Assembly: GCA_001821395.1 (NCBI GenBank)
Contig: MHLM01000004.1
Location: 64,001 to 128,000, forward strand
Direction of reading: 5' to 3'
DNA length: 64,000 nucleotides
From: Candidatus Lloydbacteria bacterium RIFCSPHIGHO2_02_FULL_50_18
GTDB taxonomy: Bacteria > Patescibacteriota > Minisyncoccia > Phycocordibacterales > UBA6899
Part shown: piece after piece, positions 1 to 64,000 of the stretch
How positions within the stretch are numbered: position 1 is the first letter of the stretch
Layout of the letters: each line of letters opens with the position of its first letter
Program-made: the position numbers and the translations under genes
The notes under the pieces: model-generated
Databases searched by the model: none
What the model was told of the DNA's origin: nothing
Seen by the model: the letters and a program-made list of their open reading frames with translations, nothing else

Positions 1-582
1 GACAAAAAGCTTGCGACGGAAGCAGTACTCATTGAGTACGCACTTAATCACGAAAGAGCTTTTCGCTACAGCCAGTCGGGAGCGAATGCTATTGGACCCC
101 TGCAGTTCACGGACGGTGGCGGCAACGGAACTTATAGCGCGATGGTAAGGGGGTATCCCGGTGCGAATATTCACCCTCAATTTCAAGAGGGTGCACGTGA
201 CCTGCATAATGTCCTGAAGGCAGCGATTGCCTTGATCGATCATGAGGTCATGCAATTTCCTCAAATTCAGGGATTGTTTCAGGAAAACCCAAGGCTCGGG
301 GGAGCGTTTCCTGTCGCTGCATACAATGGTGGTCCCGCTTCAGCGAAGGCACTTTATGCATGGTTCAAGAGGCGCGGTATCAGCGTCCTTCATGAGGAGG
401 TAGCACTTCCGTCGTCGCTTGCGATGAAGCGTACCCAAAAGTGCCCGTGCAAAAAAGTAATCGTAAAGGGAAAAAAGAAGCGCACCGTCGAGCATATCGT
501 GGTCAACGTGCGAAACTCGGAGACACCGGGGTACGTGATGAAGTATTTTTATCTATTGAACTATCTCGCCGATAGGGAGTGA
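1..582 (+). CDS. Lytic transglycosylase (SLT-like) domain protein, C-terminal fragment; the frame is open from window position 1
   Basis: Frame 1 is open from nt 1. GPLQF and AAYNGGP motifs resemble the SLT catalytic region. The tail is Lys-rich. Confidence 0.4.
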   Translation, partial: DKKLATEAVLIEYALNHERAFRYSQSGANAIGPLQFTDGGGNGTYSAMVRGYPGANIHPQFQEGARDLHNVLKAAIALIDHEVMQFPQIQGLFQENPRLGGAFPVAAYNGGPASAKALYAWFKRRGISVLHEEVALPSSLAMKRTQKCPCKKVIVKGKKKRTVEHIVVNVRNSETPGYVMKYFYLLNYLADRE

Positions 583-587
583 GCATA

Positions 588-615
588 ACAAAACCCGCAA
601 GGAAACTTGCGGGTT
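588..615. terminator. Bidirectional rho-independent terminator between convergent genes
   Basis: Hairpin ACCCGCAAG-gaaa-CTTGCGGGT with T/A-rich flanks on both strands. Confidence 0.5.
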
Positions 616-619
616 ATTT

Positions 620-1297
620 TCATATAGGAAACAGCTCGGGTCTGTCGGTGAAGATGCGTTCCGCTCCCCAATCGTGAACGCGTCGCGCGACGGAAAGGTC
701 ATTCACGGTAAAGACAAAGACGTGCAGACCGAGTTTCCGGGCTTGCTTCATGAAGAGGGAGCCGTACTGCATATCCATGTCGGCATTCATCCATTCAACG
801 TGGAGATTGTCGATCCCATTCCGGGCGAGCATCGTGATATATCGCGGAAGCGGGATAGCATCCATGATCGCCGCGACGCATATCTCCGGAAAATGTTTTT
901 TGATAAGGACTGCAGTCGGATGGTGAAATGTCGAGAGCATGAACTGTTCCGGCCTCCATCCGTCGTATTCAATGTACCAGCGTACTAGCTCAAGCACTTG
1001 TTTCCAGATGATCGGATCCTTTATCTCGATATTCACGTCGCATCGTGCGTTCACGGCATCGAGCACGTCAACGATCGTTGGAGTCTCCCCGCAAGAGGCG
1101 GCATCATGAGCGATGATGGGGAAATGCGCTTTTCCGAGGGGGTTCCGTCGCGCATCGAACTCGACCATGGTCGCCTTCTCGTCGATCGCACTGCGAAATG
1201 CTTGGAGCGAATTTTCAGAAACAATGACGGAATTGTCATCCCGTGTGACGTTTCCATGACGCCCACGATGATAGATCAGGTTGTCGTGCAGGAACAT
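620..1297 (-). CDS. Glycerophosphodiester phosphodiesterase family protein
   Basis: N-terminal HRG...ENSLQAF and the E/D catalytic residues are typical of GP-PDE. 225 aa. Confidence 0.7.
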   Translation of the reverse strand: MFLHDNLIYHRGRHGNVTRDDNSVIVSENSLQAFRSAIDEKATMVEFDARRNPLGKAHFPIIAHDAASCGETPTIVDVLDAVNARCDVNIEIKDPIIWKQVLELVRWYIEYDGWRPEQFMLSTFHHPTAVLIKKHFPEICVAAIMDAIPLPRYITMLARNGIDNLHVEWMNADMDMQYGSLFMKQARKLGLHVFVFTVNDLSVARRVHDWGAERIFTDRPELFPI

Positions 1298-1338
1298 GCG
1301 TCGCTCCTTTTTCTTGTCTGTGCCTATTCAACCCGTGT

Positions 1339-2280
1339 TTGCGTATTGAGTCAATGAGCGCGGAATTCCTCCGCTTTGCTATACTGTTTATTATGATCGA
1401 ACAAGAAGAACCGAATGCCAAGCGCATTAAAGAATTGGAGGACGCCATGCAAGCGGCTGATTTTTGGGTGAATAAAGAGAAGGCGCAGGCGGAGATCCGT
1501 GAGTTGCAGGAATTGAAGAATGTTGCCGAGGGAGGAGGAAGATATGACAAGGCCAATGCAATCATCACCATCTTCTCCGGTGCCGGAGGAGATGACTCTG
1601 AAGATTTCTCCGCTATGCTTGTGCGGATGTATTTCAAGTATTGTGAGCGGAGAGGGTGGGGCTATGAGGTCCTGCATGAGAACGAGAACGATCATGGCGG
1701 GTATCGCAATATCACCTTTGAGGTGAGGGGGAGCGCCTCATACGGAGAGCTGAAGAACGAGTCCGGCGTGCATCGTCTTGTGCGTATCTCACCGTTCAAC
1801 GCGAATGCGAAGCGTCACACGTCGTTCTCGATGGTTGAGGTGATCCCGAAATTCAAGAAAGGGGAGATCGAGGCACTTCCTGAGGGCGAAGTGCGTTTTG
1901 AATATTCGCGCTCGGGCGGTGCGGGTGGACAGAATGTGAACAAGCGCGAGACCGCGGTGCGCGCGATACATGAGCCGACGGGGCTTGCTGTGCACTGTTC
2001 GACGGGGCGTTCCCAGTTACATAATCGTGAAATGGCTCTTGAATTGCTGACGGCAAAAGTATTTCACTTACGTGAGTCACTCACCAATGCGGAAAAGGAG
2101 AAGATGTATGTCTCGAAAACGACAAAAGTCGAATGGGGAAATCAGATACGTTCGTACGTCCTCCATCCGTACAAAATGGTGAAGGATCATCGTACCGATG
2201 TGGAGACGTCAAAGGTCGACGCCGTCCTCGAAGACGGTGAGATCGACGAGTTCATCAAAGCAGAGAGGGATCTCAAGTAA
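1339..2280 (+). CDS. prfB: Peptide chain release factor 2, N-terminally short form
   Basis: The SPF tripeptide specifies RF2 and the GGQ motif (RSGGAGGQNVNK) is present. The start is ambiguous (TTG 1339, ATG 1354 or ATG 1393). Only about 40 nt separate it from the upstream divergent gene, so there is no room for the usual N-terminal domain or frameshift leader. Confidence 0.85.
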   Translation: MRIESMSAEFLRFAILFIMIEQEEPNAKRIKELEDAMQAADFWVNKEKAQAEIRELQELKNVAEGGGRYDKANAIITIFSGAGGDDSEDFSAMLVRMYFKYCERRGWGYEVLHENENDHGGYRNITFEVRGSASYGELKNESGVHRLVRISPFNANAKRHTSFSMVEVIPKFKKGEIEALPEGEVRFEYSRSGGAGGQNVNKRETAVRAIHEPTGLAVHCSTGRSQLHNREMALELLTAKVFHLRESLTNAEKEKMYVSKTTKVEWGNQIRSYVLHPYKMVKDHRTDVETSKVDAVLEDGEIDEFIKAERDLK

Positions 2281-2377
2281 AAGGTGTTAAACCCCGGGGC
2301 AAGCCCTGGACTCGCAATCTGCTCGCAAAGCCTCGCGCGAGTCCGCGGCAGAGCCGCGGGGTATTAAACCTTTTTAG

Positions 2378-2445
2378 CTCTCCTCGGCACCACGGAGAGT
2401 ACTTCCATTTTTCTAAGTGGATGACCACTAAGAAAAATTGGTCGC
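2378..2445 (+). repeat. Repeat family R1, copy 1 (about 68 bp, contains a 14-bp hairpin ATTTTTCTAAGTGG/CCACTAAGAAAAAT)
   Basis: About 85% identical to 61781..61843, and in reverse orientation to 13304..13373. Confidence 0.7.
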
Positions 2446-2638
2446 TCGGAAATGAAAAAGAAGATTTTTTCATTTCGCTCGCTCTACGTCGGCAATAAAA
2501 AAGCGCTATCGTCTCTTCCGTTGTTTGAGTTATTTTGTCTACCTAGGAACTTTTTCGTGAGTGTTCTTCTTCGGCAAATTCATTTATCGGTGAAGCAGGA
2601 TCCGGGACTCCTAGAAACTCGAATGGCATTACTGTATA

Positions 2639-3325
2639 ATGTCGCTAATGATCTATTTCGATAATGTGACGAAACTATACTCTGACCACGCCGCGGTGTC
2701 GGACGTTACCTTTGGCATTGAGTCGGGGGAATTCCTCTCGATTGTAGGGCATTCGGGTGCCGGGAAAACGTCGCTGTTGCGCCTTCTTTTGGTAGAAGAT
2801 AGGCCGACGTCAGGTGCCGTTTTTTTTGAAAAAACCGATATCCATCGTATCAAGGCCGCTCATGTGCCGGAATATCGCAGACGCATCGGTACTGTTTTTC
2901 AGGATTTTCGGCTGTTTCCCAATAAGACTGCGTATGAGAATATTGCGTTCGCACTTGAGGCTGCCGGACGTACCGATGAGGAGATCCGCTCCGATGTTCC
3001 GCAGGTGCTCGAGCTTGTCGATCTTGCGTCAAAAGCGCTGCATTTTCCGCACGAGCTCTCCGGAGGGGAGAAGCAACGTGTCGCCATCGCGCGTGCTATC
3101 ATTTCGCAACCCGATGTACTGATCGCCGACGAGCCGACGGGAAATCTCGACCCGGTGAATACCTACGACATCATTCAGATATTGAAGAAGATCAATGACA
3201 TGGGAACAACGATCATTTTGACGACGCACAACAAGGGGATCATCGACGCGCTGAAGAAGCGGGTGGTGACGATGGAGAATGGGAAGGTTATACGTGACGA
3301 TGCTCACGGCAAATATATTCTCTAA
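2639..3325 (+). CDS. ftsE: Cell division ATP-binding protein FtsE
   Basis: Walker A GHSGAGKT, LSGGEKQR signature and Walker B IADEPTGNLD. Lies immediately upstream of an FtsX-like permease. Confidence 0.85.
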   Translation: MSLMIYFDNVTKLYSDHAAVSDVTFGIESGEFLSIVGHSGAGKTSLLRLLLVEDRPTSGAVFFEKTDIHRIKAAHVPEYRRRIGTVFQDFRLFPNKTAYENIAFALEAAGRTDEEIRSDVPQVLELVDLASKALHFPHELSGGEKQRVAIARAIISQPDVLIADEPTGNLDPVNTYDIIQILKKINDMGTTIILTTHNKGIIDALKKRVVTMENGKVIRDDAHGKYIL

Positions 3326-3444
3326 TATTTTCGCGCCTCACTTTGTTGTAAGGCAGCGCACTTATGCCCCAGCGACTCGGTCAACATATATGAATATGTC
3401 TTCCTTGTCGCTTTCCCCGCGCCTCGTGATGCATCGAAAATATT
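3324..3444. repeat. Repeat family R2 copy 1 (core 3366..3428) bounded by a perfect 10-bp inverted repeat AATATTTTCG/CGAAAATATT
   Basis: The core is about 85% identical to 37514..37580. The flanking inverted repeat is specific to this locus. Confidence 0.6.
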
Positions 3445-3695
3445 CGAGAATATTTCCTGCATGGCTTCGCTCTTTATCCAAAATCTTAAAGAATGATACA
3501 TAGAACTTCAACCAACACTGACACTAGAGGACGCGTTGCGCCTCGTGATGTGACCAATTTTTCTCAGCGGTACTCCGCTTTAGAAAAATGAAATGCCCTC
3601 TGTGGTACATCAAAAATATTTCGGCCGGCATATTGACATAATCAGTTATTTTCATAGGATGAGTATTGGAAGAGTTTGAAAAGGAGAATTGACCA

Positions 3696-3895
3696 TGAAA
3701 CTGAAGCAGGGTTCGGTAAGGCGTGCATGCGCTCTTTTTGCGACTTTTTGTGCCGCAGTGGCAATGACCGGACTTATCATTTGGGGTTTAGACTTGCTGG
3801 TGGTGAAGGCCGTCGAGATCGCTCCGACATTCATTCCGGTCGAGCTCTATCCTCCGCATCATGCTTGTGTTGACATCATTCCTCTATGCCCTTAG
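3696..3895 (+). CDS. Small hydrophobic hypothetical protein (66 aa)
   Basis: An AAGGAGA ribosome-binding site lies 7 nt upstream of ATG 3696. One predicted TM segment. No homology recognised. Confidence 0.3.
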
Positions 3896-4307
3896 ACTCG
3901 TTAAAGGAACTGTTCTCGGACCGAACCAGAAGGGGAGGATAATCCTCGACAGGGTAAACCGACAGAGGGAAACGAAAAGATCTCAAGCGGCATGCTCGCG
4001 TGGATGCACGCGTAATGCCAAGGGCTTAGCCGTAACGGGGCGCGCCAGCACCTGACATCCCGTAGGGGACGAGGGTTTGAGAGATCAGCCATAAAACGGG
4101 TGCCTTATCATCCGTGGCAAATCGCCGGAGAATAGTTCTGCCATTTCAAACGTCGCATACTCGTGCGGCGTTTTTTCTTTTCCGAGGACCACCCAAACAT
4201 GGTGAATTTCTTTATTTCGGGATTCTCGTGATTCGGTCGCCATGCATGAGTGAATGGCCTCACCTGTCCACTTCGCTTTTCTGGTCAATTCATGCGAAAA
4301 TACCCTC

Positions 4308-5240
4308 ATGGGAATGTTCACTAGTACGCGCCGCATCGTGAGAGCGGGATTCATTAATTTCTGGAGGAATGCTGTTGTCTCCTTATCGGCCATCTTTGTC
4401 ATGAGCATCGCGCTCTTTGTGGTTGGTTCCACGATCCTTTTTTCAAACTTTCTTGATTCAACCCTAGAGGAGATCAAGAACAAGGTTGATGTGAACGTAT
4501 ATTTTAATCCTGACGCGCAGGAATCCGATATCTTTTTGATGAAGCGCTCTCTCGAAGAGCTTCCGGAGGTCAAGTCGATAGAATATATTTCTCGCGATCA
4601 GGCAATCGCGAATTTCAAAGCACGTCACAGTAATGACTACCTTATGACTCAGGCACTCGATGAGCTGATCGATAATCCACTCGGGGCAATTTTGAACATC
4701 AAGGCGAAAGACACGTCTCAATATGAAGCGATCGCCAAGCGCATCAAGAGCGATCAGGAGACGGCCGGTCCCGGAGGGAATCTGATCTATAGTGTTAATT
4801 TCAGCAAGAACAAAGTGGTCATCGACAAATTGACCGATATCACGAATGGGGTTGAAAAAGTATCTTTTGCCATACTGCTCGTACTGATCGCAATCGCGAT
4901 CGTGATCACCTTCAATACAATCCGCTTGGCGATCTATGTTTCCCGCGAAGAGATCGCTATCATGCGTCTCGTCGGGGCCAATAATTCGTTCGTGCGAGGA
5001 CCGTTCATCGTCGAGGGCATCATGTACGGCATGGTTGCGGCGATCGTTGCGACCGCACTGCTTTATCCGGTGACACATTGGCTTCGTGATGCGACACAGA
5101 ATTTCTATGGCGGAGTCGACTTCTTCTTCTCCTATTACATCAATCATCTCAATCAGATCTTCGCCATTTTGCTGGTTGGCGGAGTGTTCCTAGGCGCAGT
5201 TTCATCGTTCCTTGCGGTGCGGAGATACTTAAAAGTTTAA
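4308..5240 (+). CDS. ftsX: Cell division protein FtsX (permease-like)
   Basis: TM1, an extracellular loop of about 130 aa, then three C-terminal TMs with an MRLVGA...PFIVEG motif. The start is ambiguous (4254, 4308 or 4314). Confidence 0.8.
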   Translation: MGMFTSTRRIVRAGFINFWRNAVVSLSAIFVMSIALFVVGSTILFSNFLDSTLEEIKNKVDVNVYFNPDAQESDIFLMKRSLEELPEVKSIEYISRDQAIANFKARHSNDYLMTQALDELIDNPLGAILNIKAKDTSQYEAIAKRIKSDQETAGPGGNLIYSVNFSKNKVVIDKLTDITNGVEKVSFAILLVLIAIAIVITFNTIRLAIYVSREEIAIMRLVGANNSFVRGPFIVEGIMYGMVAAIVATALLYPVTHWLRDATQNFYGGVDFFFSYYINHLNQIFAILLVGGVFLGAVSSFLAVRRYLKV

Positions 5241-5243
5241 TCA

Positions 5244-5268
5244 AAGCGGGACCTCCCGCTTTTTTAAT
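5244..5268 (+). terminator. Rho-independent terminator after ftsX
   Basis: Hairpin AAGCGGGA-cctc-CCGCTT followed by TTTTTT. Confidence 0.6.
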
Positions 5269-6933
5269 ATGGCAAAAGCGCACAAGTACATTTTCGTTGC
5301 AGGTGGGGTCATGAGCGGGGTGGGAAAGGGTGTCGCAACGTCTTCGATCGCACTTTTGCTTCAGGCGCGCGGGTTCAAGATCTCGCCCATAAAGATCGAT
5401 CCGTATCTGAACGTCGACGCGGGCACGATGAATCCCACTGAACACGGCGAAGTATTTGTCCTCAAGAGCGGACTCGAGACCGATCAAGACATGGGTTCCT
5501 ACGAACGTTTCTTGGGCAGAGACCTGAATACCGAGAACTATATGACGGGAGGACTCATTTACAAAACCGTTATCGACCGCGAGCGTGCACTCGGCTATGG
5601 AGGCCGCTGCGTTGAGCCGGTGCCGCACATCCCCGAAGAGGTGATCCGTCGTATTAAGGACGCAGGGGAGAAGGATAAGTCGGATATTACGATCGTTGAG
5701 ATCGGCGGCACGCTTGGAGAATATCAGAGCGTCATGTTCATCGAGGCGGCACGCACCTTGAAAATGGCGAATCCCGATGATGTGCTCTTTGTGCTTGTAA
5801 CCTATCTTCCTGTACCCGGCAAGCTGGGTGAAATGAAGACGAAGCCGACGCAGTATGCGGTACGCACAATGAATTCATACGGGGTGCAGCCGGATATCAT
5901 CATTGCCCGCGGTGAGGTGCCCGTTGATATGAAGCGTAAAGAGAAGATCGCGTCATCGTCGGGGATGCGCGTCGAGCAGGTCATTTCCGCGCCGGATGTC
6001 GATAGTGTGTATGATGTGCCGCTCAATTTTGAGGCGGATAATATCGCGACGATCGTCATGAAATTACTCAAGCTGAAGTCAAAGAAACCCGTCGATCTCG
6101 CTCCGTGGAAAGGCTTTGTGCGGAAGACAAAGAACACGAAGGGCGAAGTGCGTATCGGGATGGTGGGGAAATATTTTGCAACAGGCGATTTCGTTCTTGC
6201 CGACTCTTACCTCTCGGTCATTGAAGCGCTCAAGTATGCGGCATTTCATGCGGGAAAGAGGCCGGTCATCGACTGGATCGCTGCAACGGATTTTGAGGGA
6301 ACAAACGCGGCGAAGAATTGTGCAAAGCTTGCGCAGTATGACGGCATCGTTGTACCGGGAGGATTCGGCGCACGCGGTATTGAGGGTAAATTGAACGTCA
6401 TAAAATACGTGCGCACGCACAAGATCCCGTATTTCGGGCTTTGCTACGGTATGCAGCTTATGGTCGCAGAGTATGCGAGGAATGTCCTCGGACTGAAGGG
6501 GGCCATCACTACCGAGATCGATCCGAAGACGAAGTACCCCGTGGTCGCGGTCATGCCGGATCAGCAGGTGAAGCTCGATGCAGGTGACTATGGCGGCTCC
6601 ATGCGTCTCGGCTCGTACCCCGCTTATCTCAAGGAAGGAACCGTTGCACGCGGTGCATACAAAGCGGAGATGGTTCACGAGCGTCATCGTCATCGCTATG
6701 AAGTGAATCCGGAATACGTTGCTGCAATCGAAAAAGCAGGACTTGTTTTCTCGGGTATTTCGCCTGATGAAAAGTTGATGGAGATCGCCGAGCTTCCGAA
6801 GTTGAAGCATCCGTTCTTCCTTGGTACGCAATTCCACCCCGAGTTCACCGCACGACCGCTCACGTCACATCCGCTTTTTGATGCATTCATCAAGGCCTGC
6901 GTAAGCAGTCGGGCGACAAGCAAGAAGAAATAA
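5269..6933 (+). CDS. pyrG: CTP synthase
   Basis: N-terminal synthetase domain KYIFVAGGVMSGVGKG and C-terminal glutamine amidotransferase with GLCYGMQ. 554 aa. Confidence 0.95.
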   Translation: MAKAHKYIFVAGGVMSGVGKGVATSSIALLLQARGFKISPIKIDPYLNVDAGTMNPTEHGEVFVLKSGLETDQDMGSYERFLGRDLNTENYMTGGLIYKTVIDRERALGYGGRCVEPVPHIPEEVIRRIKDAGEKDKSDITIVEIGGTLGEYQSVMFIEAARTLKMANPDDVLFVLVTYLPVPGKLGEMKTKPTQYAVRTMNSYGVQPDIIIARGEVPVDMKRKEKIASSSGMRVEQVISAPDVDSVYDVPLNFEADNIATIVMKLLKLKSKKPVDLAPWKGFVRKTKNTKGEVRIGMVGKYFATGDFVLADSYLSVIEALKYAAFHAGKRPVIDWIAATDFEGTNAAKNCAKLAQYDGIVVPGGFGARGIEGKLNVIKYVRTHKIPYFGLCYGMQLMVAEYARNVLGLKGAITTEIDPKTKYPVVAVMPDQQVKLDAGDYGGSMRLGSYPAYLKEGTVARGAYKAEMVHERHRHRYEVNPEYVAAIEKAGLVFSGISPDEKLMEIAELPKLKHPFFLGTQFHPEFTARPLTSHPLFDAFIKACVSSRATSKKK

Positions 6934-6934
6934 T

Positions 6935-7207
6935 ATGGCGCAAATAGTAAAAAAAATTCTCACTGAACATTTTGATCTCGTCGCAAATGGGAAGAAGAGA
7001 TACGAATTACGTTTGGGTGATTTTATCGCAAATGAAGGAGATGAATTGGTGCTGCAAGAATGGGATTCGAAGAGCGGGTCATATACGGGACGCGCAGTGA
7101 CGAAAAAAATAAATTTCGTTCGCAAGTTCTCACTTGAGGAGCTCTATCAGTTTTGGCCAAAAAAAGAGATCGAACAATACGGCATACAGATCCTTCAGCT
7201 TGATTGA
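6935..7207 (+). CDS. DUF3850 (ASCH/PUA-like) domain protein
   Basis: 90 aa with FDLVANGKKRYELRLGDF...LVLQEWD, typical of DUF3850. Confidence 0.55.
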   Translation: MAQIVKKILTEHFDLVANGKKRYELRLGDFIANEGDELVLQEWDSKSGSYTGRAVTKKINFVRKFSLEELYQFWPKKEIEQYGIQILQLD

Positions 7208-7234
7208 GTCCGCGAAAGCAGGTACGCTTGTGCA

Positions 7235-9130
7235 ATGATTCAAGAGACCGCTCTTACTATTATGAAAACGGGGGCGAATGTATTCCTCACGGGGGAGCCC
7301 GGGAGCGGTAAAACGCATACCGTAAACGCATATATCCGCTACCTCCGCGAGCACAACGTCAATCCTTCGATCACTGCTTCAACGGGTATCGCCGCGACGC
7401 ACGTCGGCGGGATGACCATTCATTCATGGAGCGGTATCGGCATCAAGCGTGCGCTCACCGAATATGACCTCGATGCGCTGTCCTCGAACGAAGGACTTGT
7501 GAAGCGTATCGCCAATGCAAAGGTGCTTATCATCGATGAGATATCGATGCTCGACGGCAACACGCTGGTCATGGTGGAGGCGGTCACGCGAACGCTTCGT
7601 CGCAAGCACGAGCCTTTCGGCGGACTGCAGATAATTTTCGTCGGCGATTTCTTTCAGCTGCCTCCCATCGCGGACCGGGCAAGCGGTGTTCGTGCGCAGT
7701 TTTGTTTCGAATCAACAGCATGGCGAGTGGCGAATCCCATAGTGTGCTATCTCTCCGAGCAGCACCGTCAGGAAGACACCGCGTTTCTCTCTACGCTTGG
7801 CGCCATTCGCCGCGGAGAGCTCGAGGATAGCGTCTTTGAATATATCGGCGAGAGGCACGTGCTCCCAGGTGAGCATCCACACGACATTCCGCAGCTCTAT
7901 ACGCACAACATTGATGTCGACAAAAAGAATACGGAAGAGCTCGCAAAACTTGAAACGGAAGAAAAGGTCTTTCTCATGAGCACGAAGGGGACGAGCAATC
8001 GCGTGGAGCAGCTGATCAAGGGCTGTCTTTCACCCGAGGAACTGGTGTTGAAAGAAGGCGCATCGGTGATGTTCACCAAAAATAATTTTGAAAACGGCTA
8101 TGTGAACGGCACATTGGGGACGGTGGTGGGATTCGACGAGGACAATGGTTTTCCAATTGTTGAAACATCGGGCGGAGAAAATATTACCGCGCTTCCTTCC
8201 GAATGGGCCGTTGATGATTCTGGGAAAGTGCTCGCCACCATCACTCAGGTACCGCTCCGACTCGCGTGGGCTATTACCGTGCACAAGAGCCAGGGGATGA
8301 GCCTTGATGCCGCGACGATGGATCTCTCGCGCGCATTTGAATACGGGCAAGGGTATGTGGCACTCTCTCGTGTACGCGCATTCTCGGGATTGCACATCCT
8401 CGGCATCAATCAGCGCGCATTCGAGGTGCACCCTCTTGTGCTTGAGCGCGACCTCGCGTTTCACGAGCGTTCGGATGAAGCGGAGGCGGGGTTTCTCGAC
8501 ATGTCGGACGCCGACCTCCGGAAGTTACACGAGAACTTTTTACTCGCCATTGGAGGGAATCTGGCGAAAAAAGAAATCATTGCCAAGGCATTCGGTGTTC
8601 CAAAACTGAGTACGTATGAAGAAACGCTCGCGCTCCTCAGCCCCGGGATGACGCTCGCCGCGATTGCCAAGCGTCGGGACGTGACCGAGGGGACGATCGT
8701 GGGCCATATCGAAGAACTCGCGCTACTCGGAAAGCTCCCGTCGATAGACATCGCCGCCTTTGCCGAGCTTCCTGCGTCGGTGGTGAAGGAGATAACGCAA
8801 ACGATCGAGACGATCGGAGGAGAATTTCTCAAGCCGCTCTACCTTGAATTGGATGAACGTTATTCTTATGAAACGATCCGTCTTGTTCGATTCGGAGCGG
8901 GCATTGCTCCGAAGCAAAAAGACGCCGTCGTTGCGAAAAAAGAAAAGGTAAAAAAGGTGTCACATGAAAAACCCGCAAAGCTCGGAGCGAAGTGGGGAAA
9001 GGAAGAGGAAGAACGACTCACAAAAATGTTCAAAGAGGGAAAGAAGACGAAGGACATCGCACAGACACTTGAACGGCAGTCGGGGGGTATCCGTGCTCGT
9101 TTGAAGAAGCTGGGGCTGATAAAAAAATAG
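7235..9130 (+). CDS. PIF1/RecD-family ATP-dependent DNA helicase with C-terminal HTH-like domains
   Basis: Walker A GEPGSGKT, Walker B LIIDEISM, the QLPPI motif and VHKSQG. The C-terminal roughly 190 aa carry HTH-like segments. Confidence 0.75.
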   Translation: MIQETALTIMKTGANVFLTGEPGSGKTHTVNAYIRYLREHNVNPSITASTGIAATHVGGMTIHSWSGIGIKRALTEYDLDALSSNEGLVKRIANAKVLIIDEISMLDGNTLVMVEAVTRTLRRKHEPFGGLQIIFVGDFFQLPPIADRASGVRAQFCFESTAWRVANPIVCYLSEQHRQEDTAFLSTLGAIRRGELEDSVFEYIGERHVLPGEHPHDIPQLYTHNIDVDKKNTEELAKLETEEKVFLMSTKGTSNRVEQLIKGCLSPEELVLKEGASVMFTKNNFENGYVNGTLGTVVGFDEDNGFPIVETSGGENITALPSEWAVDDSGKVLATITQVPLRLAWAITVHKSQGMSLDAATMDLSRAFEYGQGYVALSRVRAFSGLHILGINQRAFEVHPLVLERDLAFHERSDEAEAGFLDMSDADLRKLHENFLLAIGGNLAKKEIIAKAFGVPKLSTYEETLALLSPGMTLAAIAKRRDVTEGTIVGHIEELALLGKLPSIDIAAFAELPASVVKEITQTIETIGGEFLKPLYLELDERYSYETIRLVRFGAGIAPKQKDAVVAKKEKVKKVSHEKPAKLGAKWGKEEEERLTKMFKEGKKTKDIAQTLERQSGGIRARLKKLGLIKK

Positions 9131-9184
9131 ACAAAAATTTGAAAGCGAGAGGTATTTGACAAGTGCGATAAACTACTGCAGGAT
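9070..9184 (+). repeat. 115-bp direct repeat, copy A (last 61 nt of the helicase CDS plus the downstream TTGACA-containing region)
   Basis: About 90% identical to 10906..11020. Contains TTGACA at 9156..9161. Confidence 0.8.
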
Positions 9185-9205
9185 TGACGGTAGACATACA
9201 TTTCA

Positions 9206-10831
9206 TTGAAAGAAAATATCATGAGAACAATCGGTTTTCTCAGAGCTTTCTTCTCCATCTTCAAGGAGATGCGCACCTCGTATCTCCCTCCGCTCATGGT
9301 ATACATGGCTGCGGGTGTTTCCGGGATTACTGCCATCGTTGGCACGTTCTACGTGAAGGAGCGACTCGGGCTTTCTGCGGAATTTCTGAGTGCGCTCGGT
9401 TTTTGGATTGGTTTGCCGTGGGTACTCAAGATGCCTATTGGTCACCTTGTCGATCTTCTGTGGCGGTGGAAAAGCGCATTCGTAATTCTCGGAGCAGGAT
9501 TGATTGCGTCGAGCCTCGGCATTATGGTCGGACTTCTTGGTTATACCGATGCGATGCGCGAAGTTGCCAGAGTGGAAGCGTGGTATGTCATCGCGGTTCT
9601 GCTTGCGCCGATCGGGTATGTGCTCCAAGATATCGTTGCGGATGCGATGACGGTCGAAGCAGTTCCGCGCATGAATCTTGACGGCACCGCGGTGAGCGAC
9701 GCCGATCTCAAGCTGATGCACACGACCATGCAGACACTTGGTCGCATTGCGATCATCGGCGGTGGTATCCTGGTATCTCTCGTAAATATCTTTCTGCTCA
9801 CTGGTGTTGGAGATCTTCCGCCGGCGGAAAAAGCGGCTACGTATCTTTTTGTATACCAGCTTGCCCTCGCCATCCCGATGATCTCAGTGCTCGGTGTCTT
9901 GCTTGCATCGGTGTTTCGTTGGAGTGACGTACGGACGCTCGTTGCGCAAGGAAAAACGAAAGCTGAGGCCCGGGCATTTCTCGATCGAGCATGTAAGGCT
10001 CCCGCGATAAACTGGGTGTTACTTGGTGGCGGGCTTGCGTTCGCAATTGCTGCCATTACGATCGGATTGAGCAAGATCGATGGAGGCCAGGAGATTGTTT
10101 TTGGTATCTCACTTCTTATCATTCTCTTCCTCATGAATCAACTCATGAAGGAGATCAGCAAGGAGGGTCGCAGGACGCTCATTGTCACGGCGCTCCTCAT
10201 TTTCGTCTATCGCGCGATGCCGGGAGTTGGACCGGGGATAGAGTGGTGGCAGATTGATGAATTGCACTTCGATCAGGAATTCTTTGCGAAGCTGTCATTC
10301 ATCGGCAGCACGCTCGTCCTCCTCGGGATGCTCGGTTTTCGTCGTTTTATTGCTGAGCGGTCTATGGCATATGTGCTCGGATTCCTGACGGTTGCGGGAA
10401 CGTTGCTGTCGCTTCCGACAATTGGCATGTATTACGGATTGCATGAGTGGACGGCCGCTATGACCGGAGGAGTCGTCGACGCACGCTTTATTGCGATCGT
10501 CGATACGGCAATTTCATCTCCTCTAGGGCAGGTCGCAATGATTCCCATGCTTGCGTGGATCGCAAACTCGGCACCGGAGCAGCTCAAGGCGACATTCTTT
10601 GCGGTCATGGCATCGTTTACGAACCTTGCACTCTCCGCGTCCAGCCTCGGAACGAAGTATTTGAATCAGGTCTTCGTGGTGACTCGTGAAGTGAGAGACG
10701 AAGCGACGAATGCCATCATTACACAGGCGAACTACGCTGAATTGGGAACCTTGCTCATCGTGGCAACCGCACTCGGATTCGTTGTGCCAATGCTTGCCGT
10801 TTGGCTTTTGCGAAAAAAGACCAGTTACTAA
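9206..10831 (+). CDS. Polytopic membrane transporter, possibly of the BT1/folate-biopterin (MFS-like) family
   Basis: About 12 predicted TMs. The family assignment is tentative. The start is ambiguous (TTG 9206 or ATG 9221). Confidence 0.45.
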   Translation: MKENIMRTIGFLRAFFSIFKEMRTSYLPPLMVYMAAGVSGITAIVGTFYVKERLGLSAEFLSALGFWIGLPWVLKMPIGHLVDLLWRWKSAFVILGAGLIASSLGIMVGLLGYTDAMREVARVEAWYVIAVLLAPIGYVLQDIVADAMTVEAVPRMNLDGTAVSDADLKLMHTTMQTLGRIAIIGGGILVSLVNIFLLTGVGDLPPAEKAATYLFVYQLALAIPMISVLGVLLASVFRWSDVRTLVAQGKTKAEARAFLDRACKAPAINWVLLGGGLAFAIAAITIGLSKIDGGQEIVFGISLLIILFLMNQLMKEISKEGRRTLIVTALLIFVYRAMPGVGPGIEWWQIDELHFDQEFFAKLSFIGSTLVLLGMLGFRRFIAERSMAYVLGFLTVAGTLLSLPTIGMYYGLHEWTAAMTGGVVDARFIAIVDTAISSPLGQVAMIPMLAWIANSAPEQLKATFFAVMASFTNLALSASSLGTKYLNQVFVVTREVRDEATNAIITQANYAELGTLLIVATALGFVVPMLAVWLLRKKTSY

Positions 10832-10850
10832 GAAGTAACAAACCCGCGTT

Positions 10851-10876
10851 CGCGCGGGTTTTTTTGCGCTATTTTT
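10851..10876 (+). terminator. Rho-independent terminator
   Basis: Hairpin CCCGCG-ttcg-CGCGGG followed by TTTTTTT. Confidence 0.7.
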
Positions 10877-10905
10877 CTCTTCCAATGGGTACCCTCGGAT
10901 TGCAA

Positions 10906-11020
10906 TGAACGCCAGTCGGGAGGTATTCGCTCTCGTTTGAAAAAGCTGGGGCTGATAAAAAAAAGACATACATTTGAAGGCAAGGAGGTATTTGACAAGT
11001 GCGATAAACTACTGCAGGAT
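10906..11020 (+). repeat. 115-bp direct repeat, copy B (contains an out-of-context fragment of the helicase C-terminal coding sequence)
   Basis: Translates to QSGGIRSRLKKLGLIKK, which matches the helicase tail. TTGACA at 10992..10997. Confidence 0.8.
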
Positions 11021-11060
11021 GAAACAAGATCGTTTTCTTTGACGAAACTCTAAGGAGTCT

Positions 11061-12053
11061 GTGATGATCAAAGCATTTTTTGGAGACAAGAAGTGGTTCT
11101 GGTGGGCGTACGGCGGACTTGTGTTCTTGCTCTGTTCGCTCTATGCGCAGGTGCACATGACGGTGCTTTTGAATGACTGGTATGGACGCTTCTACGACAT
11201 GATGGGCGATGTGTCAGCGCACAATCTCGACCAATTCTGGAAAGAGTTGATGAATTTCTTTTACATTGCGATCCCATATTCAATCCTTGCCAGTATTACT
11301 GGGTATTTTACAAGGCACTATGGGTTTGCGTGGAGGGAGGCAATCACTATGAGCTACCTTCCTAAATGGCGGAATGTGAAAATTGAGATCGAGGGAGCAA
11401 GCCAGCGTATCCAAGAGGACGCATCGCGTTTTGCAAAGATCGTCGAGTCACTCGGACTTCAGGTTGCTCGTGCCGTCATGGTACTCATTGCATTCCTTCC
11501 TGTGCTTTGGACATTGAGTTCACATATTCCGCTTCCATATTTCGGGCCCGTAGCTGGTTCGCTGGTGTGGGTGGCGCTGTGCACAAGCTTGGGTGGCATG
11601 ACGATTTCTTGGTTCGTCGGATATTATCTTCCGAAGCTGCAGTATAACAATGACGTTGTCGAGGCGCGCTTTCGCAAGGAGCTCGTGTATGGCGAAGATG
11701 ATAAGCAAAATCACGCGTCGATTCCGACACTACTCGAGATGTTCACCAGCGTGCGACTCAACTATCGGCGACTGTTCCTGCATTACGGGTATTTTGATCT
11801 CTGGTCTAATTTGTACGGTCAGATTATGGTACTTGTGCCGTTCATGATCGCAGGGCCGAACCTCTTTCTCCCCGCAGGTACCACAGGATTGATCACACTT
11901 GGAGTGCTGATGAAGGTCAGTAATGCCTTTGATAAGGTGCATTCGAGCTTTTCGCTTTTCATCGACAATTGGACGACGGTGACGGAACTCAGGAGTATCT
12001 GGAGGCGCCTGCATGAGTTTGAGCGAAACATCGACAAGCATCAGATGACATAA
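11061..12053 (+). CDS. SbmA/BacA-family inner-membrane peptide transporter (short form)
   Basis: Family-typical motifs NDWYGRFYD, RWREAI, GASQRIQEDASRFA, IAFLPVLWTLSSHIP, KELVYGEDD and NWTTVTELRSIWRRL. Confidence 0.75.
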   Translation: MMIKAFFGDKKWFWWAYGGLVFLLCSLYAQVHMTVLLNDWYGRFYDMMGDVSAHNLDQFWKELMNFFYIAIPYSILASITGYFTRHYGFAWREAITMSYLPKWRNVKIEIEGASQRIQEDASRFAKIVESLGLQVARAVMVLIAFLPVLWTLSSHIPLPYFGPVAGSLVWVALCTSLGGMTISWFVGYYLPKLQYNNDVVEARFRKELVYGEDDKQNHASIPTLLEMFTSVRLNYRRLFLHYGYFDLWSNLYGQIMVLVPFMIAGPNLFLPAGTTGLITLGVLMKVSNAFDKVHSSFSLFIDNWTTVTELRSIWRRLHEFERNIDKHQMT

Positions 12054-12096
12054 GAAAAACACCGAAGACACAATTCCCGCTTCACGGCGGGGATTT

Positions 12097-12444
12097 TTAT
12101 TTGCACTTTGGTTTTTTGGCCAGCAGACTCGCGTCGACTGCGTCTTCAATCCAGATCGAAAGGAGGTCGGGGTTTTCCATAATTTCTTCAGGAAGCGTGA
12201 AATAGCTCAGCGTTACCTTTTTTCCTTTTGCTTTGTACACAAAAGGCGTGCTCCCATATTTTTCGTATTGCGATTGATTAACCCCATCAACTTTGAAATA
12301 GAGTACGCCATTTAGAACCAGCGCAAAGATGACCCCGTCTAAGTAAACACCATAGCCGCCAAACATGGCACACGAGGTAATGCCGGGAATATGACCCATC
12401 AGGTCATGCACGATAAAATCATGGAATTCACTATTGCGCTTCAT
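12097..12444 (-). CDS. TfoX/Sxy N-terminal domain protein
   Basis: MFGGYGVYLDGVIFALV...LYFKVD pattern of TfoX_N. 115 aa. Confidence 0.55.
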   Translation of the reverse strand: MKRNSEFHDFIVHDLMGHIPGITSCAMFGGYGVYLDGVIFALVLNGVLYFKVDGVNQSQYEKYGSTPFVYKAKGKKVTLSYFTLPEEIMENPDLLSIWIEDAVDASLLAKKPKCK

Positions 12445-12445
12445 G

Positions 12446-12841
12446 TCACCGGTTCATCCACGTGATGGTGAGTTGAAGTATCGTTGCGAAGGAGACCCAG
12501 AGAAAATAGGGTATATTCACATACGCGACCCATCGTGCGATCGGGAATATCGCCCACATCGCCCATGCGAGGGTGATGAGCACGAGGATGATGTCGAGCG
12601 AAGCTAGGGGAAGGTTTTTGATCCCGAATTGGATCGGCGTGAAGGCGAGATTGAAGATGATGTTCAAAATAAACGGAAGCAGCACCGCAAAGGGGATGCG
12701 CTTTAAGTAAAAAAGATAGCCGACGTATCCGAATGAGCCGGCGATGATGAGGTAGAGCACACTCCACACGGGTCCGAATATCCAGGCGGGGGGCGCAAAG
12801 AAGGGCTTCACGAGGGCAGCATATGATTCGTATGTTTTCAT
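12446..12841 (-). CDS. TspO/MBR (tryptophan-rich sensory protein) family membrane protein
   Basis: PPAWIFGPVWSVLY motif. Trp-rich. Five TMs. One nt from the TfoX-like gene. Confidence 0.7.
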   Translation of the reverse strand: MKTYESYAALVKPFFAPPAWIFGPVWSVLYLIIAGSFGYVGYLFYLKRIPFAVLLPFILNIIFNLAFTPIQFGIKNLPLASLDIILVLITLAWAMWAIFPIARWVAYVNIPYFLWVSFATILQLTITWMNR

Positions 12842-12941
12842 GATGATCTCATTATAATCCCATGATGACTTGAAAAATAGGGCGAATTGGCTATACTGAG
12901 CCGACTGTTCTAAGACGGTTTTGTTTTAGGCTTTATATCAT

Positions 12942-13012
12942 TGCGGGTTCGTCTAATGGTAGGACATCGCCCTCTGGAGGCGAGTATTGGGGTTCGAGTC
13001 CCTGACCCGCAG
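12942..13012 (+). tRNA. tRNA-Gln (anticodon CTG)
   Basis: U1:A72 acceptor stem TGCGGGT/ACCCGCA, D-arm GTCT..GGAC, anticodon stem TCGCC/GGCGA with loop CTCTGGA, T-loop TTCGAGT, and discriminator G. CCA is not encoded. Confidence 0.8.
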
Positions 13013-13018
13013 CAAATG

Positions 13019-13046
13019 AAAACACCCCTTTTAATGGGGGTGTTTT
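13019..13046 (+). terminator. Hairpin terminator after tRNA-Gln
   Basis: AAAACACCCC-ttttaa-TGGGGGTGTTTT. Confidence 0.6.
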
Positions 13047-13060
13047 CATTTGCGAGGAGA

Positions 13061-13082
13061 GGAAGCCATCTGCATGGCTTCC
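13061..13082. repeat. 22-bp perfect palindrome GGAAGCCATCTGCATGGCTTCC, copy 1, embedded in an inverted copy of the tRNA-Gln 3' half
   Basis: Identical 22-mer at 61685..61706. Flanked by TTTGCG and GGCAGGGACTCGAA, which match the reverse complement of the tRNA-Gln T-arm and acceptor 3' strand. Confidence 0.8.
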
Positions 13083-13165
13083 GGCAGGGACTCGAAGCCG
13101 TTCTCCCATATTTTCGAGACATTCTTATGTTGAGAAAATAGGAAACGGGTACTGACGCAGTAGGC

Positions 13166-13189
13166 GTCGAGATTCCCTGACCCGCAGCA
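13166..13189 (+). repeat. Direct repeat of the tRNA-Gln 3' end (16 nt exact: TCCCTGACCCGCAGCA), att-like
   Basis: Identical to 12999..13014. Located 160 bp downstream of the tRNA. Confidence 0.8.
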
Positions 13190-13236
13190 GCCGCACAAAA
13201 CCACTCTGTATGGAGTGGTTTTGTTTTGCGGTTGCT

Positions 13237-13255
13237 CGCGGGTCAGGGACTCGAA
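13237..13255 (-). repeat. Inverted copy of the tRNA-Gln 3' end (CGCGGGTCAGGGACTCGAA), forming a roughly 35-bp imperfect hairpin with 13174..13209
   Basis: Reverse complement of TTCGAGTCCCTGACCCGCG. Confidence 0.75.
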
Positions 13256-13303
13256 AGACGGAGGCGGTCTACGCCGCCACTTTCCTAAGTGCGGTGTCGC
13301 CGA

Positions 13304-13373
13304 GCGACATTGTTTTCTTATGAGTAAGCGAGTTAGAAAACAAGAAGTACTCTTGTGGTGCCGGGGTCGAGAG
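13304..13373 (-). repeat. Repeat family R1, copy 3 (reverse orientation), flanked by a 9-bp inverted repeat CCTAAGTGC/GCACTTAGG
   Basis: The reverse complement aligns with 2378..2445: TTTTCTTA..TTAGAAAA..AAGTACTCT..GTGGTGCCG. Confidence 0.65.
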
Positions 13374-13547
13374 CACTTAGGCTTTTGGCTGCCTTGCGCC
13401 AAAATATTTAGTGACTCGTGATCAAGTTTGACCCGTAGACATGTCGTGCTCTTATGATGCGCGTTCTTTTTTAAAAAATATTTTGAGAACAAAAAGAAGC
13501 CTATTTTGTGGTTAAAAAAACCGCAAGCCTTTACTTGCGGTGATATT

Positions 13548-13824
13548 TCAGGGAACACTAATGGTATTGCGGCCGAATGGCCACGACGTGCAGACATAAA
13601 GGGTTATACTTTTTCCTTGCGGCGAAGTTGCCGAGACAGTTAGGCGCGCCGAGTCGCCTCGTACACAACCAGACATGATAAGTATTGATTTGTCGATGAC
13701 TTTTATGTTCGTATAGCCGAACGGCTCGAGTGTCTGGTTGGCGATGTCATCATTTACAAAATAGCCCCGGGTGCCAAGCGCAAGTATCATCAACAATGTG
13801 AATGCTACGCCGATTTTGTGTAAC
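13548..13824 (-). CDS. Small secreted hypothetical protein (about 92 aa)
   Basis: A GAGGAGGG ribosome-binding site lies 8 nt upstream of ATG 13824. Signal peptide MLHKIGVAFTLLMILALG. A hairpin terminator is at 13521..13548. Confidence 0.4.
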
Positions 13825-14040
13825 ATAGACAAAACCCTCCTCGTGAACAAACCGCCATAAATAGTACACCAGTAGCTTTGAGAGTCAAGAATGATCAGAA
13901 AATGTAGCAAGTGCACCTAGTGCTCTTCGTATCAGATATATCGACACCAAGTCATCCGACCAAGGTGGGCTTGACTGACCACGGTTTTATCTAGGGTCGG
14001 CCAGCTTTTAAAAACAGAAAAGCGGTATAATTCAGAGTAT

Positions 14041-14394
14041 ATGAATATTTCTAAGAAAAAATTTGTTGCCCTCTTCCTCATTTCTGCGTTTGCCTTTCAA
14101 TTCATCTCCAACTCACTTTTTGGGTCAGACGTTCGACTCTTTCCTCAGAAAGGGGAGTCTTTGTTGGGGACGGATCCACAAATAGGCTGGAAGAGTGCCG
14201 GATACAAAATTCAATTGCCTATCAAAATTGTTTTGATGGGACCCATGCTGCTTTCTACTGATTTTTTGCGAGATGATCCACCACCTCCATTTGTTGCCGC
14301 TGTATTTGCTCTCTACTGGTCGATCCTTGCCTTATTTATTTACTATCTTATCGGTATTATAAGTAGAAGACATCCTCTATGTGTTTCTGCTTGA
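14041..14394 (+). CDS. Hypothetical membrane or secreted protein
   Basis: N-terminal hydrophobic segment plus a C-terminal TM. AT-rich. No homology recognised. Confidence 0.3.
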
Positions 14395-14548
14395 GTGCTT
14401 GGGTAATTTTGTGAGCAAGGAGGAGAGATGGGTTATATCTGTTTTGTTCAAGCGAAATAATTGTTTGTCTGGTTACTCCTGCAAGTTCAGCAAGTTTTTC
14501 TTGCGTAAGGTTTAATTTATTTCGATAAAGAGCAATGTTTGTTTCCAT
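14357..14548 (-). CDS. XRE-family helix-turn-helix transcriptional regulator (63 aa)
   Basis: [35 protein letters not shown] is a classic Cro/C1 HTH. Confidence 0.8.
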
Positions 14549-14550
14549 TT

Positions 14551-14979
14551 TTAATTTTTCTTATCTAAATAGAAATTTGAAGCGGCTTTAACGATAGTAC
14601 CAACGATGAGAGCTAATAAGATCACCGGATCAACTCTCGTGATCTCGTTTACAACAATGCCTGCGGCAATCTGATAACCGATGCCTGCGGTGAGCACTAC
14701 TAAGATAGCCCAAAGGGCATTTCGCTCAGAGATCGCTTCGTGTATTATATCCCGCTCGTCTTTCGGCACATGAACCATCATAGCTATGAAATCGATACCA
14801 AAAACGATCGCCCACAATGAGAGCAATACTACTTGCGTTGACCCAATGACATTCATTTCAGTTATGACAATTATCGGCAGTATCATAACGACAATATATG
14901 CCCAGCCTTGCCAAGTAGAAGGTGTCAGCCCCCAGCCCGTATACTTTCTTCTTTTGAACCACTCCGGTTTTGCGATCAT
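14551..14979 (-). CDS. DUF2178-like membrane protein, partner of the XRE regulator
   Basis: Four TMs. Abuts the small HTH gene, a common HTH plus DUF2178 pairing. The start is taken at the internal Met MIAKPEWF. Confidence 0.45.
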
Positions 14980-15278
14980 ATAATTATGTTTATTACTAAT
15001 GTAATATATACTATACGTAAAATATATATTACACAAGCGCTATTGCGGATAACTTGCATTACGGGTAAAAGTTTCACTGCGGATATTGAATGCTAAGTCA
15101 GGAGATCGTTTTGGGCGGTCTTCCGGGGTGCCTCTTCGTGAGACCCTGAAAGGTAGTTTGTAGGGCAATGCGTCGTCTTCACTCCATCTTTTTCGCCTCT
15201 AATATTTATGCTTCTTCTAACTTAAATAGGTTCCAGTTTGTTCCTGACGCGCAGTATTTTTTTTGGTATGCTCATTTT

Positions 15279-15605
15279 ATGAAGATAGTAAATCCAAGAG
15301 TCGTCCCTGATGTAGCTCAAAAATATATCATCGCCAAGATTTTCAATAGCGATGAACTTCTGCTTTGGGGCGATCCAGAAATCGAATGGCATAAGGACAT
15401 TGCAGAAGAAATGGGTGACGCAGGCCTCGTTGTTGAATGGGTAAGGGGAGGAGGAAGATTGAAATTCGTGACTGATTCGAAAACTATTTATGTCTGGGGT
15501 AAAAGTAGTATGTATGGAGCCGCGTCATTTCGGGAAGCGAAGAACATTTTGAGGATCGCTTATTCTGACTATGACATTCTTAATGAGATCCCTCCAGAAG
15601 AATAG
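15279..15605 (+). CDS. Hypothetical protein
   Basis: ORF only. The start is ambiguous (15168 or 15279). Confidence 0.3.
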   Translation: MKIVNPRVVPDVAQKYIIAKIFNSDELLLWGDPEIEWHKDIAEEMGDAGLVVEWVRGGGRLKFVTDSKTIYVWGKSSMYGAASFREAKNILRIAYSDYDILNEIPPEE

Positions 15606-15684
15606 TTCCAACGTCGTCCCCTGCATCTAATTTGATAAATGCGCTAATCTTGCTGATTGGCATTTTTTAAAGCCAATGTCTGTT

Positions 15685-15990
15685 TTATGAAAAATCTCGT
15701 TTCCCTTCCCAGGGGATACCCCCGTAGTCCAATAATAGTTCTTCACCAGATCGAATATCTCTTGAGGAGATAAAATAAAATTTATCTCCATTTTGTAACA
15801 GCCCTATGTTGGGATCTTGTGAATGATTTATTTTCTCTCCGAGGCTCGTTCTCGCATAATCCACATCAGGATTTCCCGTGGTGCTAATTCTTTTGAATCC
15901 TAACCCGATATTCTCACCGCAGACGATATTATCTCTAGTGAAAACTCCATGCCCCGCAATATTTGATCCCTTTATTTCGAGGTTGACCAT
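15685..15990 (-). CDS. SET-domain protein (putative protein lysine methyltransferase), 101 aa
   Basis: NHSQDPN (an NHSCxPN-like motif) and ELLLDYG (an ELxxDY motif). Confidence 0.65.
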   Translation of the reverse strand: MVNLEIKGSNIAGHGVFTRDNIVCGENIGLGFKRISTTGNPDVDYARTSLGEKINHSQDPNIGLLQNGDKFYFISSRDIRSGEELLLDYGGIPWEGKRDFS

Positions 15991-16020
15991 TGCTTTGATT
16001 ATAGCTTTTTGTTAATTTCC

Positions 16021-16506
16021 TCATCGTCTCCATCCCGCATCATCGAATCGTGCGCCATCTCCGTTGAGGTATTTTTGCATCATTTCCTTTGCTGGCCCTC
16101 GGCGCACCCATGCATCATTGACTCCCGTCATGTCGACAAGAATACCTGCAGTGATGATTGCAACAATGAATCCCGCGATGATGATCTTGAAATCTATCTT
16201 GTAGGAAAAATCATAGCGTCGGAGCAACCATATTCCGAGAACGAGTCCGAGTATCGCAAATACGGGCGCCCACCACGGGAAACTCGAAAGAAATTGCTCA
16301 AGGCGATATTCTCCCATTGGTCCGTGCGACCGAGAAAGAAAACGCAGTAATCCAAAAAGGAAAACTGAGACAACTATTGAAGAGACCAACCCCAAGAAGG
16401 TGAGTAGTGATCCGAGAATAAAGTATATCTTTGGGCGGGGTTTTATCTGCTCACCATGGATCTTTCCCATGATGGTGTCGGTGATGTTGTTTAATTCTTT
16501 TGACAT
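16021..16506 (-). CDS. Putative anti-sigma factor or membrane protein cotranscribed with the ECF sigma
   Basis: Overlaps the sigma gene by 16 nt. Has a cytoplasmic N-terminus followed by 3-4 TMs. Confidence 0.4.
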   Translation of the reverse strand: MSKELNNITDTIMGKIHGEQIKPRPKIYFILGSLLTFLGLVSSIVVSVFLFGLLRFLSRSHGPMGEYRLEQFLSSFPWWAPVFAILGLVLGIWLLRRYDFSYKIDFKIIIAGFIVAIITAGILVDMTGVNDAWVRRGPAKEMMQKYLNGDGARFDDAGWRR

Positions 16507-17033
16507 AAGTGTTTCATTAAGGCTTTTGCGCGACTTACGCGCGTCGCAACGGTACCCATTGGTATGCGCAGGATGTCGCTGATCTCTGCATACGACTTCT
16601 CTTCTATATAATACAACGTGAGCGGTTCAGCGTAGAGGAGGGGTATCTGTTCGAGGCACTTCGTCACCATCTCCACTGTTTCTTTTTGCTCGAATTCCTT
16701 TTCGATGTCTTCATCACTTACAAAATCCGCAGTATCCAAGAGAGGGACTTCACTCGGATATTTTTTGATGATGTTGAGTGCCACATTATGTGCAATACGA
16801 TATATCCAGCTCGAAAATTTCTTTTTTACGTCAAAACCGTTGAGATTGATGTACGCGTTAATGAAGGCTTCCTGGACGACGTCGGTCGCCATGTGTTCAT
16901 CCTTGATGAGGTGAGTGACGTAGCGGAGTAGTTTGTGTTGATATCGCTCAATGAGTATAGCGTAAAGATCCCGATCAGTTGATCGAACTTTTTCAACTAT
17001 TGCTTCATCTGAAAGTTTTTCGTTCTCGTCCAT
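16491..17033 (-). CDS. RNA polymerase sigma-70 factor, ECF subfamily
   Basis: Region 2 (DVVQEAFINAY) and a region 4 HTH (SYAEISDILRIPMGTVATRVSRA). Confidence 0.85.
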   Translation of the reverse strand: MDENEKLSDEAIVEKVRSTDRDLYAILIERYQHKLLRYVTHLIKDEHMATDVVQEAFINAYINLNGFDVKKKFSSWIYRIAHNVALNIIKKYPSEVPLLDTADFVSDEDIEKEFEQKETVEMVTKCLEQIPLLYAEPLTLYYIEEKSYAEISDILRIPMGTVATRVSRAKALMKHLCQKN

Positions 17034-17120
17034 ATAAAAATTCTACTCAGTATTATTGATCATGTACACTAAATCCCCGATCGTGACTCGGGGTAGTGTG
17101 CTTGGGGGTTGTGCTTTTGC

Positions 17121-17492
17121 TTAACGATTCATGTGCCTGCCCATCCCTTTTCCTCGTCCTTCTCCACCTCCAACACCGAGGCCAAGTTCTTGGCGGATCT
17201 TTTGTGCTTCAGCGATCTTTCCTTGCTCTGCCAATTCATGAGCCTCAGCAAATTTTGCAAAGTTCCCCTGATTGATGACTTCCGTTGCTCGTCCTCGTCC
17301 TTGCATCAGCTCTTTCCATGCATTGTAATCCTTCTGCTCAAATACCTTCTCCATTGCCTCATGGCGCTCTGTGCTGTAGTTTGGACCTTTAACGCTAGGG
17401 TCTCCTCTATATGCAAGCGCAGCGCTCGCGGATACCCCGAGTCCTCCAAGGACAAGTGCTGCAACTCCTAAGCCGAATAGTTTTTTGTTCAT
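17121..17492 (-). CDS. Small secreted protein with a Gly-rich C-terminus
   Basis: Signal peptide MNKKLFGLGVAALVLGGLGVSASA. Confidence 0.45.
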   Translation of the reverse strand: MNKKLFGLGVAALVLGGLGVSASAALAYRGDPSVKGPNYSTERHEAMEKVFEQKDYNAWKELMQGRGRATEVINQGNFAKFAEAHELAEQGKIAEAQKIRQELGLGVGGGEGRGKGMGRHMNR

Positions 17493-17741
17493 ATGTGTTT
17501 CTCTTTAGATCAATGATTAATTTCAACCCCCTCCACTATTAATACAAGCTCAGGGAGTATTTTCTTTCATCGGTGAAAATTGCCCGAATTTCAACGTTTA
17601 TTCTCGGTCTTTACGATGGTCTTTTCCGTTGCGAGGGAGGAATGACCCGTGTGAGCTACGATCAGCGGATCGAATGACGCCTGTTGACAGTCGTTGTCTT
17701 CTTTTGACACACTTACTGAGTGAGAAGCAGGTAAAGAAATC

Positions 17742-18815
17742 ATGCATAAAGGGTACAAGCCGATAAAATTCCCGGAAGATGAATCAATCCACGATTATAT
17801 CGTTGAGTGGTGGTATTTTAACGGCCACCTGAAAGATGCAGATGGCAATGAATATCCTTTTATGGACTGTCTGTTCAAGGTGGATATGAAGAAGGTGAAA
17901 AGACCTTTTTTGAGTCGGCTGCGGATCAAAACAGCCTACTTCTCTCATTTCTCTCTTTCGGACCTAACGAATAAAAGTTTTAATCAGCGGATAGCTCCTC
18001 TTTCGCTTGTTTCCGACGATAGCTTTTCTAAACCGCTCCTCTACATTAGTTATATCAATCCCACCGTCAAAAATAGTTACACGAACTGTGTCATTGAAAA
18101 AATAGGTGAGTCAGTTTATCATCTAAAAAATGAGGACATTGATCTCCAGTTAACGTCAGTGAAGGAGCCGCTGCTCGAAGGGGGAAACGGATTTCTCGAT
18201 TTCCATTCTCGGACAACCTATTATTACTCCTTAACGAATCTCAGAACGGTAGGAAAAATAAAGGTCAATGACAAATGGATAACTGTTACCGGCAAGTCCT
18301 GGATGGATCACCAATGGGCGGATGCGAGTTATTCCGTGAATAGGTGGGATTGGTTCTCGGTGCAATTCGATGATGATACGGAAATGGTCTGCTGTGTATA
18401 TGACGATGGCAAGGTCAAGACTTTTTTTGCCGACATTTCGTATCCGGATGGTACAGAGGGGCATTACACTGAGATCGAGATCATTCCTTTGGATAAGCAT
18501 TGGACAAGTCCAAAAAGCAAGGCGGTCTATCCAGTCTCATGGAGCATTACGATACCGGAAAAAAACATAGAGGTGAATCTGACTGCAGTGATCGAAGGTC
18601 AGGAAATGCTTTTTGGGTCAATTAATTATTGGGAGGGTCCGCTTAAGGTGGAGGGTTCATTCGGGGATAAGAGGGTAATCGGTGTCGGCTTCATGGAATT
18701 GGTCGGCTATCCATCAGAGTACAGTAATGTGAGATATCTCAAGGATGAGATCGGTAAGGTCGCAAGTTGGTTTATGTTAGCAATAAGGAAAAGGGCCCCC
18801 ACCCGTGGCTCGTAG
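17742..18815 (+). CDS. AttH/CrtC-like lipocalin-fold protein (COG5621-type predicted secreted hydrolase/hydratase)
   Basis: FPEDESIHDYIVEWWYFNGHL signature of the CrtC/AttH family. Confidence 0.6.
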   Translation: MHKGYKPIKFPEDESIHDYIVEWWYFNGHLKDADGNEYPFMDCLFKVDMKKVKRPFLSRLRIKTAYFSHFSLSDLTNKSFNQRIAPLSLVSDDSFSKPLLYISYINPTVKNSYTNCVIEKIGESVYHLKNEDIDLQLTSVKEPLLEGGNGFLDFHSRTTYYYSLTNLRTVGKIKVNDKWITVTGKSWMDHQWADASYSVNRWDWFSVQFDDDTEMVCCVYDDGKVKTFFADISYPDGTEGHYTEIEIIPLDKHWTSPKSKAVYPVSWSITIPEKNIEVNLTAVIEGQEMLFGSINYWEGPLKVEGSFGDKRVIGVGFMELVGYPSEYSNVRYLKDEIGKVASWFMLAIRKRAPTRGS

Positions 18816-18829
18816 TATAATGGTAGGTA

Positions 18830-20032
18830 ATGAAAAAAGGACCGTTGAATGTTCATCCTGACGTCATAAAATTGGGTATCGTCAGCTTTTTGACCGACCT
18901 CAGTTCCGAGGCGATCTTTTCGGTCTTCTCCCTATTTTTTACCGTCGTGGCGGGTGCTTCAACCTCTCTCCTCGGTTTGATCGAGGGTCTTGCTGACCTG
19001 TCTGCATCTTCGCTCAACTATTTTTCCGGTTGGTTGTCAGATCGCTACGGGAAGAGAAAGCCCCTTGCCGTAGCGGGGTATGGGTTTTCAACGGTGGCAA
19101 AGACGATACTTCTTTTTGGCACATCCGTCCTCGCTCTCGGTTCTTTCAGGGTAATTGAACGTTTGGGAAAAAGCTTTCGAGGTCCGCCCAAAGATGCATG
19201 GCTCGCAGAAATGACGGATGAGTCAACGAAAGGGTATGTTTTTGGTCTGCACAAGGCGATGGACAAAGCGGGCGCCGTGCTCGGTCCGCTTGTCGCATAT
19301 TTTTTACTTCGCGTGCTCGGAGAGAGCACGGGTACGTTCCATGTGATCTTTTTTTTGGCCGTGATAACGGCTGCACTATCGGTCGTTGTGCTTTTGTTCA
19401 TAAAAGATCGTCCGGGTATTTCTCATGAACGCGAAAATATGTTTAAGGCGTGGGGAACATTAAGTCCGCAATTTCGATCGTATCTTATTCCTGCGGGAAT
19501 TTTTTCTTTAGCATATTTCAGTTTCGGGTTTCTTCTGTTGCGGGCTTATTCCATAGGTTTTTCAATGGGTGACGTGGTACTGCTTTACGCACTTTTCAAC
19601 GTTTCGTTCGTCATAATTTCCATCCCGATAGGAAAACTCGGTGACATATTCGGGCGAAAGTACATTGTTGCTTTAGGATATGTTACATATATCATCATGT
19701 CTTTAGGCTTTGTCTTTGCCACTGAAAAATGGGAGGTGGTCATCTTGTTCCTGTTGTTTGGTATTTTTTACAGTATTGATGACGCCCAAAGCAAGGCATT
19801 TATTATGGATATAGAAAAAGACAGACGGGCCACTGCCATCGGCGTGTATAACTTCGTCACCGGCTTGATCTATCTTCCCGCTTCTGTTATTGCAGGCGTT
19901 CTTTGGGTCATGAATCCCGCATATGCATTCATTTTTGCAGCTATCGTCACGAGTATCGCCATGGGCGTTTTTATCGTGTTGCGTCCCTGGAATCAAAATT
20001 TATCACAACAAGATATCACCGAGAACTACTGA
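18830..20032 (+). CDS. MFS transporter
   Basis: 12 TMs, with a GWLSDRYGKRKP loop motif between TM2 and TM3. Confidence 0.8.
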   Translation: MKKGPLNVHPDVIKLGIVSFLTDLSSEAIFSVFSLFFTVVAGASTSLLGLIEGLADLSASSLNYFSGWLSDRYGKRKPLAVAGYGFSTVAKTILLFGTSVLALGSFRVIERLGKSFRGPPKDAWLAEMTDESTKGYVFGLHKAMDKAGAVLGPLVAYFLLRVLGESTGTFHVIFFLAVITAALSVVVLLFIKDRPGISHERENMFKAWGTLSPQFRSYLIPAGIFSLAYFSFGFLLLRAYSIGFSMGDVVLLYALFNVSFVIISIPIGKLGDIFGRKYIVALGYVTYIIMSLGFVFATEKWEVVILFLLFGIFYSIDDAQSKAFIMDIEKDRRATAIGVYNFVTGLIYLPASVIAGVLWVMNPAYAFIFAAIVTSIAMGVFIVLRPWNQNLSQQDITENY

Positions 20033-20041
20033 CGTCGCAGG

Positions 20042-20932
20042 TCACTGTTCCGCCCGCCCCATTTTGTCCAGTGTCTTTTTGAAACCCTCAATGCGACCCA
20101 TCAGCACCATGTGGAGTAGCTCTACGGGGTCAAGGTCGGCATGTTTTTCAAAAGCATCATGTGACGTGAAAACCTCCGTCGCGGGAGCGGCGCTTGCGGC
20201 AATGATCGAGCGAAAAAATTCTTTCCCCTCCTCACCTGCAAATCGCTCATGAAGTTCGGATAATTTTTCTTTCAGATGCGCGATCGTTTCAGGACTCATG
20301 AACTGCAATCGTGCGATGAGCGAATCACGATTCGTGGGAGCTCGAAGAAAATTATCCGCATCCTCGCCAAAGTCAAAGTGGACCATTTTTCCATCTTTAT
20401 ATGTGGCATTGTTCGCCCAATTACTCTGCGGATTGAAAAGGTGATCCTTGCTGTTGAAGAGATACTCGAGGAGTAATTGCTCAGACGCGAGCTCTTCTTT
20501 TGAAGTGTCGTTCTCGATCTTTTGGAGCGGCATTTTTCGTGAATAGTATCGTTCTTTTCCTTCTTCATCCGGAACGGTCACGACGTCGGCTACGTTAAGT
20601 ACGCCTTTCAGCATACGTGCGACCACCTGCTGCCCTCGTGGGTCATTTTTATTCGAAAGTTCATAATATGTTTCCCCATCGGCTGTTCGGACGGGAAGGC
20701 TGTATTCATTGAGCGGACGAATGAGTTTGACGCGCATCTCATCGGGGGGGAGCATGGAATATGTCGTTGGGTCGGCCTCGTTGGTGGCTTCATTCACCCC
20801 CGTTTTCACCTCGTCGTCTTGTGCATTGAATGATTCATTTCTCATTGCTTCAGCGTACGAGAGAAAAGAGAAATACTCAAGCGCAAAAGCAGTTCCGGGG
20901 TCGCCGAAGGCACTCGCAAAACTCTTTCCCAC
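20042..20932 (-). CDS. Hypothetical protein (296 aa)
   Basis: Long ORF with no recognisable motifs. Confidence 0.4.
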   Translation of the reverse strand: MGKSFASAFGDPGTAFALEYFSFLSYAEAMRNESFNAQDDEVKTGVNEATNEADPTTYSMLPPDEMRVKLIRPLNEYSLPVRTADGETYYELSNKNDPRGQQVVARMLKGVLNVADVVTVPDEEGKERYYSRKMPLQKIENDTSKEELASEQLLLEYLFNSKDHLFNPQSNWANNATYKDGKMVHFDFGEDADNFLRAPTNRDSLIARLQFMSPETIAHLKEKLSELHERFAGEEGKEFFRSIIAASAAPATEVFTSHDAFEKHADLDPVELLHMVLMGRIEGFKKTLDKMGRAEQ

Positions 20933-20994
20933 GTATCGACACCTATGTCGCGATTATGTAGTATGACCGACGGATTCATTCAAGGGGGATACTC

Positions 20995-21672
20995 ATGATC
21001 TTTCCAACACTGAAGGGGCAAATGCCCGGTTACGTCGATCTCGATGAGTACGCGCGCGGATGGTTGTTGCGGAATGGCTATTGTCGCATCCGCTCAGGGG
21101 CGGTCGGGTACCCGAAGATCAGCCCGCTGCTTGATCCCACCATCTGTCAATTCATGGTCCTCGAGTGTCATGCGAAACTCGGCCTCGACTTTTCCTACGG
21201 CGGATGGCTCGAAGATCGTTCCGTTCTGTGGAGCGGCAGTTATCTTGATCTGGGCAGCAAGTACATTCACTTGGGACTCGACATCAATACGAAAGCCGGC
21301 ACGCCGATCGCGCTCGATATGCCGGGCGAGATCGTGCTCGTCGACAATGACCATCCGCTTGTCGGAGGCTGGGGGACCCGGGTCATGGTCAAGCTCGATG
21401 ATGCGCCGATCGTGCTTATCTACGGTCACTTGGCTCATGTGAGGCATGTGGTGGGTGCGACACTCAAGCGCGGTGATATCTTTGCCGCGGTCGGTCCTTC
21501 TTCTTCGAATGGTGCTTGGTACACGCACGCACACGTGCAGGCAATGACCTTGCAAGCGTATGAATGTTTCCTCGATAAGTCGCTCGAGCTCGACGGGTAC
21601 GGAAGGCATGATGACATTTCGCGGCTAGCGAGGTTGTTTCCCGATCCTATGCAATTCATCGAGCTAGGGTAG
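20995..21672 (+). CDS. M23 family metallopeptidase (LytM-like)
   Basis: HLGLDI (HxxxD) and YTHAHVQ (HxH) motifs. Confidence 0.7.
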   Translation: MIFPTLKGQMPGYVDLDEYARGWLLRNGYCRIRSGAVGYPKISPLLDPTICQFMVLECHAKLGLDFSYGGWLEDRSVLWSGSYLDLGSKYIHLGLDINTKAGTPIALDMPGEIVLVDNDHPLVGGWGTRVMVKLDDAPIVLIYGHLAHVRHVVGATLKRGDIFAAVGPSSSNGAWYTHAHVQAMTLQAYECFLDKSLELDGYGRHDDISRLARLFPDPMQFIELG

Positions 21673-21776
21673 TGATGGCGGCGGACACAATGGTGTCCGC
21701 TTTTTCATGTCGACATCAAAAAAACCGCCTCATTTCCTGAGGCGGTTTATTATATTTCCGAGCGTCTCGGACAAAC

Positions 21777-22091
21777 TCACGTGACGATGGTAGCCGATGC
21801 GAGCATTTGCATGGCGATATGTTTCGTCTGCGGATCGAGAAAATCCAAAGAGAATTCGCCATTTTGCGCGGTCTTCCAAACGAAGTCGGTGCCGTACTCG
21901 AGGCCGAATTTTCCGAGGACGTTTGCGGCGCGCGCAACTGCCTCAACAGTCCGATAGTTCGCATTCAGTCCGCCGCCCCCGCCGAACGATTGGTTGATCT
22001 CACGTGAGAATTCTTCGCGTCGGGAGAAGTTACCGGTCTTAAGCGTCGCGGAGCAACCAGGCTGTTTCCAGTTTTTCAGTTCAAATGCCAT
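21777..22091 (-). CDS. Hypothetical protein (104 aa)
   Basis: A GGAGG ribosome-binding site lies 5 nt before ATG 22091. Confidence 0.35.
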   Translation of the reverse strand: MAFELKNWKQPGCSATLKTGNFSRREEFSREINQSFGGGGGLNANYRTVEAVARAANVLGKFGLEYGTDFVWKTAQNGEFSLDFLDPQTKHIAMQMLASATIVT

Positions 22092-22286
22092 GTGGCCTCC
22101 ATGTGCTGTTGTTTCCTTCATTAGAATACTGGCGCGCGTTGCTTTGTCAAACGGGCCAAGTGTAAAGCGGCATGAGAGGGAAACATGAGCTACTGCAGTT
22201 CGGGATCGAACCTCTCCGGAACGCGGAGTAAAATGAGTTGACGCTGGTGATCTATTCGTGATTTACGGTATAATCACTATACATTT

Positions 22287-23264
22287 ATGAACAACACATT
22301 GAAGATCGGCGGGTTAACGTTATTACTCATTCTCATAAGCGTGCTTTCATACGCGTTCTTTTCGCAACCCGAAACAATTACCCTTGCTCGGGAGGAAGCG
22401 ATAGATACGATCATCGGTGCGTATCCTGAATTAGCCGCGTACAAAGTAGTTTCGCTTCCACCAAGTTTCATAGAAGCAAAAAGGGCAGATGCGGGATGGG
22501 ATGTGGGATTTATTGAACTAGGAAGCGGAGTCCCCGGGGTACTGAGTGCAACGTGTTATCATGTTACAGACGCAAAAGCTGTTGTCTTGATCGGTGTATA
22601 TGCACAATTGAACGATAAGACTGCGGAGCGTATCGAGCTCACGACGTGCGAGCCGGTGTTCGCGGAGCAGACAGCCCCGGCGGCACCTATCACAGCCCCC
22701 GTGATTCCGCCAGTAACGCAAGATACTGTTTTGCCTTATGGCGATGTAACGCTTCGTCTGGGTCAGATCGCGACATTTAAGGATCTCTCCATGCGCCCGA
22801 TTGCTATCGAGGAAGATAGCCGTTGTCCCAATGATGTGCAGTGTATCCAGGCGGGGACGGTGCGCGTGAAGGTATCCGTCACCACAGGGGGAAGATCACG
22901 AGTGAGTATTCTTAAGCTCGGTGAGATCGTTGCGGCAGACAACGAAACAATATTGCTTGCCCACGTCCTGCCCGAGCAGAATTCCAAGATCACGGAAACC
23001 GATGCAGATTATCAGCTTCAGTTCACCGTGTTGCCGCAAGAACCCAAAGTTACCCCCTCCGTATTGGGTAAATGCTTCATCGGTGGTTGTTCGGGGCAAC
23101 TATGTACCGAGAGACCCGATGCCATCTCAACGTGCGAATACAACGCCGCATATGCATGTTATCAATCCGGGGTCTGCGAGCGACAGCCAAGCGGCACCTG
23201 TGGCTGGACGGAGACTCCGGAACTTGCCGCCTGCCTTCTGAATTCAGCGTCGGCGACATTATAA
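22287..23264 (+). CDS. Secreted protein with a C-terminal 8-Cys domain
   Basis: N-terminal signal anchor. C-terminal CFIGGCSGQLCTERPDAISTCEYNAAYACYQSGVCERQPSGTCGW. Confidence 0.45.
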   Translation: MNNTLKIGGLTLLLILISVLSYAFFSQPETITLAREEAIDTIIGAYPELAAYKVVSLPPSFIEAKRADAGWDVGFIELGSGVPGVLSATCYHVTDAKAVVLIGVYAQLNDKTAERIELTTCEPVFAEQTAPAAPITAPVIPPVTQDTVLPYGDVTLRLGQIATFKDLSMRPIAIEEDSRCPNDVQCIQAGTVRVKVSVTTGGRSRVSILKLGEIVAADNETILLAHVLPEQNSKITETDADYQLQFTVLPQEPKVTPSVLGKCFIGGCSGQLCTERPDAISTCEYNAAYACYQSGVCERQPSGTCGWTETPELAACLLNSASATL

Positions 23265-23379
23265 GTCAGCATGCGAGAGTTGGAGCGGGGTGCATGAGTG
23301 TTTCGTCGCTGCCCCGAGTTTCATGCGGCATTTCACTGTCATTTTTATTAATCTTACCCATAGACCTCAAATAACCTAC

Positions 23380-23859
23380 ATGAATACCACGGAAGAACAC
23401 ATGAATTTTATGCGCGTCGCAGTCGAGCATTCAAAAGCATCGGTCAGAACGGGTGGTGGTCCATTCGGCGCCGTCATCATGCAAAACGGCGTCATCGTGG
23501 GTGAGGGGAATAACATGGTTACGATAATGAATGACCCGACCGCACACGCTGAGGTTGTGGCGATCAGGAACGCCTGCGCGAAACTCAATACGTTTCAGCT
23601 GACGGACTGTACGCTCTACACGAGCTGCGAGCCCTGCCCGATGTGTCTCGGAGCTATCTACTGGGCTCGTCTCGGAAAAGTCTACTTCGGATGCGGAAGG
23701 ACCGATGCAGAGCAGATCGGGTTTGACGATGCGTTCATCTATACGGAGATAAATCGCGAACATGGCGAACGAGCAATAGCATTCGAGCAGTTGCTGCGCG
23801 ATGAAGCACTGGAGGCATTCGCGTTGTGGACCAAGAAGGAAGACAAGACGTCCTACTAA
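23380..23859 (+). CDS. CMP/dCMP-type zinc deaminase (guanine deaminase or TadA-like nucleoside deaminase)
   Basis: HAEVVAI and CEPCPMCLGAI zinc-binding motifs. Confidence 0.7.
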   Translation: MNTTEEHMNFMRVAVEHSKASVRTGGGPFGAVIMQNGVIVGEGNNMVTIMNDPTAHAEVVAIRNACAKLNTFQLTDCTLYTSCEPCPMCLGAIYWARLGKVYFGCGRTDAEQIGFDDAFIYTEINREHGERAIAFEQLLRDEALEAFALWTKKEDKTSY

Positions 23860-23959
23860 AGTGCAAAATAGATAAAGTCCGCCATGATCAAAGTTTGTTT
23901 TGATCGACCTATCGCGAAGGTGTCTCGTGTCTTCCGCTCAGGTAGTTTATACTTACTTC

Positions 23960-24856
23960 ATGCCCGTGTCCGTTAAGCATCATTTGATCGTCGTCGGTAT
24001 TTTGATGACGGTGGTCATCGCACTTTTGGGCGTGCTTGTCGTACTCACCAAGCAGCTCGGCTTACTAGAAAAAGAACCGTTGTTTCCTGCCATGGAATAC
24101 ATCAACGAAGAAGAGATCGTTGTCATTTCGCCAAGTGACGGTCAAAAAGAAGAGGTCGTCCTCCCCGTATCAAAGGTACTTTTTGAATACATCGAAGTTA
24201 CCGACGGATGCGGGCCGCATTTCGCAGGAACGTGTTTGAACGTCCGCTCCGGACCCGGAGAGGATTATCCTGTGGTGACGCAGCTTCGGACCGGCGTCGT
24301 GCTAAAAGTTGGGGGGAAGGTGGAGCGTGACGGACGCGTGTGGTATAAGATCGCGTTCAATGAATGGATCCGCTACCCTCTGCGTGTGGTGGGGGATTGG
24401 TATGTCTCTGCTGATTACGTGAACGCGCTCATGAATGAGGGTGATCGTGACCATTCGGACGGGCAAAATGGAACAAGTACGAAGCGCATCATCGTAGAGC
24501 GTTGGACGCAAAAACTGTACGCATACGAGGGTGAGGAATTATTCATGGAAGCAAAGATCTCTACTGGCGTTGAGCTCACGCCCACACCGCGGGGAACATT
24601 CACTGTTTTCAAAAAAACACCGAGCCGCTACATGCAGGGTCCTATTCCCGGTATTGCGGAAGAATACTACGATCTTCCCGGAGTGCCATGGAATCTCTAT
24701 TTCACCCATGATGGCGCGGTCATCCATGGGGCGTACTGGCATGACAATTTTGGACGCAGGTCGTCGCATGGTTGTGTAAATCTGCCGCCCGATCTGGCAA
24801 AAAAACTTTATCTTTGGGCTGATGTGGGGATGCAGGTGATTGTCCGAGATAAATAA
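23960..24856 (+). CDS. L,D-transpeptidase (YkuD domain) protein
   Basis: HGCVNL catalytic motif and a GTFTV segment. The start is ambiguous (23900 or 23960). Confidence 0.75.
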   Translation: MPVSVKHHLIVVGILMTVVIALLGVLVVLTKQLGLLEKEPLFPAMEYINEEEIVVISPSDGQKEEVVLPVSKVLFEYIEVTDGCGPHFAGTCLNVRSGPGEDYPVVTQLRTGVVLKVGGKVERDGRVWYKIAFNEWIRYPLRVVGDWYVSADYVNALMNEGDRDHSDGQNGTSTKRIIVERWTQKLYAYEGEELFMEAKISTGVELTPTPRGTFTVFKKTPSRYMQGPIPGIAEEYYDLPGVPWNLYFTHDGAVIHGAYWHDNFGRRSSHGCVNLPPDLAKKLYLWADVGMQVIVRDK

Positions 24857-24883
24857 CGTCGACACAGAAAAGGGTCGCTATTA

Positions 24884-25579
24884 TTGCGTTTGTGTGGTAG
24901 AACTCTCCGCATGATAATCAGTACCACCCTTTTCCTGAATTTTCTCATTGGCGCCTCCGTTTTGGCTTCCGGTGTTGAAGCAGAGCCATTTTTCGATATT
25001 TCTGGCCCGTCCTTCGTCGTTCCGACCGCGATGAGTTTCTCTGCTGTTCCTCTTGCTCCGCTTAATTTGAGCATTTCGGCGACGGTGCCGACCGTTCCAT
25101 TCTATTCCCAATTCGCGGACATTCATGAGGCGAAATGGCAGAAGGTTGGCTGCGGAGTGACTAGTCTTGCGATGATTATTGAATATTATCGCCCCGGGAC
25201 GGTCTCGGTGGATACATTGCTCCGAGAGGGTATCGCATCAGGTGCATATCTTTCGAATGCCGGATGGAAACATCGCGAGCTTGCCCTCTTAAGCGAGCGG
25301 TACGGTTTGGAAGGCAGGAGCTACGACTTTGCTCGTGAGACAAGAGTTGATGCATTTGCTCATCTTCAGGAATCATTGGACGTAGGCCCGGTCATTGCAT
25401 CGGTGCATTATAAGTTCGATCCGAAAAGCACGATCCCGCATCTCGTTGTCATCACAGGAATTGAGCGTGACCGCGTATACTACAATGATCCGGCCGGGCA
25501 CACTCCCGGTCAGTCGGTTGCTACCGATGATTTTCTTAAGAGTTGGAAAAAGAGATTTATTACCATACGGCCGGCATAA
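24884..25579 (+). CDS. Peptidase C39-like (papain-fold) domain protein, secreted
   Basis: VPFYSQ...KVGCGVTSLAMII Cys motif and a downstream His region. Confidence 0.55.
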   Translation: MRLCGRTLRMIISTTLFLNFLIGASVLASGVEAEPFFDISGPSFVVPTAMSFSAVPLAPLNLSISATVPTVPFYSQFADIHEAKWQKVGCGVTSLAMIIEYYRPGTVSVDTLLREGIASGAYLSNAGWKHRELALLSERYGLEGRSYDFARETRVDAFAHLQESLDVGPVIASVHYKFDPKSTIPHLVVITGIERDRVYYNDPAGHTPGQSVATDDFLKSWKKRFITIRPA

Positions 25580-25605
25580 GAAACACGGTTTGTGTCTATC
25601 AACGA

Positions 25606-26496
25606 TCACCGCACGGCATCAGTGAATACGACCAACCTCTCTGAATAGCTTAATTGTCCCGGATTCCAGGTGCCTTCACAGGTAATGATATTTAGATGTG
25701 CACCGCCATCTGCCGATACAAAAACAGTAGTAGCATCGGAATTTGGATCATAGAGACGACTCTCACGAACTGCGTATGTGAACGACTCTCCTCTGTCGTT
25801 AGTCACCGATAATCTGTCTCCCGCACGCAGCTCCCTTAGGTTCATGAAGACGCCCGGCTTCGTCAGCACTCCTCCGCGTATCTGGGCAACATGACCGGTC
25901 ATGACGGCGGTACCTATTTCTCCCGGTTGCGCACTTCCGGTGAACCATCCCACGTCGACAATGTTGTTTGGTATTTCCATTGCCCCGGCTTGTGTGAGAC
26001 CGTTGTGTTGAACATTTGCATCGACATTGAGCTTGGGGATATTGAGACGAATCGGTAATCCGCTATTGGTGTCGACCATCGGGATGGTTGTCGTTCCTGC
26101 AGTCGGTGCTGTTGTCGTCCCGACGATGATGTCCGGTATACGAATCACACTGATCGGAACTGCAGTGGTAGTGATATATAATTTTGCTCTCGAAATTGGG
26201 CCAAAAAAACCGACTGAAGGAGCAATGTCCATTGACGCCTGCCATTTCCCGAGCGCGGTCCTTGTGAGTGCTCCAAAGTAGCCAGTTGGGGTAGCAATGT
26301 TGAGAAATCCACCCGCAATCAAAAATTGTTGCAGTGCTGACACGTCACTCCCTCGAGCTCCCACCGTAAGGTTGCGCGTGAAGGTAAGTTCAGCAGCTGA
26401 GAAGGCAGAAGGTGCACTTTCCGCACTTGCATTACTTCCCAGCATTGAAGCAGCAAGCAGTAACGCGATAAGGTGTATTTTAGTTGATTGTCTCAT
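25606..26496 (-). CDS. Sortase-family transpeptidase with an N-terminal peptidoglycan-binding (PG_binding_1) domain
   Basis: LNIITCEG (TLxTC-like) plus the conserved His region. N-terminal RGSDVSALQQFL...GYFGALTRTAL. The start is ambiguous (26496 or 26568). Confidence 0.6.
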   Translation of the reverse strand: MRQSTKIHLIALLLAASMLGSNASAESAPSAFSAAELTFTRNLTVGARGSDVSALQQFLIAGGFLNIATPTGYFGALTRTALGKWQASMDIAPSVGFFGPISRAKLYITTTAVPISVIRIPDIIVGTTTAPTAGTTTIPMVDTNSGLPIRLNIPKLNVDANVQHNGLTQAGAMEIPNNIVDVGWFTGSAQPGEIGTAVMTGHVAQIRGGVLTKPGVFMNLRELRAGDRLSVTNDRGESFTYAVRESRLYDPNSDATTVFVSADGGAHLNIITCEGTWNPGQLSYSERLVVFTDAVR

Positions 26497-26512
26497 TGGG
26501 GTAGTATGCCAT

Positions 26513-26881
26513 TTATTCGCATGGAGCGAAATTGCAATCTGGAGGCAGGCGCAATGAGAATGAGCCATCCGGGCAACTTCTCGCGTCTGCGGTACACGTG
26601 ACGACGAGTCCTTCCGCCGTCGATGCCTTGGGCACGTCGGACACTCCGTTTGTTATCGCAAACGTAATCTGCTCATTGGGGCATCGATCAAATGTACAAT
26701 CGGGACCGGTGCGACCCACCGCGGATCCGTCAGGGCATATCTTTGCTTCAGCAGTGCAGGAACCAGCAGTTACACCAGTGCTGGGATACCATGGTAGTAT
26801 GAACGCGAAGATGAGGATGATGAGCGATACAATGATACCGACCTTACCGAGCACGATGACCTTCTTTTTCTCTAACTTCAT
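26513..26881 (-). CDS. Small membrane-anchored protein with two CxxxxxxCPDGS...PDCxFxxC repeats
   Basis: Internal duplication CTAEAKICPDGSAVGRTGPDCTFDRCP and CTADARSCPDGSFSLRLPPDCNFAPCE. Lies directly upstream of the sortase gene on the same strand. Confidence 0.45.
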   Translation of the reverse strand: MKLEKKKVIVLGKVGIIVSLIILIFAFILPWYPSTGVTAGSCTAEAKICPDGSAVGRTGPDCTFDRCPNEQITFAITNGVSDVPKASTAEGLVVTCTADARSCPDGSFSLRLPPDCNFAPCE

Positions 26882-26951
26882 TAGTATAGTATATGCCTCA
26901 CAAGCGAAAAATGCATCTTGAGAAGGTGCACCGCTTGCTCCATGAGAACCC

Positions 26952-27455
26952 ATGCGAGATGATATTTATTCCGCGTTAATGATCCTGCGACCCATGATAA
27001 TAAAAGAAAAATGGCGAGAGCATCCTTTGTATAAGCAGGGGAAAATAGAATTAGTGCCGACCGATTGGGTCTGGCAATACTTCGGGCGCGACGTCTCACC
27101 GGAGGCGGATCTGATGGACGGTACGCTCGTCTCCATGGATACGCTATGGGAAAATATTTGCGAAGAGGGATTGTATGATCCGCTCATCATGCGCATCGGG
27201 CTAGGGAATAAGAAGTTTCGTCTCGAGTCCGGTAATCACCGCATCCAAGTCTTTCATGAGCACGGAGTAGCGATGGTGCCCCTCACGGTTGAAGTGAGAG
27301 AAGCGTGCGGACCGGAGCTCCCCGATGTGATGACTGACGCGACGCACAATTTTGATGCTCCGGACGGATTTCTTATTTCAGTGATCACGGATGCACACAT
27401 GAAGCCAAGTGAAGTTTTTCAAGATATTAAAGATATGCAGAACAATAACTCATGA
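26952..27455 (+). CDS. ParB/Srx-fold nuclease-like domain protein
   Basis: LESGNHRIQV...GVAMVPLTV matches the DGHHR core of the ParB N-terminal domain. Confidence 0.5.
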   Translation: MRDDIYSALMILRPMIIKEKWREHPLYKQGKIELVPTDWVWQYFGRDVSPEADLMDGTLVSMDTLWENICEEGLYDPLIMRIGLGNKKFRLESGNHRIQVFHEHGVAMVPLTVEVREACGPELPDVMTDATHNFDAPDGFLISVITDAHMKPSEVFQDIKDMQNNNS

Positions 27456-27856
27456 ATATCGTTGAACGAGTAAAAAAACTGGATCTTCCCGCGGGGGAAT
27501 ATGTCGTCGTTGGGAGTGGTATTCTTGATGCCCTTCACATACGAGAGGCACAAGATATTGATATTGCAGTAGTGCCGGCATTGCTGGCACGACTCCGTGC
27601 TAAAGGAGGATGGGAAGAGGAGGAGCGCTATGGAAAAGTATTTCTTAAAAAGGGTGATATTGAGATCATTCCTCAGCTTTCTTGGGAAGATTATCCTACA
27701 ACCACTGAAGAAGCTATTGATTCAGCAATGATCATTGAGGGAGTGCCGTTCATGAACTTAGCGGAGTTGTGCAAATTTAAAAAGGCCCTTGGGCGAGAAA
27801 AGGACCAAACGGATATTGCGTTGATCAATGCATATAAAGAAGCGCACGCTTTGTAG
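27452..27856 (+). CDS. Minimal nucleotidyltransferase (MNT/Pol-beta-like)
   Basis: GSG-x12-DIDIAV motif. Overlaps the upstream gene by 4 nt (ATGA). Confidence 0.55.
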   Translation: MNIVERVKKLDLPAGEYVVVGSGILDALHIREAQDIDIAVVPALLARLRAKGGWEEEERYGKVFLKKGDIEIIPQLSWEDYPTTTEEAIDSAMIIEGVPFMNLAELCKFKKALGREKDQTDIALINAYKEAHAL

Positions 27857-27912
27857 GATGGATAGATCCCGCGCGCCCATACAAAAAATTCGAAACTCGC
27901 TATACTGCATTC

Positions 27913-28518
27913 ATGGTGAATATTTTTATTGCGCGGCACGGGCAAGACGTCGACAATCGTAATGGTATCCTGAATGGTCATCGCGACCTGCCGCTCACTG
28001 AAAAGGGAATCGCAGAAGCGCACCAGGTTGCTGATCTCATCAGTGCGGCAAAGTTGCATTTTGATGCAGTCTACACCTCGCCGCTTTTGCGTGCGTCTGA
28101 AACGGCAGCGATCATCACAACGGTACAGGGAGGCCCAATGCCCATAAAAGAAGACCTGCTCATCGAGCGCGACTTTGGCATTATGACCGGGAAAAAGGTC
28201 GCCGATATCTCCATGCTCTGTGCATCGGACATACTCATCACGGATATGGCCACGTACTTTCTCGAGCCGTTCGGTGCGGAAACATTTCCCGATCTCTTAA
28301 AGCGATCACGGCTTCTGCTCGACAAGCTCGAAAAGCTTCATCCGTCCGGGAATATTCTCCTCGTTGCTCATGGTGATATTGGAAAGATGCTTTACGCGGA
28401 ATATTATCATTTGCATTGGGAAGAAGTGCTCATGCAGTTTCATTTCGGCAATTGCGATCTACTCCTTCTCTCCGCAGATTCGCCGGCGAGCGCATCTCAC
28501 GTTTTTCAGATCCGTTAA
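27913..28518 (+). CDS. Histidine phosphatase (phosphoglycerate mutase-like) family protein
   Basis: RHGQ catalytic motif and SPLLRASETA. Confidence 0.75.
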   Translation: MVNIFIARHGQDVDNRNGILNGHRDLPLTEKGIAEAHQVADLISAAKLHFDAVYTSPLLRASETAAIITTVQGGPMPIKEDLLIERDFGIMTGKKVADISMLCASDILITDMATYFLEPFGAETFPDLLKRSRLLLDKLEKLHPSGNILLVAHGDIGKMLYAEYYHLHWEEVLMQFHFGNCDLLLLSADSPASASHVFQIR

Positions 28519-28621
28519 CACGATCATTGATCTCATGCGTTATCTCACGTCCCCCAGTACCCTCGGGGTTCCCTGCGCGACAGAGGTTTTTGGAGTACAG
28601 TGAATTCAAAAAAGGTAATTA

Positions 28622-28647
28622 AAAACCCCGCAGAGAATGCGGGGTGA
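28622..28647 (-). terminator. Terminator for the minus-strand gene 28663..29181
   Basis: CCCCGCA-gagaat-GCGGGG with a T-run on the minus strand. Confidence 0.55.
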
Positions 28648-28662
28648 AATGAACGAGAACGA

Positions 28663-29181
28663 TCACTTGGGAACTACGGCGAAACGCACCTGCTCATGCC
28701 ATCCGAGTACTCCCGCTCCGATGGGGTAGATCATCCGAATGCTGGTCTCTGCTTTGGTTGCCGTGCGCATGAGGATGACCGCAATGTGTCCGTTCTTGTT
28801 AAGCCAAGGAGAGCCGAGTGCGATGATCGGAGGACCACTCTTATTAAGCAATGTCGGATCTGCCGCGATCATTGCAAGTGTCTCATGGAGTGTTGCCGGA
28901 CGGTAACCCATTAGTGCGATCTTCTTCAACGCTTCGTCACCGACCACGTACTGGTCAATCGAAATGAGTTCGACCGCAACCACGATCTTCCCTTTTTCCA
29001 TCCTCGGGAAGTTCTCTTCCTTGACGGCCGGTCCGACATCATCAAACCTTGCGTTCGTGATCATCTGTCGAAGTGACTGGCTGTAGTCAACAGTGACCGT
29101 GTATCTTTCTGCGAATGCCGGGGATATCGGCAAGAAGCAGAGCAAAGATACGAATACGCTGGCAAGCATACGCTGGAACAT
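28663..29181 (-). CDS. Secreted hypothetical protein
   Basis: Signal peptide MFQRMLASVFVSLLCFLPISPAFA. Confidence 0.45.
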   Translation of the reverse strand: MFQRMLASVFVSLLCFLPISPAFAERYTVTVDYSQSLRQMITNARFDDVGPAVKEENFPRMEKGKIVVAVELISIDQYVVGDEALKKIALMGYRPATLHETLAMIAADPTLLNKSGPPIIALGSPWLNKNGHIAVILMRTATKAETSIRMIYPIGAGVLGWHEQVRFAVVPK

Positions 29182-29644
29182 AACAGATCTCCTTAATGGT
29201 GAACAACGTTGAACTCTGCCCCATTGTTTATCACCTCTCTATTCCCGTGTCAAACGTTATGGCAAAATAAGCCGTACGATGTCCGGATAAATGAATGACG
29301 CTTTACGAGTAAATTATTGGCGCGTACCATTGTCTCTATGTTATCATCATTTTTGTCGTGGGGGGGGGCTCGATGGCGACGCAAAGATCGCTCAGTGGAA
29401 AAAACAGGTGGAAGGATTTATGCCTATCATTTCCGGCGCACGCATGGAAGAGGATTATCTCAATTTTGCTTTTCTGCAAAAAATCAGCACTCCCGCATCG
29501 GGAAAAGCATCTGCATAGCGGTTTCGGTCGGTATGTACTCGGTCATTTTAGTTGCATAATGAGTGCGCGCAAGTGCCTTCTTGCTTGGAATTGGCCGAAT
29601 GGGGTGGTACAGTTAACCCGTAGTTAATTACATAATAAAAAGAT

Positions 29645-29980
29645 ATGGCAGCAAAAAAAGTAGCAGCAAAAAAGGCAGTCGCTAAAAAAGCAGTAGCAAA
29701 AAAGGCGGTCGCAAAGAAACCTGCAGCAAAAAAGGTCAATTCCGCATTTATGAAACCAATGACGATCAGCGCCGAGCTTGCTCTTGTCGTCGGAAAAGGT
29801 CCGATGCCTCGTTCAGAGGTCGTGAAGAAGCTCTGGGTTTATATCAAGAAGCATGATCTTCAGGATGCAAAAAATAAGCGCAATATCAACGGCGATGCGG
29901 CATTGGTTGCGGTATTCGGCGGAAAGAAGACCGTCAACATGTTTGAAATGACGAAGCTTGTGTCGAAACATCTTTCATAA
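29645..29980 (+). CDS. SWIB/MDM2-domain protein with an N-terminal Lys/Ala-rich histone-H1-like tail
   Basis: AAKKAVAKK repeats followed by ...ELALVVGKGPMPRSEVVKKLWVYIKKHDLQDAKNKRNINGD...MFEMTKLVSKHL. Confidence 0.75.
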   Translation: MAAKKVAAKKAVAKKAVAKKAVAKKPAAKKVNSAFMKPMTISAELALVVGKGPMPRSEVVKKLWVYIKKHDLQDAKNKRNINGDAALVAVFGGKKTVNMFEMTKLVSKHLS

Positions 29981-30002
29981 GACAAACTTAAGTATGAGCA
30001 AA

Positions 30003-30040
30003 AGCCCGCAATGTCTGCCTCTGCAGACAGGCGGGCTTTT
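30003..30040 (+). terminator. Compound hairpin terminator after the SWIB gene
   Basis: GCCCGC..GTCTGCctcTGCAGAC..GCGGGC followed by TTTTGTGTTT. Confidence 0.55.
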
Positions 30041-30080
30041 GTGTTTCTTGTGCGCAGTTCTGTTATAATTTGCGCATTCT

Positions 30081-30398
30081 ATGACTATATTTACTGAGCG
30101 CGTGATAAGGGCGGCACTTTCGATACCGAGGGGGAGGGTGACCACGTATGGCCGTATTGCCCGTGCTGCGGGAGGTGGCGGCATGTCGGCGCGTAGTGTG
30201 ACGGGGATACTCGGAAAAGCCTATGATGCGGGTGAGACACGAATACCTTTCCACCGTATTATTTACGCCGACGGAAAGGTCTGGGTGGATGATGCGCATC
30301 GGGCAAAACGCATGAAACTTTATAAAGAGGAGGGGGTCATGCTCGACAAGGGTGACCGAGTGAAAAATTTCGCCGACATTGTCTTTGATTTTAAATAA
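30081..30398 (+). CDS. Alkyltransferase-like protein (MGMT DNA-binding fold; the active-site Cys is replaced)
   Basis: VTTYGRIA...IPFHRII. PFHR replaces the catalytic PCHR. Confidence 0.65.
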   Translation: MTIFTERVIRAALSIPRGRVTTYGRIARAAGGGGMSARSVTGILGKAYDAGETRIPFHRIIYADGKVWVDDAHRAKRMKLYKEEGVMLDKGDRVKNFADIVFDFK

Positions 30399-30407
30399 CA
30401 GAAGCAG

Positions 30408-31112
30408 ATGCAAACAGCGTTACATATTGAACGTGCATTGAAGAAGGTGGGCACCGCAAAGAGGGCCGCTTCTTCTGCGAGGTTTTTTAAAACAGGAAAA
30501 GGAGAGTATGGTCAGGGTGACATATTTGTCGGGGTCACCGTACCCGAACAGCGCAAGCTCGCGAAGGAGTACGCAACGCTTCCGCAGGGTGAGATCGCCA
30601 AACTCCTGAAGCGTCGCATCCATGAATGCCGATTGACCGCACTCATCTTATTGATCGGACAGTACAAGAGTGGGGATGAGGCTGCGCGCACGAAGATCGC
30701 GAGGTTTTATCTCGCCCGCACGAAGTACGTCAACAGCTGGGATCTGGTCGATGTATCTGCGGGTGCAATTCTTGGTACGCACTTACTCACGCGTGATCGC
30801 AGGATCCTTTATCGTCTTGCGCGTTCAAAGAACATCTGGGAACGTCGGATCGCCATCATCGCAACACTCGCGTTCATCAAAGCGGGTGACGTTCATGACA
30901 CACTCCTGCTTGCTGAACTCTTACTCGCGGATACGCACGACCTCATGCACAAGGCGGTCGGCTGGATGCTCCGTGAGGTGGGCAAGCAGGCTCGTCCCGC
31001 GTTGGTCTGTTTCTTGAAAATCAATGCGGCGCATATGCCTCGCACCGCTTTGCGCTACGCAATCGAGCATTTCGGTGAAGCGGAGCGTAAGAAATTTTTA
31101 CGTGCAACATAA
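30408..31112 (+). CDS. DNA alkylation repair enzyme (AlkD/AlkC-like HEAT-repeat glycosylase family)
   Basis: Length and pattern typical of PF08713 (ARFFKTG...NSWDLVD...WMLRE). Confidence 0.7.
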   Translation: MQTALHIERALKKVGTAKRAASSARFFKTGKGEYGQGDIFVGVTVPEQRKLAKEYATLPQGEIAKLLKRRIHECRLTALILLIGQYKSGDEAARTKIARFYLARTKYVNSWDLVDVSAGAILGTHLLTRDRRILYRLARSKNIWERRIAIIATLAFIKAGDVHDTLLLAELLLADTHDLMHKAVGWMLREVGKQARPALVCFLKINAAHMPRTALRYAIEHFGEAERKKFLRAT

Positions 31113-31252
31113 AGCTTTGAAAGTGGTCGCTATCGTTGGGGTTTGCCTTTGTGGTGTGGGTTACGTTATTATGTGATGGCTCGGCTACGACGTAGCCTGA
31201 TCAAAGAGCTACGATAAGAGATTGTCTCTATTTAATAATTTCATTTGCATAT

Positions 31253-31942
31253 ATGGAGCAGCAGCACGAACACGAGGTTGAGGAGAGAATAGAAGCAGAG
31301 GTACCCGCATCTGTTTCGGACAATGAGCCGAAGGAGGCTGTATCGAAAGGAAAAGGAGAGTTTATGATTAGCAAGAAGATGATTCTCATGGTTGCGGTCG
31401 TCGTCCTCATCGCGTTGGTTGCATATTACTATCGCGGAGTGTTCGTCGCGGCGACGGTGAATGGTAGTCCGATCAGTCGTCTCGAAGTCATCCGTGCGCT
31501 TGAAAAGGCTTCCGGAAAACAGGTGCTTGAATCGCTCATTGTTCAGAGGGTACTTGTTGCTGAGGCAAAGTCGCTTGGCGTCACGGTGACGAGTGATGAA
31601 ATACAGGCGGAAATTGCGCGGATCGAAAAACAGGTCGGCGCGCAAGGTGGAACACTTGAAGACGCGCTTGCCGCACAAGGGCTCTCGCTTGCTGATTTTA
31701 CCAAGCAGGTGGTCATGCAGATCCAGGTGGAAAAGATGCTCGGCGAGAAGGTTGCCGTCACCCCGGCTGAAGTTGATGCGTATATTGAGACAAGTAAACT
31801 GAAGATCCCCGAGGAGCAGATGGAGCTCGCACGAACATCCATTGCCGACCAGTTAAAGCGGGACAAGATGAACAAAGAAGGACAGGCATTTGTCGATTCA
31901 TTGCGCACAAAAGCGAAGGTTTCTCTATTTGTCCAGTACTAA
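31253..31942 (+). CDS. SurA N-terminal domain chaperone-like protein
   Basis: TM anchor followed by a SurA_N-like helical domain. An alternative start is at 31364 (AAAGGAGAG ribosome-binding site). Confidence 0.45.
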   Translation: MEQQHEHEVEERIEAEVPASVSDNEPKEAVSKGKGEFMISKKMILMVAVVVLIALVAYYYRGVFVAATVNGSPISRLEVIRALEKASGKQVLESLIVQRVLVAEAKSLGVTVTSDEIQAEIARIEKQVGAQGGTLEDALAAQGLSLADFTKQVVMQIQVEKMLGEKVAVTPAEVDAYIETSKLKIPEEQMELARTSIADQLKRDKMNKEGQAFVDSLRTKAKVSLFVQY

Positions 31943-31974
31943 ACAGCTCGTGCCGCTTCTGTCGGCACAATGCA

Positions 31975-32250
31975 ATGCAATATTCTGTCTATATCCTTCG
32001 CTGTGTCGACGATACGCTCTATACGGGGATAACAAATGATCTTCCCCGGCGCCTGCTCGACCATCAAAGTGGAAAGGGCGGAAAATACACTCGTGCGCAC
32101 CCCGGTCTCGCCATGGTCTATCATGAAATGGCGGGGAAAAGGGGTAGCGCGTTACGTCGTGAGGCGGCCATCAAGAAGATGACAAGACGAGAAAAGCTTC
32201 TCTTGATCGCTGCCTCAGTCGATGTTTCTTCAAAACACTTATTAACATAA
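31975..32250 (+). CDS. GIY-YIG nuclease family protein
   Basis: VYILRC..LYTGIT.DL.RRL..H motif. 91 aa. Confidence 0.8.
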   Translation: MQYSVYILRCVDDTLYTGITNDLPRRLLDHQSGKGGKYTRAHPGLAMVYHEMAGKRGSALRREAAIKKMTRREKLLLIAASVDVSSKHLLT

Positions 32251-32368
32251 GTGTTTTGTTTGTCTTGTGACGATGCATCATGTACTTCCGGTCTAGGCGA
32301 GCAATCATAGCAGTCGTGAGTTTGCTTGCGGTATCTTTTTTTGCATATTTTTGCTAAGCTCCCATTCT

Positions 32369-33820
32369 ATGGCAGCCAATGATGTGATCATCCGTTTTGA
32401 GGATGTGTCGTTCGAATACGGCCACAATAAACCCATTCTAAAAGAGGTGAGTTTTTCGGTGCGTACCGGAGCGAAAGTTGCGATCATGGGTCAGAATGGA
32501 GCCGGGAAAAGTACGCTGTTTAGCCTTTTAACGGGAGAACGGAAGCCCGATGATGGTGCTATCCATGTCACGCGAGGCGCTTCTATCGCTATTGGAAAGC
32601 AGGTGATACCCCGCGATGAGCTTGAACTCACCGTGAAGGCATTTTTTGAGCACTGCTTCAAACAGAAAGTATATGATATTGATCCGAAGATCGTGAAAGT
32701 GCTTGAAGTGGTGCACTTGAATGCTCCGTTTGATCGTATCGTGAAGTCATTTTCAGGCGGTCAGCAGGCAAGACTGCTTTTGGCTGCGGCGCTTATTCAG
32801 GATCCCGACATCCTGCTCCTCGATGAACCGACGAATAATCTCGACAAAGCGGGTATCGCGCATCTTACCGAATTTCTTGTCGCATCGCATAAGACATGCA
32901 TCGTTATCTCCCACGATGCGGAGTTCCTTAATGCGTTTACCGATGGCGTCCTCTATTTGGATGTGCATACGCACGTGATCGAGCAGTATGCGGGGAATTA
33001 TAATGACGTGTTGAAGGATATTACCGCGCGCATTGAGCGAGAGAACAGAAAGAACGCGCAGCTCGCAAAGTCGATCCAAGAGAATAAAGACAAGGTGAAC
33101 TTTTTTGCTCAGAAGGGTTCGAAGATGCGTCTCGTAGCAAAGCGTTTCCGCGATAAGATCGAAGAAATGGAGGAGGAAAAGGTCGATGTGCGCCGCGAGG
33201 ATAAAGCAATTCGACCTTTTGTGATCCCGGTCCAAGAAGAAATTTCCAGTGACATACTCACGCTCTCATCGGTGAAGGTGATTATGAATCACAAGCCAAA
33301 AGACAAAAGCGTCCATATCGCCGTGCGGAAAGGTAAGCATCTCTTACTTACGGGTCCGAACGGCATCGGGAAGTCGACGCTCCTTGAGTCGATCGCGCAT
33401 GGGACAGCGAAGGGGATGACGCTGCAAAAAGGAGTGCATATCGGGTACTATCGCCAGGATTTTTCGACGCTCAATTTTGATCACACCGTCTACGACGAAT
33501 TGAAGGCGGTGCTTCCGCGCGAGGATGAGGAGAAGATTCGTTCGACCGCAGCCTCCTTCATGATTACTGGGGCGATGGTGTATACGAAGATTGGTAATCT
33601 TTCCGAGGGGCAAAAAGGACTCGTAGCATTCGCTCGACTTGTGCTTGAGCGCCCCGGACTCCTCATTCTTGATGAGCCAACCAATCACATCAATTTTCGT
33701 CATATTCCTGTTATCGCAAAGGCACTCGACCAATATCAGGGTGCAATGATCCTTGTCTCGCACGTTCCTGAATTCGTGAAACAGATACGCATCGATGAGA
33801 CGCTCGAGCTTGATAAATAG
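32369..33820 (+). CDS. ABC-F family ATPase (two fused NBDs, no TM domain)
   Basis: Two Walker A motifs (GQNGAGKST and GPNGIGKST) and two LSGGQ-type signatures. The start is ambiguous (32351 or 32369). Confidence 0.8.
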   Translation: MAANDVIIRFEDVSFEYGHNKPILKEVSFSVRTGAKVAIMGQNGAGKSTLFSLLTGERKPDDGAIHVTRGASIAIGKQVIPRDELELTVKAFFEHCFKQKVYDIDPKIVKVLEVVHLNAPFDRIVKSFSGGQQARLLLAAALIQDPDILLLDEPTNNLDKAGIAHLTEFLVASHKTCIVISHDAEFLNAFTDGVLYLDVHTHVIEQYAGNYNDVLKDITARIERENRKNAQLAKSIQENKDKVNFFAQKGSKMRLVAKRFRDKIEEMEEEKVDVRREDKAIRPFVIPVQEEISSDILTLSSVKVIMNHKPKDKSVHIAVRKGKHLLLTGPNGIGKSTLLESIAHGTAKGMTLQKGVHIGYYRQDFSTLNFDHTVYDELKAVLPREDEEKIRSTAASFMITGAMVYTKIGNLSEGQKGLVAFARLVLERPGLLILDEPTNHINFRHIPVIAKALDQYQGAMILVSHVPEFVKQIRIDETLELDK

Positions 33821-33827
33821 GCCGCTC

Positions 33828-33921
33828 GGCATTGCCTTTTGAGGGCACGCATAAAATTCTGCTGAATTTTTGCTCAGACTCCGCGCCGTCGCGCTCCGTA
33901 GCCCCTCAAAAAGCAATGCCT
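33828..33921. repeat. 19-bp perfect inverted repeat GGCATTGCCTTTTGAGGGC/GCCCTCAAAAGGCAATGCC separated by 56 nt
   Basis: Seen directly in the sequence, downstream of the ABC-F stop codon. Confidence 0.6.
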
Positions 33922-34056
33922 CGCTACAGAGGGGTCACGTTTGGGTCTCCTGAGTTTTTTCAAAAGAAGAAGATCCTCGACAGAGAGGGAAAAGGCTCTA
34001 AATATAGCAAAAGAATACGTTCTTTGCTGTGCGGCAAAAAATGATAAAATAACGTT

Positions 34057-34785
34057 ATGCTTACGGTAACACATATAGTAAAGAAGTTTGACGACATTGC
34101 AGCCGTCAATGATGTGAGTTTCAGTATCGCGCCGGGTGAGATCTTCTCGTTGATCGGTCCCAATAGTTCCGGAAAGACCACGATCGTGAAATCGATCGCA
34201 GGACTTTTGCAGGTGAATGGAGGAACGATCTGGGTTGACGGACATGACGTCGCAGTAAGTCCGAAAGAGGCAAAAGCAGTGATCGGTTACATCCCCGATG
34301 AACCGTCGGTCTGGGGGAGTATGACCGGAGAAGAATTTCTTCATTTTGTCGGAGCGCTCTACGGCATGAGTCCGTCGCAGCGCGTGGCAAAGATTAACGA
34401 GCTTCTCCCGCTCTTCAGCGTTACGGGTACCGAGAAGGATCAATTCCAAAATTATTCACGCGGTAACAAACAAAAATTCAGCATCCTCGCCGCACTTCTC
34501 CATGAGCCGAAACTTCTTTTGGTTGATGAACCCATCGTCGGTCTTGATCCCGAGAGTGCTGCGATTGCAAAGAAATTGTTCCGTGAGTTCGCGAAGCGAG
34601 GCGGTGCGGTCCTTTTGGTGACCCATACCCTTCCGGTGGCAGAGGAAATATCGACACGGATCGGAGTTCTGAAAGACGGGGCGCTTCTCTCGGTGGGCAC
34701 CTTCGACGAACTACGTGAGCGCGCACAGGGAGAGGTCGGCGCGACGCTTGAACAAGTCTACACTGCGCTTACCAAAGTCCGCTGA
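34057..34785 (+). CDS. ABC transporter ATP-binding protein
   Basis: GPNSSGKTT Walker A, LSRGNKQK signature and LLLVDEP Walker B. Confidence 0.85.
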   Translation: MLTVTHIVKKFDDIAAVNDVSFSIAPGEIFSLIGPNSSGKTTIVKSIAGLLQVNGGTIWVDGHDVAVSPKEAKAVIGYIPDEPSVWGSMTGEEFLHFVGALYGMSPSQRVAKINELLPLFSVTGTEKDQFQNYSRGNKQKFSILAALLHEPKLLLVDEPIVGLDPESAAIAKKLFREFAKRGGAVLLVTHTLPVAEEISTRIGVLKDGALLSVGTFDELRERAQGEVGATLEQVYTALTKVR

Positions 34786-34788
34786 TCT

Positions 34789-36432
34789 ATGTTTTCTTTT
34801 CTTGCTACATACTATCGCAAAGGCATCATTCGTTATTTTGAGCGCAATACGCTGGCTAAATCGCTGACGCTCACCGCATTCCTTGTTGTGCTTGGCGCGT
34901 TTGCCGCTCTTGTGCATGAAGGGTTCTATTACGGTTTTCTCTATATCACTCGTGATGCGTTCTTTGGTGAGGCGGTCTCCATCTACATCATCGAACTGTT
35001 CTTGCTTATTTCTTCCTTCCTTACATTTTCCAGTGCACTTGTCTCGGGAGTTGTATCACTCTACCGTGATGACGACGCCGGACTGGTGCTGTCTTCGCCC
35101 TCATATACGCTTAAGCCGAAGATCGTGCTTGTGCGGATGTTCTTCTCCTCGCTTTGGCCGCTCCTGGTGGTTATCGTCCCGGCACTCCTTGCGATCATGA
35201 GGGTATTTCCTCTTGGCGTGATGGGATTCGTTGCCGCACTTTTTGCCGCGGTATTTCTCGTTTTCATTGCCGTGCAGGCCGCCTTGCTGGTCATTTATTT
35301 TATTGCAGCGATACTTGCATCGCTTGCCATCTTTTCTCGTTTGAGCGTGATGCTTTCTACCACTCTGCTTTTTCTCTGTTCAACACTACTTATTGCCAAC
35401 CAATTCCGCTCTATCGACCTTGTCGATTTTTTTCAGGCTCGACTCTTGTCCAAAGACGTTCCCGATCTCGCTCCGATTCTGGAACAGTTCAATCTTTTTC
35501 CTTCACATGCGGTAACGATGATCGTCTATTATTCGGAACAGGGAATGGTCGCATCAGTGCTCTTGTCGCTTGGCGCGCTCGCATTGCTTTCGGCATTTCT
35601 TTTTACCGTGTTCATGTTCACCATCAAGCGTCATCTTCCGTATTGGCAGATCGCTCAGGAGCACGAGGGGGCGGGAAAGCATACGCGAAGCGGATTCCGC
35701 GGTGCAACGCTGCTTATGAATGCTGATCGTCCCCTACGCGCATTGCTTGCTAAAGAATTCATTCTTTTCGTTCGTAACGTTCGAGGAATGCTTTGGCTCG
35801 CTTTCATCCTCGTTGTGTGGGGGATCCAGAGTGCTTCGAGCTTTTTGCTGACGCATGGACTGGGGGATGAGCGGGTGAGCGGCGTTGCGCTACCGGGAAT
35901 GGCGATGGCGTTTCAGTTCGCGCTCATCACCTACTTTGTCTCAATGTTTGCGTTGCGCTTCGCCTTCCCGTCGTTCTCTGAAGAAAGAAAGTCCGGTTGG
36001 GTAGTAGCAAGCACCCCGCTCCGTCGAACGTCGGTCTTTCGTTCAAAATTGTATTTTTTCAGCGTGCTATTTTCTGCGCTCGCAATACTTTTTACACTGC
36101 TGAATGCATCTATCGTCGGCATAACCGGAGCGATGTTGCTGTTCCTTCTCTTGTTCGTGACCATCACCGTGGTGACGATCACGACCTATGCGCTCGCTCT
36201 TGGTGCGCTCTTTCCAAATACGGAAACTGACGACCCTGAGGTGCTTTCCACGACGCTGCCGGGACTTATGTTCATTGCCGTGTCGGTCTTTTACGGCATT
36301 GCAGGAGCCCTGGCATTTCGCGGTTATTTTGCAAGTGGAGCGATCGCATCCGTTCTCCTGTACGTGACATTTTCTATTGTGACGGTTCTCTTGTTTTTCT
36401 TGGTTACAAAAAAGAGTTTGGAGCGGAAGTAG
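34789..36432 (+). CDS. ABC transporter permease (large polytopic membrane protein)
   Basis: 547 aa and highly hydrophobic. Lies directly downstream of the ABC ATPase. Confidence 0.55.
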   Translation: MFSFLATYYRKGIIRYFERNTLAKSLTLTAFLVVLGAFAALVHEGFYYGFLYITRDAFFGEAVSIYIIELFLLISSFLTFSSALVSGVVSLYRDDDAGLVLSSPSYTLKPKIVLVRMFFSSLWPLLVVIVPALLAIMRVFPLGVMGFVAALFAAVFLVFIAVQAALLVIYFIAAILASLAIFSRLSVMLSTTLLFLCSTLLIANQFRSIDLVDFFQARLLSKDVPDLAPILEQFNLFPSHAVTMIVYYSEQGMVASVLLSLGALALLSAFLFTVFMFTIKRHLPYWQIAQEHEGAGKHTRSGFRGATLLMNADRPLRALLAKEFILFVRNVRGMLWLAFILVVWGIQSASSFLLTHGLGDERVSGVALPGMAMAFQFALITYFVSMFALRFAFPSFSEERKSGWVVASTPLRRTSVFRSKLYFFSVLFSALAILFTLLNASIVGITGAMLLFLLLFVTITVVTITTYALALGALFPNTETDDPEVLSTTLPGLMFIAVSVFYGIAGALAFRGYFASGAIASVLLYVTFSIVTVLLFFLVTKKSLERK

Positions 36433-36438
36433 TGAGCA

Positions 36439-37470
36439 CTATGGGGTGCGCTGAAATAGTCGCAGTAGAAAAGCAAAAAGGATGTCGTACCACCTTGGTA
36501 TGTACGTTTGAGCGGGAAATGGTAGCGCCTCGTTCATCCAGAGCGCTATGATCTTTCTGAGTTCGGCCACCATGTGCTTGTTGTCAAAAAAGATGCCCGA
36601 TTCGACATTCCAGTCAAATGACAGCGTGTCGAGGTTTTGAGAGCCCATTGTTCCTATTCGGTCATCAACAAGCATGACCTTTGCATGGTTCATCCCGACG
36701 CCCAAGAGGCAGTGCACGCCGATCTTTTCGAAGCGGCTTGCATAATAATAATTGATTCGATCAAGGTATGCATGGTCTGTGGTTTTCGGGATGATGATGG
36801 TCACCACGACCCCACGCATGACGACGCGATGGAGGTGCGCCACCATCCAAGGATGGGGTATGAGATAGGGTGTAACGAGCACGATGCTGTGCTGTGCGCC
36901 ATCAATGTGTTCCTCATAGTGTGCGCGTAATCCGCGAAATTTTTTCTGCACTCCGTTTTCAATGAACCATGTGCGTGCACGACTCCAAAGTTTGGGTTCG
37001 TTCGCAAAGATGAGCGCAGGGTTCTTCCCACCGCATTCACGATAGACACGCGCAAAAGAGCGAACGGCTATTTTTGCAACACGACCGGAGACACGCACTT
37101 GCAGGTCCTTCCAGCGAGCGAATTGTCCGGAGATGTTCACCCCGCCAAGGAAGACGGACCACTCGTCGATGATGAGCATTTTCCGATGTGTGCGACGGAG
37201 CCAATAGCTGAAGAGTCGCACTTCTGCGCCTGCGCTCTTGAGTCGCTCGATCGCTTCATTGGCCAGCCCAAAGCTCCCGAATGCGTCGAGAATAACCACG
37301 ACACGAATACCGGCACGCGCCTTGACCTCAAGTTCTGAAAGAAAATCATACCCCGTTGTATCACCGTCAAAGACATACATTTCGAGATAAATACTCTCCT
37401 TCGCGCCAATGATCGCTTGGAGCATTGCATCCCAGGCATGCTCTGATGTGGTGTAGAATTTACCGCGCAT
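36439..37470 (-). CDS. Phospholipase D family protein / cardiolipin synthase-like
   Basis: Two HKD motifs: HRKMLIIDEWSVFLGGVN and HAKVMLVDDRIGTMGSQNLD. Confidence 0.75.
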   Translation of the reverse strand: MRGKFYTTSEHAWDAMLQAIIGAKESIYLEMYVFDGDTTGYDFLSELEVKARAGIRVVVILDAFGSFGLANEAIERLKSAGAEVRLFSYWLRRTHRKMLIIDEWSVFLGGVNISGQFARWKDLQVRVSGRVAKIAVRSFARVYRECGGKNPALIFANEPKLWSRARTWFIENGVQKKFRGLRAHYEEHIDGAQHSIVLVTPYLIPHPWMVAHLHRVVMRGVVVTIIIPKTTDHAYLDRINYYYASRFEKIGVHCLLGVGMNHAKVMLVDDRIGTMGSQNLDTLSFDWNVESGIFFDNKHMVAELRKIIALWMNEALPFPAQTYIPRWYDILFAFLLRLFQRTP

Positions 37471-37475
37471 AATTT

Positions 37476-37599
37476 AAATTCAGTTCACTACCCCTATCTG
37501 CTTTGTTGCGGGGGCCCCTGCGACGCGGTCACCATATAAGAATATGTTTTCCTTGCCGCTTTCCCCGCGCCTCGCGTATAGGGGCATTGAACTGAATTT
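37476..37599. repeat. Repeat family R2 copy 2 (core 37514..37580) enclosed by a 22-bp inverted repeat AAATTCAGTTCACTACCCCTAT/ATAGGGGCATTGAACTGAATTT
   Basis: The core is about 85% identical to 3366..3428. The flanking inverted repeat (20 of 22 bp) differs in sequence from the one at copy 1. Confidence 0.6.
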
Positions 37600-37671
37600 A
37601 TGATAGATTATAGCGTATTTTTTAGTATTCCACTTCTCCATCGGGTAAAAATCCATGTATAATGCCATCCT

Positions 37672-38724
37672 ATGGATATTGTATTCCCGTCTTTCCTATT
37701 CTATTTGGTATTTCTTTATTTTGCCGACAAGTGGCTTGCTGCACGTCCATACAAGGGTCCGCATTCTGACCACTTCAATGGAAAAAAATTCTACAGCTGG
37801 GGAATGCGTCCCGGGAATGGTTTGGAGGAGCACAATGACTGGAAATTATTTTTCAGATGGGTCAAGCATCGTATGACGAGTAAGTGGCACTATGAAAAGA
37901 ATCGCTTTCATGCAAAGCCTAGAGCACGCGTTCTGGGCGGCGAGATGGTTGTCACCTTCGTGAATCATTCGACGGTGCTCATCCAAACTGAGGGATTGAA
38001 TATCATCACCGATCCGGTGTGGTCGAAACGCGTGAGTCCGTTCATCGGCATCGGACCAAAACGTTATCGTTCCGCCGGCGTCGACTTCAATGATCTCCCT
38101 CCGATCGATATCGTGCTCATTTCGCACAACCATTATGACCATATGGATATTCCGACGTTGAAGCGTATCAACAAGCAATGGAAGCCAAAGATATATGCGG
38201 GACTTGGTAACGCAAAATACTTGCGTCAGCATGGTGTGCGCGGTGCCTTGGATATGGATTGGTGGGATAAGGATGTCGCGAGCAAGGACGTTTCGATTGT
38301 CTGCGCACCCAGCCAGCACTTTTCATCGCGCGCGTTTTCCGACCGCAATAGAACGCTGTGGTGCGGATATGTCATTGAGACGCCACATGGTGATATCTAT
38401 TTCGCAGGGGACACCGGGTACGGTCCATTCATAGAGAAGTTGCATGAACGGTACAAAAAGTTTCGTCTCGCATTTCTGCCTATCGGCGCATTTCGTCCGG
38501 AGTGGTTCATGGGGCCGGTGCACGCATCTCCCGATAAGGCACTCCAGATGCACCACGACCTCAAGGCACAGATGTCAATCGCCATTCATTTCGGAACGTT
38601 TCATCTTGCGGATGATCATCAGGATGAACCGCTTCTGCGTATCCGCCATTTGCTGGCGGTCGCCCCGGAGCCCAAGCCGAATTTCATTCTGCTCGAGAAT
38701 GGCGAGCCGACGACGGTCGATTGA
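37672..38724 (+). CDS. MBL-fold metallo-hydrolase, NAPE-PLD-like
   Basis: ISHNHYDHMD zinc-binding motif and the overall pattern of the NAPE-PLD family. Confidence 0.65.
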   Translation: MDIVFPSFLFYLVFLYFADKWLAARPYKGPHSDHFNGKKFYSWGMRPGNGLEEHNDWKLFFRWVKHRMTSKWHYEKNRFHAKPRARVLGGEMVVTFVNHSTVLIQTEGLNIITDPVWSKRVSPFIGIGPKRYRSAGVDFNDLPPIDIVLISHNHYDHMDIPTLKRINKQWKPKIYAGLGNAKYLRQHGVRGALDMDWWDKDVASKDVSIVCAPSQHFSSRAFSDRNRTLWCGYVIETPHGDIYFAGDTGYGPFIEKLHERYKKFRLAFLPIGAFRPEWFMGPVHASPDKALQMHHDLKAQMSIAIHFGTFHLADDHQDEPLLRIRHLLAVAPEPKPNFILLENGEPTTVD

Positions 38725-38744
38725 TCAGACCAGAGAAGGCACTC

Positions 38745-40007
38745 TTATCCTATGTCTGCGGCGTGTGTTCCCGCGACCCAGCCCGAGGTCCAGCAGAGTT
38801 GGAGGGAGTAGCCTCCGGAGGGGCGGTCGATATCAAGGGCGTCACCGACGACGTAGACCCCTTTGCATTTCTTTGATTCCATCGTACGCATATCGAGCTC
38901 GGCGAGGTCGATGCCGCCCGAAGTTACGATAGCCTTGTCACGCCCCATGAGTTTCGTCGGTGTGAGCGTTATCGCTTTGAGCCATCCGCATAGACGGGTG
39001 CGATCGTCGCGCCGAAGAGCATTCACCTCAATGTCGCCGATGATCTTGTTTTGTTCCAGTGCTACTTCGACGAGCGATGCCGGCAGGAATTCCTTCAGTA
39101 CATTCTTCAGCTTTTTATTGAGATTTTGTCGCAAGAGTACTTGGAGCCTATCATCGAGCATCCCTCTGTCTTCCTTTGGGAACAGGTCTATCGCAAGCGT
39201 GACGATCCCTTCTTCCATCGCTTCGCCGACCGACTTGCTCATGTTGAGGATCAGGGGTCCGGAGAGTCCCGTATGGGTAAAAAGGATCTTCCCGATCTTT
39301 TTTTCAACTATTTTTCCGTCGACTACGAGCGATACCTTTACATCAGTGAACGCAAGTCCCGAAAGTTTGTGACCCCATGTTTCACGGGTTCGTACGGGAA
39401 CAAGAGCGGCATTGCTTTTGTTGATCGAAACGCCAAGTTTTTCTAACCAGCAGAATCCGTCTCCCGTAGACCCTGTTTCGGGATGGGACGTTCCTCCTGT
39501 GCTCACGATGATCTTCCGCGAATGATACGTGGCGCCGTCTTTCTGGGTTATCGTGTATCCGTCGTCGCAAGGAATGATCTCTCGTACTTCACAGTCTGAT
39601 TTGATGACGACATGCCCATCCTGCATGAAGCGTAAAAGTGCGGCAAGTACGGAGCGTGACGAGTCGCTTTTTGGGAATGCGCGCTTTTCAGCCTCGATCT
39701 TTGTTTCCATGCCATGTGATTCAAAAAATTCAAATGTCTCTTTCACGCCGAACTGGGAAAATGGCGAATGGAGAAATTTAGCGCGCGTTCCGTATTTTTG
39801 GAGCAGCGTGCGCGTATCGAATTCCGCATTCGTGAAGTTCGATCGCCCTCCACCCGAGATAAGGAGTTTTCTACCAAGTTCAGGATTTTTCTCAAGCAGA
39901 AGTACGGAGGCGCCAAGGGTACCTGCACGACCCGCAGCGATCATCCCCGCGGGACCTCCGCCGATGACAATGACGTCATACTCGATTGTGTTGTGGATCT
40001 TTTTCAT
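38745..40007 (-). CDS. HI0933/BaiN-family FAD-dependent oxidoreductase (aminoacetone oxidase-like)
   Basis: N-terminal DVIVIGGGPAGMIAA FAD-binding fold. 420 aa. Confidence 0.8.
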   Translation of the reverse strand: MKKIHNTIEYDVIVIGGGPAGMIAAGRAGTLGASVLLLEKNPELGRKLLISGGGRSNFTNAEFDTRTLLQKYGTRAKFLHSPFSQFGVKETFEFFESHGMETKIEAEKRAFPKSDSSRSVLAALLRFMQDGHVVIKSDCEVREIIPCDDGYTITQKDGATYHSRKIIVSTGGTSHPETGSTGDGFCWLEKLGVSINKSNAALVPVRTRETWGHKLSGLAFTDVKVSLVVDGKIVEKKIGKILFTHTGLSGPLILNMSKSVGEAMEEGIVTLAIDLFPKEDRGMLDDRLQVLLRQNLNKKLKNVLKEFLPASLVEVALEQNKIIGDIEVNALRRDDRTRLCGWLKAITLTPTKLMGRDKAIVTSGGIDLAELDMRTMESKKCKGVYVVGDALDIDRPSGGYSLQLCWTSGWVAGTHAADIG

Positions 40008-40113
40008 GTGAGGCTCTTACTATACAGCGCACAATTCTGACGACAAGGGGCGCTTGCTCCGGCGGATTGCACGGCGGTAAAGTGGTGCGCTACAATGTGC
40101 TCACGGTATCTTT

Positions 40114-40674
40114 ATGAAAAAACTCGTCGACAATCGGCATATCGTTATTGCGATCATCGCGTGCATCGTTATTTTCGGCGCATTGTACCGTTCCCGGGAA
40201 GAGCAATTCGGACGCTCTGGAGAGTCGCTGTCGATGAAAGAACTGATCGATTCTCGCACGACACAGAAGTGTATCTTCACCTCATTTTCTCCCGACGTTG
40301 ACACAAGAGGCATGGTCTATGTTTCCGGCGGGGTACTCCGGGGGGATTTTGAGAGTACGAGGAGGTCTGCATCCGGCGGAAGGGTCGTGATGAGTCACAT
40401 GATCGTCGATCATGCATATTCCTACATTTGGTCCCAAGAGATGTCCGGCGCAGGGATGAAGCTTGCACGTTCGGCACAGAAGGGAGCTCTTGAAGTACGT
40501 GAGGGAGAACGTGACCCTGCGCTCTTTGATATCGACCGAAAACTTGATGTTTATTGTGAGCCATGGATGAAGAATAGCTCATTGTTCACGCCCCCTAATG
40601 ACGTCACTTTTCAGGATATGAGCACGGCGGAAACGCCGCGAACTGCCCCCACTGCGATCCTTTTGGGGAGATAA
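40114..40674 (+). CDS. Membrane-anchored hypothetical protein
   Basis: One N-terminal TM. No motifs recognised. Confidence 0.4.
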   Translation: MKKLVDNRHIVIAIIACIVIFGALYRSREEQFGRSGESLSMKELIDSRTTQKCIFTSFSPDVDTRGMVYVSGGVLRGDFESTRRSASGGRVVMSHMIVDHAYSYIWSQEMSGAGMKLARSAQKGALEVREGERDPALFDIDRKLDVYCEPWMKNSSLFTPPNDVTFQDMSTAETPRTAPTAILLGR

Positions 40675-40706
40675 CTACTTCATTCGCGTGGTATTATTGA
40701 CCCAAC

Positions 40707-42557
40707 GTGAACCATAAGATGATCCTGCGGGCAGTTACCGTTTCTCCACGGAGGGAATTCATTGTCGCGCTCCTGTTGCTTGCGGGGCTTTTTGACGCAT
40801 ACGTATTATCGGGTGCACTGCATCTACTCCTGCCTACCGCGATCCTGGGGGCTATCATTCCGTTTCAGAAAGCATGGGCGGGGGTCCGGAGAAAGACGAT
40901 AACGATCGAAGCATTCAATTTTCTTGCGGTCATTGCTTCGTTCGTGACCGGAGAGATCACCTCCGCATCATTCATCGGACTGATGCTCACCTCCGCCGCA
41001 TATCTTGATTGGTACACGGAGTCGCGCGCCACGAATGCGGTCGAGGAGTTGCTCAAATTGAAACCCAACAAAGCATTTCGCGTGAACGGGGACCTCATCG
41101 AAGAAGTTCCCTCGGAGCGTGTCGTTGTCGGCGATGTGCTTGTCGTCAAGAACGGAGAACGTATTCCCGTTGACGGAGTGATCATTTTCGGCGAGGCACT
41201 CGTGAATGAGTCATCACTCTCGGGAGAGTCCCGTCCAATCGAGAAAGCAATAGGTGACGAGGTTTTCTCGGGTACGCTTTCAGAGACGGGCGTGATCAAG
41301 ATGCGTGCCACGAAGGTGGGGAGTGATTCAACGATCGAGCGTATGGTAAAGCTGATCGAAGGCGCCGCAAAACAAAAATCAAAAGCGCAGCGGTTAGCTG
41401 ATCGCTTCGCAGGGATGTTCCTTCCGGTTGTCCTCGTGGCCGGTATCGCCACCTATTTTTTGACACACAATATCTCTATGGTAGTCGCATTCTTCCTTGT
41501 CGTTTGCGCCGACGACATCGCTGTTTCGATCCCGCTTGCCGTCACCGCAAGTCTTGGGCGCGCGGCAAAGCACGGGGTGATTGTGAAAGGGGGAGAATGG
41601 CTCGACGCGCTTGCGAAAGTAAAGATCATCGTGTTCGACAAGACCGGAACACTCACGTACGGAGATTTTCGTCTTGCGGAGTCGCATATTGCGGAAGGTG
41701 TCGCTTCGCCCAATTTTTGGAGATTTGTCGGGATAACGGAAAAATTCTCTGAGCATCCCGTTGGACGAGCTATTTTCAAAGAAGCAAAAAAGTATGCGGA
41801 AGTCATTTCCGATCCGGATGAAGTAATCGTGTATAAGGGTAGCGGCGTGCGCGCGAGGGTAGACGGGCATGATGTCGTCATTGGAAACGAAAAAGTGGTC
41901 AGTGAGGCGGGATTATCGCTCACTTCGGCCGTTGAGCAGCGTTTCGCCGAATATCGCACGTCCGGGAATACCGCAATGATCGTCTTCGTCGATCGTGTCT
42001 ATTGGGGCATACTGGCAATCACTGATACGCCACGTGAGGGCGCACGGGGGAATATCGCCAAATTGAATGCAATGGGTATCCGCACGATCATGCTGACGGG
42101 AGACAATGAAACGGTTGCTAGGGAGGTGTCGAGCAAACTTGGAATCACTGAATTCCGAGCCGGGGTAAGTCCGGAAGGAAAACTGTTTGAGATAGAGACC
42201 CTCTCTAAGGAAGGAGTGCTCGCAATGGTCGGTGATGGGATCAATGATGCTCCGGCACTTGCGCGTGCGAACGTGGGGATCGCGATGGGGGCTGGTGGTA
42301 CTGCGGTCGCCGTTGAGGCTGCCAATGTGGTCATCCTGACCGATGAGTTGGATCGCATACCCGAGATGATCTTGCTTGCGCGGCGTACCGTCTCGGTCGT
42401 CAATTACAATATGGGAATTTGGTTCATCACGAATGCGATCGGCATCACGCTCGTCTTTGCCGGTATCTTGGGACCCGCACTTGCCGCATTCTACAACTTT
42501 GCAACCGATTTCCTTCCGCTTATCAATTCACTCCGCCTGTTCCGTCGCAGCCGGTAA
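40707..42557 (+). CDS. P-type cation-transporting ATPase (no N-terminal metal-binding domain; CPx replaced by CAD)
   Basis: DKTGTLT phosphorylation motif, GDGINDAP and TGES-like SGES motifs. Confidence 0.85.
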   Translation: MNHKMILRAVTVSPRREFIVALLLLAGLFDAYVLSGALHLLLPTAILGAIIPFQKAWAGVRRKTITIEAFNFLAVIASFVTGEITSASFIGLMLTSAAYLDWYTESRATNAVEELLKLKPNKAFRVNGDLIEEVPSERVVVGDVLVVKNGERIPVDGVIIFGEALVNESSLSGESRPIEKAIGDEVFSGTLSETGVIKMRATKVGSDSTIERMVKLIEGAAKQKSKAQRLADRFAGMFLPVVLVAGIATYFLTHNISMVVAFFLVVCADDIAVSIPLAVTASLGRAAKHGVIVKGGEWLDALAKVKIIVFDKTGTLTYGDFRLAESHIAEGVASPNFWRFVGITEKFSEHPVGRAIFKEAKKYAEVISDPDEVIVYKGSGVRARVDGHDVVIGNEKVVSEAGLSLTSAVEQRFAEYRTSGNTAMIVFVDRVYWGILAITDTPREGARGNIAKLNAMGIRTIMLTGDNETVAREVSSKLGITEFRAGVSPEGKLFEIETLSKEGVLAMVGDGINDAPALARANVGIAMGAGGTAVAVEAANVVILTDELDRIPEMILLARRTVSVVNYNMGIWFITNAIGITLVFAGILGPALAAFYNFATDFLPLINSLRLFRRSR

Positions 42558-42567
42558 TCATTCAGTT

Positions 42568-43350
42568 ATGAACCAAATGGATACACCGATACCCGATATG
42601 ACCGAGATGCGCAAGAGGCGTAGCGGAGCGCGCTCATATCCGATCGATCTTGCGGCACCGGAAAATAGAGAACGTGCCGTAGATGTTCGCTTACATGGTA
42701 TCGCGGGCGCAAATTATTACTATCGAAAAGATAATCCGCCTTACAACCATCGCGCGCCGGCAGCTATTCCCGAACTGTTCGTACGCGAGGGGGTCCTCTC
42801 GCGTTTAGAGGAGGTGAATGCTGCTCTTGCACTAGATGATCTCGAAGTATATCTCTTTGATGCGTATCGTCCCGTCCAGTTGCAAAACTATTTTCATGAC
42901 GAATGGGTGCCGAGCTATTTACGAAAAAAGAATCCTGACTGGACTGATGAAGAGATTCTGCAGGAGGTCGGCAACTATTGGGCAAGGGGAGCAGCCGATC
43001 ATACTAAGATCGACCCGTTATCCCCACCGCCACATGCGACGGGTGGTGTTGTTGACCTCACGCTCCGCTCTCGTACAACAAAGGAAGAACTTCCTATGGG
43101 TGGTGTATTCGATGACGTGTCCCGGATCTCGTTTGTGGATCATTTTGAAAAAGAAGGAAACCTGCGTGCATTGACCAAGCATGAACATGAAGCACGAAAG
43201 AATCGTCGTATGCTCTATGCGGTCATGATCAGGGCGGGATTTACGGTAAATCCGAATGAATGGTGGCACTACGGTTTTGGTGATCAGCTTTCCTCGTCGC
43301 TCCTTCGTGCTCCTCATGCGGTATATTCCGTGATGCAGGTCGACCAATAA
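42568..43350 (+). CDS. D-Ala-D-Ala dipeptidase (VanX/DdpX, peptidase M15D)
   Basis: PPHATGGVVDL (an SxHxxGxAxD-like motif) and EWWHYGFGD (an EWWHF-like motif). Confidence 0.7.
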   Translation: MNQMDTPIPDMTEMRKRRSGARSYPIDLAAPENRERAVDVRLHGIAGANYYYRKDNPPYNHRAPAAIPELFVREGVLSRLEEVNAALALDDLEVYLFDAYRPVQLQNYFHDEWVPSYLRKKNPDWTDEEILQEVGNYWARGAADHTKIDPLSPPPHATGGVVDLTLRSRTTKEELPMGGVFDDVSRISFVDHFEKEGNLRALTKHEHEARKNRRMLYAVMIRAGFTVNPNEWWHYGFGDQLSSSLLRAPHAVYSVMQVDQ

Positions 43351-43352
43351 AA

Positions 43353-43380
43353 AACCGCCTGACGTGTGTCAGGGCGGCTG
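43353..43380. terminator. Hairpin terminator between convergent genes
   Basis: CCGCCTGAC-gtgtg-TCAGGGCGG with a T-run on the minus strand. Confidence 0.55.
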
Positions 43381-43395
43381 TAGTGTGAGATTGAT

Positions 43396-44208
43396 CTAGA
43401 AGAGTAGATACAACCTTCGAACGTCTCCGAGTAGTGCGATCACCGTGAGGGTGATCACGCAATACAGTCCTGTTTTATCAAACACCTTTGACGCACGTGG
43501 AGTATATTTATCCACGAGATACTTGATCGTTTGACCGCCGTCGAGCGGGTAAAGCGGGATCAGATTGGTGAGCGCAAGGAGATAGGAAACGAGCATTCCG
43601 AAAAAGAGCACATCAATGAGATTTTTCGTGTATTGACCCGCCATTTGACCAAGTACAATCATTCCTCCGGAATTTTCCACGAATTGTTGCCCGGTGATTT
43701 TGTAAAATGCCATGATCACGAGTCCGAAGATGACGAGCGAGAGGGGTGGGAAGAGATATCGCGTGATCGGCTTCGCGAGCACAACAAGACCGAGTGCTCC
43801 TGCGAGTCCGCACACGATCATTCGGAGCGGTGTGATGGTTCCGAACGCTGTTGTTATGACCTTATCGTCGGGTAGCAGTGCGCCGATGAGCGCGATGCTG
43901 AGTGCGATGTAGACGAGATTGCCGATGATCCCCGCACCGCAGACGAATGCATTCGTCTTGTAGGATTTTCTCATTTCGCTTTCTTCAGAGCGCACGAACG
44001 CGCCGAGCAAAAGAGGGTAGATCGATATCCGAAAGGTCTTTTTTTGATCGACCTTGCTTTTCCATGTCATGCCGAGGCTAGGTCCGAAGGGGAGCCCGAT
44101 GCCAAGCTCACTTACCCAAATGCCGCTCATGCGCATCGCGATTAGGTGCCCCAGTTCATGGAATAGCACCGTGACCAAGATCAAGAAAAGCGCGAGGGAA
44201 TAGTACAT
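43396..44208 (-). CDS. Site-2 protease family (M50) membrane metallopeptidase
   Basis: HELGH within a TM segment and an LYPLDGGQ motif. The start is ambiguous (44208 or 44298). Confidence 0.65.
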   Translation of the reverse strand: MYYSLALFLILVTVLFHELGHLIAMRMSGIWVSELGIGLPFGPSLGMTWKSKVDQKKTFRISIYPLLLGAFVRSEESEMRKSYKTNAFVCGAGIIGNLVYIALSIALIGALLPDDKVITTAFGTITPLRMIVCGLAGALGLVVLAKPITRYLFPPLSLVIFGLVIMAFYKITGQQFVENSGGMIVLGQMAGQYTKNLIDVLFFGMLVSYLLALTNLIPLYPLDGGQTIKYLVDKYTPRASKVFDKTGLYCVITLTVIALLGDVRRLYLLF

Positions 44209-44334
44209 TGAGATCCTCCCTTTCAGTATATTGAGAACATCTGCTGACCACAGTAACATGCTTTCGTTTTTCGTCAACAGACGCATGTCTATATACAAAA
44301 TGCCTGCAAGGGAATTTTGAGGTATAACTAATGC

Positions 44335-45456
44335 ATGGAACCGCTTGCCTCACGATTGCGCCCCGATACGCTTGATGGTTTTGTCGGGCAGGAGCATCTT
44401 GTTGGCGCCGGGAAGCCGATCCGTGCGGCGATGGAGGAACTCCACCTTTTCTCATTCATCCTTTGGGGTCCGCCCGGAGTCGGGAAGACCACGCTCGCAC
44501 GTATCTATGCGGATGCGATCGACGCGAAATTCTATGAACTTTCTGCGGTCTCCGCGGGAAAGTCGGACGTGAAGGCGATCCTCGACGAATCATATGACGG
44601 GCATAAGATCCTTTTTCTCGATGAGATCCATCGTTTCAATAAGGCGCAGCAGGACTATCTCTTGCCCTTCGTAGAAAGCGGCAAGCTCACCCTGATCGGA
44701 GCTACGACGGAGAACCCGAGCTTTGAGGTCATCCCTGCGCTCCTCTCGCGTTGCCGGGTGTTCGTGCTCAAAGAGCTTTCCGAAGAAGACATGAGACGTA
44801 TCATCGCGCGCGCACCTGTCGTGATCGATGATTCCGCCCGCGATTGGCTCATTGCGCTTGCGAGCGGAGATGCAAGGCAGGCGCTCACCGTTATTGATGC
44901 CACACTCGCACTCTATAAGAGTGTAACGGTAGAGCACCTAACACAGACGATACAGTCAAAGCATCTCCGTTATGATAAGGCGGGAGAAGAACATTACAAT
45001 ACCGTCTCCGCATTCATCAAGTCGATGCGCGCTTCGCAGCCCGATGCGGCGATGTATTATCTTGCGCGTATGGTCGAGGCGGGTGAGGACCCGCTCTTCA
45101 TCGCGCGCCGCATGGTGATATTCGCGAGCGAAGATATCGGACTCGCACAGCCTACCGCGCTCGTTGTTGCGAACGCCGTCTTTCGTGCATGCGAAACGGT
45201 CGGGTATCCGGAGTGCGCCATCAATCTCGCTCAGGGGGTTGCATACCTTGCGCACAGTAAGAAGGACCGCAGTGCGCACGATGCACTTCGGGCCGCACAG
45301 TCCGACGTGCGCACGCACGGCAATTTAGCGATCCCATTGGTTATTCGCAATGCACCCACAAAACTGATGAAGGAATTGAACTACGGTAAGGGTTATGAAA
45401 TGTACGGAGACGCCAGTTTTTTGCCGGAAGAGCTCAAGGGAAAACACTACTTCTAG
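44335..45456 (+). CDS. rarA: Replication-associated recombination protein A (AAA+ ATPase), short form
   Basis: GPPGVGKTT Walker A, LFLDEIHR Walker B/sensor region and a C-terminal MgsA helical domain. Confidence 0.85.
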
Positions 45457-45639
45457 TCTTCGGTCATTTGTTTTCTGCACGCTAATGCGGTGCATGATGC
45501 ATGTTTGTGAATCCTTTTTTATTGCATAAACATTATTTCCGCCGACATGATGCGTTATCGAGTTGCAAGTTTTATATAGTTGGTGCAAAATAGTAGGATG
45601 ATAGAGTCAGGTGATCACGAACAGAAGGAGGTCAAAAAG

Positions 45640-45915
45640 TTGCTTGATCGTCTGTGTGGCGATAGGGAAGAGGGTCGCTTCGTTTCGCGATCGATGATCC
45701 TTATGACATGCGCAGTACTGCTCATCGTGACCGCTGGGCTGTTCTTTTCAACGCACAAGATGACGCAAGCGCGATTAATGAATCCGCCACTCGCCACAGA
45801 AAAGACCCCCCCCATCAGTCCACAGGAATGGAATACTCGCCTTAATGATGTTGGGATGATCCTTCACCCCGAATTGGCATCTTCCACCCAGAAAGTGGAT
45901 TCGTCGGATATTTAA
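45640..45915 (+). CDS. Small hypothetical membrane-anchored protein containing a C9 homopolymer
   Basis: An AGAAGGAGG ribosome-binding site lies upstream of TTG 45640. One TM. C9 tract at 45805..45813. Confidence 0.3.
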   Translation: MLDRLCGDREEGRFVSRSMILMTCAVLLIVTAGLFFSTHKMTQARLMNPPLATEKTPPISPQEWNTRLNDVGMILHPELASSTQKVDSSDI

Positions 45916-45937
45916 AATAGTCGCTCATTCATATTTA

Positions 45938-48900
45938 ATGAATTATTTTTATTCCCTGATCTTTGCTGTTCTATTCGTCATCACACCCCTTGTTTCCTCC
46001 GCGTACGACGGAGCATTTCTTGTCCCGAGTTGGACAAATCCGCTTCCAACGGCAGTGTACGCATTTAGTACTAGCGTTATCGTCACGGGGAGTTGGCAAT
46101 TGCCGGCGGATTGGATCGGAAAAATTTATGTGTATCAGGATGCATTATTGGGTCCGGATGATTCACTGCTTACGCAGGGGACGCAAATGACCGACGTGGG
46201 CGGAAATAACGGTTATACAATAGATAATACGGGAGGGGCCACAACGAAGACCGGCACTTTCAGTTTTGATGTCGGAGCACAGCTGCCCGGTCTGCACAAC
46301 ATCCATCTCGAATTTTGGGGGGGTGAAGTCTGTGCTATCAATAAGGCGCTGAACGATTTGAACGGTACAAATTTCATTCCGTCATGTCCGATCACTGCGG
46401 ACAATGCGGCTTTTAATATTGTTTGGCCAGCTCGAAAATATACGGTTGGTAACCCCTTATTTCCAAGTATGACGGTTACTCCGAGTAGTGATCCCGCACT
46501 CAATTTTCTTAATGTCGAATTTGGTTCACCGCAGACCCTCACCTTTACTATTGGAAACACGGGGGGACAAACGCTCTCTGGGTCTATCTCAGGGATCACA
46601 AGTCCTTTTTCCTGTTCTCCATCGTGTAATTATGCCGTGAACCCTAATACGTCGCAGAATATCACTATTCAATACGTGCCACCTCCGGCACCGGATTCAT
46701 CCGATCAAACATTCGTCTTTAGTTGTGTCGGAGCATCCTTGGGGTGCGCGAAGGTTTCTGCCTCACTGCCCGTCGTCATTGTCGCTCAACCATCTGAATC
46801 GAGACACGTTATCGCAAATTCCGTCACGAATAGCGTTTCGCCAAACATTATTGTGACCCCTGCTTTGGTGAATTACGGTAGCCTCAACCTCGGCGTCCCG
46901 GTTGCTGACCGGCCATTTGTCGTGAAGAATACGGGCGGAGGATATCTCAATGGTGTGGTGTCCTTTAGCACACCTGAATATTCTTGCACCGGTCCATGTA
47001 GTTATAGCGTTTCGGCTGGCGGGCAAACGACCATTTGGGTTCATTATATTCCGTCCGTTGCCGGTACGTTCAATGATACTGCCACTTTTGGCGGTGGTCT
47101 GGGGCAGGTAGTAGCACTGAGTTCGGTGGTCAATGATAAACCGATTATTTTGGTCGGAACTACTCTTATAGATTTTTATGCAATTAACGGCAATAAACCG
47201 GTCAATGTCGGTTCTTGCAAGTCATATTCCTCGTGGGTGAAAAATATTGGCGCGAGTACACTCTCAGGGTCCGTCACGAATGTACCGCTCGCGACGCCAC
47301 CGATGAGTGATCCAACTGTTAATCCTCTTTTTACGTGCACGGCGGGGTGTACCTATAATAATTTGACGAACGGTCAATGGCAATGGTTCACGATCCAGTA
47401 TTGCCCTACCATTAATGGAACGGAAGCGGGGACAGCGATACTCACAAATGCATTGAACGCACCAAATACTGCAACAATTAATCTCACAGGCAGAGGGAAC
47501 ACACAGCCAATAGGAACACTTAGTTCGTCGCTCATTTTTGGAAATGTGCTCATCAATACCACTAAACAAATCACGTTTACTATCATGAATACCGGCGTTG
47601 GTGTGTTGAGCGGGTCCGTTGGTGCTTTGCCGGTTCAATTTGCTTGTGATTTGGGTTGCACCTACAATATTCCCGCCGGGGGAAGCGCATCCGTAACGCT
47701 TTCATTTAATCCGCTCCTCGTTCAATCCTATGGGGGGACCGTTAATTTTTCGGGGATTGGAGATTTTTCAGTGAGTGGGTCCGGAGTACAACCCATCTTT
47801 CAGGCGAGCTGGGATAATTGGCCTTATTACCATTCAAATAAGTGCCCCGGAGCAACATGTCTCGATCCGGAGATCAAGGATTATGACATTGGGGCAACTA
47901 CATTCACCGGGAATCTGAATTTAGCTGTTCAGTATAAAAACTTTTATCTTTATGCAATGAATAAGGGTACCGGGGCAAATATTACCTATTCATTTCCGAA
48001 TACGGCGCATTTTAAATGTATCGCCGTATATTACACCGGTACGGTTGGTGCCGGTGGTTGCAGTGGTACGCTGTTACCGTTCTTGTCAGCAAGTTATCAG
48101 TACCTATTCCGCCCAACCTATCAGTTCCAACCGGATGCGGCAGGGGACTTCAGCGAACCGCTTACGATTACCTATGATTACGGATTTGGACCGCAGACAA
48201 AGACCGTGAACCTCGTCGGACATTCCATCAGCGCCCCATTCCTTGATGTTTCTCCGACTGGGATACGCACGATCGTTCCGAATACGCCCGTGGGAACAAA
48301 CCCCTCACCGAAGGCAGTCTACACCGTGACAAATCTCGGAGTCGGTCCAATGGATTATAGTGTAACGGGGATCCCCGTTGGAAGTCCTTTTTCCTGCATC
48401 ACGAATTGTAGTATGGTCGGTCTAATGCCGAACACCCCTGTTACTGTTGAGTTTGAGTTCACTCCGACAGATGCCCTGACGACCATTATCTCACCGTGGT
48501 TCAACTCCACCGGCGGAAATCTGCAAAGAACCATCAAGGGAACGGGAAGCGTCAGTCCGGTTACTGGCTTGGTTCCACCTTCAATTTTTTATCCTGATAC
48601 AAACATGGGGCAGTTCACCAATCGCACGGTCAGAGTCACAAACTCCGGACTCGGAACACTCTCCGGCGTTGTTACTCCCGTTGCCCCATCAGGTCTCGAT
48701 TTTTTCTGTATCACGAATTGCGGCTATTCACTCACTGCGGGTCAAAGCACCGATAGTGTGAGCGATCCCGTTATCCAGTTTCGTCCGATGCAAACGGGTC
48801 CGTTGAATGCAACGATAGATTTTTCCGGAGGATCAAACGGTGTTCAGTCGGTCTCGGTATTTGGCACTGCTATCTTTGCGCCCATCATTGACATTCGCGG

Positions 48901-49222
48901 AGCAGACACAAATTTTGGCACGGTCGTGATCACCAAGTATAAAGATCGCGTTTTCACGGTAAAAAATTCAGGAACCTCAGATCTCGGAAGTGGAACATTC
49001 TCTGTCACGGGTCCTTTTTCCTGCGTCGACCCCGTCGACCCAATCGATGGTCTTTGTCACTATTCCCTAAATGGAGGCACGGAGGTGACTATCACCATTC
49101 GGTTTAGCCCTATGACGGTCGGTCCGGCGAGTGGCGCCGTATCCCTTTCGGGAGTACCGATCGCTCGATTTTTCGTGAATGGTCAAGGTGGTCAACCTGT
49201 GTTCATTTTCAGAGAGATCTGA
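45938..49222 (+). CDS. Giant secreted protein (1094 aa) of about 8 tandem Ig-like repeats (choice-of-anchor-D/ASH-like)
   Basis: Signal peptide. A recurring unit of about 100 aa: V.N.G...L.G.V....F.C...C.Y.L..G.S..V...F.P...G. Confidence 0.7.
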   Translation: MNYFYSLIFAVLFVITPLVSSAYDGAFLVPSWTNPLPTAVYAFSTSVIVTGSWQLPADWIGKIYVYQDALLGPDDSLLTQGTQMTDVGGNNGYTIDNTGGATTKTGTFSFDVGAQLPGLHNIHLEFWGGEVCAINKALNDLNGTNFIPSCPITADNAAFNIVWPARKYTVGNPLFPSMTVTPSSDPALNFLNVEFGSPQTLTFTIGNTGGQTLSGSISGITSPFSCSPSCNYAVNPNTSQNITIQYVPPPAPDSSDQTFVFSCVGASLGCAKVSASLPVVIVAQPSESRHVIANSVTNSVSPNIIVTPALVNYGSLNLGVPVADRPFVVKNTGGGYLNGVVSFSTPEYSCTGPCSYSVSAGGQTTIWVHYIPSVAGTFNDTATFGGGLGQVVALSSVVNDKPIILVGTTLIDFYAINGNKPVNVGSCKSYSSWVKNIGASTLSGSVTNVPLATPPMSDPTVNPLFTCTAGCTYNNLTNGQWQWFTIQYCPTINGTEAGTAILTNALNAPNTATINLTGRGNTQPIGTLSSSLIFGNVLINTTKQITFTIMNTGVGVLSGSVGALPVQFACDLGCTYNIPAGGSASVTLSFNPLLVQSYGGTVNFSGIGDFSVSGSGVQPIFQASWDNWPYYHSNKCPGATCLDPEIKDYDIGATTFTGNLNLAVQYKNFYLYAMNKGTGANITYSFPNTAHFKCIAVYYTGTVGAGGCSGTLLPFLSASYQYLFRPTYQFQPDAAGDFSEPLTITYDYGFGPQTKTVNLVGHSISAPFLDVSPTGIRTIVPNTPVGTNPSPKAVYTVTNLGVGPMDYSVTGIPVGSPFSCITNCSMVGLMPNTPVTVEFEFTPTDALTTIISPWFNSTGGNLQRTIKGTGSVSPVTGLVPPSIFYPDTNMGQFTNRTVRVTNSGLGTLSGVVTPVAPSGLDFFCITNCGYSLTAGQSTDSVSDPVIQFRPMQTGPLNATIDFSGGSNGVQSVSVFGTAIFAPIIDIRGADTNFGTVVITKYKDRVFTVKNSGTSDLGSGTFSVTGPFSCVDPVDPIDGLCHYSLNGGTEVTITIRFSPMTVGPASGAVSLSGVPIARFFVNGQGGQPVFIFREI

Positions 49223-49329
49223 TCCTCGGACTGAGCATCGCTTATTTCAGCGCAAGAAGCAGTCTGACGATCGAATTATGGGGATAACTTTCTTGCATCA
49301 CTTTTTGGTAAGAGTATAGTTAGTGAGTT

Positions 49330-49360
49330 GGAGGGCCTAGCGCCCTCCTTTTGTTTTTTC
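49330..49360 (+). terminator. Rho-independent terminator
   Basis: GGAGGGC-ctagc-GCCCTCC followed by TTTTGTTTTTT. Confidence 0.65.
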
Positions 49361-49708
49361 AAAAAACTCACAGAGCTCTTTGAAAGAACGTGCGATTATT
49401 GGTTAGCATCAGTATTATGTACAAAGCGCTTGCGAATGACTTAGGTGCAGTCGCGATGGTTGTTTCAACCTCAGCGACCATCTTTATGTGGAGTGTGGTT
49501 TCGACCGCCTACCCATTGCTTGGCTAGTAGAAAGAGATGTCTATCCAAATATGGCGCATCATGAATGGTGCGCCTTTTTGTTTGCCGCCGCGCAAAAGTG
49601 TACTGCGTTTCCTTTTGTGAAGACCGTGTGCATGCAGTATTTATCAACAAGAGGCAATTTCCCGTCCGTGTTATACTGTCGACGCAATAGCTTCGCCTAT
49701 CAACAAAC

Positions 49709-50878
49709 ATGGATTACAACAAACGTTCGCTCGCACAGCATAAAAAATATCAGGGAAAGATCGAAGTCCGTTCTTTGGTCTCGATCAAGAATAAAGACGA
49801 CCTCTCTCTTGCGTATACTCCCGGTGTGGCGGCGGTTTGTCTTGCTATCGCGAAAGATAAACGCATCGCGCGTACGCACACCCTGAAGGGCCGCACCGTA
49901 GCGGTGGTCTCCGACGGCTCTGCGATACTCGGTCTCGGGAATTTGGGGGCCCTTGCCGCACTGCCGGTCATGGAAGGGAAGGCCGCGCTATTCAAGACCT
50001 TTGCAGATGTTGATGCATTCCCGATCGTGCTCGACACGCAGGACACCGAGGAAATCATCGCGACAGTGAAGGCGATCGCCCCGACTTTTGGGGGTATCAA
50101 TCTTGAGGATATTGCTGCGCCGCGCTGCTTTGAGATCGAAGAGCGTTTGAAACAAGCGCTCGATATTCCCGTTTTCCATGATGACCAGCATGGTACTGCT
50201 ATCGTGGTTGCTGCCGCATTTCTGAACGCGCTGCGTGTAGTAAAGAAGGACATTCGTCGTGTCCGCATCGTCATAAATGGTGCCGGTGCCGCCGCGGTCG
50301 CCGTCTATCGCATGCTCGTACGGGCGGGAGTGATGCGCGGAAACATCATCATGCTTGATAGCAAGGGGATACTCCATGCCGATCGAGGCGGTATTCGCGG
50401 TTACAAACAAGCGATCGCACACGAGACAAATCGTGAGGGACGTCGTGGAGGGCTGGACGTGGCGATCGAAGGGGTCGATGTTTTTATCGGCGTATCCGCT
50501 CCCAATGTACTGACTTCTGCAATGGTTGAGACCATGGCGGATGTCCCCGTCGTTTTTGCCATGGCAAATCCTGATCCGGAGATTGCTTTTGAAGTTGCAC
50601 AGAAGACCAAGATCGCGGTATTGGGCACCGGACGTTCCGACCATCCGAATCAGATCAATAATGTCCTTATCTTTCCGGGTATTTTTCGCGGTGCGCTTGA
50701 TGTTGGTGCTCGGGAGATCACCGAAGATATGAAGCTTGCCGCGGCACTTGCGATCGCCAAGTTGGTCACCAAGAGTGAGCTTTCTGCAACATATATCATC
50801 CCAAAGCCGTTTGATAAACGTGTCGTGCTTGCGGTCGCAAATGCGGTCAAAAAGGCCTGGCGAGACGGAGGGCGCTGA
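49709..50878 (+). CDS. NAD(P)-dependent malic enzyme (short bacterial form)
   Basis: LAYTPGVA, DLENISAP-like GGINLEDIAAP and GAGAAA dinucleotide fold. Confidence 0.85.
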   Translation: MDYNKRSLAQHKKYQGKIEVRSLVSIKNKDDLSLAYTPGVAAVCLAIAKDKRIARTHTLKGRTVAVVSDGSAILGLGNLGALAALPVMEGKAALFKTFADVDAFPIVLDTQDTEEIIATVKAIAPTFGGINLEDIAAPRCFEIEERLKQALDIPVFHDDQHGTAIVVAAAFLNALRVVKKDIRRVRIVINGAGAAAVAVYRMLVRAGVMRGNIIMLDSKGILHADRGGIRGYKQAIAHETNREGRRGGLDVAIEGVDVFIGVSAPNVLTSAMVETMADVPVVFAMANPDPEIAFEVAQKTKIAVLGTGRSDHPNQINNVLIFPGIFRGALDVGAREITEDMKLAAALAIAKLVTKSELSATYIIPKPFDKRVVLAVANAVKKAWRDGGR

Positions 50879-51133
50879 TCGCCCCGCTTCCTTCCGTTGT
50901 GTTATAATGCGCATATGCAGAATGAGGAATGGCAAAAAGTTGCACGACTTGCAGGGTATGTTTACATTCCGCTCGGCCTCTTCATTCTTTTTGTCTATCT
51001 CCTTATTCAGTATCAGTCGCTGAAGATCGAACGGGCAACAATCAAGAATGTGCAGGAAACCATTGCGACAACGACGGAGTACCATATCGCTCCTGAAAAT
51101 TAAACTATTTACCCGATACATCATACAACGATC

Positions 51134-51871
51134 ATGGTCATACTTATCGCATTGGCAACATTTGTTTCAAAGTTTCTTGGTGGATTGTTCGCACTCCATT
51201 TTAAGGACAAGCTGCATCTCGTGCTCGGATTCAGCGCCGGAGCGGTCATCGGCGTTGCGTTCTTTGACCTCATGCCCGAGGCAGTAGAACTTGGAGGGGC
51301 ATTCTACGAACCTTCCACGATCTTGCAATTTACCGCGATTGGTTTTTTGTGCTATTTGATACTCGATCGTCTCGTCTTTTATCGTACACATCAGGGCGGG
51401 CATGAGGAATCAGACAATGTCCACGAAGCCCATGCAAGCCGCGGAATATTGGGGGCCAGCAGCTTCACGCTCCATAGTTTTTTGGACGGCATCATCATGG
51501 GTCTCGCATTCCAGGTGTCGCCATCGGTGGGATTTATTGTTGCCATTGCGATCTTCGTTCACGGTTTTTCTGACGGCATCAACACCATCAATATGGTGTT
51601 GAAGAATGCGGGGGGTGCGCGTTTTGCGTTCAAATGGCTCCTTGCGGTCGCGCTTGCTCCGGTCCTCGGTGCTTTCTGCACGTTTTTCTTCACGCTCCCA
51701 GGTGAAGTCCTCGCACTCATGCTGGCAAGCTTTTCCGGATTCTTCCTTTATATCGGTGCGACAGACCTCATTCCTGAGAGTCATCATGCGCACCCCAAGT
51801 TCATCACGACGGCGATGACAATCGTAGGTGTGGTTGTTATCTACGGTACGGTGTGGCTCACGAGGGGATAA
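51134..51871 (+). CDS. ZIP family metal transporter (ZupT-like)
   Basis: TM His motifs HSFLDGIIMG and HGFSDG. Confidence 0.8.
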   Translation: MVILIALATFVSKFLGGLFALHFKDKLHLVLGFSAGAVIGVAFFDLMPEAVELGGAFYEPSTILQFTAIGFLCYLILDRLVFYRTHQGGHEESDNVHEAHASRGILGASSFTLHSFLDGIIMGLAFQVSPSVGFIVAIAIFVHGFSDGINTINMVLKNAGGARFAFKWLLAVALAPVLGAFCTFFFTLPGEVLALMLASFSGFFLYIGATDLIPESHHAHPKFITTAMTIVGVVVIYGTVWLTRG

Positions 51872-51939
51872 TATCCTTATATCGTCGCTGCTCAGTACCG
51901 CTCGCTGTGTTTTTTTATTACGTTAGCTATAATGGTTAC

Positions 51940-52810
51940 ATGGAAATACCATCACCTGTCAATTTAGATAGTACCCAAACACCGATACAAGAAAAATGTC
52001 CGGAGAGAAAATGTTCTCTTTATGTGGGTATGTTCAGCGCCTCGTTCGTTAAAACATTCGGTGTGGGGATCGGACTAGCTGCACTTCTCCTTATTGTCGG
52101 GATGGTCTCTGACATGTCGGAGAAGAGTTCATGCAACGTTTCCGTCCGTGCGCTTCATGGTGAGCTTACTACATACCAGCTTGGCAGCGGCGATGAGACT
52201 GACTCACAGTCTCTCGTAAGCGAACTCGCTCGTGACGACGCGGATGACAGTATCAAGGGCATCATTTTGGATATTGATTCTCCCGGTGGATATCCGGTCG
52301 CAGGTGAAGAGGTTGCAAGCACCCTTTCGCGTCTTGTAAAACCGAATGTGGCCGTTATCAGGAGTATGGGGGCGTCAGCTGCGTACTGGGCAGCAACAGG
52401 AGCCGATCAGATATATGCATCAAAGAGTTCCGACGTGGGCAGTATCGGAGTCATTGTGACAGTCAGAAAAGAACAAAATGGAAGGCGTTGCATATAATGA
52501 GTTCACCACTGGGACATTCAAAAATCTCGGTACTCCGACGCGACCCGTGACAAAGGACGAAAAGGCCTTACTTGAGCGGGATATCAACGAGGTATTCGAG
52601 AATTTCATCACGGCAGTCTCTTTGGGGCGGCAGATGACGATCGAGCGGGTGCGCTCGCTCGCTGACGGTTCATCGATGACGGGAATTCGCGCAAAACAAG
52701 AGGGGCTGATCGATGCGATCGGTGGCATCGAAGAAGCGAGAATATACATTGAAAATAAGATCGGCGTCCCTGCCGTGCTCTGTGAGTTCGATACTGAGTC
52801 TTTCTTTTAA
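51940..52810 (+). pseudogene. sppA: Signal peptide peptidase SppA (S49), interrupted by a frameshift near 52457..52478
   Basis: ORF 51853..52497 (frame 1) carries IILDIDSPGG...GSIGVI. ORF 52460..52810 (frame 2) carries the S49 C-terminal region. The two overlap by about 40 nt. Confidence 0.6.
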
Positions 52811-52873
52811 ATCTGCGCAAGCGTGTCAGCATCGCCACTTCTTCGGCTTTGTGGCAAGCGCCATGTCTCCGGT

Positions 52874-53803
52874 CTAAGTGATCGTGATGTGAATGGCGCG
52901 TTTTGATTTTGCAAAAAAGTAACCGATGACGACGAAAGTGATGATCGGAGAAACATATTGAGGAACAGCAATGTGGAATCCGTCGGCGATCATCACGAGT
53001 CCAAGGAATAACAGGGAATACATCGCGCCATGCTTGAGGAAGATATATTTTTTGATGTTTTCGATATTCGCGATGGTGATCCATCGGACAACAAGTGCTC
53101 CGATGCCGTTTCCGATCAAAATGAGCGGCACTGAAAGTGTGAACGCGAACGCACCGAGGACGCCGTCGACGGAAAACGCAGAATCGATGAGTTGGAGATA
53201 GACGATCTTTGACATATCGCTGCGATTGTCGTTTTTGAGAGACCGCTCTGCACGTTCCGCATTTTCCTTGAAGCCGTTCACGATAAAGAATGCCGAGGAG
53301 CCGACAACGGCACCGAAGGCAAGAAAGGGGTTTTCATTCACGGAGTACCACACGATCGTTGCAAGAATGATAGAAATGGTCGCGTAGAACCATAGTCCGT
53401 TCTCGAGAAAGAATCGCTCGATGTGAAGGCCGAACTCCTTGGTTTCAAGGAATAGCCAGTGCAGAAATAGAAAGAGTAAAAAAACACCGGCGCCCATAAG
53501 GAGGATGGGTGAAGAACGCTCAACAGCCTCTGCGACTGAGTTGTCGGAAGAGAATGTCGCAGTAAATGCACCCCAGAGCGATAGTCCCGGAATTGCGACC
53601 CATACGATAAAAAGAGGAAGAAGGCCGCGCACGAGAAAGACCGAATAGAACATTCCCCACGTGAGAAACCACTTCTTTGCCTTTGGTCCTACGGTGCCCA
53701 GCACTTCCGCATTGATGACCGCATTGTCGACGGAATTGATCGATTCGAAAACAACCAGTCCGGCAATGATAAGCAGTGCATTAAAGATTTCCATGATCGG
53801 CAT
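52874..53803 (-). CDS. TerC/DUF475-family integral membrane protein
   Basis: Repeated SVDNAV/SVDGVLG motifs within TM helices. Confidence 0.5.
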   Translation of the reverse strand: MPIMEIFNALLIIAGLVVFESINSVDNAVINAEVLGTVGPKAKKWFLTWGMFYSVFLVRGLLPLFIVWVAIPGLSLWGAFTATFSSDNSVAEAVERSSPILLMGAGVFLLFLFLHWLFLETKEFGLHIERFFLENGLWFYATISIILATIVWYSVNENPFLAFGAVVGSSAFFIVNGFKENAERAERSLKNDNRSDMSKIVYLQLIDSAFSVDGVLGAFAFTLSVPLILIGNGIGALVVRWITIANIENIKKYIFLKHGAMYSLLFLGLVMIADGFHIAVPQYVSPIITFVVIGYFFAKSKRAIHITIT

Positions 53804-53882
53804 TATACCTCATCGTCGGCTCCTCATACAAAGACACACGACGAATACAACTGGGGGTGAAGCAGAGTCATCCGGGTAATAA

Positions 53883-53903
53883 AAAACCCCCGATGAGGGG
53901 GTA
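53883..53903 (-). terminator. Terminator for the minus-strand gene 53934..55037
   Basis: CCCCC-gatga-GGGGG with a T-run on the minus strand. Confidence 0.55.
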
Positions 53904-53933
53904 CCGAATTAAAGAACAGTTATTTCCAAATGT

Positions 53934-55037
53934 TTACTTCTTCAAGGAGCCATAGTCGATAGTGCTTTGTCCCGTTGCGGTTTCACGGATGACCTTCGTC
54001 GCCCCGTAAGAACCGTTCGTCGGGCCGCGGCACATGTGCACCACGTTTCCTTTCGTATCTACGAATTCTTCAGTCTTGCATGGAACACGTTCCGTGATGA
54101 CCCGATCGGTCGGTATGGTGACGGTGAGTGCTAGGCGCGCTTTCATGAGTGCATCAGCAAGAGATTGCGCCTGTGCGACTGCGACAACTCGGGCTGCGGC
54201 AACTTGGTTCACCTGAGATTCCACCGGCAGTGTTGCCACCTTCGGTTGAATAGGGGGTATCACCATATCGATCGAGAAGGGTATCCCATTTGGATCCCGC
54301 TCGAGCACGATATATTGCTGCGACCACGTACCCGTCGGCATCGTTGTGCCGTTTTGGGACGACCAACTTGGGCCAACTCCAAGAAAGAGCGAGGTGATCT
54401 TGGCCAGGCTGGAAGATATCCCTCCAGCACTGCCTTCGCTCGTGACGCCGACATTGACGCCATAGCCGTGAGGCACCGGCACAATAACGACCTCCGTGAG
54501 CGTCGGACCTGACGCTGCCTCAAGTGCATCTCGTACCACCTGCATGCCTGCGCTCGGGATGAGCACTATTCCGTTCTTGCTTGAAAGTAGAACCGTACCG
54601 AGCCACTTTACCGTATCACTGAATCGGAAAGAGAACGTTGCGGAGAGGGCTTTTTGTCCCCCGAATGCGCTAGACTCTTTCTTGTGCCTTATGAACTGCG
54701 GACTCGGTGCGAATGTGACGGTGAAGTTGTTTCCCTCTGTCGTTTGCTGGGTCAGCTGACCTTTGCCGGTGATGACAATGTCACCGAACTGCGAAGTGAG
54801 CTCAAGCAATCTGCTGTAGAGTACGTACGGTGGTGGTTGCTGCTGATTCAAGAGTTGAGGAGGCAGCGAGCCGGGTAGTCCGGGAAATCCGATCGTCGGT
54901 GACGGCTGTGTCCCCATGATGATGGTTGAGCTGTTGCTTACCGCCCCTGCTTCGTTTGCGATATCCGTGGTGGTCGTGTTGTCGCCGGCGAACGCACTCC
55001 CGGAAAGTAAGAGGAGCAGTGTGACGAGTTTCTTCAT
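53934..55037 (-). CDS. Secreted hypothetical protein (about 367 aa)
   Basis: An AAGGAGAA ribosome-binding site and signal peptide MKKLVTLLLLLSGSAFA. Confidence 0.5.
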   Translation of the reverse strand: MKKLVTLLLLLSGSAFAGDNTTTTDIANEAGAVSNSSTIIMGTQPSPTIGFPGLPGSLPPQLLNQQQPPPYVLYSRLLELTSQFGDIVITGKGQLTQQTTEGNNFTVTFAPSPQFIRHKKESSAFGGQKALSATFSFRFSDTVKWLGTVLLSSKNGIVLIPSAGMQVVRDALEAASGPTLTEVVIVPVPHGYGVNVGVTSEGSAGGISSSLAKITSLFLGVGPSWSSQNGTTMPTGTWSQQYIVLERDPNGIPFSIDMVIPPIQPKVATLPVESQVNQVAAARVVAVAQAQSLADALMKARLALTVTIPTDRVITERVPCKTEEFVDTKGNVVHMCRGPTNGSYGATKVIRETATGQSTIDYGSLKK

Positions 55038-55041
55038 GAAT

Positions 55042-55067
55042 TCTCCTTGTTCCATGCATGAGTTTCC
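55042..55067. promoter_or_regulatory. Perfect 11-4-11 palindrome CCATGCATGAG-tttc-CTCATGCATGG immediately upstream of a ribosome-binding site; candidate operator
   Basis: Seen in sequence. Overlaps the -20 to -50 region of gene 53934..55037. Confidence 0.35.
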
Positions 55068-55121
55068 TCATGCATGGACATTGTTAGTGGAAGGCGTTTA
55101 CTTTTTTATGCGGCAACGATA

Positions 55122-55700
55122 TCAGTTCAGAATATCTTCATGCGTATGGTGGTGCCGAGTTCCAACGGTAGCGTTGTACTCCGCATTCAGGTTGTGATGT
55201 GAATTGCCGAGTGCACTTCCGCCGTCGATCGCGTCATAACCATGGGCCTGAGTGAAGTTCGTTGAACTTCCGTGGGGACCATCGAGATTACCATTGGTCC
55301 TCATGTCGCCCCAAGCTTCTGTTCTTTCTGCGGTGTCTGCGACTGAACGGCTCGTCATGCTTCCGAAGTTGTGGACGGAGGGAGCATTTGCGCTGCCTTC
55401 ACGCATCTCACCAAAGATGAGTTTTGTGGCGGACTGCGCATTAGTGCTTCCGTTTCCTTGCGCACCGGTATCCCCGTAGAAATTCGTCGTACCGTTCGGT
55501 GCAACGTGCGTTCCCTGCACGGTCGTCTGACCATAGGTCATGACGGTGTTGCCGGTGGCCGATGCGTGCGTTACGCCGCTCACGTCGACGGTCGATGTTG
55601 CACTCCCTTGATGGGAATTTCCGACAGAATGGTCGGAGGCCATTGCGGACAGTGCAACGGTGCAAAGGATCGCGATCGTGAGTTTGTTAAGTTTGTTCAT
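55122..55700 (-). CDS. Secreted Gly/Thr/Ser/Asn-rich hypothetical protein
   Basis: Signal peptide MNKLNKLTIAILCTVALSAMA. Low-complexity mature region. Confidence 0.45.
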   Translation of the reverse strand: MNKLNKLTIAILCTVALSAMASDHSVGNSHQGSATSTVDVSGVTHASATGNTVMTYGQTTVQGTHVAPNGTTNFYGDTGAQGNGSTNAQSATKLIFGEMREGSANAPSVHNFGSMTSRSVADTAERTEAWGDMRTNGNLDGPHGSSTNFTQAHGYDAIDGGSALGNSHHNLNAEYNATVGTRHHHTHEDILN

Positions 55701-55832
55701 GTAGCTCTTTCATTGAATGATGGGGATGGTTGAGTGGTGCGTGTGTTTATGCGATCTGGTAGGTCACATCCTTTCATTTTTGGGTTGAACAATTGAGCAT
55801 CTCGTTTGTACGCCATGCTTCGTTATATATGT

Positions 55833-57029
55833 TCAGCGTGTTTTGGATCTCTCTCTGTGTTTGCAGGAAGTGTTTTCTTGGTCGCGCGGGGAAAATATCT
55901 CCGCATACCAGTTTCCTCCTCGACGCTCGCGAATAAGCCGATAGTCGCGCTCGCTCGTTTCATCTTTAAGGACGTAACAGCGTGCGGCGAGACCCGTGTC
56001 ACTCATCTGTGCTTCTAGTACGTCGTGAAATACGACTCCTTCTGCAGTGAGCATGAGCGGCAGGCGGTCGCCCACCTCAAGTATCATTTCAACATACTGA
56101 TCATCCTCTATCATTGCGAGAAGCGCACCCCGCACATGTGCGGGCGCCTCTTTGAACAGTTGTGCTATTGCATCGCGAGGTGTGATCTTGTTCGTGTTGA
56201 GTCCGTCAATGACGTGCGCCGGACCGAATTCGGTGACGACGACCTCACTCATGAAAAACAGCGGCAGGTCTGTTGCTTTGTCACGTTCAACGTATCCCGG
56301 GGTAGTCCCCGGTGGCGTGATGACCATTTGGGTCGTCATGCGGTTGTTCGTAACGGCACCAGTCTCTGTGGTGCTCGTGGCCTTTCGTCTCGGCGGTGTC
56401 TTCCGCGTGCGGTAGTGATACCCTTCCGTTGTCGGTGCTTCAATAATAAAGACCGCAACGTGTGCGGTCCCCGAATGAATGAAGTCGAGCATCTGTGCAA
56501 TTTCTTGCGATACATTGATGATACGGCGGCCTTCCTGTTCAGGTCCGCGATCGTTCACACGTGCAGTGACGGATCTTCCGTTTTGCGAGTTCCGTATACA
56601 TACGGTCGTTCCGAACGGGAGCGATGAGTGTGCCACGGTGTGTGCGTACATGTCGTAGGTCTCATTGTTCGCGGTTGTTTTGCCGTGAAAATGAGCTCCG
56701 TACCACGACGCGATTCCGTCCTCGGCATGCGTGCCGTTTGCTGCACAGGTGTTTGTCATCGGTGCTACCGTTTTCACCTTGGTCGTCATGACGAAGGGGA
56801 GAGCAAGTATCTGTCCGGGATAGATAAGGTCAGGGTTACTGATCTTATTTATTGCTGCAATAGCAAGGTAGTCGTTCGTTCCGAATTGGCGAGCAATCGT
56901 TGCGAGTCTGTCGCCACGTTTTACCGTGTACGCGACTTCGGTGCTCGCAGCCTCTTCCGCATGGGTCTCCCCGACGAGAAAGAGGGCAAGGGTCATCATC
57001 ACGATGCACATTTTGGTGAACATGTTCAT
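55833..57029 (-). CDS. LysM domain plus RlpA-like double-psi beta-barrel protein with a C-terminal extension
   Basis: LysM: YTVKRGDRLATIARQF...IYPGQILALP. DPBB: GIASWYGAHFHGKTTANNETYD...VNDRGP. Confidence 0.7.
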   Translation of the reverse strand: MNMFTKMCIVMMTLALFLVGETHAEEAASTEVAYTVKRGDRLATIARQFGTNDYLAIAAINKISNPDLIYPGQILALPFVMTTKVKTVAPMTNTCAANGTHAEDGIASWYGAHFHGKTTANNETYDMYAHTVAHSSLPFGTTVCIRNSQNGRSVTARVNDRGPEQEGRRIINVSQEIAQMLDFIHSGTAHVAVFIIEAPTTEGYHYRTRKTPPRRKATSTTETGAVTNNRMTTQMVITPPGTTPGYVERDKATDLPLFFMSEVVVTEFGPAHVIDGLNTNKITPRDAIAQLFKEAPAHVRGALLAMIEDDQYVEMILEVGDRLPLMLTAEGVVFHDVLEAQMSDTGLAARCYVLKDETSERDYRLIRERRGGNWYAEIFSPRDQENTSCKHRERSKTR

Positions 57030-57168
57030 GTCTGTGCTCCTTTGAAGTAAATTGGCAATGAGCGTTGCGGTCACAAAAATAAGGCCCTTTCGGGTCTTAA
57101 GCGAGTGACTGCATATGTCTGGAAGGCATACTAAACCATCCTTGTCAGAATGTCAAATGTATGTCTAT

Positions 57169-58038
57169 TTACTGCGCTTCTTCGGGTTCGGGGGTGGCCT
57201 CGATGAAGTTCATATTTGCCAGCCGCATTGCTTCCTCCATGCGCGGTTTCAGTCGATCCCCCAGTGATGATAGCGGAATGTGTACCTCTTGGCTCCCGCG
57301 TGCATATGGCGCCACCTGATAGGGGTTAAAGATGACGATAAGCCCATCGCTAACGATGGCAACATTCGCAAAATTCTCATTCGTGGGTGCGGTCCCAGGC
57401 AGCAGCATGTCGGCATATTCACTCGTGGGGACGTCGACGAACCGTCGCGTAAGTTCATCGCGCGTAAAGGATGAGAGAAAAGGGAATGCCTCCGTCGATG
57501 ACGCAAAGAGGTCGCTTGTCGCAAGCTTCGTGCGCTCCTCGATATCATAATTTATGATCGTACTCTGGCTATTCGGGTGTGCGGAGCCTGCGATGTATTC
57601 CGAGCGGTCAAAGCGTATCGAAATGATGGTCGGAGAAAGCAGTTGCGGACTCCAGCGCATCGTGAGGTCGCTTGAGAAGCTGCTTGGGACTTCCGGTGAA
57701 TACATTTCGACGATGTGTGTTCGAAAATCGCGGATCACTTGATCGGCGAACGTAAACAGTACCGCATTCACCTCATTTGCCAGTTCGGGGTGGTCCATGA
57801 GCGCGATCTTCGGAAAATGCACATTATATGCATAACGCTCTTTGGAGTTAGACTCTTTTTGTTCCGTGTCGCTCGCGAGCGGGACCTCGATGAATTTTTC
57901 AGAGGGAGGTATCGCTACACCGGCATCATTTTCGCCGCGCAGGGCGATAAACTTTTTATCAGGGACCATGAGGTAAGCCCCCAAGAGGAGCAGTATGATC
58001 AGTATAAAAAAAGCGAACGGACGTACGATGCTTTTCAT
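57169..58038 (-). CDS. DUF3298/DUF4163 (RsiV C-terminal-like) domain protein, membrane-anchored
   Basis: N-terminal TM, then an FNPYQVAPYARGSQEV motif typical of DUF3298. Confidence 0.5.
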   Translation of the reverse strand: MKSIVRPFAFFILIILLLLGAYLMVPDKKFIALRGENDAGVAIPPSEKFIEVPLASDTEQKESNSKERYAYNVHFPKIALMDHPELANEVNAVLFTFADQVIRDFRTHIVEMYSPEVPSSFSSDLTMRWSPQLLSPTIISIRFDRSEYIAGSAHPNSQSTIINYDIEERTKLATSDLFASSTEAFPFLSSFTRDELTRRFVDVPTSEYADMLLPGTAPTNENFANVAIVSDGLIVIFNPYQVAPYARGSQEVHIPLSSLGDRLKPRMEEAMRLANMNFIEATPEPEEAQ

Positions 58039-58147
58039 CTGTTTATTGTATCAAGAATGTCGGGTGCCGTATCGTCGGGGCGTCGCTTGACGTATCACAG
58101 AGATATGACAGTCTGAACTGAGTCTCATTCTTTGAAAGGAGGCCTTC

Positions 58148-59056
58148 ATGTATGCACGCATGTTTCTCCTCGCGTTGGGGTGGAGAACTCATGACCCTTA
58201 TGAGCGGCAGTCCGCTCGGGCAGTCCGCTTGTATCTCATCTGGTTGTTGGTACCTGTTTCCATGTCACTACTTGCGTTCATGGGCGTCGGCTATGCGCTC
58301 ACGAGGGATATCCGGTTCGCCGTTGCGCTTACTCTTTGCATAGTGTGTGCTGCGGTACTTGCTTCGCTTTTCGGGATATTGAGACAGCGAATGCCGAGAA
58401 AGATCGTGAAAACGCTTGTACCCCATGCCTTTCAGTCAGGGGTCGTCCGACGTCTTTCAAAAAAGTACGGCATCAAAAAGATGATCCCGGTCTTTATTGC
58501 AGACCTGAAAGAGCTGCAGGCATGTTATTTTACCTGCGCACCGACTCCAGTCATTCTCGTCGACAAGGTACTCGCGCGCAGATGCGATCATCGAAGCCTG
58601 AGCGGTATCGTTTGCCATGAGGTCGGTCATGCCGTGCTTCCGCTCGGTTTCGACTTCTTCTCGTTCGTGACGATATTTCAGGAGGCATTCATCGACAGAT
58701 TGGTCTATCACGTGCAAGTGAAGCTGTTGAAAAGGAAGCTGCTCGTCGAACACTACAAGCAAATATTCGGATGGAGCAAGGAGCAAAGCGAGACGATCCT
58801 TCCTCCGCATTTGTGGATGCTGGTGTTTCGGGTCTGCTGGGTCTTCTCGTCATATCCGGGCCATCATCGCCGTGAATATGCATGTGATGCGATCTCGGCG
58901 CTTCTCCTTCGCGACGTAGTCCCGCTTATCGTTGGACTCGGGATAGCCATCAAGGGTGAAGCCGAGTCATTGAGTGATCTCTCGACTCATCCCTCGCTGC
59001 AAAAGCGTATCACCGCATTGCTCGCTATCAATGCTGCGGTCGCCAACACACACTGA
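58148..59056 (+). CDS. M48-like zinc metallopeptidase
   Basis: HEVGH within a membrane protein. Confidence 0.5.
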   Translation: MYARMFLLALGWRTHDPYERQSARAVRLYLIWLLVPVSMSLLAFMGVGYALTRDIRFAVALTLCIVCAAVLASLFGILRQRMPRKIVKTLVPHAFQSGVVRRLSKKYGIKKMIPVFIADLKELQACYFTCAPTPVILVDKVLARRCDHRSLSGIVCHEVGHAVLPLGFDFFSFVTIFQEAFIDRLVYHVQVKLLKRKLLVEHYKQIFGWSKEQSETILPPHLWMLVFRVCWVFSSYPGHHRREYACDAISALLLRDVVPLIVGLGIAIKGEAESLSDLSTHPSLQKRITALLAINAAVANTH

Positions 59057-59638
59057 AAAGTGTGTGTTTTTCATTCCGCAGAATAAAAAACAGCATCGTG
59101 AGATGCTGTGTGTGGTGGTTTGCGGAGAAAGGAATATATCAACGGAGCCAAGCCCCGCGCGCGTGATACCGAGGTCGTCCGCGACGCGTTTTGAGAGGTC
59201 AATAATCCGCTTGCCTGTATAGGGTCCGCGATCGGTCACGGTAGCCTCGACGCTTTGGCCATTTGCGCGGTTGGTGATACAGACATGCGTACCGAGTGGG
59301 AGCGTTTTGTGCGCTACGGTGTAACGCTCCATATCGTAACGCTTTCCGTTTGCCATCAGCTTTCCGTGAAAGCCCGGTCCATACCACGAGGCGATACCGC
59401 GCGCATACGGGCGGTCTCCACGGTCGCAGGAGGGTTCCGATTGCGTAACCAGCGTGACGATCGCGGACGATTGCGTCGGGGAGACATTCTTGGACCCGTC
59501 TTCCGGTGTGGCACCGAAGAGAGACCCAAAAATACCTGTGAGCATAAGGAATGCGAATACGAGAAAATGATAATTCAAAACGAATGACTCCGATAGCGAT
59601 GAGCGAAAAAGAACGACGAACTCTTGAGAGTCTAGCAA
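58967..59638 (-). CDS. RlpA-like DPBB domain protein (second paralog)
   Basis: GIASWYGPGFHGKLMANGKRYD...VTDRGP. The 3' end overlaps the convergent M48 gene by about 90 nt, so the C-terminal extent is uncertain. Confidence 0.55.
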   Translation of the reverse strand: MLDSQEFVVLFRSSLSESFVLNYHFLVFAFLMLTGIFGSLFGATPEDGSKNVSPTQSSAIVTLVTQSEPSCDRGDRPYARGIASWYGPGFHGKLMANGKRYDMERYTVAHKTLPLGTHVCITNRANGQSVEATVTDRGPYTGKRIIDLSKRVADDLGITRAGLGSVDIFLSPQTTTHSISRCCFLFCGMKNTHFSVCVGDRSIDSEQCGDTLLQRGMSREITQ

Positions 59639-59777
59639 GTGATACTTAGCATGTCAAGTATTCGTATACTAAGCATCTTCTGCACCGTCGCCGCATCATG
59701 ATGCTCTTGCAATCCCACTTCACCTTGCGTATCATGGCCAGACCGATCACGCGCATGCGCGATCCTCATTATTTCAT

Positions 59778-60224
59778 ATGATCGAACTACGCAAAGAAAC
59801 GAATGCACAGTATAAGCTGAAAGTCGGCCGCTCAAAGACGGGCTTGGGTCTCTATGCATTGGAGCCGATCCCAAAGGGGAAAAAGATCATCGAATATGTC
59901 GGCAAGATCATGACCGATGAATCCGACGACGACAAGAACAGTTTATATATTTTCAATATCAATAAGAAAGTCGACATTGACGGAGCGCCCCGCTTTAATA
60001 TCGCACGTTATATCAACCATTCATGCCGACCAAATGCCGAAAGCGACACCTACAAGGATCATGTATGGATAAAGTCGAAGCGGAACATCATGCTCGGCGA
60101 AGAGATCACCTATGACTACGGCAAGGAGTACTGGAATGAATACATCAAGCCGAAGGGCTGCCGTTGTGAGAAGTGCACCGAAAAGAAGCTGAAACCCTTG
60201 TCCACCAAAGAAAAACGTCAGTAG
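59778..60224 (+). CDS. SET-domain protein with a post-SET Cys cluster
   Basis: NHSCRPN, EEITYDYG and a C-terminal CRCEKC. Confidence 0.75.
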   Translation: MIELRKETNAQYKLKVGRSKTGLGLYALEPIPKGKKIIEYVGKIMTDESDDDKNSLYIFNINKKVDIDGAPRFNIARYINHSCRPNAESDTYKDHVWIKSKRNIMLGEEITYDYGKEYWNEYIKPKGCRCEKCTEKKLKPLSTKEKRQ

Positions 60225-60231
60225 TGCGAAT

Positions 60232-61383
60232 TCAGCTCTGTTTCGCGGATGCCCCCTGCATATTCTTTTGCAGGGATTCTTTTTCCGTCAGGATCTGGTG
60301 AATAAGACTACGGTCATCCATCACCTGAAGGAATAGCTCTCCGCCTTCACGTGGGCCGGTCTTCTGGTGTCCGGCATTTTTGTCGATGCGCACGACATAG
60401 CGATCGACGTATTGCGTTAACGGGTCTTCTCCGAGGGCCGCTTCAACGTCTTCTTTTGTAAAAATGTGATCGTTGTTCGAATTGATGAGAATGATCTCGG
60501 GTCCTTTGCCTCCTTTTTGCTTCGACTTTTTTATGTGTTCCAGGATCGGTCGGATGTCGGTATCAGCGATCGCCGGAATATCTTTCCAGAAGGGGAATTG
60601 AATGAGTCCCTTTGCATATTTCCACATTGTCTCTAGGGATGGTGCTTCCATCTTTCGTTCATCCGCGACGCGATGAAGCAGTTCGCGCGTCGTGTCTTCA
60701 CCGATCATTCCGGCCGGATTATCCAGCAAGAGCCGCTTGGCAAGTTGCGGGCGCATTCCCGAGAGTGCCGCCGCCACCGCACCCCCCTCCGAGTGTCCGA
60801 TGATGTTTGCATCGGTGACCCCGAGATGTTCCAGAAGTTTCGCTACCGCTCCGGCCTTGTTGCGTATCGGGTCGGGAAGTGCACCCGCCCATGCGTTGAA
60901 GTAGTCAGTATCCTCGCTTTCCGGCAGAACGCCCTTGCTGGGGGCAACAAAGACCGTGCGCTTGCCGGAGAGAGCGAGGTCGATCATCTCGGTTTTATAT
61001 GTTTCTTTTCCTGCGCCCAGTCCGCCAATGAAGACCGCCCATTCTGCATTGGCGTTCTCACCCGACTCGTTCTTGGGGTTCACCACCGCGTACTCCAAGA
61101 CCTTCTTCCCCAATTGCAGCTGATGTGACTCGTCAAACTGCGCTTCGAGCGCTGACCCCCGCACGTCCTCTATGTGCTCTTTGATATCCTTCGACTGATC
61201 CATGATGAGCGTCTTATCGCTCTCCTTGGGAATATCGCTCGATATTTCTTCGAAGACCTGAATTTCTGCTTTGGTTCTCGCCGGAGCGATCGCGCTTGGT
61301 ATGGCCTCCATCTGTCGCGGTCCCACCTCCGCCCCCGGAGTCTTTTCGATGTGTGCTTCGGTGTATTGTTCAGGATTGCTCAT
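60232..61383 (-). CDS. Alpha/beta hydrolase fold protein
   Basis: GHSEGG nucleophile elbow. Confidence 0.55.
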   Translation of the reverse strand: MSNPEQYTEAHIEKTPGAEVGPRQMEAIPSAIAPARTKAEIQVFEEISSDIPKESDKTLIMDQSKDIKEHIEDVRGSALEAQFDESHQLQLGKKVLEYAVVNPKNESGENANAEWAVFIGGLGAGKETYKTEMIDLALSGKRTVFVAPSKGVLPESEDTDYFNAWAGALPDPIRNKAGAVAKLLEHLGVTDANIIGHSEGGAVAAALSGMRPQLAKRLLLDNPAGMIGEDTTRELLHRVADERKMEAPSLETMWKYAKGLIQFPFWKDIPAIADTDIRPILEHIKKSKQKGGKGPEIILINSNNDHIFTKEDVEAALGEDPLTQYVDRYVVRIDKNAGHQKTGPREGGELFLQVMDDRSLIHQILTEKESLQKNMQGASAKQS

Positions 61384-61551
61384 GTACTCTATTCAACAAG
61401 AAATCGTGCACATAGACAAGGCCATGACCGCCCGTTCGCATAAAGTGCACGCATCAGGGAACCCCTTTGCTTTTTGTGGGGTTTTTGTTATATTCTTCAG
61501 GTACGCTTCTCGGTGAAACGTACAAGGTATTCTTAGTTAGAATATTTTTAT

Positions 61552-61626
61552 TCCGGTGTAGCTCAGTGGTAGAGCAGTGCGCTGTTAACGCATTGGTCGC
61601 AGGTTCGAATCCTGCCGCCGGAGCCA
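61552..61626 (+). tRNA. tRNA-Asn (anticodon GTT), CCA encoded
   Basis: U1:A72 acceptor stem TCCGGTG/CGCCGGA, anticodon loop CTGTTAA, T-loop TTCGAAT and a 3' CCA. Confidence 0.85.
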
Positions 61627-61639
61627 ACAAATTTCGTGG

Positions 61640-61668
61640 AAAAGACCCGTATGGGGTCTTTTTCTTTT
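61640..61668 (+). terminator. Hairpin terminator after tRNA-Asn
   Basis: GACCC-gtat-GGGGTC followed by TTTTTCTTTT. Confidence 0.65.
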
Positions 61669-61669
61669 G

Positions 61670-61719
61670 TTGGCTCCGGGCGGAGGAAGCCATCTGCATG
61701 GCTTCCGAAAGGATTCGAA
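61670..61719. repeat. Inverted copy of the tRNA-Asn 3' half interrupted by palindrome GGAAGCCATCTGCATGGCTTCC (61685..61706)
   Basis: TTGGCTCCGGGCGG and AGGATTCGAA match the reverse complement of the tRNA 3' strand. The insert is flanked by AGGA on both sides. Confidence 0.8.
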
Positions 61720-61780
61720 AAGCTTGGTGTTGTTTTGTCTTCAAAACCACCAAGGTGTACCGTCCATGTAATGGAAGAAA

Positions 61781-61843
61781 CTCCTGCACCACAAGAGTAC
61801 TTCATTTTTCTAAGACGGAGTACCATTAAGAAAAATTGGTCGC
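61781..61843 (+). repeat. Repeat family R1, copy 2
   Basis: About 85% identical to 2378..2445. Confidence 0.7.
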
Positions 61844-61854
61844 CGCCGGAGCCA
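61842..61854 (+). repeat. Direct repeat of the tRNA-Asn 3' end (GCCGCCGGAGCCA, 13 nt exact), att-like, abutting R1
   Basis: Identical to 61614..61626. Confidence 0.75.
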
Positions 61855-61958
61855 GAGAATGACCACTATAAATAGTGGTCATTGTTGTGTGTGGAGGATT
61901 CAAACTTTCAGAATATTTGATATAATTTGATAGTTACTATTCTCAATTTTTTAATGAC

Positions 61959-63557
61959 ATGAAAAAATACATATCCATAGCTTTCATTATTGTTGTGGTT
62001 ATTGGTGTTTTTTTATTTTTTCTTGGTAGTTCTACCAACAATAATCTCATTGGAGATAGCGTTAGGATGACCCGCTTACTCGTCAATGGGGTACCTTCGA
62101 GCGGTGGTTTTGTGAATGTGACTTATTTGGAAAGTGAGGAAAAATATCCTGTGATAAATATTGCGGTGGACTTAAACAAAGACGGTGTTATCAAGTCTTA
62201 CGAGGTTGATGGGGGTATTCAGGAAGAATGGCTTGTCACGAATATGTATGCCCAAGTGGTTGGTGGGTCAAAAAATAATTACTCTATTTCTATAAAAGAC
62301 ACAAAACTTGATAGTAAAACTGACCTGCCGGTGTATGTAGTCTTAAGTGAAAATGAGATAAAAGACTGGTCTGGTGAAAAAGTTTCCGGAGGTATATATA
62401 AAGAAATTTTATTATCCAAAATAGATACAATGGATTATGGATCACTGTATGCTCCGGATCCGGAAGGTGAGCGGGCCGGTGGGTCACCATTGGGTTCTGT
62501 TCTGTCCAATAAGGTTTTTGCATATGATGCCGTTAATGAATACAGGACAGATGTTCCTGACATTGATCAGGGGTACAACGAGTGTGTCCCCACGTCCATC
62601 GCCAATTCACTTTTATGGTTAGCTGATAAATATAAGTTTCTCGATAAATTGCCAAAGGGGGGTGATAAAGATTTAATCGCTGAGCTTAAGAGTGACTTAA
62701 AATGGACAAAGTATGGTGTTTTGCATAAAGACATTGTTCCCGGAATAAAAACTTTTATTAAGAGACATAAACTCTTGTTGGAAGCGCATCAAATAGGAGA
62801 AATTAGAGACGACGAAATCATGGCTAAAATAGCGGGGGAGCTTAAAAGGGGACAGGATGTTGAGGGTTGGCTGGAATATCGAGGATATTTTAAAAATGAT
62901 TCCTATCTGCGTAAGGGTGCTCACGTGGTTACGGTGGTTGGTGTTTGGACAAGTCCTCAAGGCACAAAATTTATCGGGTTAAATGATCCTCTGTCTCAAG
63001 GGGGTCATGCGACAGATATTTATGAACTCAGTGGAGTGCAGGTTCTCGATTATGCTTTTCAGGGTGATTATGAGACATATCTCATTTCCGCTTTTGCTGA
63101 GTCACCCATTTCTGAAGAGGAGGTTATGCCGTCTGTTACCATAGATAATTCAAGTATTAAATTAATAAAAGAAACTCATCCTTCCGGTGGAACCACGCGC
63201 ACTTGTTTGGTCACATTGTCAGGAACAGCTACCGGACCGGAGTGCAGTTATGTAACGCTTCAGGGTGGCAAACCTGGCACTGGGTCTACGATGGATATGA
63301 ATGGGGCGGAAAGTTGCCCAGATTGGTCATATTGGGGTACGAGTGGATTTTGTGTTCGTCATCTTAAGCAAAATAATACTACAGCATGGAGTGTTACTTT
63401 TGAGGCTTCTACGTATTGGGGTAAAACTGATTTAGATTTTAGTATAATGTTGGGGGCACCAAAACTGCCTCTCGAAGATCTTTATGGAGGAAATGTTTGT
63501 GCCTCAACTGAAACAGATCAAAAAATATACGATACAATATCTTTGGAGTGTAAGTAA
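61959..63557 (+). CDS. Secreted protein with a predicted papain-like (C39-like) cysteine peptidase domain, in an AT-rich island-like context
   Basis: Signal anchor. YNECVPTSIANSLLWL Cys motif and a GAHVVTVVGV His motif. Visibly lower G+C than the neighbouring genes. Confidence 0.45.
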   Translation: MKKYISIAFIIVVVIGVFLFFLGSSTNNNLIGDSVRMTRLLVNGVPSSGGFVNVTYLESEEKYPVINIAVDLNKDGVIKSYEVDGGIQEEWLVTNMYAQVVGGSKNNYSISIKDTKLDSKTDLPVYVVLSENEIKDWSGEKVSGGIYKEILLSKIDTMDYGSLYAPDPEGERAGGSPLGSVLSNKVFAYDAVNEYRTDVPDIDQGYNECVPTSIANSLLWLADKYKFLDKLPKGGDKDLIAELKSDLKWTKYGVLHKDIVPGIKTFIKRHKLLLEAHQIGEIRDDEIMAKIAGELKRGQDVEGWLEYRGYFKNDSYLRKGAHVVTVVGVWTSPQGTKFIGLNDPLSQGGHATDIYELSGVQVLDYAFQGDYETYLISAFAESPISEEEVMPSVTIDNSSIKLIKETHPSGGTTRTCLVTLSGTATGPECSYVTLQGGKPGTGSTMDMNGAESCPDWSYWGTSGFCVRHLKQNNTTAWSVTFEASTYWGKTDLDFSIMLGAPKLPLEDLYGGNVCASTETDQKIYDTISLECK

Positions 63558-63799
63558 TGTATAGCGGATAGAATTCCTTGAAGAACCGGACCTATTTGAA
63601 TAAAAGCAAAAGAAAAACACCGCGTTGAGGATGTTTTTCTTTTGTTGATGCTTCGTGCAGCGAGCGGAGCTCGCTGGCTGGAACCGAACACCGGAGTATA
63701 AATTTTCAGCAGAAAATATTACGAGGCGGTGCGCAGACCAAAATGTTGCGACGGCAATATTTTGCGTCGCAGGAGAAATTCCTGCCGCCGGAGTCTTTC

Positions 63800-63994
63800 T
63801 TACGGACTGCACCGTAACTTATCACGGTAGATAATGGAGACGAGAGCAAAGCTCAAAATAAGCAGAAGGAACCACGAACCGATCTTATGAAGTGAGACAA
63901 GGTGCCAGTACTCCAACTGATTTGGGTAGAGCCAAATGTGGGTAAGAGTACCGATATTTTCCGCTATCCAAACAAATAGCGCTGTCAAAAACAC
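63800..63994 (-). CDS. Hypothetical membrane protein, possibly truncated by the window end
   Basis: Hydrophobic ORF at the window edge. Confidence 0.2.
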   Translation of the reverse strand: MFLTALFVWIAENIGTLTHIWLYPNQLEYWHLVSLHKIGSWFLLLILSFALVSIIYRDKLRCSP

Positions 63995-64000
63995 TGTTAA

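Follow-up and report, generated by a model that had tools for sequence, protein, structure and literature searches.

A perfect palindrome of 22 bp, GGAAGCCATCTGCATGGCTTCC, occurs twice in the 64-kb stretch of DNA analysed here (the window), each time beside a tRNA gene, and these are its sole copies there even when up to three mismatches are allowed (matches expected by chance, from 100 shuffles of the window, 0). We propose, with slightly less than even confidence, that the 22-mer forms a hairpin branching from the side of an imperfect palindrome, and that this palindrome marks the tRNA-proximal end of small integrative units residing in tRNA 3' halves. The units share an anatomy, are specific to the tRNA beside which they lie, are present or absent between relatives, have spread across phyla and in one genome adjoin an integrase-bearing islet. 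Transfer RNA genes are classic landing sites of genomic islands, and the insertions known to us there are gene-carrying elements with an integrase of their own; the units described here are an order of magnitude smaller than such islands, and modular. The host of the window is a groundwater bacterium of the candidate phyla radiation (CPR), a group whose mobile elements are, to our knowledge, poorly known.

A shared hairpin in tRNA-specific inverted copies

The first-pass annotation of the window reported the same palindrome at the same place in reverse-complement mimics of two tRNAs, the mimic being specific to each tRNA and the insert shared. Both observations hold (Table 1): the flanks fit each tRNA in the complementarity table, while the hairpin is common to the two. 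At tRNA-Asn the split mimic was confirmed, with AGGATTCGAA exact and TGGCTCCGGGCGG, the reverse complement of CCGCCGGAGCCA with one additional G, complementary at 12/13 positions; the 22-mer sits between them, opposite tRNA position 64/65. At tRNA-Gln the T-loop/T-stem part (CAGGGACTCGAA, 12 nt, perfect) stops exactly at T54, and the acceptor part is weaker than had been claimed, since GCGAGGAGA mirrors only the trailer (GCAAATG/CATTTGC). A related genome, L061 (L-numbers denote other genomes or loci compared with the window), has an intact GCTGCGGG / GCTGCGGGA at the position of this acceptor copy.

The Gln palindrome mirrors the GCAAA of the trailer and not CCA. The inverted copy therefore derives from the gene rather than from the mature tRNA, and an origin as cDNA of mature tRNA, or as a primer-binding site, was rejected on the same ground. 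We also rejected a reading of the inverted T-part as direct tRNA-like sequence, because tRNAs with the T-loop TTCGAGT (Gln; Tyr of L010) precede ACTCGAA, its exact reverse complement.

The exact 22-mer is present in five copies in four genomes, all five at the acceptor/T-stem junction of an inverted copy next to a tRNA gene; three variants that keep the stem but differ in the loop occupy the same junction, again at tRNAs. Units with a hairpin accompany tRNAs for Gln, Asn, Tyr, Arg and Ser, in Parcubacteria and in one betaproteobacterial lineage. Numerous sites unrelated to tRNAs, which the annotation had regarded as the mark of a generic REP-like palindrome, did not appear; both window copies and 5/5 exact copies are tRNA-linked, as are the three variants, and a generic REP was rejected on this copy number and context.

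All eight hairpin copies start with A-GGAAGCC, and the inserted stretch is a constant 24 nt (A, the 22-mer, G) in seven of them, the copy in L069 ending in A. The AGGA duplication remarked upon at Asn is present, but the left-hand AGGA lies partly within the palindrome (A+GGA), and the start common to all eight copies makes it more likely that AGGA is part of the inserted unit than a target-site duplication. The 22-mer is no free-standing 22-bp element but travels with ~13 nt of inverted T-arm: the string CCGGCGGGATTCGAA is the same in a Lloydbacteria genome as in a betaproteobacterium, and in neither host does it fit the local tRNA perfectly. Of the earlier proposal of a small palindromic element at a tRNA-derived structure, the specific tRNA context stands, whereas the element itself gives way to a larger unit of which the 22-mer is a part.

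Table 1. Features of the tRNA-Gln and tRNA-Asn loci in the window
Feature	Position	Strand	Basis
tRNA-Gln(CTG)	12942..13013	+	ARAGORN; Rfam tRNA, 55 bits
Terminator T1 of tRNA-Gln (AAATGAAAACACCCC..GGGGTGTTTTCATTT), bidirectional, tip of long palindrome	13014..13052	+	sequence, terminator scan, fold
Degenerate inverted acceptor 3' strand (GCGAGGAGA)	13052..13060	+	sequence comparison
22-bp perfect palindrome, junction hairpin on arm 2 of Gln unit (9-bp stem, CTGC loop)	13061..13082	.	sequence search, fold
Inverted T-stem 3' strand and T-loop (CAGGGACTCGAA)	13085..13096	+	12/12 complement of tRNA-Gln 12993-13004 (TTCGAGTCCCTG)
Scaffold A, variable body of unit 1	13097..13166	+	alignment
Displaced direct copy of tRNA-Gln 3' end, altered T-loop (TCGAGATTCCCTGACCCGCAGCA)	13167..13189	+	
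Second terminator-like hairpin, tip of unit 2	13190..13233	+	inverted-repeat listing, fold
Second inverted copy, uninterrupted, without hairpin (GCGGGTCAGGGACTCGAA)	13234..13255	+	inverted-repeat listing, fold
Scaffold D (AGACGGAGGCG..GGGGTCGAGAGCACTTAGGCTTTTGGC)	13256..13410	+	sequence, alignment
tRNA-Asn(GTT), CCA encoded	61552..61626	+	ARAGORN, Rfam
Terminator T1 of tRNA-Asn; palindrome runs on through trailer (CCAACAAA / TTTGTTGG)	61627..61670	+	terminator scan, fold
Inverted acceptor 3' strand and CCA (TGGCTCCGGGCGG)	61671..61683	+	12/13 complementary
22-bp palindrome, second copy (Asn unit)	61685..61706	.	sequence search
Inverted T-loop and part of T-stem (AGGATTCGAA)	61710..61719	+	exact reverse complement of T-loop/T-stem TTCGAATCCT
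Scaffold B (AAGC-hairpin-GGTGTACCGTCCATGTAATGGAAGAAACTCCTGC)	61720..61787	+	alignment
X-type hairpin repeat (GCACCAC..TTTTTCTAAG..AAGAAAAATTGGTCGC)	61786..61843	+	repeat listing
Displaced direct copy of tRNA-Asn acceptor 3' strand and CCA (CCGCCGGAGCCA)	61843..61854	+	
Second terminator (61858-61883) and degenerate inverted T-arm (GAGGATTCAAAC, 61894-61905)	61855..61905	+	terminator scan, fold
532-aa secreted protein, family unknown, cargo-like gene	61959..63557	+	
Third, outermost tRNA-Asn 3' fragment (GTCGCAGGAGAAATTCCTGCCGCCGGAG), altered T-loop; array end	63766..63796	+	

Anatomy, folding and shuffling of the units

The units follow a single order. The tRNA 3' half and its terminator are followed by an inverted copy, which may or may not contain the junction hairpin; next comes a variable body and, last, a displaced direct copy of the tRNA 3' end, so that the body is flanked by one copy of each orientation. 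The body may be a scaffold, of which at least four kinds shuffle among the units, or a 532-aa gene, or an islet that retains part of an integrase; most are only 45-130 nt long, and most units are geneless and measure 100-250 bp. Arm 1 of the palindrome belongs to the functional tRNA, being its 3' half from T54 (12993-13013 at Gln, 61604-61626 at Asn). The arms are 20-30 nt long and about 35-65 nt apart, and in 10 units a hairpin of 13-22 nt stands on arm 2 only, at position 64-66. To the right of the hairpin, in all nine tRNA-proximal units, lies a flank of 10-14 nt that is perfectly complementary to the upstream tRNA, matches it better than it does the downstream copy, and always ends at T54. 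From T54 the palindrome runs unbroken via the gene trailer into the terminator, which at both tRNA-Gln and tRNA-Asn is a bidirectional terminator-type hairpin. The outer cores, TTCGARTCC and GGAYTCGAA, derive from the T-loop and depart from the R''/R' consensus of attC. A constant 8-9 nt separates the foot of the hairpin from TCGA; scaffold A is edged by TCGA on both sides (window, L082), and scaffolds B and C are not.

Folding predicts for each window unit, as a single strand under DNA parameters, a forked hairpin with the 22-mer as side branch (z-scores against shuffles, -11.2 and -10.9). The stem in L109, GAAAGCC/GGCTTTC, shows a compensatory G-C to A-T change, and L010 and L105 have other hairpins at the same junction; comparison of the sequences indicates that the structure of the hairpin is conserved, rather than its sequence. 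No hairpin interrupts the contiguous copy in L109 or the second inverted copy at Gln, which serves as an 'empty' junction for comparison. This second copy (GCGGGTCAGGGACTCGAA) is complementary to the real tRNA-Gln at 18/18 positions and fits its own altered partner less well; this is to be expected if that partner served as the functional 3' end until the next insertion took place. Within the Gln array, scaffold A consists of a long hairpin (GCCGTTCTCCC..GGGAAACGG) and a hairpin GACGC-AGTAG-GCGTC, and nested in scaffold D, at about 13296-13367 on the - strand, is an X-type hairpin repeat. Within the Asn array, the X-type repeat is inserted at the T-stem/acceptor junction of the direct copy, and the string GAAAGGATTCGAA is identical to one in the tRNA-Arg unit of L041. 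The 532-aa gene is placed between a degenerate inverted T-arm (GAGGATTCAAAC), which overlaps the -35 box of the gene's promoter-like site, and the third tRNA-Asn 3' fragment.

The same scaffolds recur at different tRNAs. Scaffold A, at Gln in the window, accompanies tRNA-Tyr in L082 (about 90% identical) and, in part, in L105; scaffold B, at Asn in the window, accompanies tRNA-Tyr in L082, in L105 and, in two copies, in L010, and in L101 it lies upstream of tRNA-Asn. Scaffold C occurs at Arg, Gln and Tyr; scaffold D, besides its window copy at Gln, flanks tRNA-Tyr in L109, and a stretch resembling D lies at Trp. Stems differ in a compensatory manner in scaffold A (GACGC/GCGTC vs GACCC/GGGTC) and scaffold C (GGTTTTCG/CGAAAACC vs GGATTTCG/CGAAATCC).

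Four related alr--tRNA-Tyr loci have a conserved terminator, T2, in common, which we read as ancestral. T2 follows tRNA-Tyr immediately in L107; in L010 and L109 it follows a displaced tRNA-Tyr 3' copy, with different units in between; and in L105 it comes after part of scaffold A, where a copy of tRNA-Tyr could not be recognised, the displaced direct repeat of L105 being at tRNA-Trp. Orthologous tRNA-Tyr loci carry different units or none. The proximal tRNA-Tyr of L010 is a different allele, so at least one array has been reshaped by another route. Displaced direct repeats of the tRNA 3' end are found at both loci of the window (Table 1) and also in L006, L010, L041, L069, L082 and L109, and in L101 a 185-nt B-like insert, absent from the window, lies between 12-nt repeats of tRNA-Asn. 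A unit is also present in an Undibacterium-like betaproteobacterium. In a 97%-related betaproteobacterial genome (L130) the unit abuts an islet of ~2.2 kb with a P4-type integrase remnant and AlpA, and at the islet's place L069 has only 45 nt and the displaced tRNA end. The remnant is 5'-truncated (NF007246 positions 283-405 of 413, E 7e-16), and its abutment on the unit needs an additional deletion to explain it. As to neighbouring genes, TfoX, a competence regulator, is encoded next to tRNA-Gln in the window, a LAGLIDADG gene adjoins the replaced tRNA-Tyr allele of L010, and a serine recombinase gene adjoins tRNA-Tyr in L107.

An integration model and its rivals

In the model that we put forward, an incoming unit would replace the tRNA 3' half from the T-loop onward and carry with it a terminator of its own, the inverted copy (arm 2) and a variable body, and the 3' end that the tRNA had before would come to lie downstream, as a direct repeat; serial insertion at the regenerated tRNA would give rise to arrays with decaying outer members. 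In single-stranded form, the stretch from arm 1 through the terminator loop to arm 2 could fold into a forked hairpin, the supposed intermediate, which would rebuild the double-stranded target (tRNA positions 54-76) with an asymmetric bulge. By analogy with CTXφ attP or integron attC, the imperfect palindrome probably serves, once folded, as an attachment site, one that would be used by a putative recombinase encoded elsewhere. The T-loop TCGA and the 65/66 junction are candidate crossover points, and correction within the palindrome probably keeps the arms matched to the local tRNA. The wider proposition, that gene-poor elements integrate into tRNA genes by way of a folded ssDNA mimic of acceptor and T-arm, with a hairpin as asymmetry mark and an outside recombinase, and can cross phyla (Parcubacteria, Betaproteobacteria), we regard as possible but doubtful. 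Against the model, most bodies (45-130 nt) are too small for an autonomous element, the searches made found neither a recombinase gene in the window, or consistently beside units elsewhere, nor a free form, and one hairpin-plus-scaffold block bearing arms for different tRNAs is left unaccounted for; the extra deletion called for in L130 and the reshaped array of L010 also count against it.

Among the 59 window ORFs of at least 120 aa there was no recombinase, transposase or reverse transcriptase, nor any RAYT or IS200-like Y1/HUH gene, and a locally encoded recombinase was accordingly rejected. An integrase inside the element at its att end is absent from the window and the Parcubacteria loci, the L130 remnant being the only instance, and no recombinase stands consistently beside the units in other genomes. 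A Xer-like gene lies 3.4 kb from the unit in L041; such genes are housekeeping genes. The exact 22-mer had no match in IMG/VR or in the metagenome collection, scaffold and hairpin patterns returned only chance matches in coding DNA in IMG/VR, and blastn against INPHARED phages, PLSDB plasmids and E. coli genomes gave nothing significant. A free (phage, plasmid or circular) form was not found in these collections, and a phage or plasmid carrier was rejected for lack of significant matches in IMG/VR, INPHARED and PLSDB.

A conserved structured RNA module, which the first-pass annotation had offered as its other possibility, found little support and seems to us unlikely. The units would on that account be tRNA-like small RNAs, their inverted and direct copies closing an acceptor-plus-T-stem 'minihelix' with an NCCA-like 3' end, the 22-mer standing at the point from which the D and anticodon arms of a real tRNA branch, and the scaffold taking the place of the T-loop; they could be processed by RNase P / RNase Z, or could be decoys or sponges for tRNA-binding factors. 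The modules do fold as cloverleaf-like multibranch structures, more stably on the + strand in 18/26 segments, and their hairpins change in compensatory fashion in scaffold A, scaffold C and the L109 variant. The module 3' end keeps CCA where the tRNA encodes CCA, and in L041 the better partner of the inverted AAGG is the unit's own direct copy (CCTT), the tRNA (CCTG) pairing with it less well. However, the strand asymmetry in G-U pairs is weak (37 vs 26), and canonical terminators enclose each module on its upstream and downstream sides, between which a consensus scan of the window units found no sigma-70-like promoter (those of tRNA-Gln and the cargo gene match the consensus at 10/12 positions); these brackets and this lack of a promoter make an RNA role less likely. 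In 9/9 units, moreover, the upstream tRNA is a better match for the inverted T-part than is the 3' partner within the module, and contents differ among orthologous loci as insertions would, one 'T-loop insert' being a 1.6-kb gene and another the integrase islet. Rfam 15, at gathering and permissive E-value thresholds, matched only tRNAs in the window and six loci, apart from meaningless microRNA-hairpin matches, and none of the units; a known RNA family was thus rejected.

We also think it very unlikely that the 22-mer is a mobile miniature palindrome, REP-like and moved by a RAYT or IS200-type HUH enzyme, with a preference for the junction of existing inverted tRNA copies. Uninterrupted inverted copies (window 13234-13255; L109) do resemble empty sites, the identical 22-mer appears in different tRNA contexts, and both the length of the insert (seven of eight copies) and the hairpin-to-TCGA spacing are constant, the latter presumably recalling IS608 right ends; but the two window copies are both at tRNAs with none dispersed, the hairpin co-travels with the next 13 nt across phyla, the junction is also occupied by unrelated hairpins, the REP-type 5' tetranucleotide is missing from the palindrome, which is perfect, and no Y1/HUH gene was found in the window. 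We give as little credence to the inverted copy as a cis-acting terminator extension, strengthening bidirectional termination or trapping read-through precursors for degradation, with the hairpin a neutral or stabilising branch. The unbroken run of the palindrome from T54 into the terminator would suit such a role, as would the distal unit of L069, in which an inverted acceptor and then a second T-run make in effect a nested terminator, and three tRNA-Tyr loci in which a TGCGTA-like inverted acceptor follows T2. Yet the inverted T-arm and hairpin lie beyond the U-tract, and are for that reason dispensable for termination, while displaced direct copies, shuffling bodies, the cross-phylum identity of the hairpin and CCGGCGGGATTCGAA, and the integrase islet are left unexplained. 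Distinctly improbable, too, is that the units are non-functional debris of recombination hot spots at tRNA flanks (natural transformation with conserved tRNA sequence as its anchor, homing-endonuclease breaks, decayed islands), with palindromes and hairpins arising as by-products: decayed copies within arrays and the LAGLIDADG, serine recombinase and TfoX genes nearby agree with it, whereas the same hairpin and junction in eight independent contexts, the compensatory stem change and the constant T54 boundary do not.

Likeness to known systems

Islands inserted into tRNA genes by tyrosine integrases (Islander-style) share with the units an intact tRNA, a direct 3' repeat at the far end, tandem arrays with decayed outer copies, contents that vary between relatives and, in one case, a P4-type integrase remnant with AlpA. 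The units, in contrast, mostly measure 100-250 bp without genes or integrase, and carry after their own terminator an inverted target copy, often split by a hairpin, which we have not found described for islands. That copy so far recalls only folded single-strand sites, namely CTXφ attP and integron attC. In CTXφ, attP(+) comprises two inverted att sequences 90 bp apart that form a folded ssDNA site for host recombinases, and insertion is irreversible and forms tandem arrays (PMC4246890). Like CTXφ and IMEX elements, which rely on host XerCD, the units have inverted target-like arms, a short spacer, a forked hairpin (here a predicted fold) mimicking the double-stranded target, an asymmetric extra stretch on one arm, no element-encoded recombinase, a regenerated target and arrays; unlike them, they have as target a tRNA 3' half rather than dif, present no XerCD-type 11+6+11 site that we recognised, and are tiny-bodied, without a known phage genome, replication module or ssDNA form. 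With integron attC sites and cassettes they have in common imperfect palindromes with conserved outer inverted cores and a variable centre, one-strand features, and arrays separating short cargo segments, some of them ORF-less, but not the R''/R' boxes (RYYYAAC/GTTRRRY), intI or attI, and their arms copy the adjacent tRNA.

Other likenesses are more partial. REP/BIME sequences and MITEs are also short, nested palindromic repeats in intergenic positions near terminators, as are the X and scaffold families found at several sites, but the 22-mer never occurs away from a tRNA unit, and neither a RAYT or transposase nor a clear target-site duplication was seen. As in tRNA-like RNAs (the tRNA-like domain of tmRNA, YrlA, viral TLS), the two ends can form an acceptor-like helix with NCCA, which in the predicted fold is extended by a T-stem-like helix, and a branch stands where the D/anticodon arms would be; the units differ in having no T-loop, Rfam match or found promoter, and in being insulated by terminators. 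Guide RNAs in which a conserved hairpin splits two target-complementary segments (H/ACA pocket, IS110 bridge RNA, TIGR tigRNA) offer another parallel, but both segments here pair with one continuous strand, over 10-13 nt and running into the trailer, box motifs are missing, and no Nop, IS110, Cbf5-type (Cbf5/Nop10) or Tas gene was found in the window. The TIGR architecture, with 9-nt spacers and box C/D motifs (PMC12045711), differs from that of the units. TIGR, IS110 bridge RNA and H/ACA split guides were rejected on this misfit of architecture and associated genes.

The annotation had not recognised the architecture as that of a described element, and a limited full-text search (CPR/Patescibacteria elements; tRNA-like, inverted-repeat and MITE elements; partial-tRNA islands) likewise found no description of such units; under either reading the family is absent from Rfam. 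Were the units RNAs, they would constitute a new class of tRNA-linked structured RNA. Should integration be the correct reading, they would reveal a route of gene flow in CPR bacteria, would amount, in naturally competent, ultra-small bacteria, to a counterpart of integron cassettes or IMEX elements anchored on tRNAs, and would furnish a search signature of tRNA, terminator, inverted acceptor, hairpin and GGAYTCGAA (GGAAGCCAT..ATGGCTTCC-N4-GGAYTCGAA). Integration would also explain assembly breaks at tRNAs in these genomes. Contigs from the source population are identical over the units, on which basis strain-level variation was rejected, and many short contigs break inside tRNAs.

The inverted tRNA copies and their hairpin

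The palindromic 22-mer GGAAGCCATCTGCATGGCTTCC occurs in the window only twice, even when up to three mismatches are allowed (none expected from shuffles). Both occurrences lie, as the first-pass annotation had reported, within reverse complements of a tRNA 3' half placed past the canonical bidirectional terminator hairpins of tRNA-Gln and tRNA-Asn, and the unrelated sites that would mark a generic REP-like palindrome were not seen in the window. At tRNA-Asn the 22-mer is bracketed by TGGCTCCGGGCGG (acceptor strand and CCA, 12/13) and AGGATTCGAA (T-loop and T-stem, 10/10). At tRNA-Gln, CAGGGACTCGAA 3' of the 22-mer is complementary at 12/12 positions, while the preceding acceptor portion is degenerate in the window and intact (GCTGCGGG) in the related genome L061; the acceptor mimic is thus weaker at Gln than had been claimed. 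The palindrome extends via the trailer into the terminator stem; at Gln the stretch mirrored is GCAAA, as in the gene, and not CCA, so that it is the gene, not the mature tRNA, that is copied. Single-strand folds of both units gave a forked hairpin whose side branch is the 22-mer (z ~ -11).

A scan of one genome per species for the hairpin stem, whatever its loop, gave 81 loci, mostly chance terminators; in five (L006, L010, L041, L061 and L069), GGAYTCGAA stood 4 nt past the hairpin, and a tRNA was located 25-260 nt upstream. Relatives of the source, a MAG from Rifle groundwater, bear the names Lloydbacteria or Parcubacteria. The right flank is a perfect 10-14-nt complement of the upstream tRNA, stopping at T54, in 9/9 tRNA-proximal units, and it tracks the local T-loop variant (TTCGAGT in the tRNA is met by ACTCGAA), bearing out the suggestion that the mimic is tRNA-specific and the insert shared. 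The left flank matches the acceptor over at least 9 nt in six of the nine.

By sequence comparison, what is conserved in the hairpin is its structure. In the L109 version, GAAAGCC..GGCTTTC, A-T replaces G-C in a compensatory change; unit 1 of L010 has another hairpin, GGAATTGCC-CAAT-GGCACTTCC, and L105 has CAAGC-GAAG-CTTG, both at the same junction. The proximal unit of L109 and unit 2 of the window have none. The hairpin co-travels with the following 13 nt: CCGGCGGGATTCGAA is identical in the Lloydbacteria locus L010 and betaproteobacterial L130, fitting both local T-stems imperfectly, and GAAAGGATTCGAA is common to the window Asn and L041 Arg units.

Features of the window and of compared loci (L-numbers); window coordinates unless a locus is named
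Feature	Location	Remark
tRNA-Gln(CTG)	12942-13013	
22-mer, Gln	13061-13082	
Displaced direct copy, Gln	13167-13189	
Second inverted copy, Gln (unit 2)	13234-13255	uninterrupted; 18/18 complementary to real tRNA
tRNA-Asn(GTT)	61552-61626	
22-mer, Asn	61685-61706	
Displaced direct copy, Asn	61843-61854	
Degenerate inverted T-arm, Asn	61894-61905	
Promoter-like site, 532-aa gene	61899-61926	
Third tRNA-Asn 3' fragment	63766-63796	
X-family copies	2385-2448 (+), 3550-3610 (-), ~13296-13367 (-), 61786-61843 (+)	
ftsE-like gene	2639-3325	
61-nt repeat	3366-3426, 37514-37574	
23-nt inverted repeat	37475-37497 / 37578-37600	
~115-nt repeat	9070-9184, 10906-11020	
15-nt tandem repeats	29638-29735	
L006		Paceibacteria; tRNA-Ser
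L010		Lloydbacteria; tRNA-Tyr
L041		Lloydbacteria; tRNA-Arg
L061		unclassified bacterial MAG (GFS_5529); tRNA-Gln
L069		Undibacterium-like betaproteobacterium (L069/L083), genuine; tRNA-Ser
L082/L084		from metagenome scan; tRNA-Tyr
Homing-endonuclease-like gene	L010 1554-2351	
tRNA-Tyr	L010 2337-2420	
Serine recombinase gene	L107 613-2313	
tRNA-Tyr	L107 2277-2361	
AEP-like gene	L109 5423-6004, L110 1523-2104	
rpmG/tRNA-Trp	L105 5373-5442	no gene between
Insert	L101 60-250 (-)	185 nt
Fused tRNA-Gln	L094 1-110	

Modular units at tRNA genes

The 22-mer, shared between tRNAs, belongs to a larger unit made up, in order, of the tRNA 3' half, a terminator, an inverted copy (hairpin present or absent), a variable body and a displaced direct copy. 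At both Gln and Asn the last repeats the tRNA 3' end but has a changed T-loop, lies ~70-130 nt farther downstream and is followed by a second terminator and a further inverted copy. The Asn array also holds a 532-aa gene with no assigned family and is completed by a third tRNA fragment. The promoter-like site of that gene (TTCAAA, 16 nt, TG-n-TATAAT) takes its -35 box from the degenerate inverted T-arm (GGATTCAAAC).

All bodies start within GGAYTCGAA, before its final A, and end with (C/A)GA, after which the remaining T-loop follows; GGATTCGAATCC is a perfect 12-bp palindrome with TCGA at its centre. Body families comprise scaffold A (window Gln, L082 Tyr and, in part, L105 Tyr; identity ~90%, one hairpin differing by a compensatory change), B (window Asn, L010 twice, L082, L105 and L101), C (L041 Arg, L061 Gln and L010 Tyr) and D (window Gln unit 2 and L109 Tyr; L105 Trp has a stretch resembling D). 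A separate X family of ~60-nt hairpin repeats, GCACCAC..AGAGTACTTC..TTTTTCTAAG-hairpin-CTTAGAAAAATTGGTCGC, has two window copies in opposite orientations on either side of the ftsE-like ABC ATPase gene, between prfB and ftsX, and two nested within tRNA units; L094, a short assembly of the source population, holds a minimal version, GCACCACGCAGTATGCGTGGTCGC.

Related alr--tRNA-Tyr loci differ in their arrays. Terminator T2 (AAACCGA..TCGGTTTT), common to four of them, directly follows tRNA-Tyr in L107, comes after a displaced tRNA 3' copy in L010 and L109, whose intervening units differ, and is preceded in L105 by part of scaffold A, no tRNA copy being recognisable there. In L101, the ortholog of the window Asn locus (neighbouring abhydrolase 90% identical), a scaffold-B-like insert absent from the window lies inside the tRNA-Asn transcription unit, with 12 nt of the tRNA 5' end (TTCCGGTGTAGC) directly repeated on its two sides; these scaffold families are thus inserted 5' of a tRNA as well. 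The genome L130, 97% related to L069, shares its layout of tRNA-Ser, terminator, perfect inverted acceptor, hairpin and GGCGGGATTCGAA up to the inverted T-arm, and then has a ~2.2-kb islet which opens with a P4-type integrase reduced to its C-terminal third (NF007246 positions 283-405 of 413, E 7e-16), contains an AlpA gene and ends in a displaced terminator copy. At this place L069 has just 45 nt and the displaced tRNA end, which identifies DNA right of GGAYTCGAA as the recombining side.

Proposed folded-site integration and its alternatives

Our analysis suggests, with slightly less than even confidence, that the units are integrations via a folded single-stranded attachment site. A circular single strand carrying such a site would integrate by one strand exchange, leaving the regenerated target, a short spacer, an inverted, asymmetrically bulged arm resembling the target, the element body and the displaced target part, in that order. 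In CTXφ, a distance of 90 bp separates two inverted attP sequences, host XerCD recombines the folded (+)ssDNA, and integration is irreversible, with tandem arrays forming (PMC4246890); the unit layout is that expected from integration of this type. The model would explain why the inverted arm ends at T54, the stem base, why the hairpin is restricted to that arm, since the other has to stay a working tRNA, and why the inverted copy of window unit 2 matches the real T-loop better than its own altered partner. Our confidence goes no higher because no recombinase was found near the units among the 59 window ORFs of at least 120 aa, no free form was found in IMG/VR, INPHARED phages, PLSDB plasmids or E. 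coli genomes, and the model does not account for how a single hairpin-plus-scaffold block comes to be retargeted to different tRNAs. Displaced tRNA fragments in tandem are an established integration signature. Rfam 15 and targeted full-text literature searches yielded no description of an inverted hairpin-marked target copy with miniature modular bodies; that the units represent a distinct folded-site integration system is rated less likely than not.

The conserved RNA module also envisaged by the first-pass annotation, here a tRNA-like RNA, could draw on a closing helix and branch hairpin in the folds, but terminators insulate the units, no promoter was found between them, strand asymmetry is weak and Rfam holds no match, making it improbable. 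Still less probable, and equally so, are three other readings. A free REP-like 22-mer would be consistent with 'empty' junctions but is a misfit with the copy number and the co-travelling flank; extension of the terminator accounts for the acceptor-proximal part of the inverted copy only; and pure debris leaves eight concordant junctions and a compensatory change unexplained.

Neighbouring genes and other repeats

In L010, the start of tRNA-Tyr is overlapped by a free-standing gene that is LAGLIDADG homing-endonuclease-like and includes an HTH domain. That tRNA differs throughout, acceptor stem included, from its orthologs in L082, L105, L107 and L109; downstream of it, the displaced 3' fragment matches the orthologous type. 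These sequences suggest homing-endonuclease-driven replacement of the tRNA-Tyr allele. L107, the sole related genome without units at tRNA-Tyr, has a 566-aa large serine recombinase gene convergent with that tRNA, the gene call overlapping its 3' end. Many short assemblies of the source population (L090-L094, L097, L098, L100) end inside tRNA-Gln or tRNA-Asn; L094 fuses the tRNA-Gln 5' part to another 3' end and flank (ACCGGCAGT ... TGCCGGACGGAACTCGAA), with an inverted copy lacking the hairpin, which reflects chimeric assembly or else a second tRNA flank of the Gln type. In L109 and L110, rpmG and tRNA-Trp are separated by a 193-aa gene of the AEP-like primase-polymerase family; in L105, rpmG and tRNA-Trp are adjacent.

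A 61-nt intergenic repeat (90% identical) at two distant window sites, one copy enclosed by the 23-nt inverted repeat, is possibly another MITE-like family. The ~115-nt repeat (58 nt at 90% and 36 nt at 100%), which includes a TTGACA-like box, may represent duplication of a promoter or regulatory region; one copy covers the Pif1-helicase gene 3' end and the spacer preceding the BT1-transporter gene, and the second is in the intergenic spacer that separates BT1 from SbmA/BacA. The tandem 15-nt repeats, AAAAAGG/GCAGC-rich, would if translated give a lysine/alanine-rich repeat comparable to a histone-H1-like or KAAK-type protein tail.

Follow-up and report, generated by a model that had tools for sequence, protein, structure and literature searches.

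A compact SET-domain protein from Candidatus Lloydbacteria, probably a protein-lysine methyltransferase

The stretch of a Candidatus Lloydbacteria genome analysed here (64,000 nucleotides; the window) contains an ORF of 101 amino acids that a preliminary description took to encode a minimal SET-domain protein. The same description joined this protein with a second SET protein and a SWIB protein of the window into a chromatin-like protein modification module. The locus thus raises the questions of whether so short a protein retains the fold and active site of a SET methyltransferase, and of what it might modify.

The SET101 gene and its domain assignment

The coding sequence, which we term SET101, begins with ATG and occupies exactly positions 15685..15990 of the minus strand, stop codon included. 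An in-frame TAA lies 9 codons 5' of the ATG with no other start in between, and 101 amino acids is therefore the maximum length of the protein. SET101 is a genuine gene and is subject to purifying selection: it shares 72-79% identity with four full-length homologues of 101-102 amino acids, and dN/dS in the homologue comparison ranges from 0.11 to 0.26. Two short ORFs that overlap it in other frames (15627-15791 on the minus strand and 15878-16015 on the plus strand) were treated as spurious because they lie inside a gene whose own frame shows clear purifying selection. Close relatives keep a length of 100-102 amino acids, and those of other lineages measure about 100-116. The genome is a groundwater metagenome-assembled genome, and the exact protein is present on 24 metagenome contigs. 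The identical protein was already public (OGZ06078.1; UniRef100_A0A1G2D002), with the UniRef label "SET domain-containing protein". For this window the gene is of little consequence: it is correctly recognised as a SET-domain methyltransferase gene and its product already bears that label.

SET101 matches the Pfam SET family (PF00856) with 36.8 bits and an E value of 5.4e-9, above the gathering cut-off of 22.4. The alignment is limited to residues 52-90 (39 residues), which correspond to the C-terminal part of the model; the N-terminal half was assigned through the family profile and the predicted structure. Relatives tested against PF00856 scored 27-47 bits. No NCBIfam model matched SET101, and a weak match to PRDM2_PR fell under the cut-off. 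A profile of 60 family members matched the chains of MLL, Set7, vSET, SET8 and EZH2 with E values from 2e-13 to 1e-7. With MLL, HMMER gave two distinct alignments that overlap, one for the N-terminal and one for the C-terminal half. The AlphaFold2 model, which rests on 60 diverse sequences, is confident (pLDDT 90.6, pTM 0.80) and matches solved structures of SET methyltransferases; with only five close homologues the pLDDT was 43 and the model was unusable. A minimal 101-residue SET-domain protein, as first described, is thus borne out by the ORF, the Pfam match, the homologues, the selection on the gene and the predicted fold.

Active-site motifs and proposed catalysis

Ten residues are conserved in at least 90% of 60 diverse family members: S9, G13, G15, F17, G29, N55, H56, N61, E84 and Y89. 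They include both AdoMet-binding motifs of SET enzymes, motif I (GxG) and motif III ((R/K)xNHS..PN). Motif I is the turn G13-H14-G15 (codons at 15946..15954, minus strand), identified by conservation and by alignment with MLL1, where the stretch aligns with 'IHGRGLF'. G13 and G15 are invariant in our alignments A1, A3 and A5 and reach the same threshold of at least 90% in the 60-sequence alignment A2. By analogy with established SET structures, this turn would bind the cofactor. Motif III, found by a regular expression in the six-frame scan, is N55-H56-S57-Q-D-P-N61 (15808..15828, minus strand); it aligns with 'INHS' of SET8, MLL and Cryptosporidium SET8, and N55, H56 and N61 are near-invariant in A2. 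Motif IV, recognised by conservation and alignment with SET8, runs E84-L-L-L87-D-Y89-G90 (15721..15741, minus strand). It carries the catalytic-tyrosine pattern (ELxF/YDY) with a near-invariant E84 and Y89, and its ELLLDYG aligns with 'ELLYDYG' of SET8/KMT5A. The NHS.DPN and EL.LDYG core reported earlier is therefore present, at N55-N61 and E84-G90, and the catalytic Tyr89 and H56 are retained on alignment.

Two segments set the subfamily apart. At the usual SET-I site lies T38-G-N-P-D-V-D-Y45 (15856..15879, minus strand), defined by conservation and by the model; alignment A5 shows G39, D42 and D44 without variation and P41 in at least 90% of sequences. Compared with SET148, the second SET protein of the window, about 17 residues are absent from this site, so that what lies between SET-N and SET-C of SET101 falls short of a normal SET-I insert, and the model places a short helix at residues 41-44. 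The second segment is the C-terminal tail W94-E-G-K-R-D-F100 (15691..15711, minus strand), recognised by its conservation, which takes the place of a Cys-rich post-SET region. SET101 ends in IPWEGKRDFS and its sole cysteine is C24, so a zinc site of the CxCxxxxC type is lacking. The tail is invariant in A1 except for E95 (D in homologue P0004); every sequence of A5 has G96, and at least 90% keep each of W94, K97 and F100. The model is less confident here (mean pLDDT 67 for residues 91-100), and we suggest that the tail closes the cofactor or the lysine pocket.

In canonical SET domains the N-terminal region supplies an active-site tyrosine, Tyr245 in SET8. SET101 shows no clear equivalent, and Y45 is only moderately conserved. 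This observation, the very short length, the partial Pfam coverage and the PRDM2_PR match would suit a catalytically dead, PR-like binding module or a decaying remnant. We regard such a reading as hardly credible, since all cofactor and catalytic motifs are kept and are near-invariant across the 60 relatives, the dN/dS values are low, length is conserved both among the closest relatives and in other lineages, and the fold is predicted with confidence. SET101 keeps, by sequence and model, the SET fold together with the AdoMet-binding GxG turn, N55-H56 and the catalytic Y89. It is probably an AdoMet-dependent methyltransferase, with protein lysine as the target class.

In such an enzyme, AdoMet would be held between the GxG turn, the NH motif and the C-terminal segment, and the substrate lysine would reach the active site by a narrow channel on the opposite face. 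Y89 would align and deprotonate the epsilon-amine of the lysine, leading to SN2 transfer of the methyl group. Leu87 occupies the Phe/Tyr-switch position and may influence product specificity: as leucine has no hydroxyl, the enzyme may go beyond monomethylation. Structures of SET8 Y334F described under 'multiple methylation' are among the structure matches of the model. With the SET-I insert apparently cut to the roughly 8-residue TGNPDxDY and the post-SET region replaced by the WEGKRDF tail, the substrate groove would be minimal, and dimerisation of the kind seen in vSET may complete it.

Genomic neighbourhood and the proposed chromatin-like module

A 161-amino-acid multi-pass membrane protein (ORF at 16021..16506, minus strand) is encoded 30 nt upstream of SET101; it matches no Pfam family above cut-off and is possibly an anti-sigma factor. 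Its gene overlaps that of an ECF-type sigma factor (16491..17033, minus strand; Pfam Sigma70_r2 and Sigma70_r4_2), the only one detectable in the 64-kb window. The sigma gene is the first of a possible transcription unit of sigma factor, membrane protein and SET101, preceded by a promoter-like site at 17068-17040 on the minus strand, and no terminator-like site was found in the gap between the membrane-protein gene and SET101. This arrangement suggests that SET101 is probably co-transcribed with both. The closely related locus L011 has the same gene order and the same 30-nt spacer between the membrane-protein and SET genes, and in L020 and L021 an ECF sigma gene adjoins the compact SET. Overall, an ECF sigma gene lies near the compact SET in 3 of 9 lineages and is absent from the other 6; a density of one sigma gene in 64 kb would lead one to expect roughly 5%. 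Nucleotide identity between the window and L011 falls sharply at the SET start codon, so the SET gene has a history different from that of the sigma pair. From the gene order, a functional tie between SET101 and the adjacent pair is possible.

On the other side, a Janus/Ocnus (PHPT1-like) protein (15168..15605, plus strand; PF05005, 48.2 bits) is convergent with SET101 and forms a separate transcription unit. The SET-Ocnus pair recurs in L011 and is absent from L007, L008, L020 and L021; because it is confined to the window and this close relative, and the genes are convergent, we rejected it as a conserved functional pair.

SET101 lies in a low-GC patch (0.36-0.45 versus about 0.50) beside a tRNA gene, one of only two tRNAs that make up the Rfam matches of the window. 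Recent horizontal acquisition by way of this patch is made less likely by the position of the gene, which is conserved in L007, the only locus found by the scan of GTDB genomes. There the SET gene, 72% identical, is followed by tRNA-Gln(ctg), pyrG, ftsX and ftsE, as in the window; the tRNA is 62 nt from the SET gene in L007, whereas in the window a 2.7-kb block containing Ocnus occupies this place. The shared position indicates long vertical residence, and gene order thus points to a chromosomal and vertically inherited SET101 in Candidatus Lloydbacteria. PADLOC found no defence signature in SET101 and its neighbours, giving only generic HTH matches for a 63-aa regulator, and the idea of a defence island was dropped. 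PHROGs returned only generic sigma and HTH matches for the neighbours, with no prophage evidence, and no integrase, phage gene or biosynthetic gene was found around SET101.

Given chromosomal, vertical inheritance and probable co-transcription with the sigma factor, an endogenous bacterial protein would be expected as the target, and its modification would perhaps form part of the response of the ECF sigma factor. We consider it reasonably likely that SET101 is, as a whole, a stand-alone cytoplasmic AdoMet methyltransferase, likely acting on protein lysine, with an endogenous substrate and perhaps a role in a sigma response.

The chromatin-like module can be weighed against the same map. Both further genes exist in the window as described: SET148, of 148 amino acids (59778..60224, plus strand; PF00856, 82.7 bits), and a 111-amino-acid SWIB protein (29645..29980, plus strand; PF02201, 97.8 bits). 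If SET101, with SET148, methylated Lys-rich nucleoid proteins, the SWIB protein would be a natural candidate: its N-terminus consists of (A/V)AKK repeats and gives a weak match to HC2 (histone H1-like; 25.1 bits, under the 40-bit cut-off). There are precedents in prokaryotes, since Chlamydophila cpnSET, which binds both Hc1 and Hc2, methylates the former, an H1-like protein, and the archaeal (Methanosarcina) Go1-SET methylates MC1-alpha (PMC3980110). Two SET genes in one small genome would also suit a bacterial chromatin-modification system, and L008, alone among the homologous loci, has another SET gene about 8 kb from the compact SET. The proposed module nevertheless does not stand as a linked unit. 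The SWIB gene is 14 kb from SET101, among MGMT-type and DNA-alkylation-repair genes, and SET148 is 44 kb away, among DPBB/LysM and hydrolase genes, so that neither physical linkage nor conserved co-location is seen. In the homologous loci for which gene tables or ORF lists were available (L007, L008, L011, L020, L021, L022 and L025-L029), the compact SET has no SWIB gene as a neighbour, and a SWIB partner is not evident in the phages and polyvalent-type proteins in which the subfamily abounds (see below). With an identity of only about 35% across 62 residues, SET101 and SET148 are not a duplicated pair; judged by domain layout alone, SET148, with a full-length Pfam match and a CxCxxC tail (CRCEKC), looks like a more conventional bacterial SET. 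Methylation of Lys-rich nucleoid proteins by SET101 is thus a guess by analogy, and a chromatin-modification system seems to us distinctly unlikely.

The compact-SET subfamily and its relation to known SET systems

At E<=1e-3 the family profile retrieved 1148 representatives of 50%-identity clusters, with carriers among CPR (Candidate Phyla Radiation) bacteria, cultured marine phages and giant viruses. The view that bacterial SET proteins are uncommon was therefore overstated: compact SETs alone form more than 1000 such clusters, and relatives already carry the NCBI name 'SET domain-containing protein-lysine N-methyltransferase', a label based on homology. A second protein search with the 60-sequence profile yielded 18 proteins. 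Homologues occur in Pelagibacter phage Kolga (gp27) and Prochlorococcus phages P-SSM7 and P-RSM6. PHROG 28741 ("unknown function") is this family, its profile matching SET101 residues 4-89 (E 6e-9); P-SSM7_204 and Kolga gp27, the two copies tested, pass Pfam SET and are annotated only as 'hypothetical'. A protein 40% identical to SET101 (P0165) and a 1511-amino-acid GNAT+SET protein (P0033) are on phage-like contigs. The compact domain is also fused to GNAT acetyltransferases. Among 64 large relatives, studied by a 47-member alignment and direct domain scans, it occurs inside giant proteins with ART-PolyVal, SNF2, LigD_N, topoisomerase IB, 2H/Acb1-like, NUDIX, PARP and M23/M15 domains. This polyvalent-type context is limited to distant relatives; SET101 itself is single-domain and chromosomal, rather than one of several effector domains on a mobile element. 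Our literature search found nothing specific on SET domains in CPR bacteria, phages or polyvalent proteins, and the main text of the 2017 survey of polyvalent proteins (Iyer et al.) never mentions SET.

Not all SET enzymes act on lysine: BurB acts on methionine and SETD3 on histidine. That SET101 methylates a small molecule or a non-lysine residue is nevertheless very improbable, as its best structure and sequence matches are the protein-lysine enzymes EZH2, G9a, vSET, MLL and SET8, biosynthetic genes are missing from its surroundings, and the fusion partners of its relatives are GNAT and other macromolecule-modifying domains.

Many relatives are phage-borne, and a conflict-related role therefore has to be weighed. 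SET101 might be a domesticated or resident effector of a phage or mobile element that disables the proteins of an attacked cell by methylation; in an episymbiotic CPR bacterium, such an effector could be aimed at the host. The phage homologues, the phage-like contigs and the giant polyvalent-type proteins speak for this, as do the low-GC patch beside a tRNA gene and the recombination breakpoint at the SET101 start codon, and vSET offers a parallel in being packaged in virions and acting on host chromatin (PMC7019647). We think it unlikely all the same, because the surroundings hold no integrase, phage or defence gene, and the position relative to tRNA-Gln, pyrG and ftsEX is shared with L007. 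In addition, IMG/VR scanned with patterns from the close homologues (A1) gave no close relative, and the N-terminus, judged by eye, has no signal peptide. A broader proposal, which we hold to be doubtful, is that the TGNPDxDY/WEGKRDF compact SET is an uncharacterised conflict or signalling effector module whose CPR copy was recruited into an ECF sigma/anti-sigma circuit. In that case the compact SET would serve phages, giant polyvalent-type proteins and GNAT fusions to methylate bacterial proteins, and SET101 would be a switch that works by lysine methylation, its target being the envelope-stress or transcription machinery or the host of the CPR cell, not 'chromatin'.

An endogenous lysine methyltransferase remains our preferred reading of SET101. 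For the SET enzymes of free-living or episymbiotic bacteria hardly any substrates are known, and a defined substrate would therefore be new biology. The phage, GNAT-fusion and polyvalent-type occurrences hint at a use of lysine methylation in conflicts between phages and bacteria. With members of 96-105 amino acids, shorter than vSET, the subfamily could also provide a minimal scaffold for the study or engineering of SET catalysis.

Like the systems of cpnSET and Go1-SET, the Lloydbacteria genome encodes a SET protein together with a Lys-rich nucleoid-type protein, here the AKK-tailed SWIB, but no genomic link joins SET101 to the latter. The motifs of cpnSET lie at positions 123 and 208 (PMC3980110), so that protein is at least twice as long as SET101. 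The SET8/KMT5A and MLL-type enzymes act on nucleosomes, and their cores possess a complete SET-I as well as flanking helices; at the switch position, Leu87 of SET101 corresponds to a Tyr in SET8. The compact SETs of phages and giant viruses share the size class (99-102 amino acids) and the motifs of SET101, with 33-38% identity over 85% of the length, and the 100-amino-acid 'SET domain protein' of Marseillevirus LCMAC101 is a BFVD match with a TM of 0.82. Unlike SET101, which is chromosomal, these copies sit on virus genomes, and both TGNPDxDY and WEGKRDF, which characterise the CPR clade, are absent from those of phages.

The enzymes of the vSET type are obligate homodimers with specificity for histone H3K27 and are packaged in virions; the last feature is not applicable to SET101 because its gene is chromosomal in a bacterium. 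vSET (PBCV-1 A612L, 119 amino acids; PDB 1n3j/3kma), called 'the smallest histone methyl-transferase' in the literature, is the best Foldseek PDB match of the SET101 model (E 1.4e-6, TM 0.69). It aligns with the family profile over nearly its whole length (profile positions 7-100 to residues 3-110, E 8.5e-11). Both proteins consist of a single compact SET domain with a very short SET-I and neither pre-SET nor Cys-rich post-SET, and they have the GxG, NHS.DPN and E(E/L)xxxY motifs in common.

A genuine compact SET-domain enzyme

The gene for SET101, the compact SET protein, occupies 15685..15990 on the minus strand and begins with ATG. The upstream sequence contains an in-frame TAA nine codons 5' of this ATG and no alternative start between the two, so that the protein can be at most 101 aa long. 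It comes from the MAG of a Candidatus Lloydbacteria organism, within the CPR / Parcubacteria, and its public records are OGZ06078.1 / OGZ09979.1; an identical protein is encoded by 24 metagenome contigs, the length of one being 176 kb. Four full-length homologues are 101-102 aa in length and 72-79% identical to it. Nei-Gojobori dN/dS values were 0.11-0.18 between SET101 and three homologues and 0.11-0.26 across all pairs (dS 0.6-1.5), and the frame is clearly under purifying selection. Short ORFs that overlap the gene in other frames (15627-15791, minus strand, and 15878-16015, plus strand) were rejected as unsupported.

Assignment of SET101 to the SET family is secure. PF00856 matched with 36.8 bits (E 5.4e-9; Pfam cut-off 22.4), the alignment being limited to residues 52-90 (model positions 63-105); a search of NCBIfam returned no match. 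Among PDB sequences, phmmer matched SET101 to Cryptosporidium SET8, KMT5A/SET8, G9a and the viral enzyme vSET, the last across residues 6-95. A structure model built from an alignment of five close sequences was useless (pLDDT 43), while that from 60 diverse family members reached pLDDT 90.6 and pTM 0.80. The preliminary description, which had proposed a minimal SET protein, is thus upheld by profile and model alike, and the motifs that it quoted are present as N55-H-S-Q-D-P-N61 and E84-L-L-L-D-Y89-G90. SET101 is confirmed as a genuine compact SET-domain enzyme. That it and its relatives are SET proteins is already known from labels in public databases; SET101 itself, as UniRef100_A0A1G2D002, is named 'SET domain-containing protein'.

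Conservation of at least 90% among the 60 diverse members is seen for S9, G13, G15, F17, G29, N55, H56, N61, E84 and Y89, residues which cover three SET signature motifs: I (GxG), III (NHS..PN) and IV (ELxxDY, which holds the catalytic Tyr). The ELLLDYG of SET101 aligns onto ELLYDYG of SET8, which identifies Y89 as the catalytic tyrosine and places Leu87 at the Phe/Tyr-switch position. The structures matched by SET101 include those of SET8-Y334F, titled 'lysine multiple methylation', and the lack of a hydroxyl at Leu87 suggests that SET101 could add more than one methyl group. The SET-I region is about 17 residues shorter than in MLL and in SET148, the second SET protein of the window, and a subfamily-specific TGNPDxDY segment occupies the place of the missing residues. 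SET101 has a single cysteine, C24, and no Cys-rich post-SET; in place of the latter, its tail is formed by a conserved (I/F)PWEGKRDF motif, modeled with lower confidence. In other SETs, C-terminal segments close the cofactor or lysine pocket, and by analogy we infer that this tail may do the same. Canonical SETs draw a second active-site tyrosine from their N-terminal region; no obvious counterpart was found in SET101, where Y45 is only moderately conserved. SET101 is most likely an AdoMet-dependent protein-lysine methyltransferase with an endogenous protein target.

Chromosomal position and gene neighborhood

SET101 lies in a stretch of low GC content (0.36-0.47 at about 13.6-18.4 kb, against approximately 0.50 window-wide) that begins near tRNA-Gln(ctg) at 12942-13013. 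No integrase, phage-structural or defence genes were found around it. Downstream and convergent is a Janus/Ocnus gene at 15168-15605 on the plus strand (PF05005, 48.2 bits), whose product is like the phosphohistidine phosphatase PHPT1 and has a segment, EIEWHKDIAEEM, similar by eye to the catalytic-His segment of human PHPT1. The 145-aa Ocnus ORF may start too early, a 108-aa version being called in L011, a homologous locus whose SET protein is 78% identical. The SET-Ocnus pair is limited to the window and L011.

Comparison with L007 (SET 72% identical), from a MAG labelled Saccharibacteria, places SET101 at an ancestral chromosomal position. The order in L007 is SET, 62 nt, a convergent tRNA-Gln(ctg), an EEP-like gene (recognized by reading its translation), pyrG, ftsX and ftsE; this order is found in the window too, at positions of about 2.6 kb (ftsE), 5.3 kb (pyrG), 12.9 kb (tRNA-Gln) and 15.7 kb (SET). 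The 2.7 kb between tRNA-Gln and SET101, Ocnus included, is either an insertion in the window or a deletion in L007. This extra segment (window 13014-15684) consists of small hypothetical genes, Ocnus among them, and includes an XRE-type HTH gene at 14357-14548 adjoined by one for a 142-aa membrane protein.

L011 retains a membrane-protein gene, a 30-nt spacer, SET and Ocnus, and differs from the window beyond them. Nucleotide identity is 93-100% over the membrane-protein gene and spacer but only 73-92% over the stretch from the 60-nt bin with the SET start codon through Ocnus, a pattern expected of recombination with its breakpoint at the 5' end of SET101. The change maps to window 15980-16040 and L011 460-540. 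In L008 (homologue P0004, SET 72% identical) the neighbors are unrelated to those of the window; its compact SET has another SET gene 8 kb upstream, at 1-188 (141 aa, truncated at the edge of the locus), and 2.6 kb downstream, at 10958-11599, a transposase of the Y1 (IS200-like) type.

More distant loci compared, with SETs 47-53% identical, were L020, L021/L027, L022, L025, L026, L028 and L029. L022 (positions 1-5351) is from Chitinophagales MAG JAIXLO010000160.1, and its compact SET is 116 aa. Only 2 nt separate this SET from a preceding 679-aa ORF, which gives faint matches to LAGLIDADG and N6_N4-methylase, and two LAGLIDADG_2 ORFs also precede it; such gene content is suggestive, in this lineage outside the CPR, of a mobile or selfish element.

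On the minus strand of the window, SET101 follows an ECF-type sigma factor gene (16491-17033; Sigma70_r2 and r4_2) and an ORF for a 161-aa multi-pass membrane protein (16021-16506), which overlap by 16 nt; a 30-nt gap separates the latter from SET101. A simple scan placed a promoter-like site only 5' of the sigma gene (17068-17040) and detected no terminator-like site between the three genes, making their co-transcription plausible; SET101 is possibly expressed with the sigma/membrane-protein pair. An ECF sigma gene and, after it, a small membrane protein gene are found no more than about 1 kb from a compact SET in the window/L011 (16021-17033, minus strand, in the window), L020 (3767-4871) and L021 (5992-6931). 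Their relative orientation differs each time, the L020 pair being divergent and the L021 pair convergent and two genes away, and the compact SETs of these three CPR lineages share only about 50% identity. No second ECF sigma is encoded in the 64-kb window. The pair is missing at the other loci examined, that is, from six of nine lineages; if chance is roughly taken to place the pair at about 5% of loci, three of nine gives p ~0.01, shared ancestry being ignored. The link of ECF sigma factors to compact SETs is suggestive.

The second SET protein and the SWIB protein

The preliminary description had joined SET101, a second SET protein and a SWIB protein into a chromatin-like protein modification module. 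Both additional genes are real. SET148, at 59778-60224 on the plus strand, encodes 148 aa with a full-length Pfam SET match (82.7 bits), a CRCEKC post-SET-like motif and a Lys-rich tail; sharing only about 35% identity with SET101 across 62 residues, it is no recent paralogue. The SWIB-domain protein (29645-29980, plus strand; 97.8 bits) has an N-terminal (A/V)AKK repeat resembling histone H1/HC2, with a weak HC2 match (25 bits) below the cut-off. Prokaryotic SETs that methylate H1-like or nucleoid proteins have been described, namely cpnSET on Hc1 and Go1-SET on MC1-alpha (PMC3980110). However, the distance to SET101 is 44 kb for SET148 and 14 kb for SWIB, and each lies among unrelated genes: MGMT-type (DNA_binding_1) and DNA_alkylation repair genes immediately 3' of SWIB, and DPBB/LysM and hydrolase genes around SET148. 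No SWIB gene was found beside a compact SET in the homologous loci examined, and the module is not supported.

Compact SET proteins in phages and in large multi-domain proteins

A five-sequence profile searched against 1.84 billion cluster representatives recovered 1148 proteins with E<=1e-3, 115 of them with E<=1e-10; among the best 150 family matches, 69 stand alone and are no longer than 135 aa. By tblastn, cultured phages encode homologues of 99-102 aa, 33-38% identical to SET101 across 85% of its length. These include gp27 of Pelagibacter phage Kolga (L012 3968-4276), PSSM7_204 of Prochlorococcus phage P-SSM7 (L013 3977-4276) and a protein of Prochlorococcus phage P-RSM6, all annotated 'hypothetical protein'. 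The two phage proteins tested, gp27 and PSSM7_204, exceed the Pfam SET cut-off at 40-42 bits. They make up PHROG 28741, listed as 'unknown function'. The homologue P0165 (40% identical) is encoded on a phage-like contig.

Fusions to GNAT acetyltransferases are a repeated finding; 6 of 47 mid-size members, for instance, have one. Compact SETs are also found inside proteins of 1000-2000 aa, both metagenomic (P0066, P0029, P0115, P0088, P0082 and P0033) and at L014 10001-14536. Their partners in these giant proteins are ART-PolyVal, PARP-like, NUDIX, SNF2 helicase, LigD_N, topoisomerase IB, 2H/LigT/Acb1-like, M23/M15 peptidase, YkuD and transglutaminase domains, and many of these domain types are building blocks of the polyvalent proteins that phages and conjugative elements encode. 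P0033 (1511 aa), the giant protein whose genomic context was examined, combines GNAT and DUF5661 with two SET domains and is encoded on a phage-like contig of 80 kb from an ANAN16 metagenome. Tandem SET stretches number eight in P0118 (799 aa) and five in P0076 (1449 aa); to our knowledge such arrays within one polypeptide are unusual. The 2017 polyvalent-protein survey (PMC5512222) has no mention of SET in its main text.

The interest of the family lies in its extreme compactness, in its presence, as yet unannotated, in phages and polyvalent-type proteins, and in the question of which targets SET enzymes methylate in histone-free bacteria. The conserved chromosomal position argues that the SET101 copy is a resident gene. 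For the family, occurrence in phages and polyvalent-type proteins, together with the analogy of vSET, makes a conflict-related role plausible. Called 'the smallest histone methyl-transferase', vSET is packaged in the virion and acts on the host at an early stage of infection (PMC7019647), and so offers an analogy for delivered SET effectors; at 119 aa, it is longer than the compact SET proteins described here.

Follow-up and report, generated by a model that had tools for sequence, protein, structure and literature searches.

A class-F-like sortase with an N-terminal peptidoglycan-binding domain in Candidatus Lloydbacteria and its probably unrelated Cys-rich neighbour

Introduction

Two genes lie next to each other on the minus strand of a Candidatus Lloydbacteria genome, one encoding a sortase with a peptidoglycan-binding domain and the other a small Cys-rich membrane protein. 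Do they work together? A preliminary description of the locus, made from the sequence alone, had proposed that they might form a non-canonical sortase-substrate or pilin-like system. We examined the pair within the surrounding 64,000-nt stretch of contig MHLM01000004.1 (hereafter the window) and compared it with related sortase loci. The results favour the reading that the two genes are separate things that have become adjacent by chance in this genome, the sortase being a wall-docked, class-F-like enzyme; we consider this reading likely.

Results

A sortase with a peptidoglycan-binding domain

The sortase gene (25606..26496, minus strand; stop codon 25606-25608) was identified from the list of open reading frames and from Pfam and NCBIfam matches. 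The longest open reading frame spans 25606-26568; the start ATG at 26496, giving a 296-aa protein that begins MRQSTK, was picked from an alignment with 21 homologues. A protein from Candidatus Lloydbacteria (P0001) is 100% identical to it. The N-terminus (MRQSTKIHLIALLLAASMLGSNASA; 26422..26496, minus strand) reads as a predicted cleavable Sec signal peptide, with a 13-residue hydrophobic core (h-region) followed by N-A-S-A. The same n/h/c pattern runs through the family of PG-domain sortases, whose hydrophobic cores of about 13-15 residues are followed by AxA. We infer from this pattern that the 296-aa protein is exported by Sec and that its signal peptide is removed. A membrane anchor is typical of characterised sortases, though it is not strictly defining.

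Behind the signal peptide come a PG_binding_1 domain (residues 48-93; 26218..26355, minus strand; Pfam PF01471, E 3.6e-7, 30.7 bits against a gathering cutoff of 23), a Thr-rich linker (residues 94-150; 26047..26217, minus strand) and a sortase catalytic domain (residues 151-293; 25618..26046, minus strand; Pfam PF04203, E 1.1e-21, 77.3 bits against a cutoff of 26.6). Both domains score above their Pfam cutoffs and had been called correctly before. The linker varies in length among homologues, falls in a gap-rich region of the alignment and has an AF2 pLDDT below 50; the AF2 model of the sortase, built on a 22-sequence alignment, has a mean pLDDT of 49.5, too poor for a fold search. The PF04203 match spans profile positions 1-123 of 125, which places the domain in the sortase superfamily (MEROPS C60). 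The family profile also matches the PG-binding domains of solved endolysins and of the ErfK/YbiS L,D-transpeptidase 4lpq (structures 5nm7, 4lpq and 7rum), and the sortase is predicted to dock non-covalently to murein through PG_binding_1.

The catalytic codons, checked on the translation, are those of His202 (25891-25893), Cys273 (25678-25680) and Arg287 (25636-25638), all on the minus strand. His202 (TGH), Cys273 (IITCEG) and Arg287 (SERLVVF) are invariant in 22 of 22 aligned sequences. In alignments with the solved sortases 8t28 and 4d70, the TGH and ITCE motifs fall opposite TGH/AGH and VTCT; the PDB alignments end before the Arg, and Arg287, 14 residues past Cys273, was assigned by position. 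Absence of the Cys/His/Arg triad had been named at the outset as an observation that would speak against the proposed system. The triad is intact, so this objection falls away.

The fusion of PG_binding_1 to a sortase domain had been regarded as unusual. It is instead the common form in Patescibacteria: both Pfam domains are present in 113 of the 120 best homologues, and every named one comes from Patescibacteria. The 296-aa sortase is a member of an orthologous group found widely in this phylum and amounts to a modest architectural variation on a known kind of enzyme. The only close relative, with a sortase 85% identical, lies on a contig (L046) that stops 21 nt upstream of the sortase, and a metagenome scan returned no relative above 63% identity. 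A literature search on sortases with PG-binding domains found nothing relevant.

Likeness to class F sortases

The best-scoring sortase class, by a wide margin, was class F (NCBIfam NF033748, E 5.5e-30), followed by class D with 30 bits. The class F score of 104 bits (NF033748/IPR042001) lies below the curated cutoff of 166, and we therefore filed the protein as class-F-like and not as a member of the class. Class F includes Cutibacterium acnes SrtF and the Streptomyces and Actinoplanes SrtF1-4. C. acnes SrtF has an N-terminal membrane anchor, whereas the window sortase has a signal peptide and PG_binding_1. Class F sortases of Actinomycetota are 30-38% identical to the window catalytic domain, and the motifs GWFTGSxxPG and (I/L)ITC(E/G)G are common to both. 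The window sortase and its Patescibacteria homologues keep the canonical Arg, whereas all 12 aligned Actinomycetota relatives have Asn there, a replacement of the catalytic Arg that has been reported for actinobacterial class F (PMC8703055). C. acnes SrtF recognises LPXTG (PMC8225981), in agreement with the (L/F)PxTG proteins that are coupled to the Patescibacteria paralogues described below.

Paralogous sortases, substrates and neighbouring wall enzymes

Besides the architecture of the window protein (T2), Patescibacteria have paralogous sortases of two kinds, T1 (TM-sortase, about 200-230 aa) and T3 (TM-sortase-PG_binding_1-LPxTG-like-TM, about 400 aa). Their catalytic domains are 43-53% identical to that of the window T2 sortase and keep the Arg, and T3 also has PG_binding_1. 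However, T1 and T3 are anchored by hydrophobic N-termini and lie inside LPxTG operons, whereas the window T2 sortase has an N-terminal PG domain, a signal peptide and no linked substrate. In the PG-less paralogues the anchors are about 17-20 or more residues long and have no AxA-like site. These membrane-anchored proteins are encoded 4-283 nt downstream of co-oriented genes for (L/F)P(N/D/S/K)TG proteins with a TM segment and a KR tail in 38 of 56 loci; among the paralogue loci whose upstream sequence extends for 1.5 kb or more, only 3 are without an (L/F)PxTG-type gene. Ice_binding, DUF7507/DUF11, SpaA-like and Gram_pos_anchor domains are found in the linked proteins.

An (L/F)PxTG gene lies upstream in only one of 36 T2 orthologues (L074, with an LPNTG gene). 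The window T2 gene is stand-alone, like that of a housekeeping sortase, and about 100 kb of the source genome (the window and loci L050 and L052) yielded no protein with a sorting signal. Tail-anchored proteins with 'LAKTTQESA' repeats beside the sortase in three loci (L011, L013 and L014) were considered as substrates and rejected, as they have no N-terminal signal peptide. By analogy with the paralogues, the T2 sortase probably acts on LPxTG proteins encoded elsewhere.

It is also conceivable, if rather unlikely, that the PG_binding_1-sortase sorts no proteins at all and cross-links or trims stem peptides in the manner of PG_binding_1-YkuD L,D-transpeptidases. In the latter enzymes (YkuD/ErfK, PDB 4lpq), the same PG-binding three-helix domain stands ahead of a Cys transpeptidase domain, as in the window sortase, but the catalytic fold and family differ (YkuD PF03734 versus Sortase PF04203) and they act on the stem peptide of murein itself instead of a sorting signal in a protein. 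PG_binding_1 is characteristic of enzymes that act on murein, as the profile matches to 4lpq and to endolysins illustrate, and the apparent export of the sortase without a membrane anchor, together with the near absence of adjoining LPxTG genes, would suit an enzyme of this kind. Furthermore, no physiological role is known for the class F sortases of actinobacteria (PMC13251363).

Wall-enzyme neighbours, which would also suit a murein-acting enzyme, are frequent. The window has genes for an M23 peptidase (20995-21672), a YkuD+SH3_3 protein (23900-24856; 750 nt from the sortase) and a C39_2-like protein (24884-25579), and M23 peptidases are encoded directly upstream of the sortase in 4 of 18 loci. 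All three window genes were confirmed, and all lie on the plus strand, opposite to the sortase. The run of cell-wall enzymes seen in the preliminary description is only partly wall-related: the three enzymes stand, with a cytoplasmic deaminase and a Heavy_Cys protein interspersed among them, and all are convergent with the sortase.

The sortase itself argues for protein sorting and against an action on murein alone. Its catalytic domain retains the full His-Cys-Arg triad and a 43-53% identity to LPxTG-coupled paralogues, and the L074 orthologue sits after an LPNTG gene. We know of no sortase-fold enzyme that acts on murein alone. The lack of a linked substrate is what a housekeeping sortase would show, since such sortases are normally unlinked to their own substrates (PMC8225981).

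The 122-aa protein and its Cys module

The gene next to the sortase (26513..26881, minus strand; stop codon 26513-26515) was read from the open reading frame and its translation and encodes a 122-aa protein. An N-terminal transmembrane anchor (residues 5-28; 26798..26869, minus strand) was modelled by AF2 as a helix with a pLDDT of about 90. Two Cys modules were detected by regular expression and by a module HMM: module 1, CTAEAKICPDGSAVGRTGPDCTFDRC (26681..26758, minus strand; 55.1 bits, E 3.8e-15; AF2 pLDDT 85-89), and module 2, CTADARSCPDGSFSLRLPPDCNFAPC (26519..26596, minus strand; 43.1 bits, E 2.2e-11; AF2 pLDDT 87-92). Both have the form C-x6-C-PDGS-x8-C-x4-C, and the AF2 model of the protein (mean pLDDT 76) contains only the TM helix and two small three-stranded modules. 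The protein is type-II membrane-anchored and displays two copies of a 28-residue, four-Cys module. Its architecture was as previously described, with two repeats, an N-terminal anchor and no C-terminal LPXTG. The term 'near-identical' overstated the likeness of the repeats: modules 1 and 2 have 15 of 28 residues and 45 of 84 nt in common, and a DNA repeat search inside the gene found none. Module 2 deviates from the family consensus at three positions (V15 to S, G16 to L and E23 to N). The conserved Ala-Cys at the module start was considered as a lipoprotein or signal-peptidase site and rejected because x-A-C-T also precedes internal repeats and the Ala-Cys lies 10-15 residues beyond the hydrophobic segment.

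The C-terminus ends in SLRLPPDCNFAPCE (...PPDCNFAPCE), with no LPXTG, hydrophobic segment or basic tail, and gave no Gram_pos_anchor match. A search for features of sortase-assembled pilins found no Pfam match, no Ig-like or SpaA-type domain and no sorting signal. A type IV pilin class III leader (G/(F,M)xxxE) could not be read at the N-terminus, MKLEKKKVIVLGKVGIIVSL... The 122-aa protein is very probably neither a sortase substrate nor a pilin; our guess is that it probably serves as a membrane-proximal spacer or a binding unit.

The protein has 388 homologues. An HMM was built from 471 distinct modules with the consensus C-x6-C-P-D-G-[ST]-x-V-x-R-x-x-P-x-C-x-F-x-x-C, the four Cys being in register, and both window modules satisfy it, module 2 without the consensus Val. 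The module matches 4119 cluster representatives, diatom and archaeal proteins included, with up to about 10 copies per protein, and is fused to Gmad2, DUF333, Kazal, META and other domains; in Patescibacteria it typically lies about 10 residues after an N-terminal TM segment. It is a promiscuous extracellular repeat, found in thousands of unrelated secreted or anchored proteins. The 28-residue module had no match to any Pfam or NCBIfam model and none among solved folds, and a literature search on its motif (CPDGS, GPNCEF and similar) found nothing relevant. Like small disulfide-rich extracellular repeats of the EGF-like, TSP and Kazal kind, it is short and extracytoplasmic with four invariant Cys, is found alone or in arrays of up to about 10 copies, and combines with many other domains in bacteria, archaea and a diatom; the resemblance is meant as an analogy. 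The module is probably disulfide-stabilised, and genes for MdbA-like and VKOR disulfide machinery occur in CPR genomes (PMC6744442).

Association of the two genes

The stop codon of the small gene is separated from the sortase ATG by 16 nt, and the two genes are co-oriented on the minus strand; they are therefore probably co-transcribed. A promoter and terminator scan of 25400-27200 found no promoter-like site, and its results were no better than those from shuffled sequences; the one terminator-like hairpin, on the plus strand inside the C39 gene, likewise scored no better than shuffles. On the pairing suggested in the preliminary description, the 122-aa protein would be a non-canonical substrate or a pilin-like subunit; it might also be a membrane adaptor that recruits the anchor-less sortase. 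The common strand and short gap suggest one transcript, both products are extracytoplasmic, and the small protein has the membrane anchor that the sortase lacks. We nevertheless hold this pairing to be very unlikely, since it is missing from 97 of 98 related sortase loci. Scanning 734 kb around these loci (the window and flanks included) with the module HMM revealed modules only in the window and in L018, where the module gene is on the opposite strand. By regular expression, a module gene turned up in 1 of 18 genome loci and in none of 80 metagenome loci, which the HMM confirmed. The small protein is thus not conserved beside sortase genes, the second outcome that had been named beforehand as speaking against the proposal.

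Furthermore, the gene contexts examined for the closest homologues of the 122-aa protein contained no sortase, the protein has no C-terminal sorting signal, SpaA/pilin domain or type IV pilin leader, and its module is promiscuous, occurring even in eukaryotic proteins. The lack of conservation largely rules out the proposed pair. Sortase-substrate operons do occur in the clade, but with (L/F)PxTG proteins and a PG-less paralogous sortase. There may be a lineage-specific functional link between the sortase and the 122-aa protein.

Discussion

The two genes are best regarded as separate neighbours, and the sortase as a class-F-like enzyme that would work in the wall. In the mechanism that we propose, the 296-aa protein would be exported by Sec, lose its signal peptide and dock to murein through PG_binding_1. 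Following the established sortase mechanism and the operon partners of the paralogues, Cys273 would cleave (L/F)PxTG sorting signals between Thr and Gly, and a peptidoglycan amine would then resolve the acyl-enzyme; genes for the substrates would lie in other parts of the genome. That the protein is instead an inactive or decayed sortase-like wall protein with a meaningless adjacency is hardly credible: its class F score falls short of the curated cutoff (104 versus 166 bits), but a full-length identity of 50-85% in more than 100 cluster representatives indicates strong purifying conservation, and 62 alignment columns, the triad among them, are invariant.

In Corynebacterium diphtheriae, which has SrtF together with SrtA-E, pilins are polymerised by a pilus-specific sortase and anchored to the wall by a housekeeping sortase (PMC8225981). 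The likeness of the putative division of labour in Patescibacteria lies in the stand-alone window sortase (an upstream (L/F)PxTG gene in 1 of 36 orthologues) and in a paralogue encoded directly after LPxTG proteins with SpaA-like domains. The Patescibacteria candidate for the housekeeping role differs in that it is predicted to be soluble and docked to the wall, with no membrane anchor. A tentative reading, to which we give a rather low chance, has two parts. Patescibacteria might run a two-sortase relay in which T1 processes or polymerises LPxTG proteins (Ice_binding, SpaA-like) and a second enzyme, situated in the wall and not in the membrane, completes their attachment directly to mature peptidoglycan; this would be the murein-docked T2, or T3 with its own LPxTG-like tail. 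Apart from the relay, the CPDGS module would represent an extracellular domain family, so far undescribed, that spans bacteria, archaea and a diatom. Such a relay, if true, would involve a topology that has been described for none of the characterised sortase classes.

The suggested sortase-substrate pair is not worth pursuing, and substrates are better sought among (L/F)PxTG proteins. The Cys module merits a family model of its own, but nothing ties it to sortases. A soluble, self-targeting sortase could also serve as a ligation tool. Patescibacteria are ultra-small, host-dependent bacteria, and sortases, which over half of CPR genomes contain (PMC6744442), bear on how their envelope is built and decorated. 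If the common Patescibacteria sortase is exported and murein-docked, its workplace would differ from that of all studied sortases, and so would the site at which surface adhesins are attached.

Sortase gene, domain fusion and N-terminus

The adjacency of the two genes is probably incidental, bringing together a lineage-typical, class-F-like sortase, predicted to be exported and murein-docked, and a small anchored protein built of a promiscuous Cys repeat. The sortase ORF (25606-26568, minus strand) matched the Pfam models PG_binding_1 (30.7 bits, cutoff 23) and Sortase (77.3 bits, cutoff 26.6), and the small gene (26513-26881) lies upstream on the same strand, so both genes and their domains are as described previously. 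Alignment with 21 homologues placed the true sortase start at the ATG at 26496, giving 296 aa; with this start the two genes no longer appear to overlap and are separated by 16 nt. Each of the two proteins matches a database entry at 100% identity (locus tags A2845_01600 and A2845_01605), and the contig is also present in assembly GCA_001818945.1. The public start-codon calls look wrong for both. Entry P0001 for the sortase (279 aa) begins at Met18, which removes most of the signal peptide (26445-26496), and the small-protein entry P0121 (146 aa) starts at ATG 26953, 24 codons upstream of the putative MKLEKKK start used here (26882-26953).

The fusion had been considered unusual, but it is not so in Patescibacteria. 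Both Pfam domains were found with full-length coverage in 113 of the best 120 matches (of 421 with E <= 1e-3). The named homologues among these 120 are all Patescibacteria (Lloyd-, Jorgensen-, Campbell-, Yonath- and Wolfebacteria, Minisyncoccia, Paceibacterota), and many are already labelled 'sortase' by NCBI. Sortases in general have been reported for more than half of CPR genomes (PMC6744442). The window architecture, T2 of three Patescibacteria sortase architectures (T1-T3), is already annotated in databases; a literature search for the PG-binding-domain form found no paper describing it. Some T2 homologues (P0025, P0026, P0039, P0044 and P0057; columns ~180-240 of the 22-sequence alignment) have, between PG_binding_1 and the catalytic domain, a linker with one or two additional C(T/S)SxVGFSxxTGxxC elements; these are missing from the window protein.

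T2 N-termini have, family-wide, MKxxNK followed by a hydrophobic core of ~13-15 residues and (S/A)x(A/G). Paralogues lacking the PG domain have hydrophobic segments of ~17-20 or more residues and no (S/A)x(A/G)-type site. The T2 N-terminus looks like a cleavable Sec signal, not a membrane anchor, and this signal-like character is one real point of difference from characterised sortases.

Neighbourhood and likely substrates

The wall-remodelling run reported around the pair stands in part. Genes for M23 (20995-21672), YkuD+SH3_3 (23900-24856) and C39_2-like (24884-25579) proteins were confirmed by domain search, but they are interleaved with genes for a cytosine/tRNA-type deaminase and a Heavy_Cys protein, and all are on the plus strand, opposite to the sortase. 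The Heavy_Cys gene (22287-23264) codes for an anchored protein of 325 aa that has eight cysteines in its C-terminal domain (TIGR04289/TIGR04292; PF27854 in the closest relative, L046, where the protein is kept) and contains a DSRCPNDVQCIQAG motif; in protein P0128 this motif follows CPDGS modules. Two further proteins were noticed elsewhere in the window. In one, of 111 aa (29645-29980), an N-terminus rich in Lys and Ala and resembling histone H1 (AKKAVAKK repeats) is fused to a SWIB/MDM2 domain; the other, of 1094 aa (45938-49222), is secreted, contains several Ig domains of the ASH/HYDIN/Cep192-like kind and lacks a wall-anchoring signal.

An all-against-all comparison of flanking ORFs revealed no gene family conserved beside T2 sortases; wall enzymes are loosely favoured among their neighbours. 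M23 peptidase genes lie directly upstream and divergent in 4 of 18 genome loci (L003:2464-3309, L007:3938-5326, L010:5141-5977 and L015:2163-3551; gap 24-675 nt), two of the four peptidases having tandem PG_binding_1 domains; the window M23 gene is ~4 kb from the sortase. M14-like carboxypeptidases are apparent from motifs alone downstream of the T2 sortase in L002 and L004. Tail-anchored 'LAKTTQESA'-type repeat proteins without a signal peptide adjoin the sortase in three loci (L011:4195-5001, L013:5490-5816, L014:5490-5816).

T1 sortases (TM anchor plus sortase, ~200-230 aa, no PG domain) are 43-53% identical to the window catalytic domain. In 38 of 56 T1 loci, the sortase gene is preceded at a distance of 4-283 nt by a co-oriented gene whose product has a C-terminal (L/F)P(N/D/S/K)TG motif, then a hydrophobic stretch and a basic tail; only three T1 loci with >=1.5 kb of upstream sequence lack such a gene. 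The encoded proteins carry Ice_binding (PF11999), DUF7507/DUF11 and SpaA-like prealbumin-fold domains, with one Gram_pos_anchor match. The conserved two-gene operon (noted in L080, L085-L090, L092, L094-L099, L101, L103, L104, L107-L110, L112, L113, L117-L119, L121, L122, L125-L129, L132, L133 and L012) may represent a Patescibacteria adhesin or pilus system resembling those of Gram-positive bacteria. T2 sortases (signal peptide, PG_binding_1, linker, sortase domain) stand alone, with an upstream LPNTG gene in 1 of 36 orthologues (L074), 32 of which have >=1.1 kb of upstream sequence. In T3 proteins (~400 aa), a TM anchor, the sortase domain and PG_binding_1 are followed by an LP(N/Y)(T/A)G motif of their own and, after a ~30-aa spacer, by another TM segment, often with a KR tail, so that the sortase itself ends in a sorting-signal-like tail; this domain make-up was confirmed by Pfam in L076 only. 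Their genes are located within LPxTG operons (L076:3242-4435, L092:3749-4981, L109:2525-3727, L120:30-1232 and, for a 314-aa form, L093:5-949).

That the window enzyme acts on murein rather than sorting proteins is an unlikely reading. Considering its homology to T1-type sortases, its substrates would most likely be (L/F)PxTG proteins encoded elsewhere. No sorting signal was found in the window plus a 10-kb extension on each side (~100 kb). Housekeeping sortases likewise have substrates encoded elsewhere (PMC8225981). Ice_binding surface proteins without an LPxTG signal occur near two T2 sortases (L013:8336-9808, L018:2725-4380), and the L013 protein instead ends in a weak, below-threshold PG_binding_1-like match, which suggests that covalent and non-covalent wall anchoring are interchangeable among such proteins.

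The small protein as a proposed partner

Translation and the AF2 model bore out the N-terminal anchor (helix residues 5-28, pLDDT ~90), the two Cys modules (pLDDT 85-92) and the missing C-terminal LPXTG of the 122-aa protein. Both modules read C-x6-C-PDGS-x8-C-x4-C; they agree at 15 of 28 amino-acid positions (45 of 84 nt), and a search for repeats in the gene's DNA found none, so 'near-identical' was too strong. The protein has no C-terminal sorting motif, hydrophobic segment or basic tail, matches no Pfam pilin domain and shows no leader of the type IV pilin kind in its sequence.

Among 18 Patescibacteria genome loci with orthologous sortases (+/-6 kb), a module ORF occurs only in L018, 202 nt downstream of the sortase on the opposite strand, and none occurs in 80 metagenome sortase loci (431 kb). 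An HMM of 471 distinct modules, searched against six-frame translations of 734 kb (window, flanks and all 98 loci), matched the window small gene (55 and 43 bits) and L018, and nothing else. The loci are partly duplicates of one another and amount to fewer than 98 independent genomes, but the lack of pairing across them is unambiguous. Neighbourhoods of the small protein's nearest homologues, P0127 and P0124, contain no sortase. In the only close relative, L046 (sortase 85% identical), the genes downstream are syntenic with the window (C39_2, YkuD+SH3_3, deaminase, Heavy_Cys), and the contig breaks off 21 nt upstream of the sortase. The two genes are likely co-transcribed in the window genome. 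As the pairing is missing from the sampled loci, the homologue contexts and the flanking families, the non-canonical sortase-substrate or pilin-like pair of the preliminary description, for which a lack of conservation beside sortase genes had been named in advance as refuting, is refuted, and a functional partnership of any kind is very doubtful.

Catalytic residues and class

His202 (TGH), Cys273 (IITCEG) and Arg287 (SERLVVF) are invariant in the 22-sequence alignment, and the His and Cys match catalytic residues of the solved sortases 8t28 (class C) and 4d70. The triad, whose absence had been named in advance as refuting, is therefore present, and that the enzyme is an inactive relic is extremely improbable. 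Class F is the closest NCBIfam class (104 bits, E 5.5e-30, below the curated cutoff of 166; every other class <=30 bits). Relatives from Actinomycetota genomes (30-38% identity) have Asn in the Arg287 column, as published for class F sortases (PMC8703055), whereas the window enzyme retains Arg; we therefore regard it as class-F-like but outside class F itself. No physiological role is established for class F enzymes; in Actinoplanes a quadruple deletion was without phenotype (PMC13251363). C. acnes SrtF cleaves LPXTG (PMC8225981).

The CPDGS module and wider meaning

The 28-residue module has the consensus A-C-T-x-[DE]-A-K-x-C-P-D-G-S-x-V-G-R-x-G-P-x-C-E-F-A-x-C-P, with the four Cys, Gly and Arg conserved at 100%, Phe at 99% and Val at 98% in the 471-module set. 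Neither Pfam nor NCBIfam has a model for it, and no solved structure compared was similar. Among 1.84 billion cluster representatives searched, 4119 proteins matched it (E <= 1e-3), with up to ~10 copies per protein; it forms arrays of up to ~10 in the diatom Seminavis robusta (P0243, P0246, P0247) and is also present in an archaeal MAG (P0176); P0241 and P0242 are further module-bearing entries. Some of these proteins are lipoproteins, and at least one match is in a Gram-negative-like context. In Patescibacteria a single module usually lies ~10 residues after an N-terminal TM segment and precedes a variable domain (e.g., Gmad2, DUF333, Kazal-like, PKD, Heavy_Cys, GerM). We favour two disulfides over a metal site, given that the module lies outside the cytoplasm, its Cys quartet is invariant, eukaryotes have secreted homologues and CPR genomes encode MdbA/VKOR machinery (PMC6744442). 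The module is probably a disulfide-stabilised, membrane-proximal spacer or binding unit, and any ligand can be suggested only tentatively.

The remaining value of the locus is twofold. It draws attention to a Cys-repeat family without a curated model that spans bacteria, archaea and a diatom, and to the topology of Patescibacteria sortases, which are predicted to be wall-resident, with the T3 form as indirect support.
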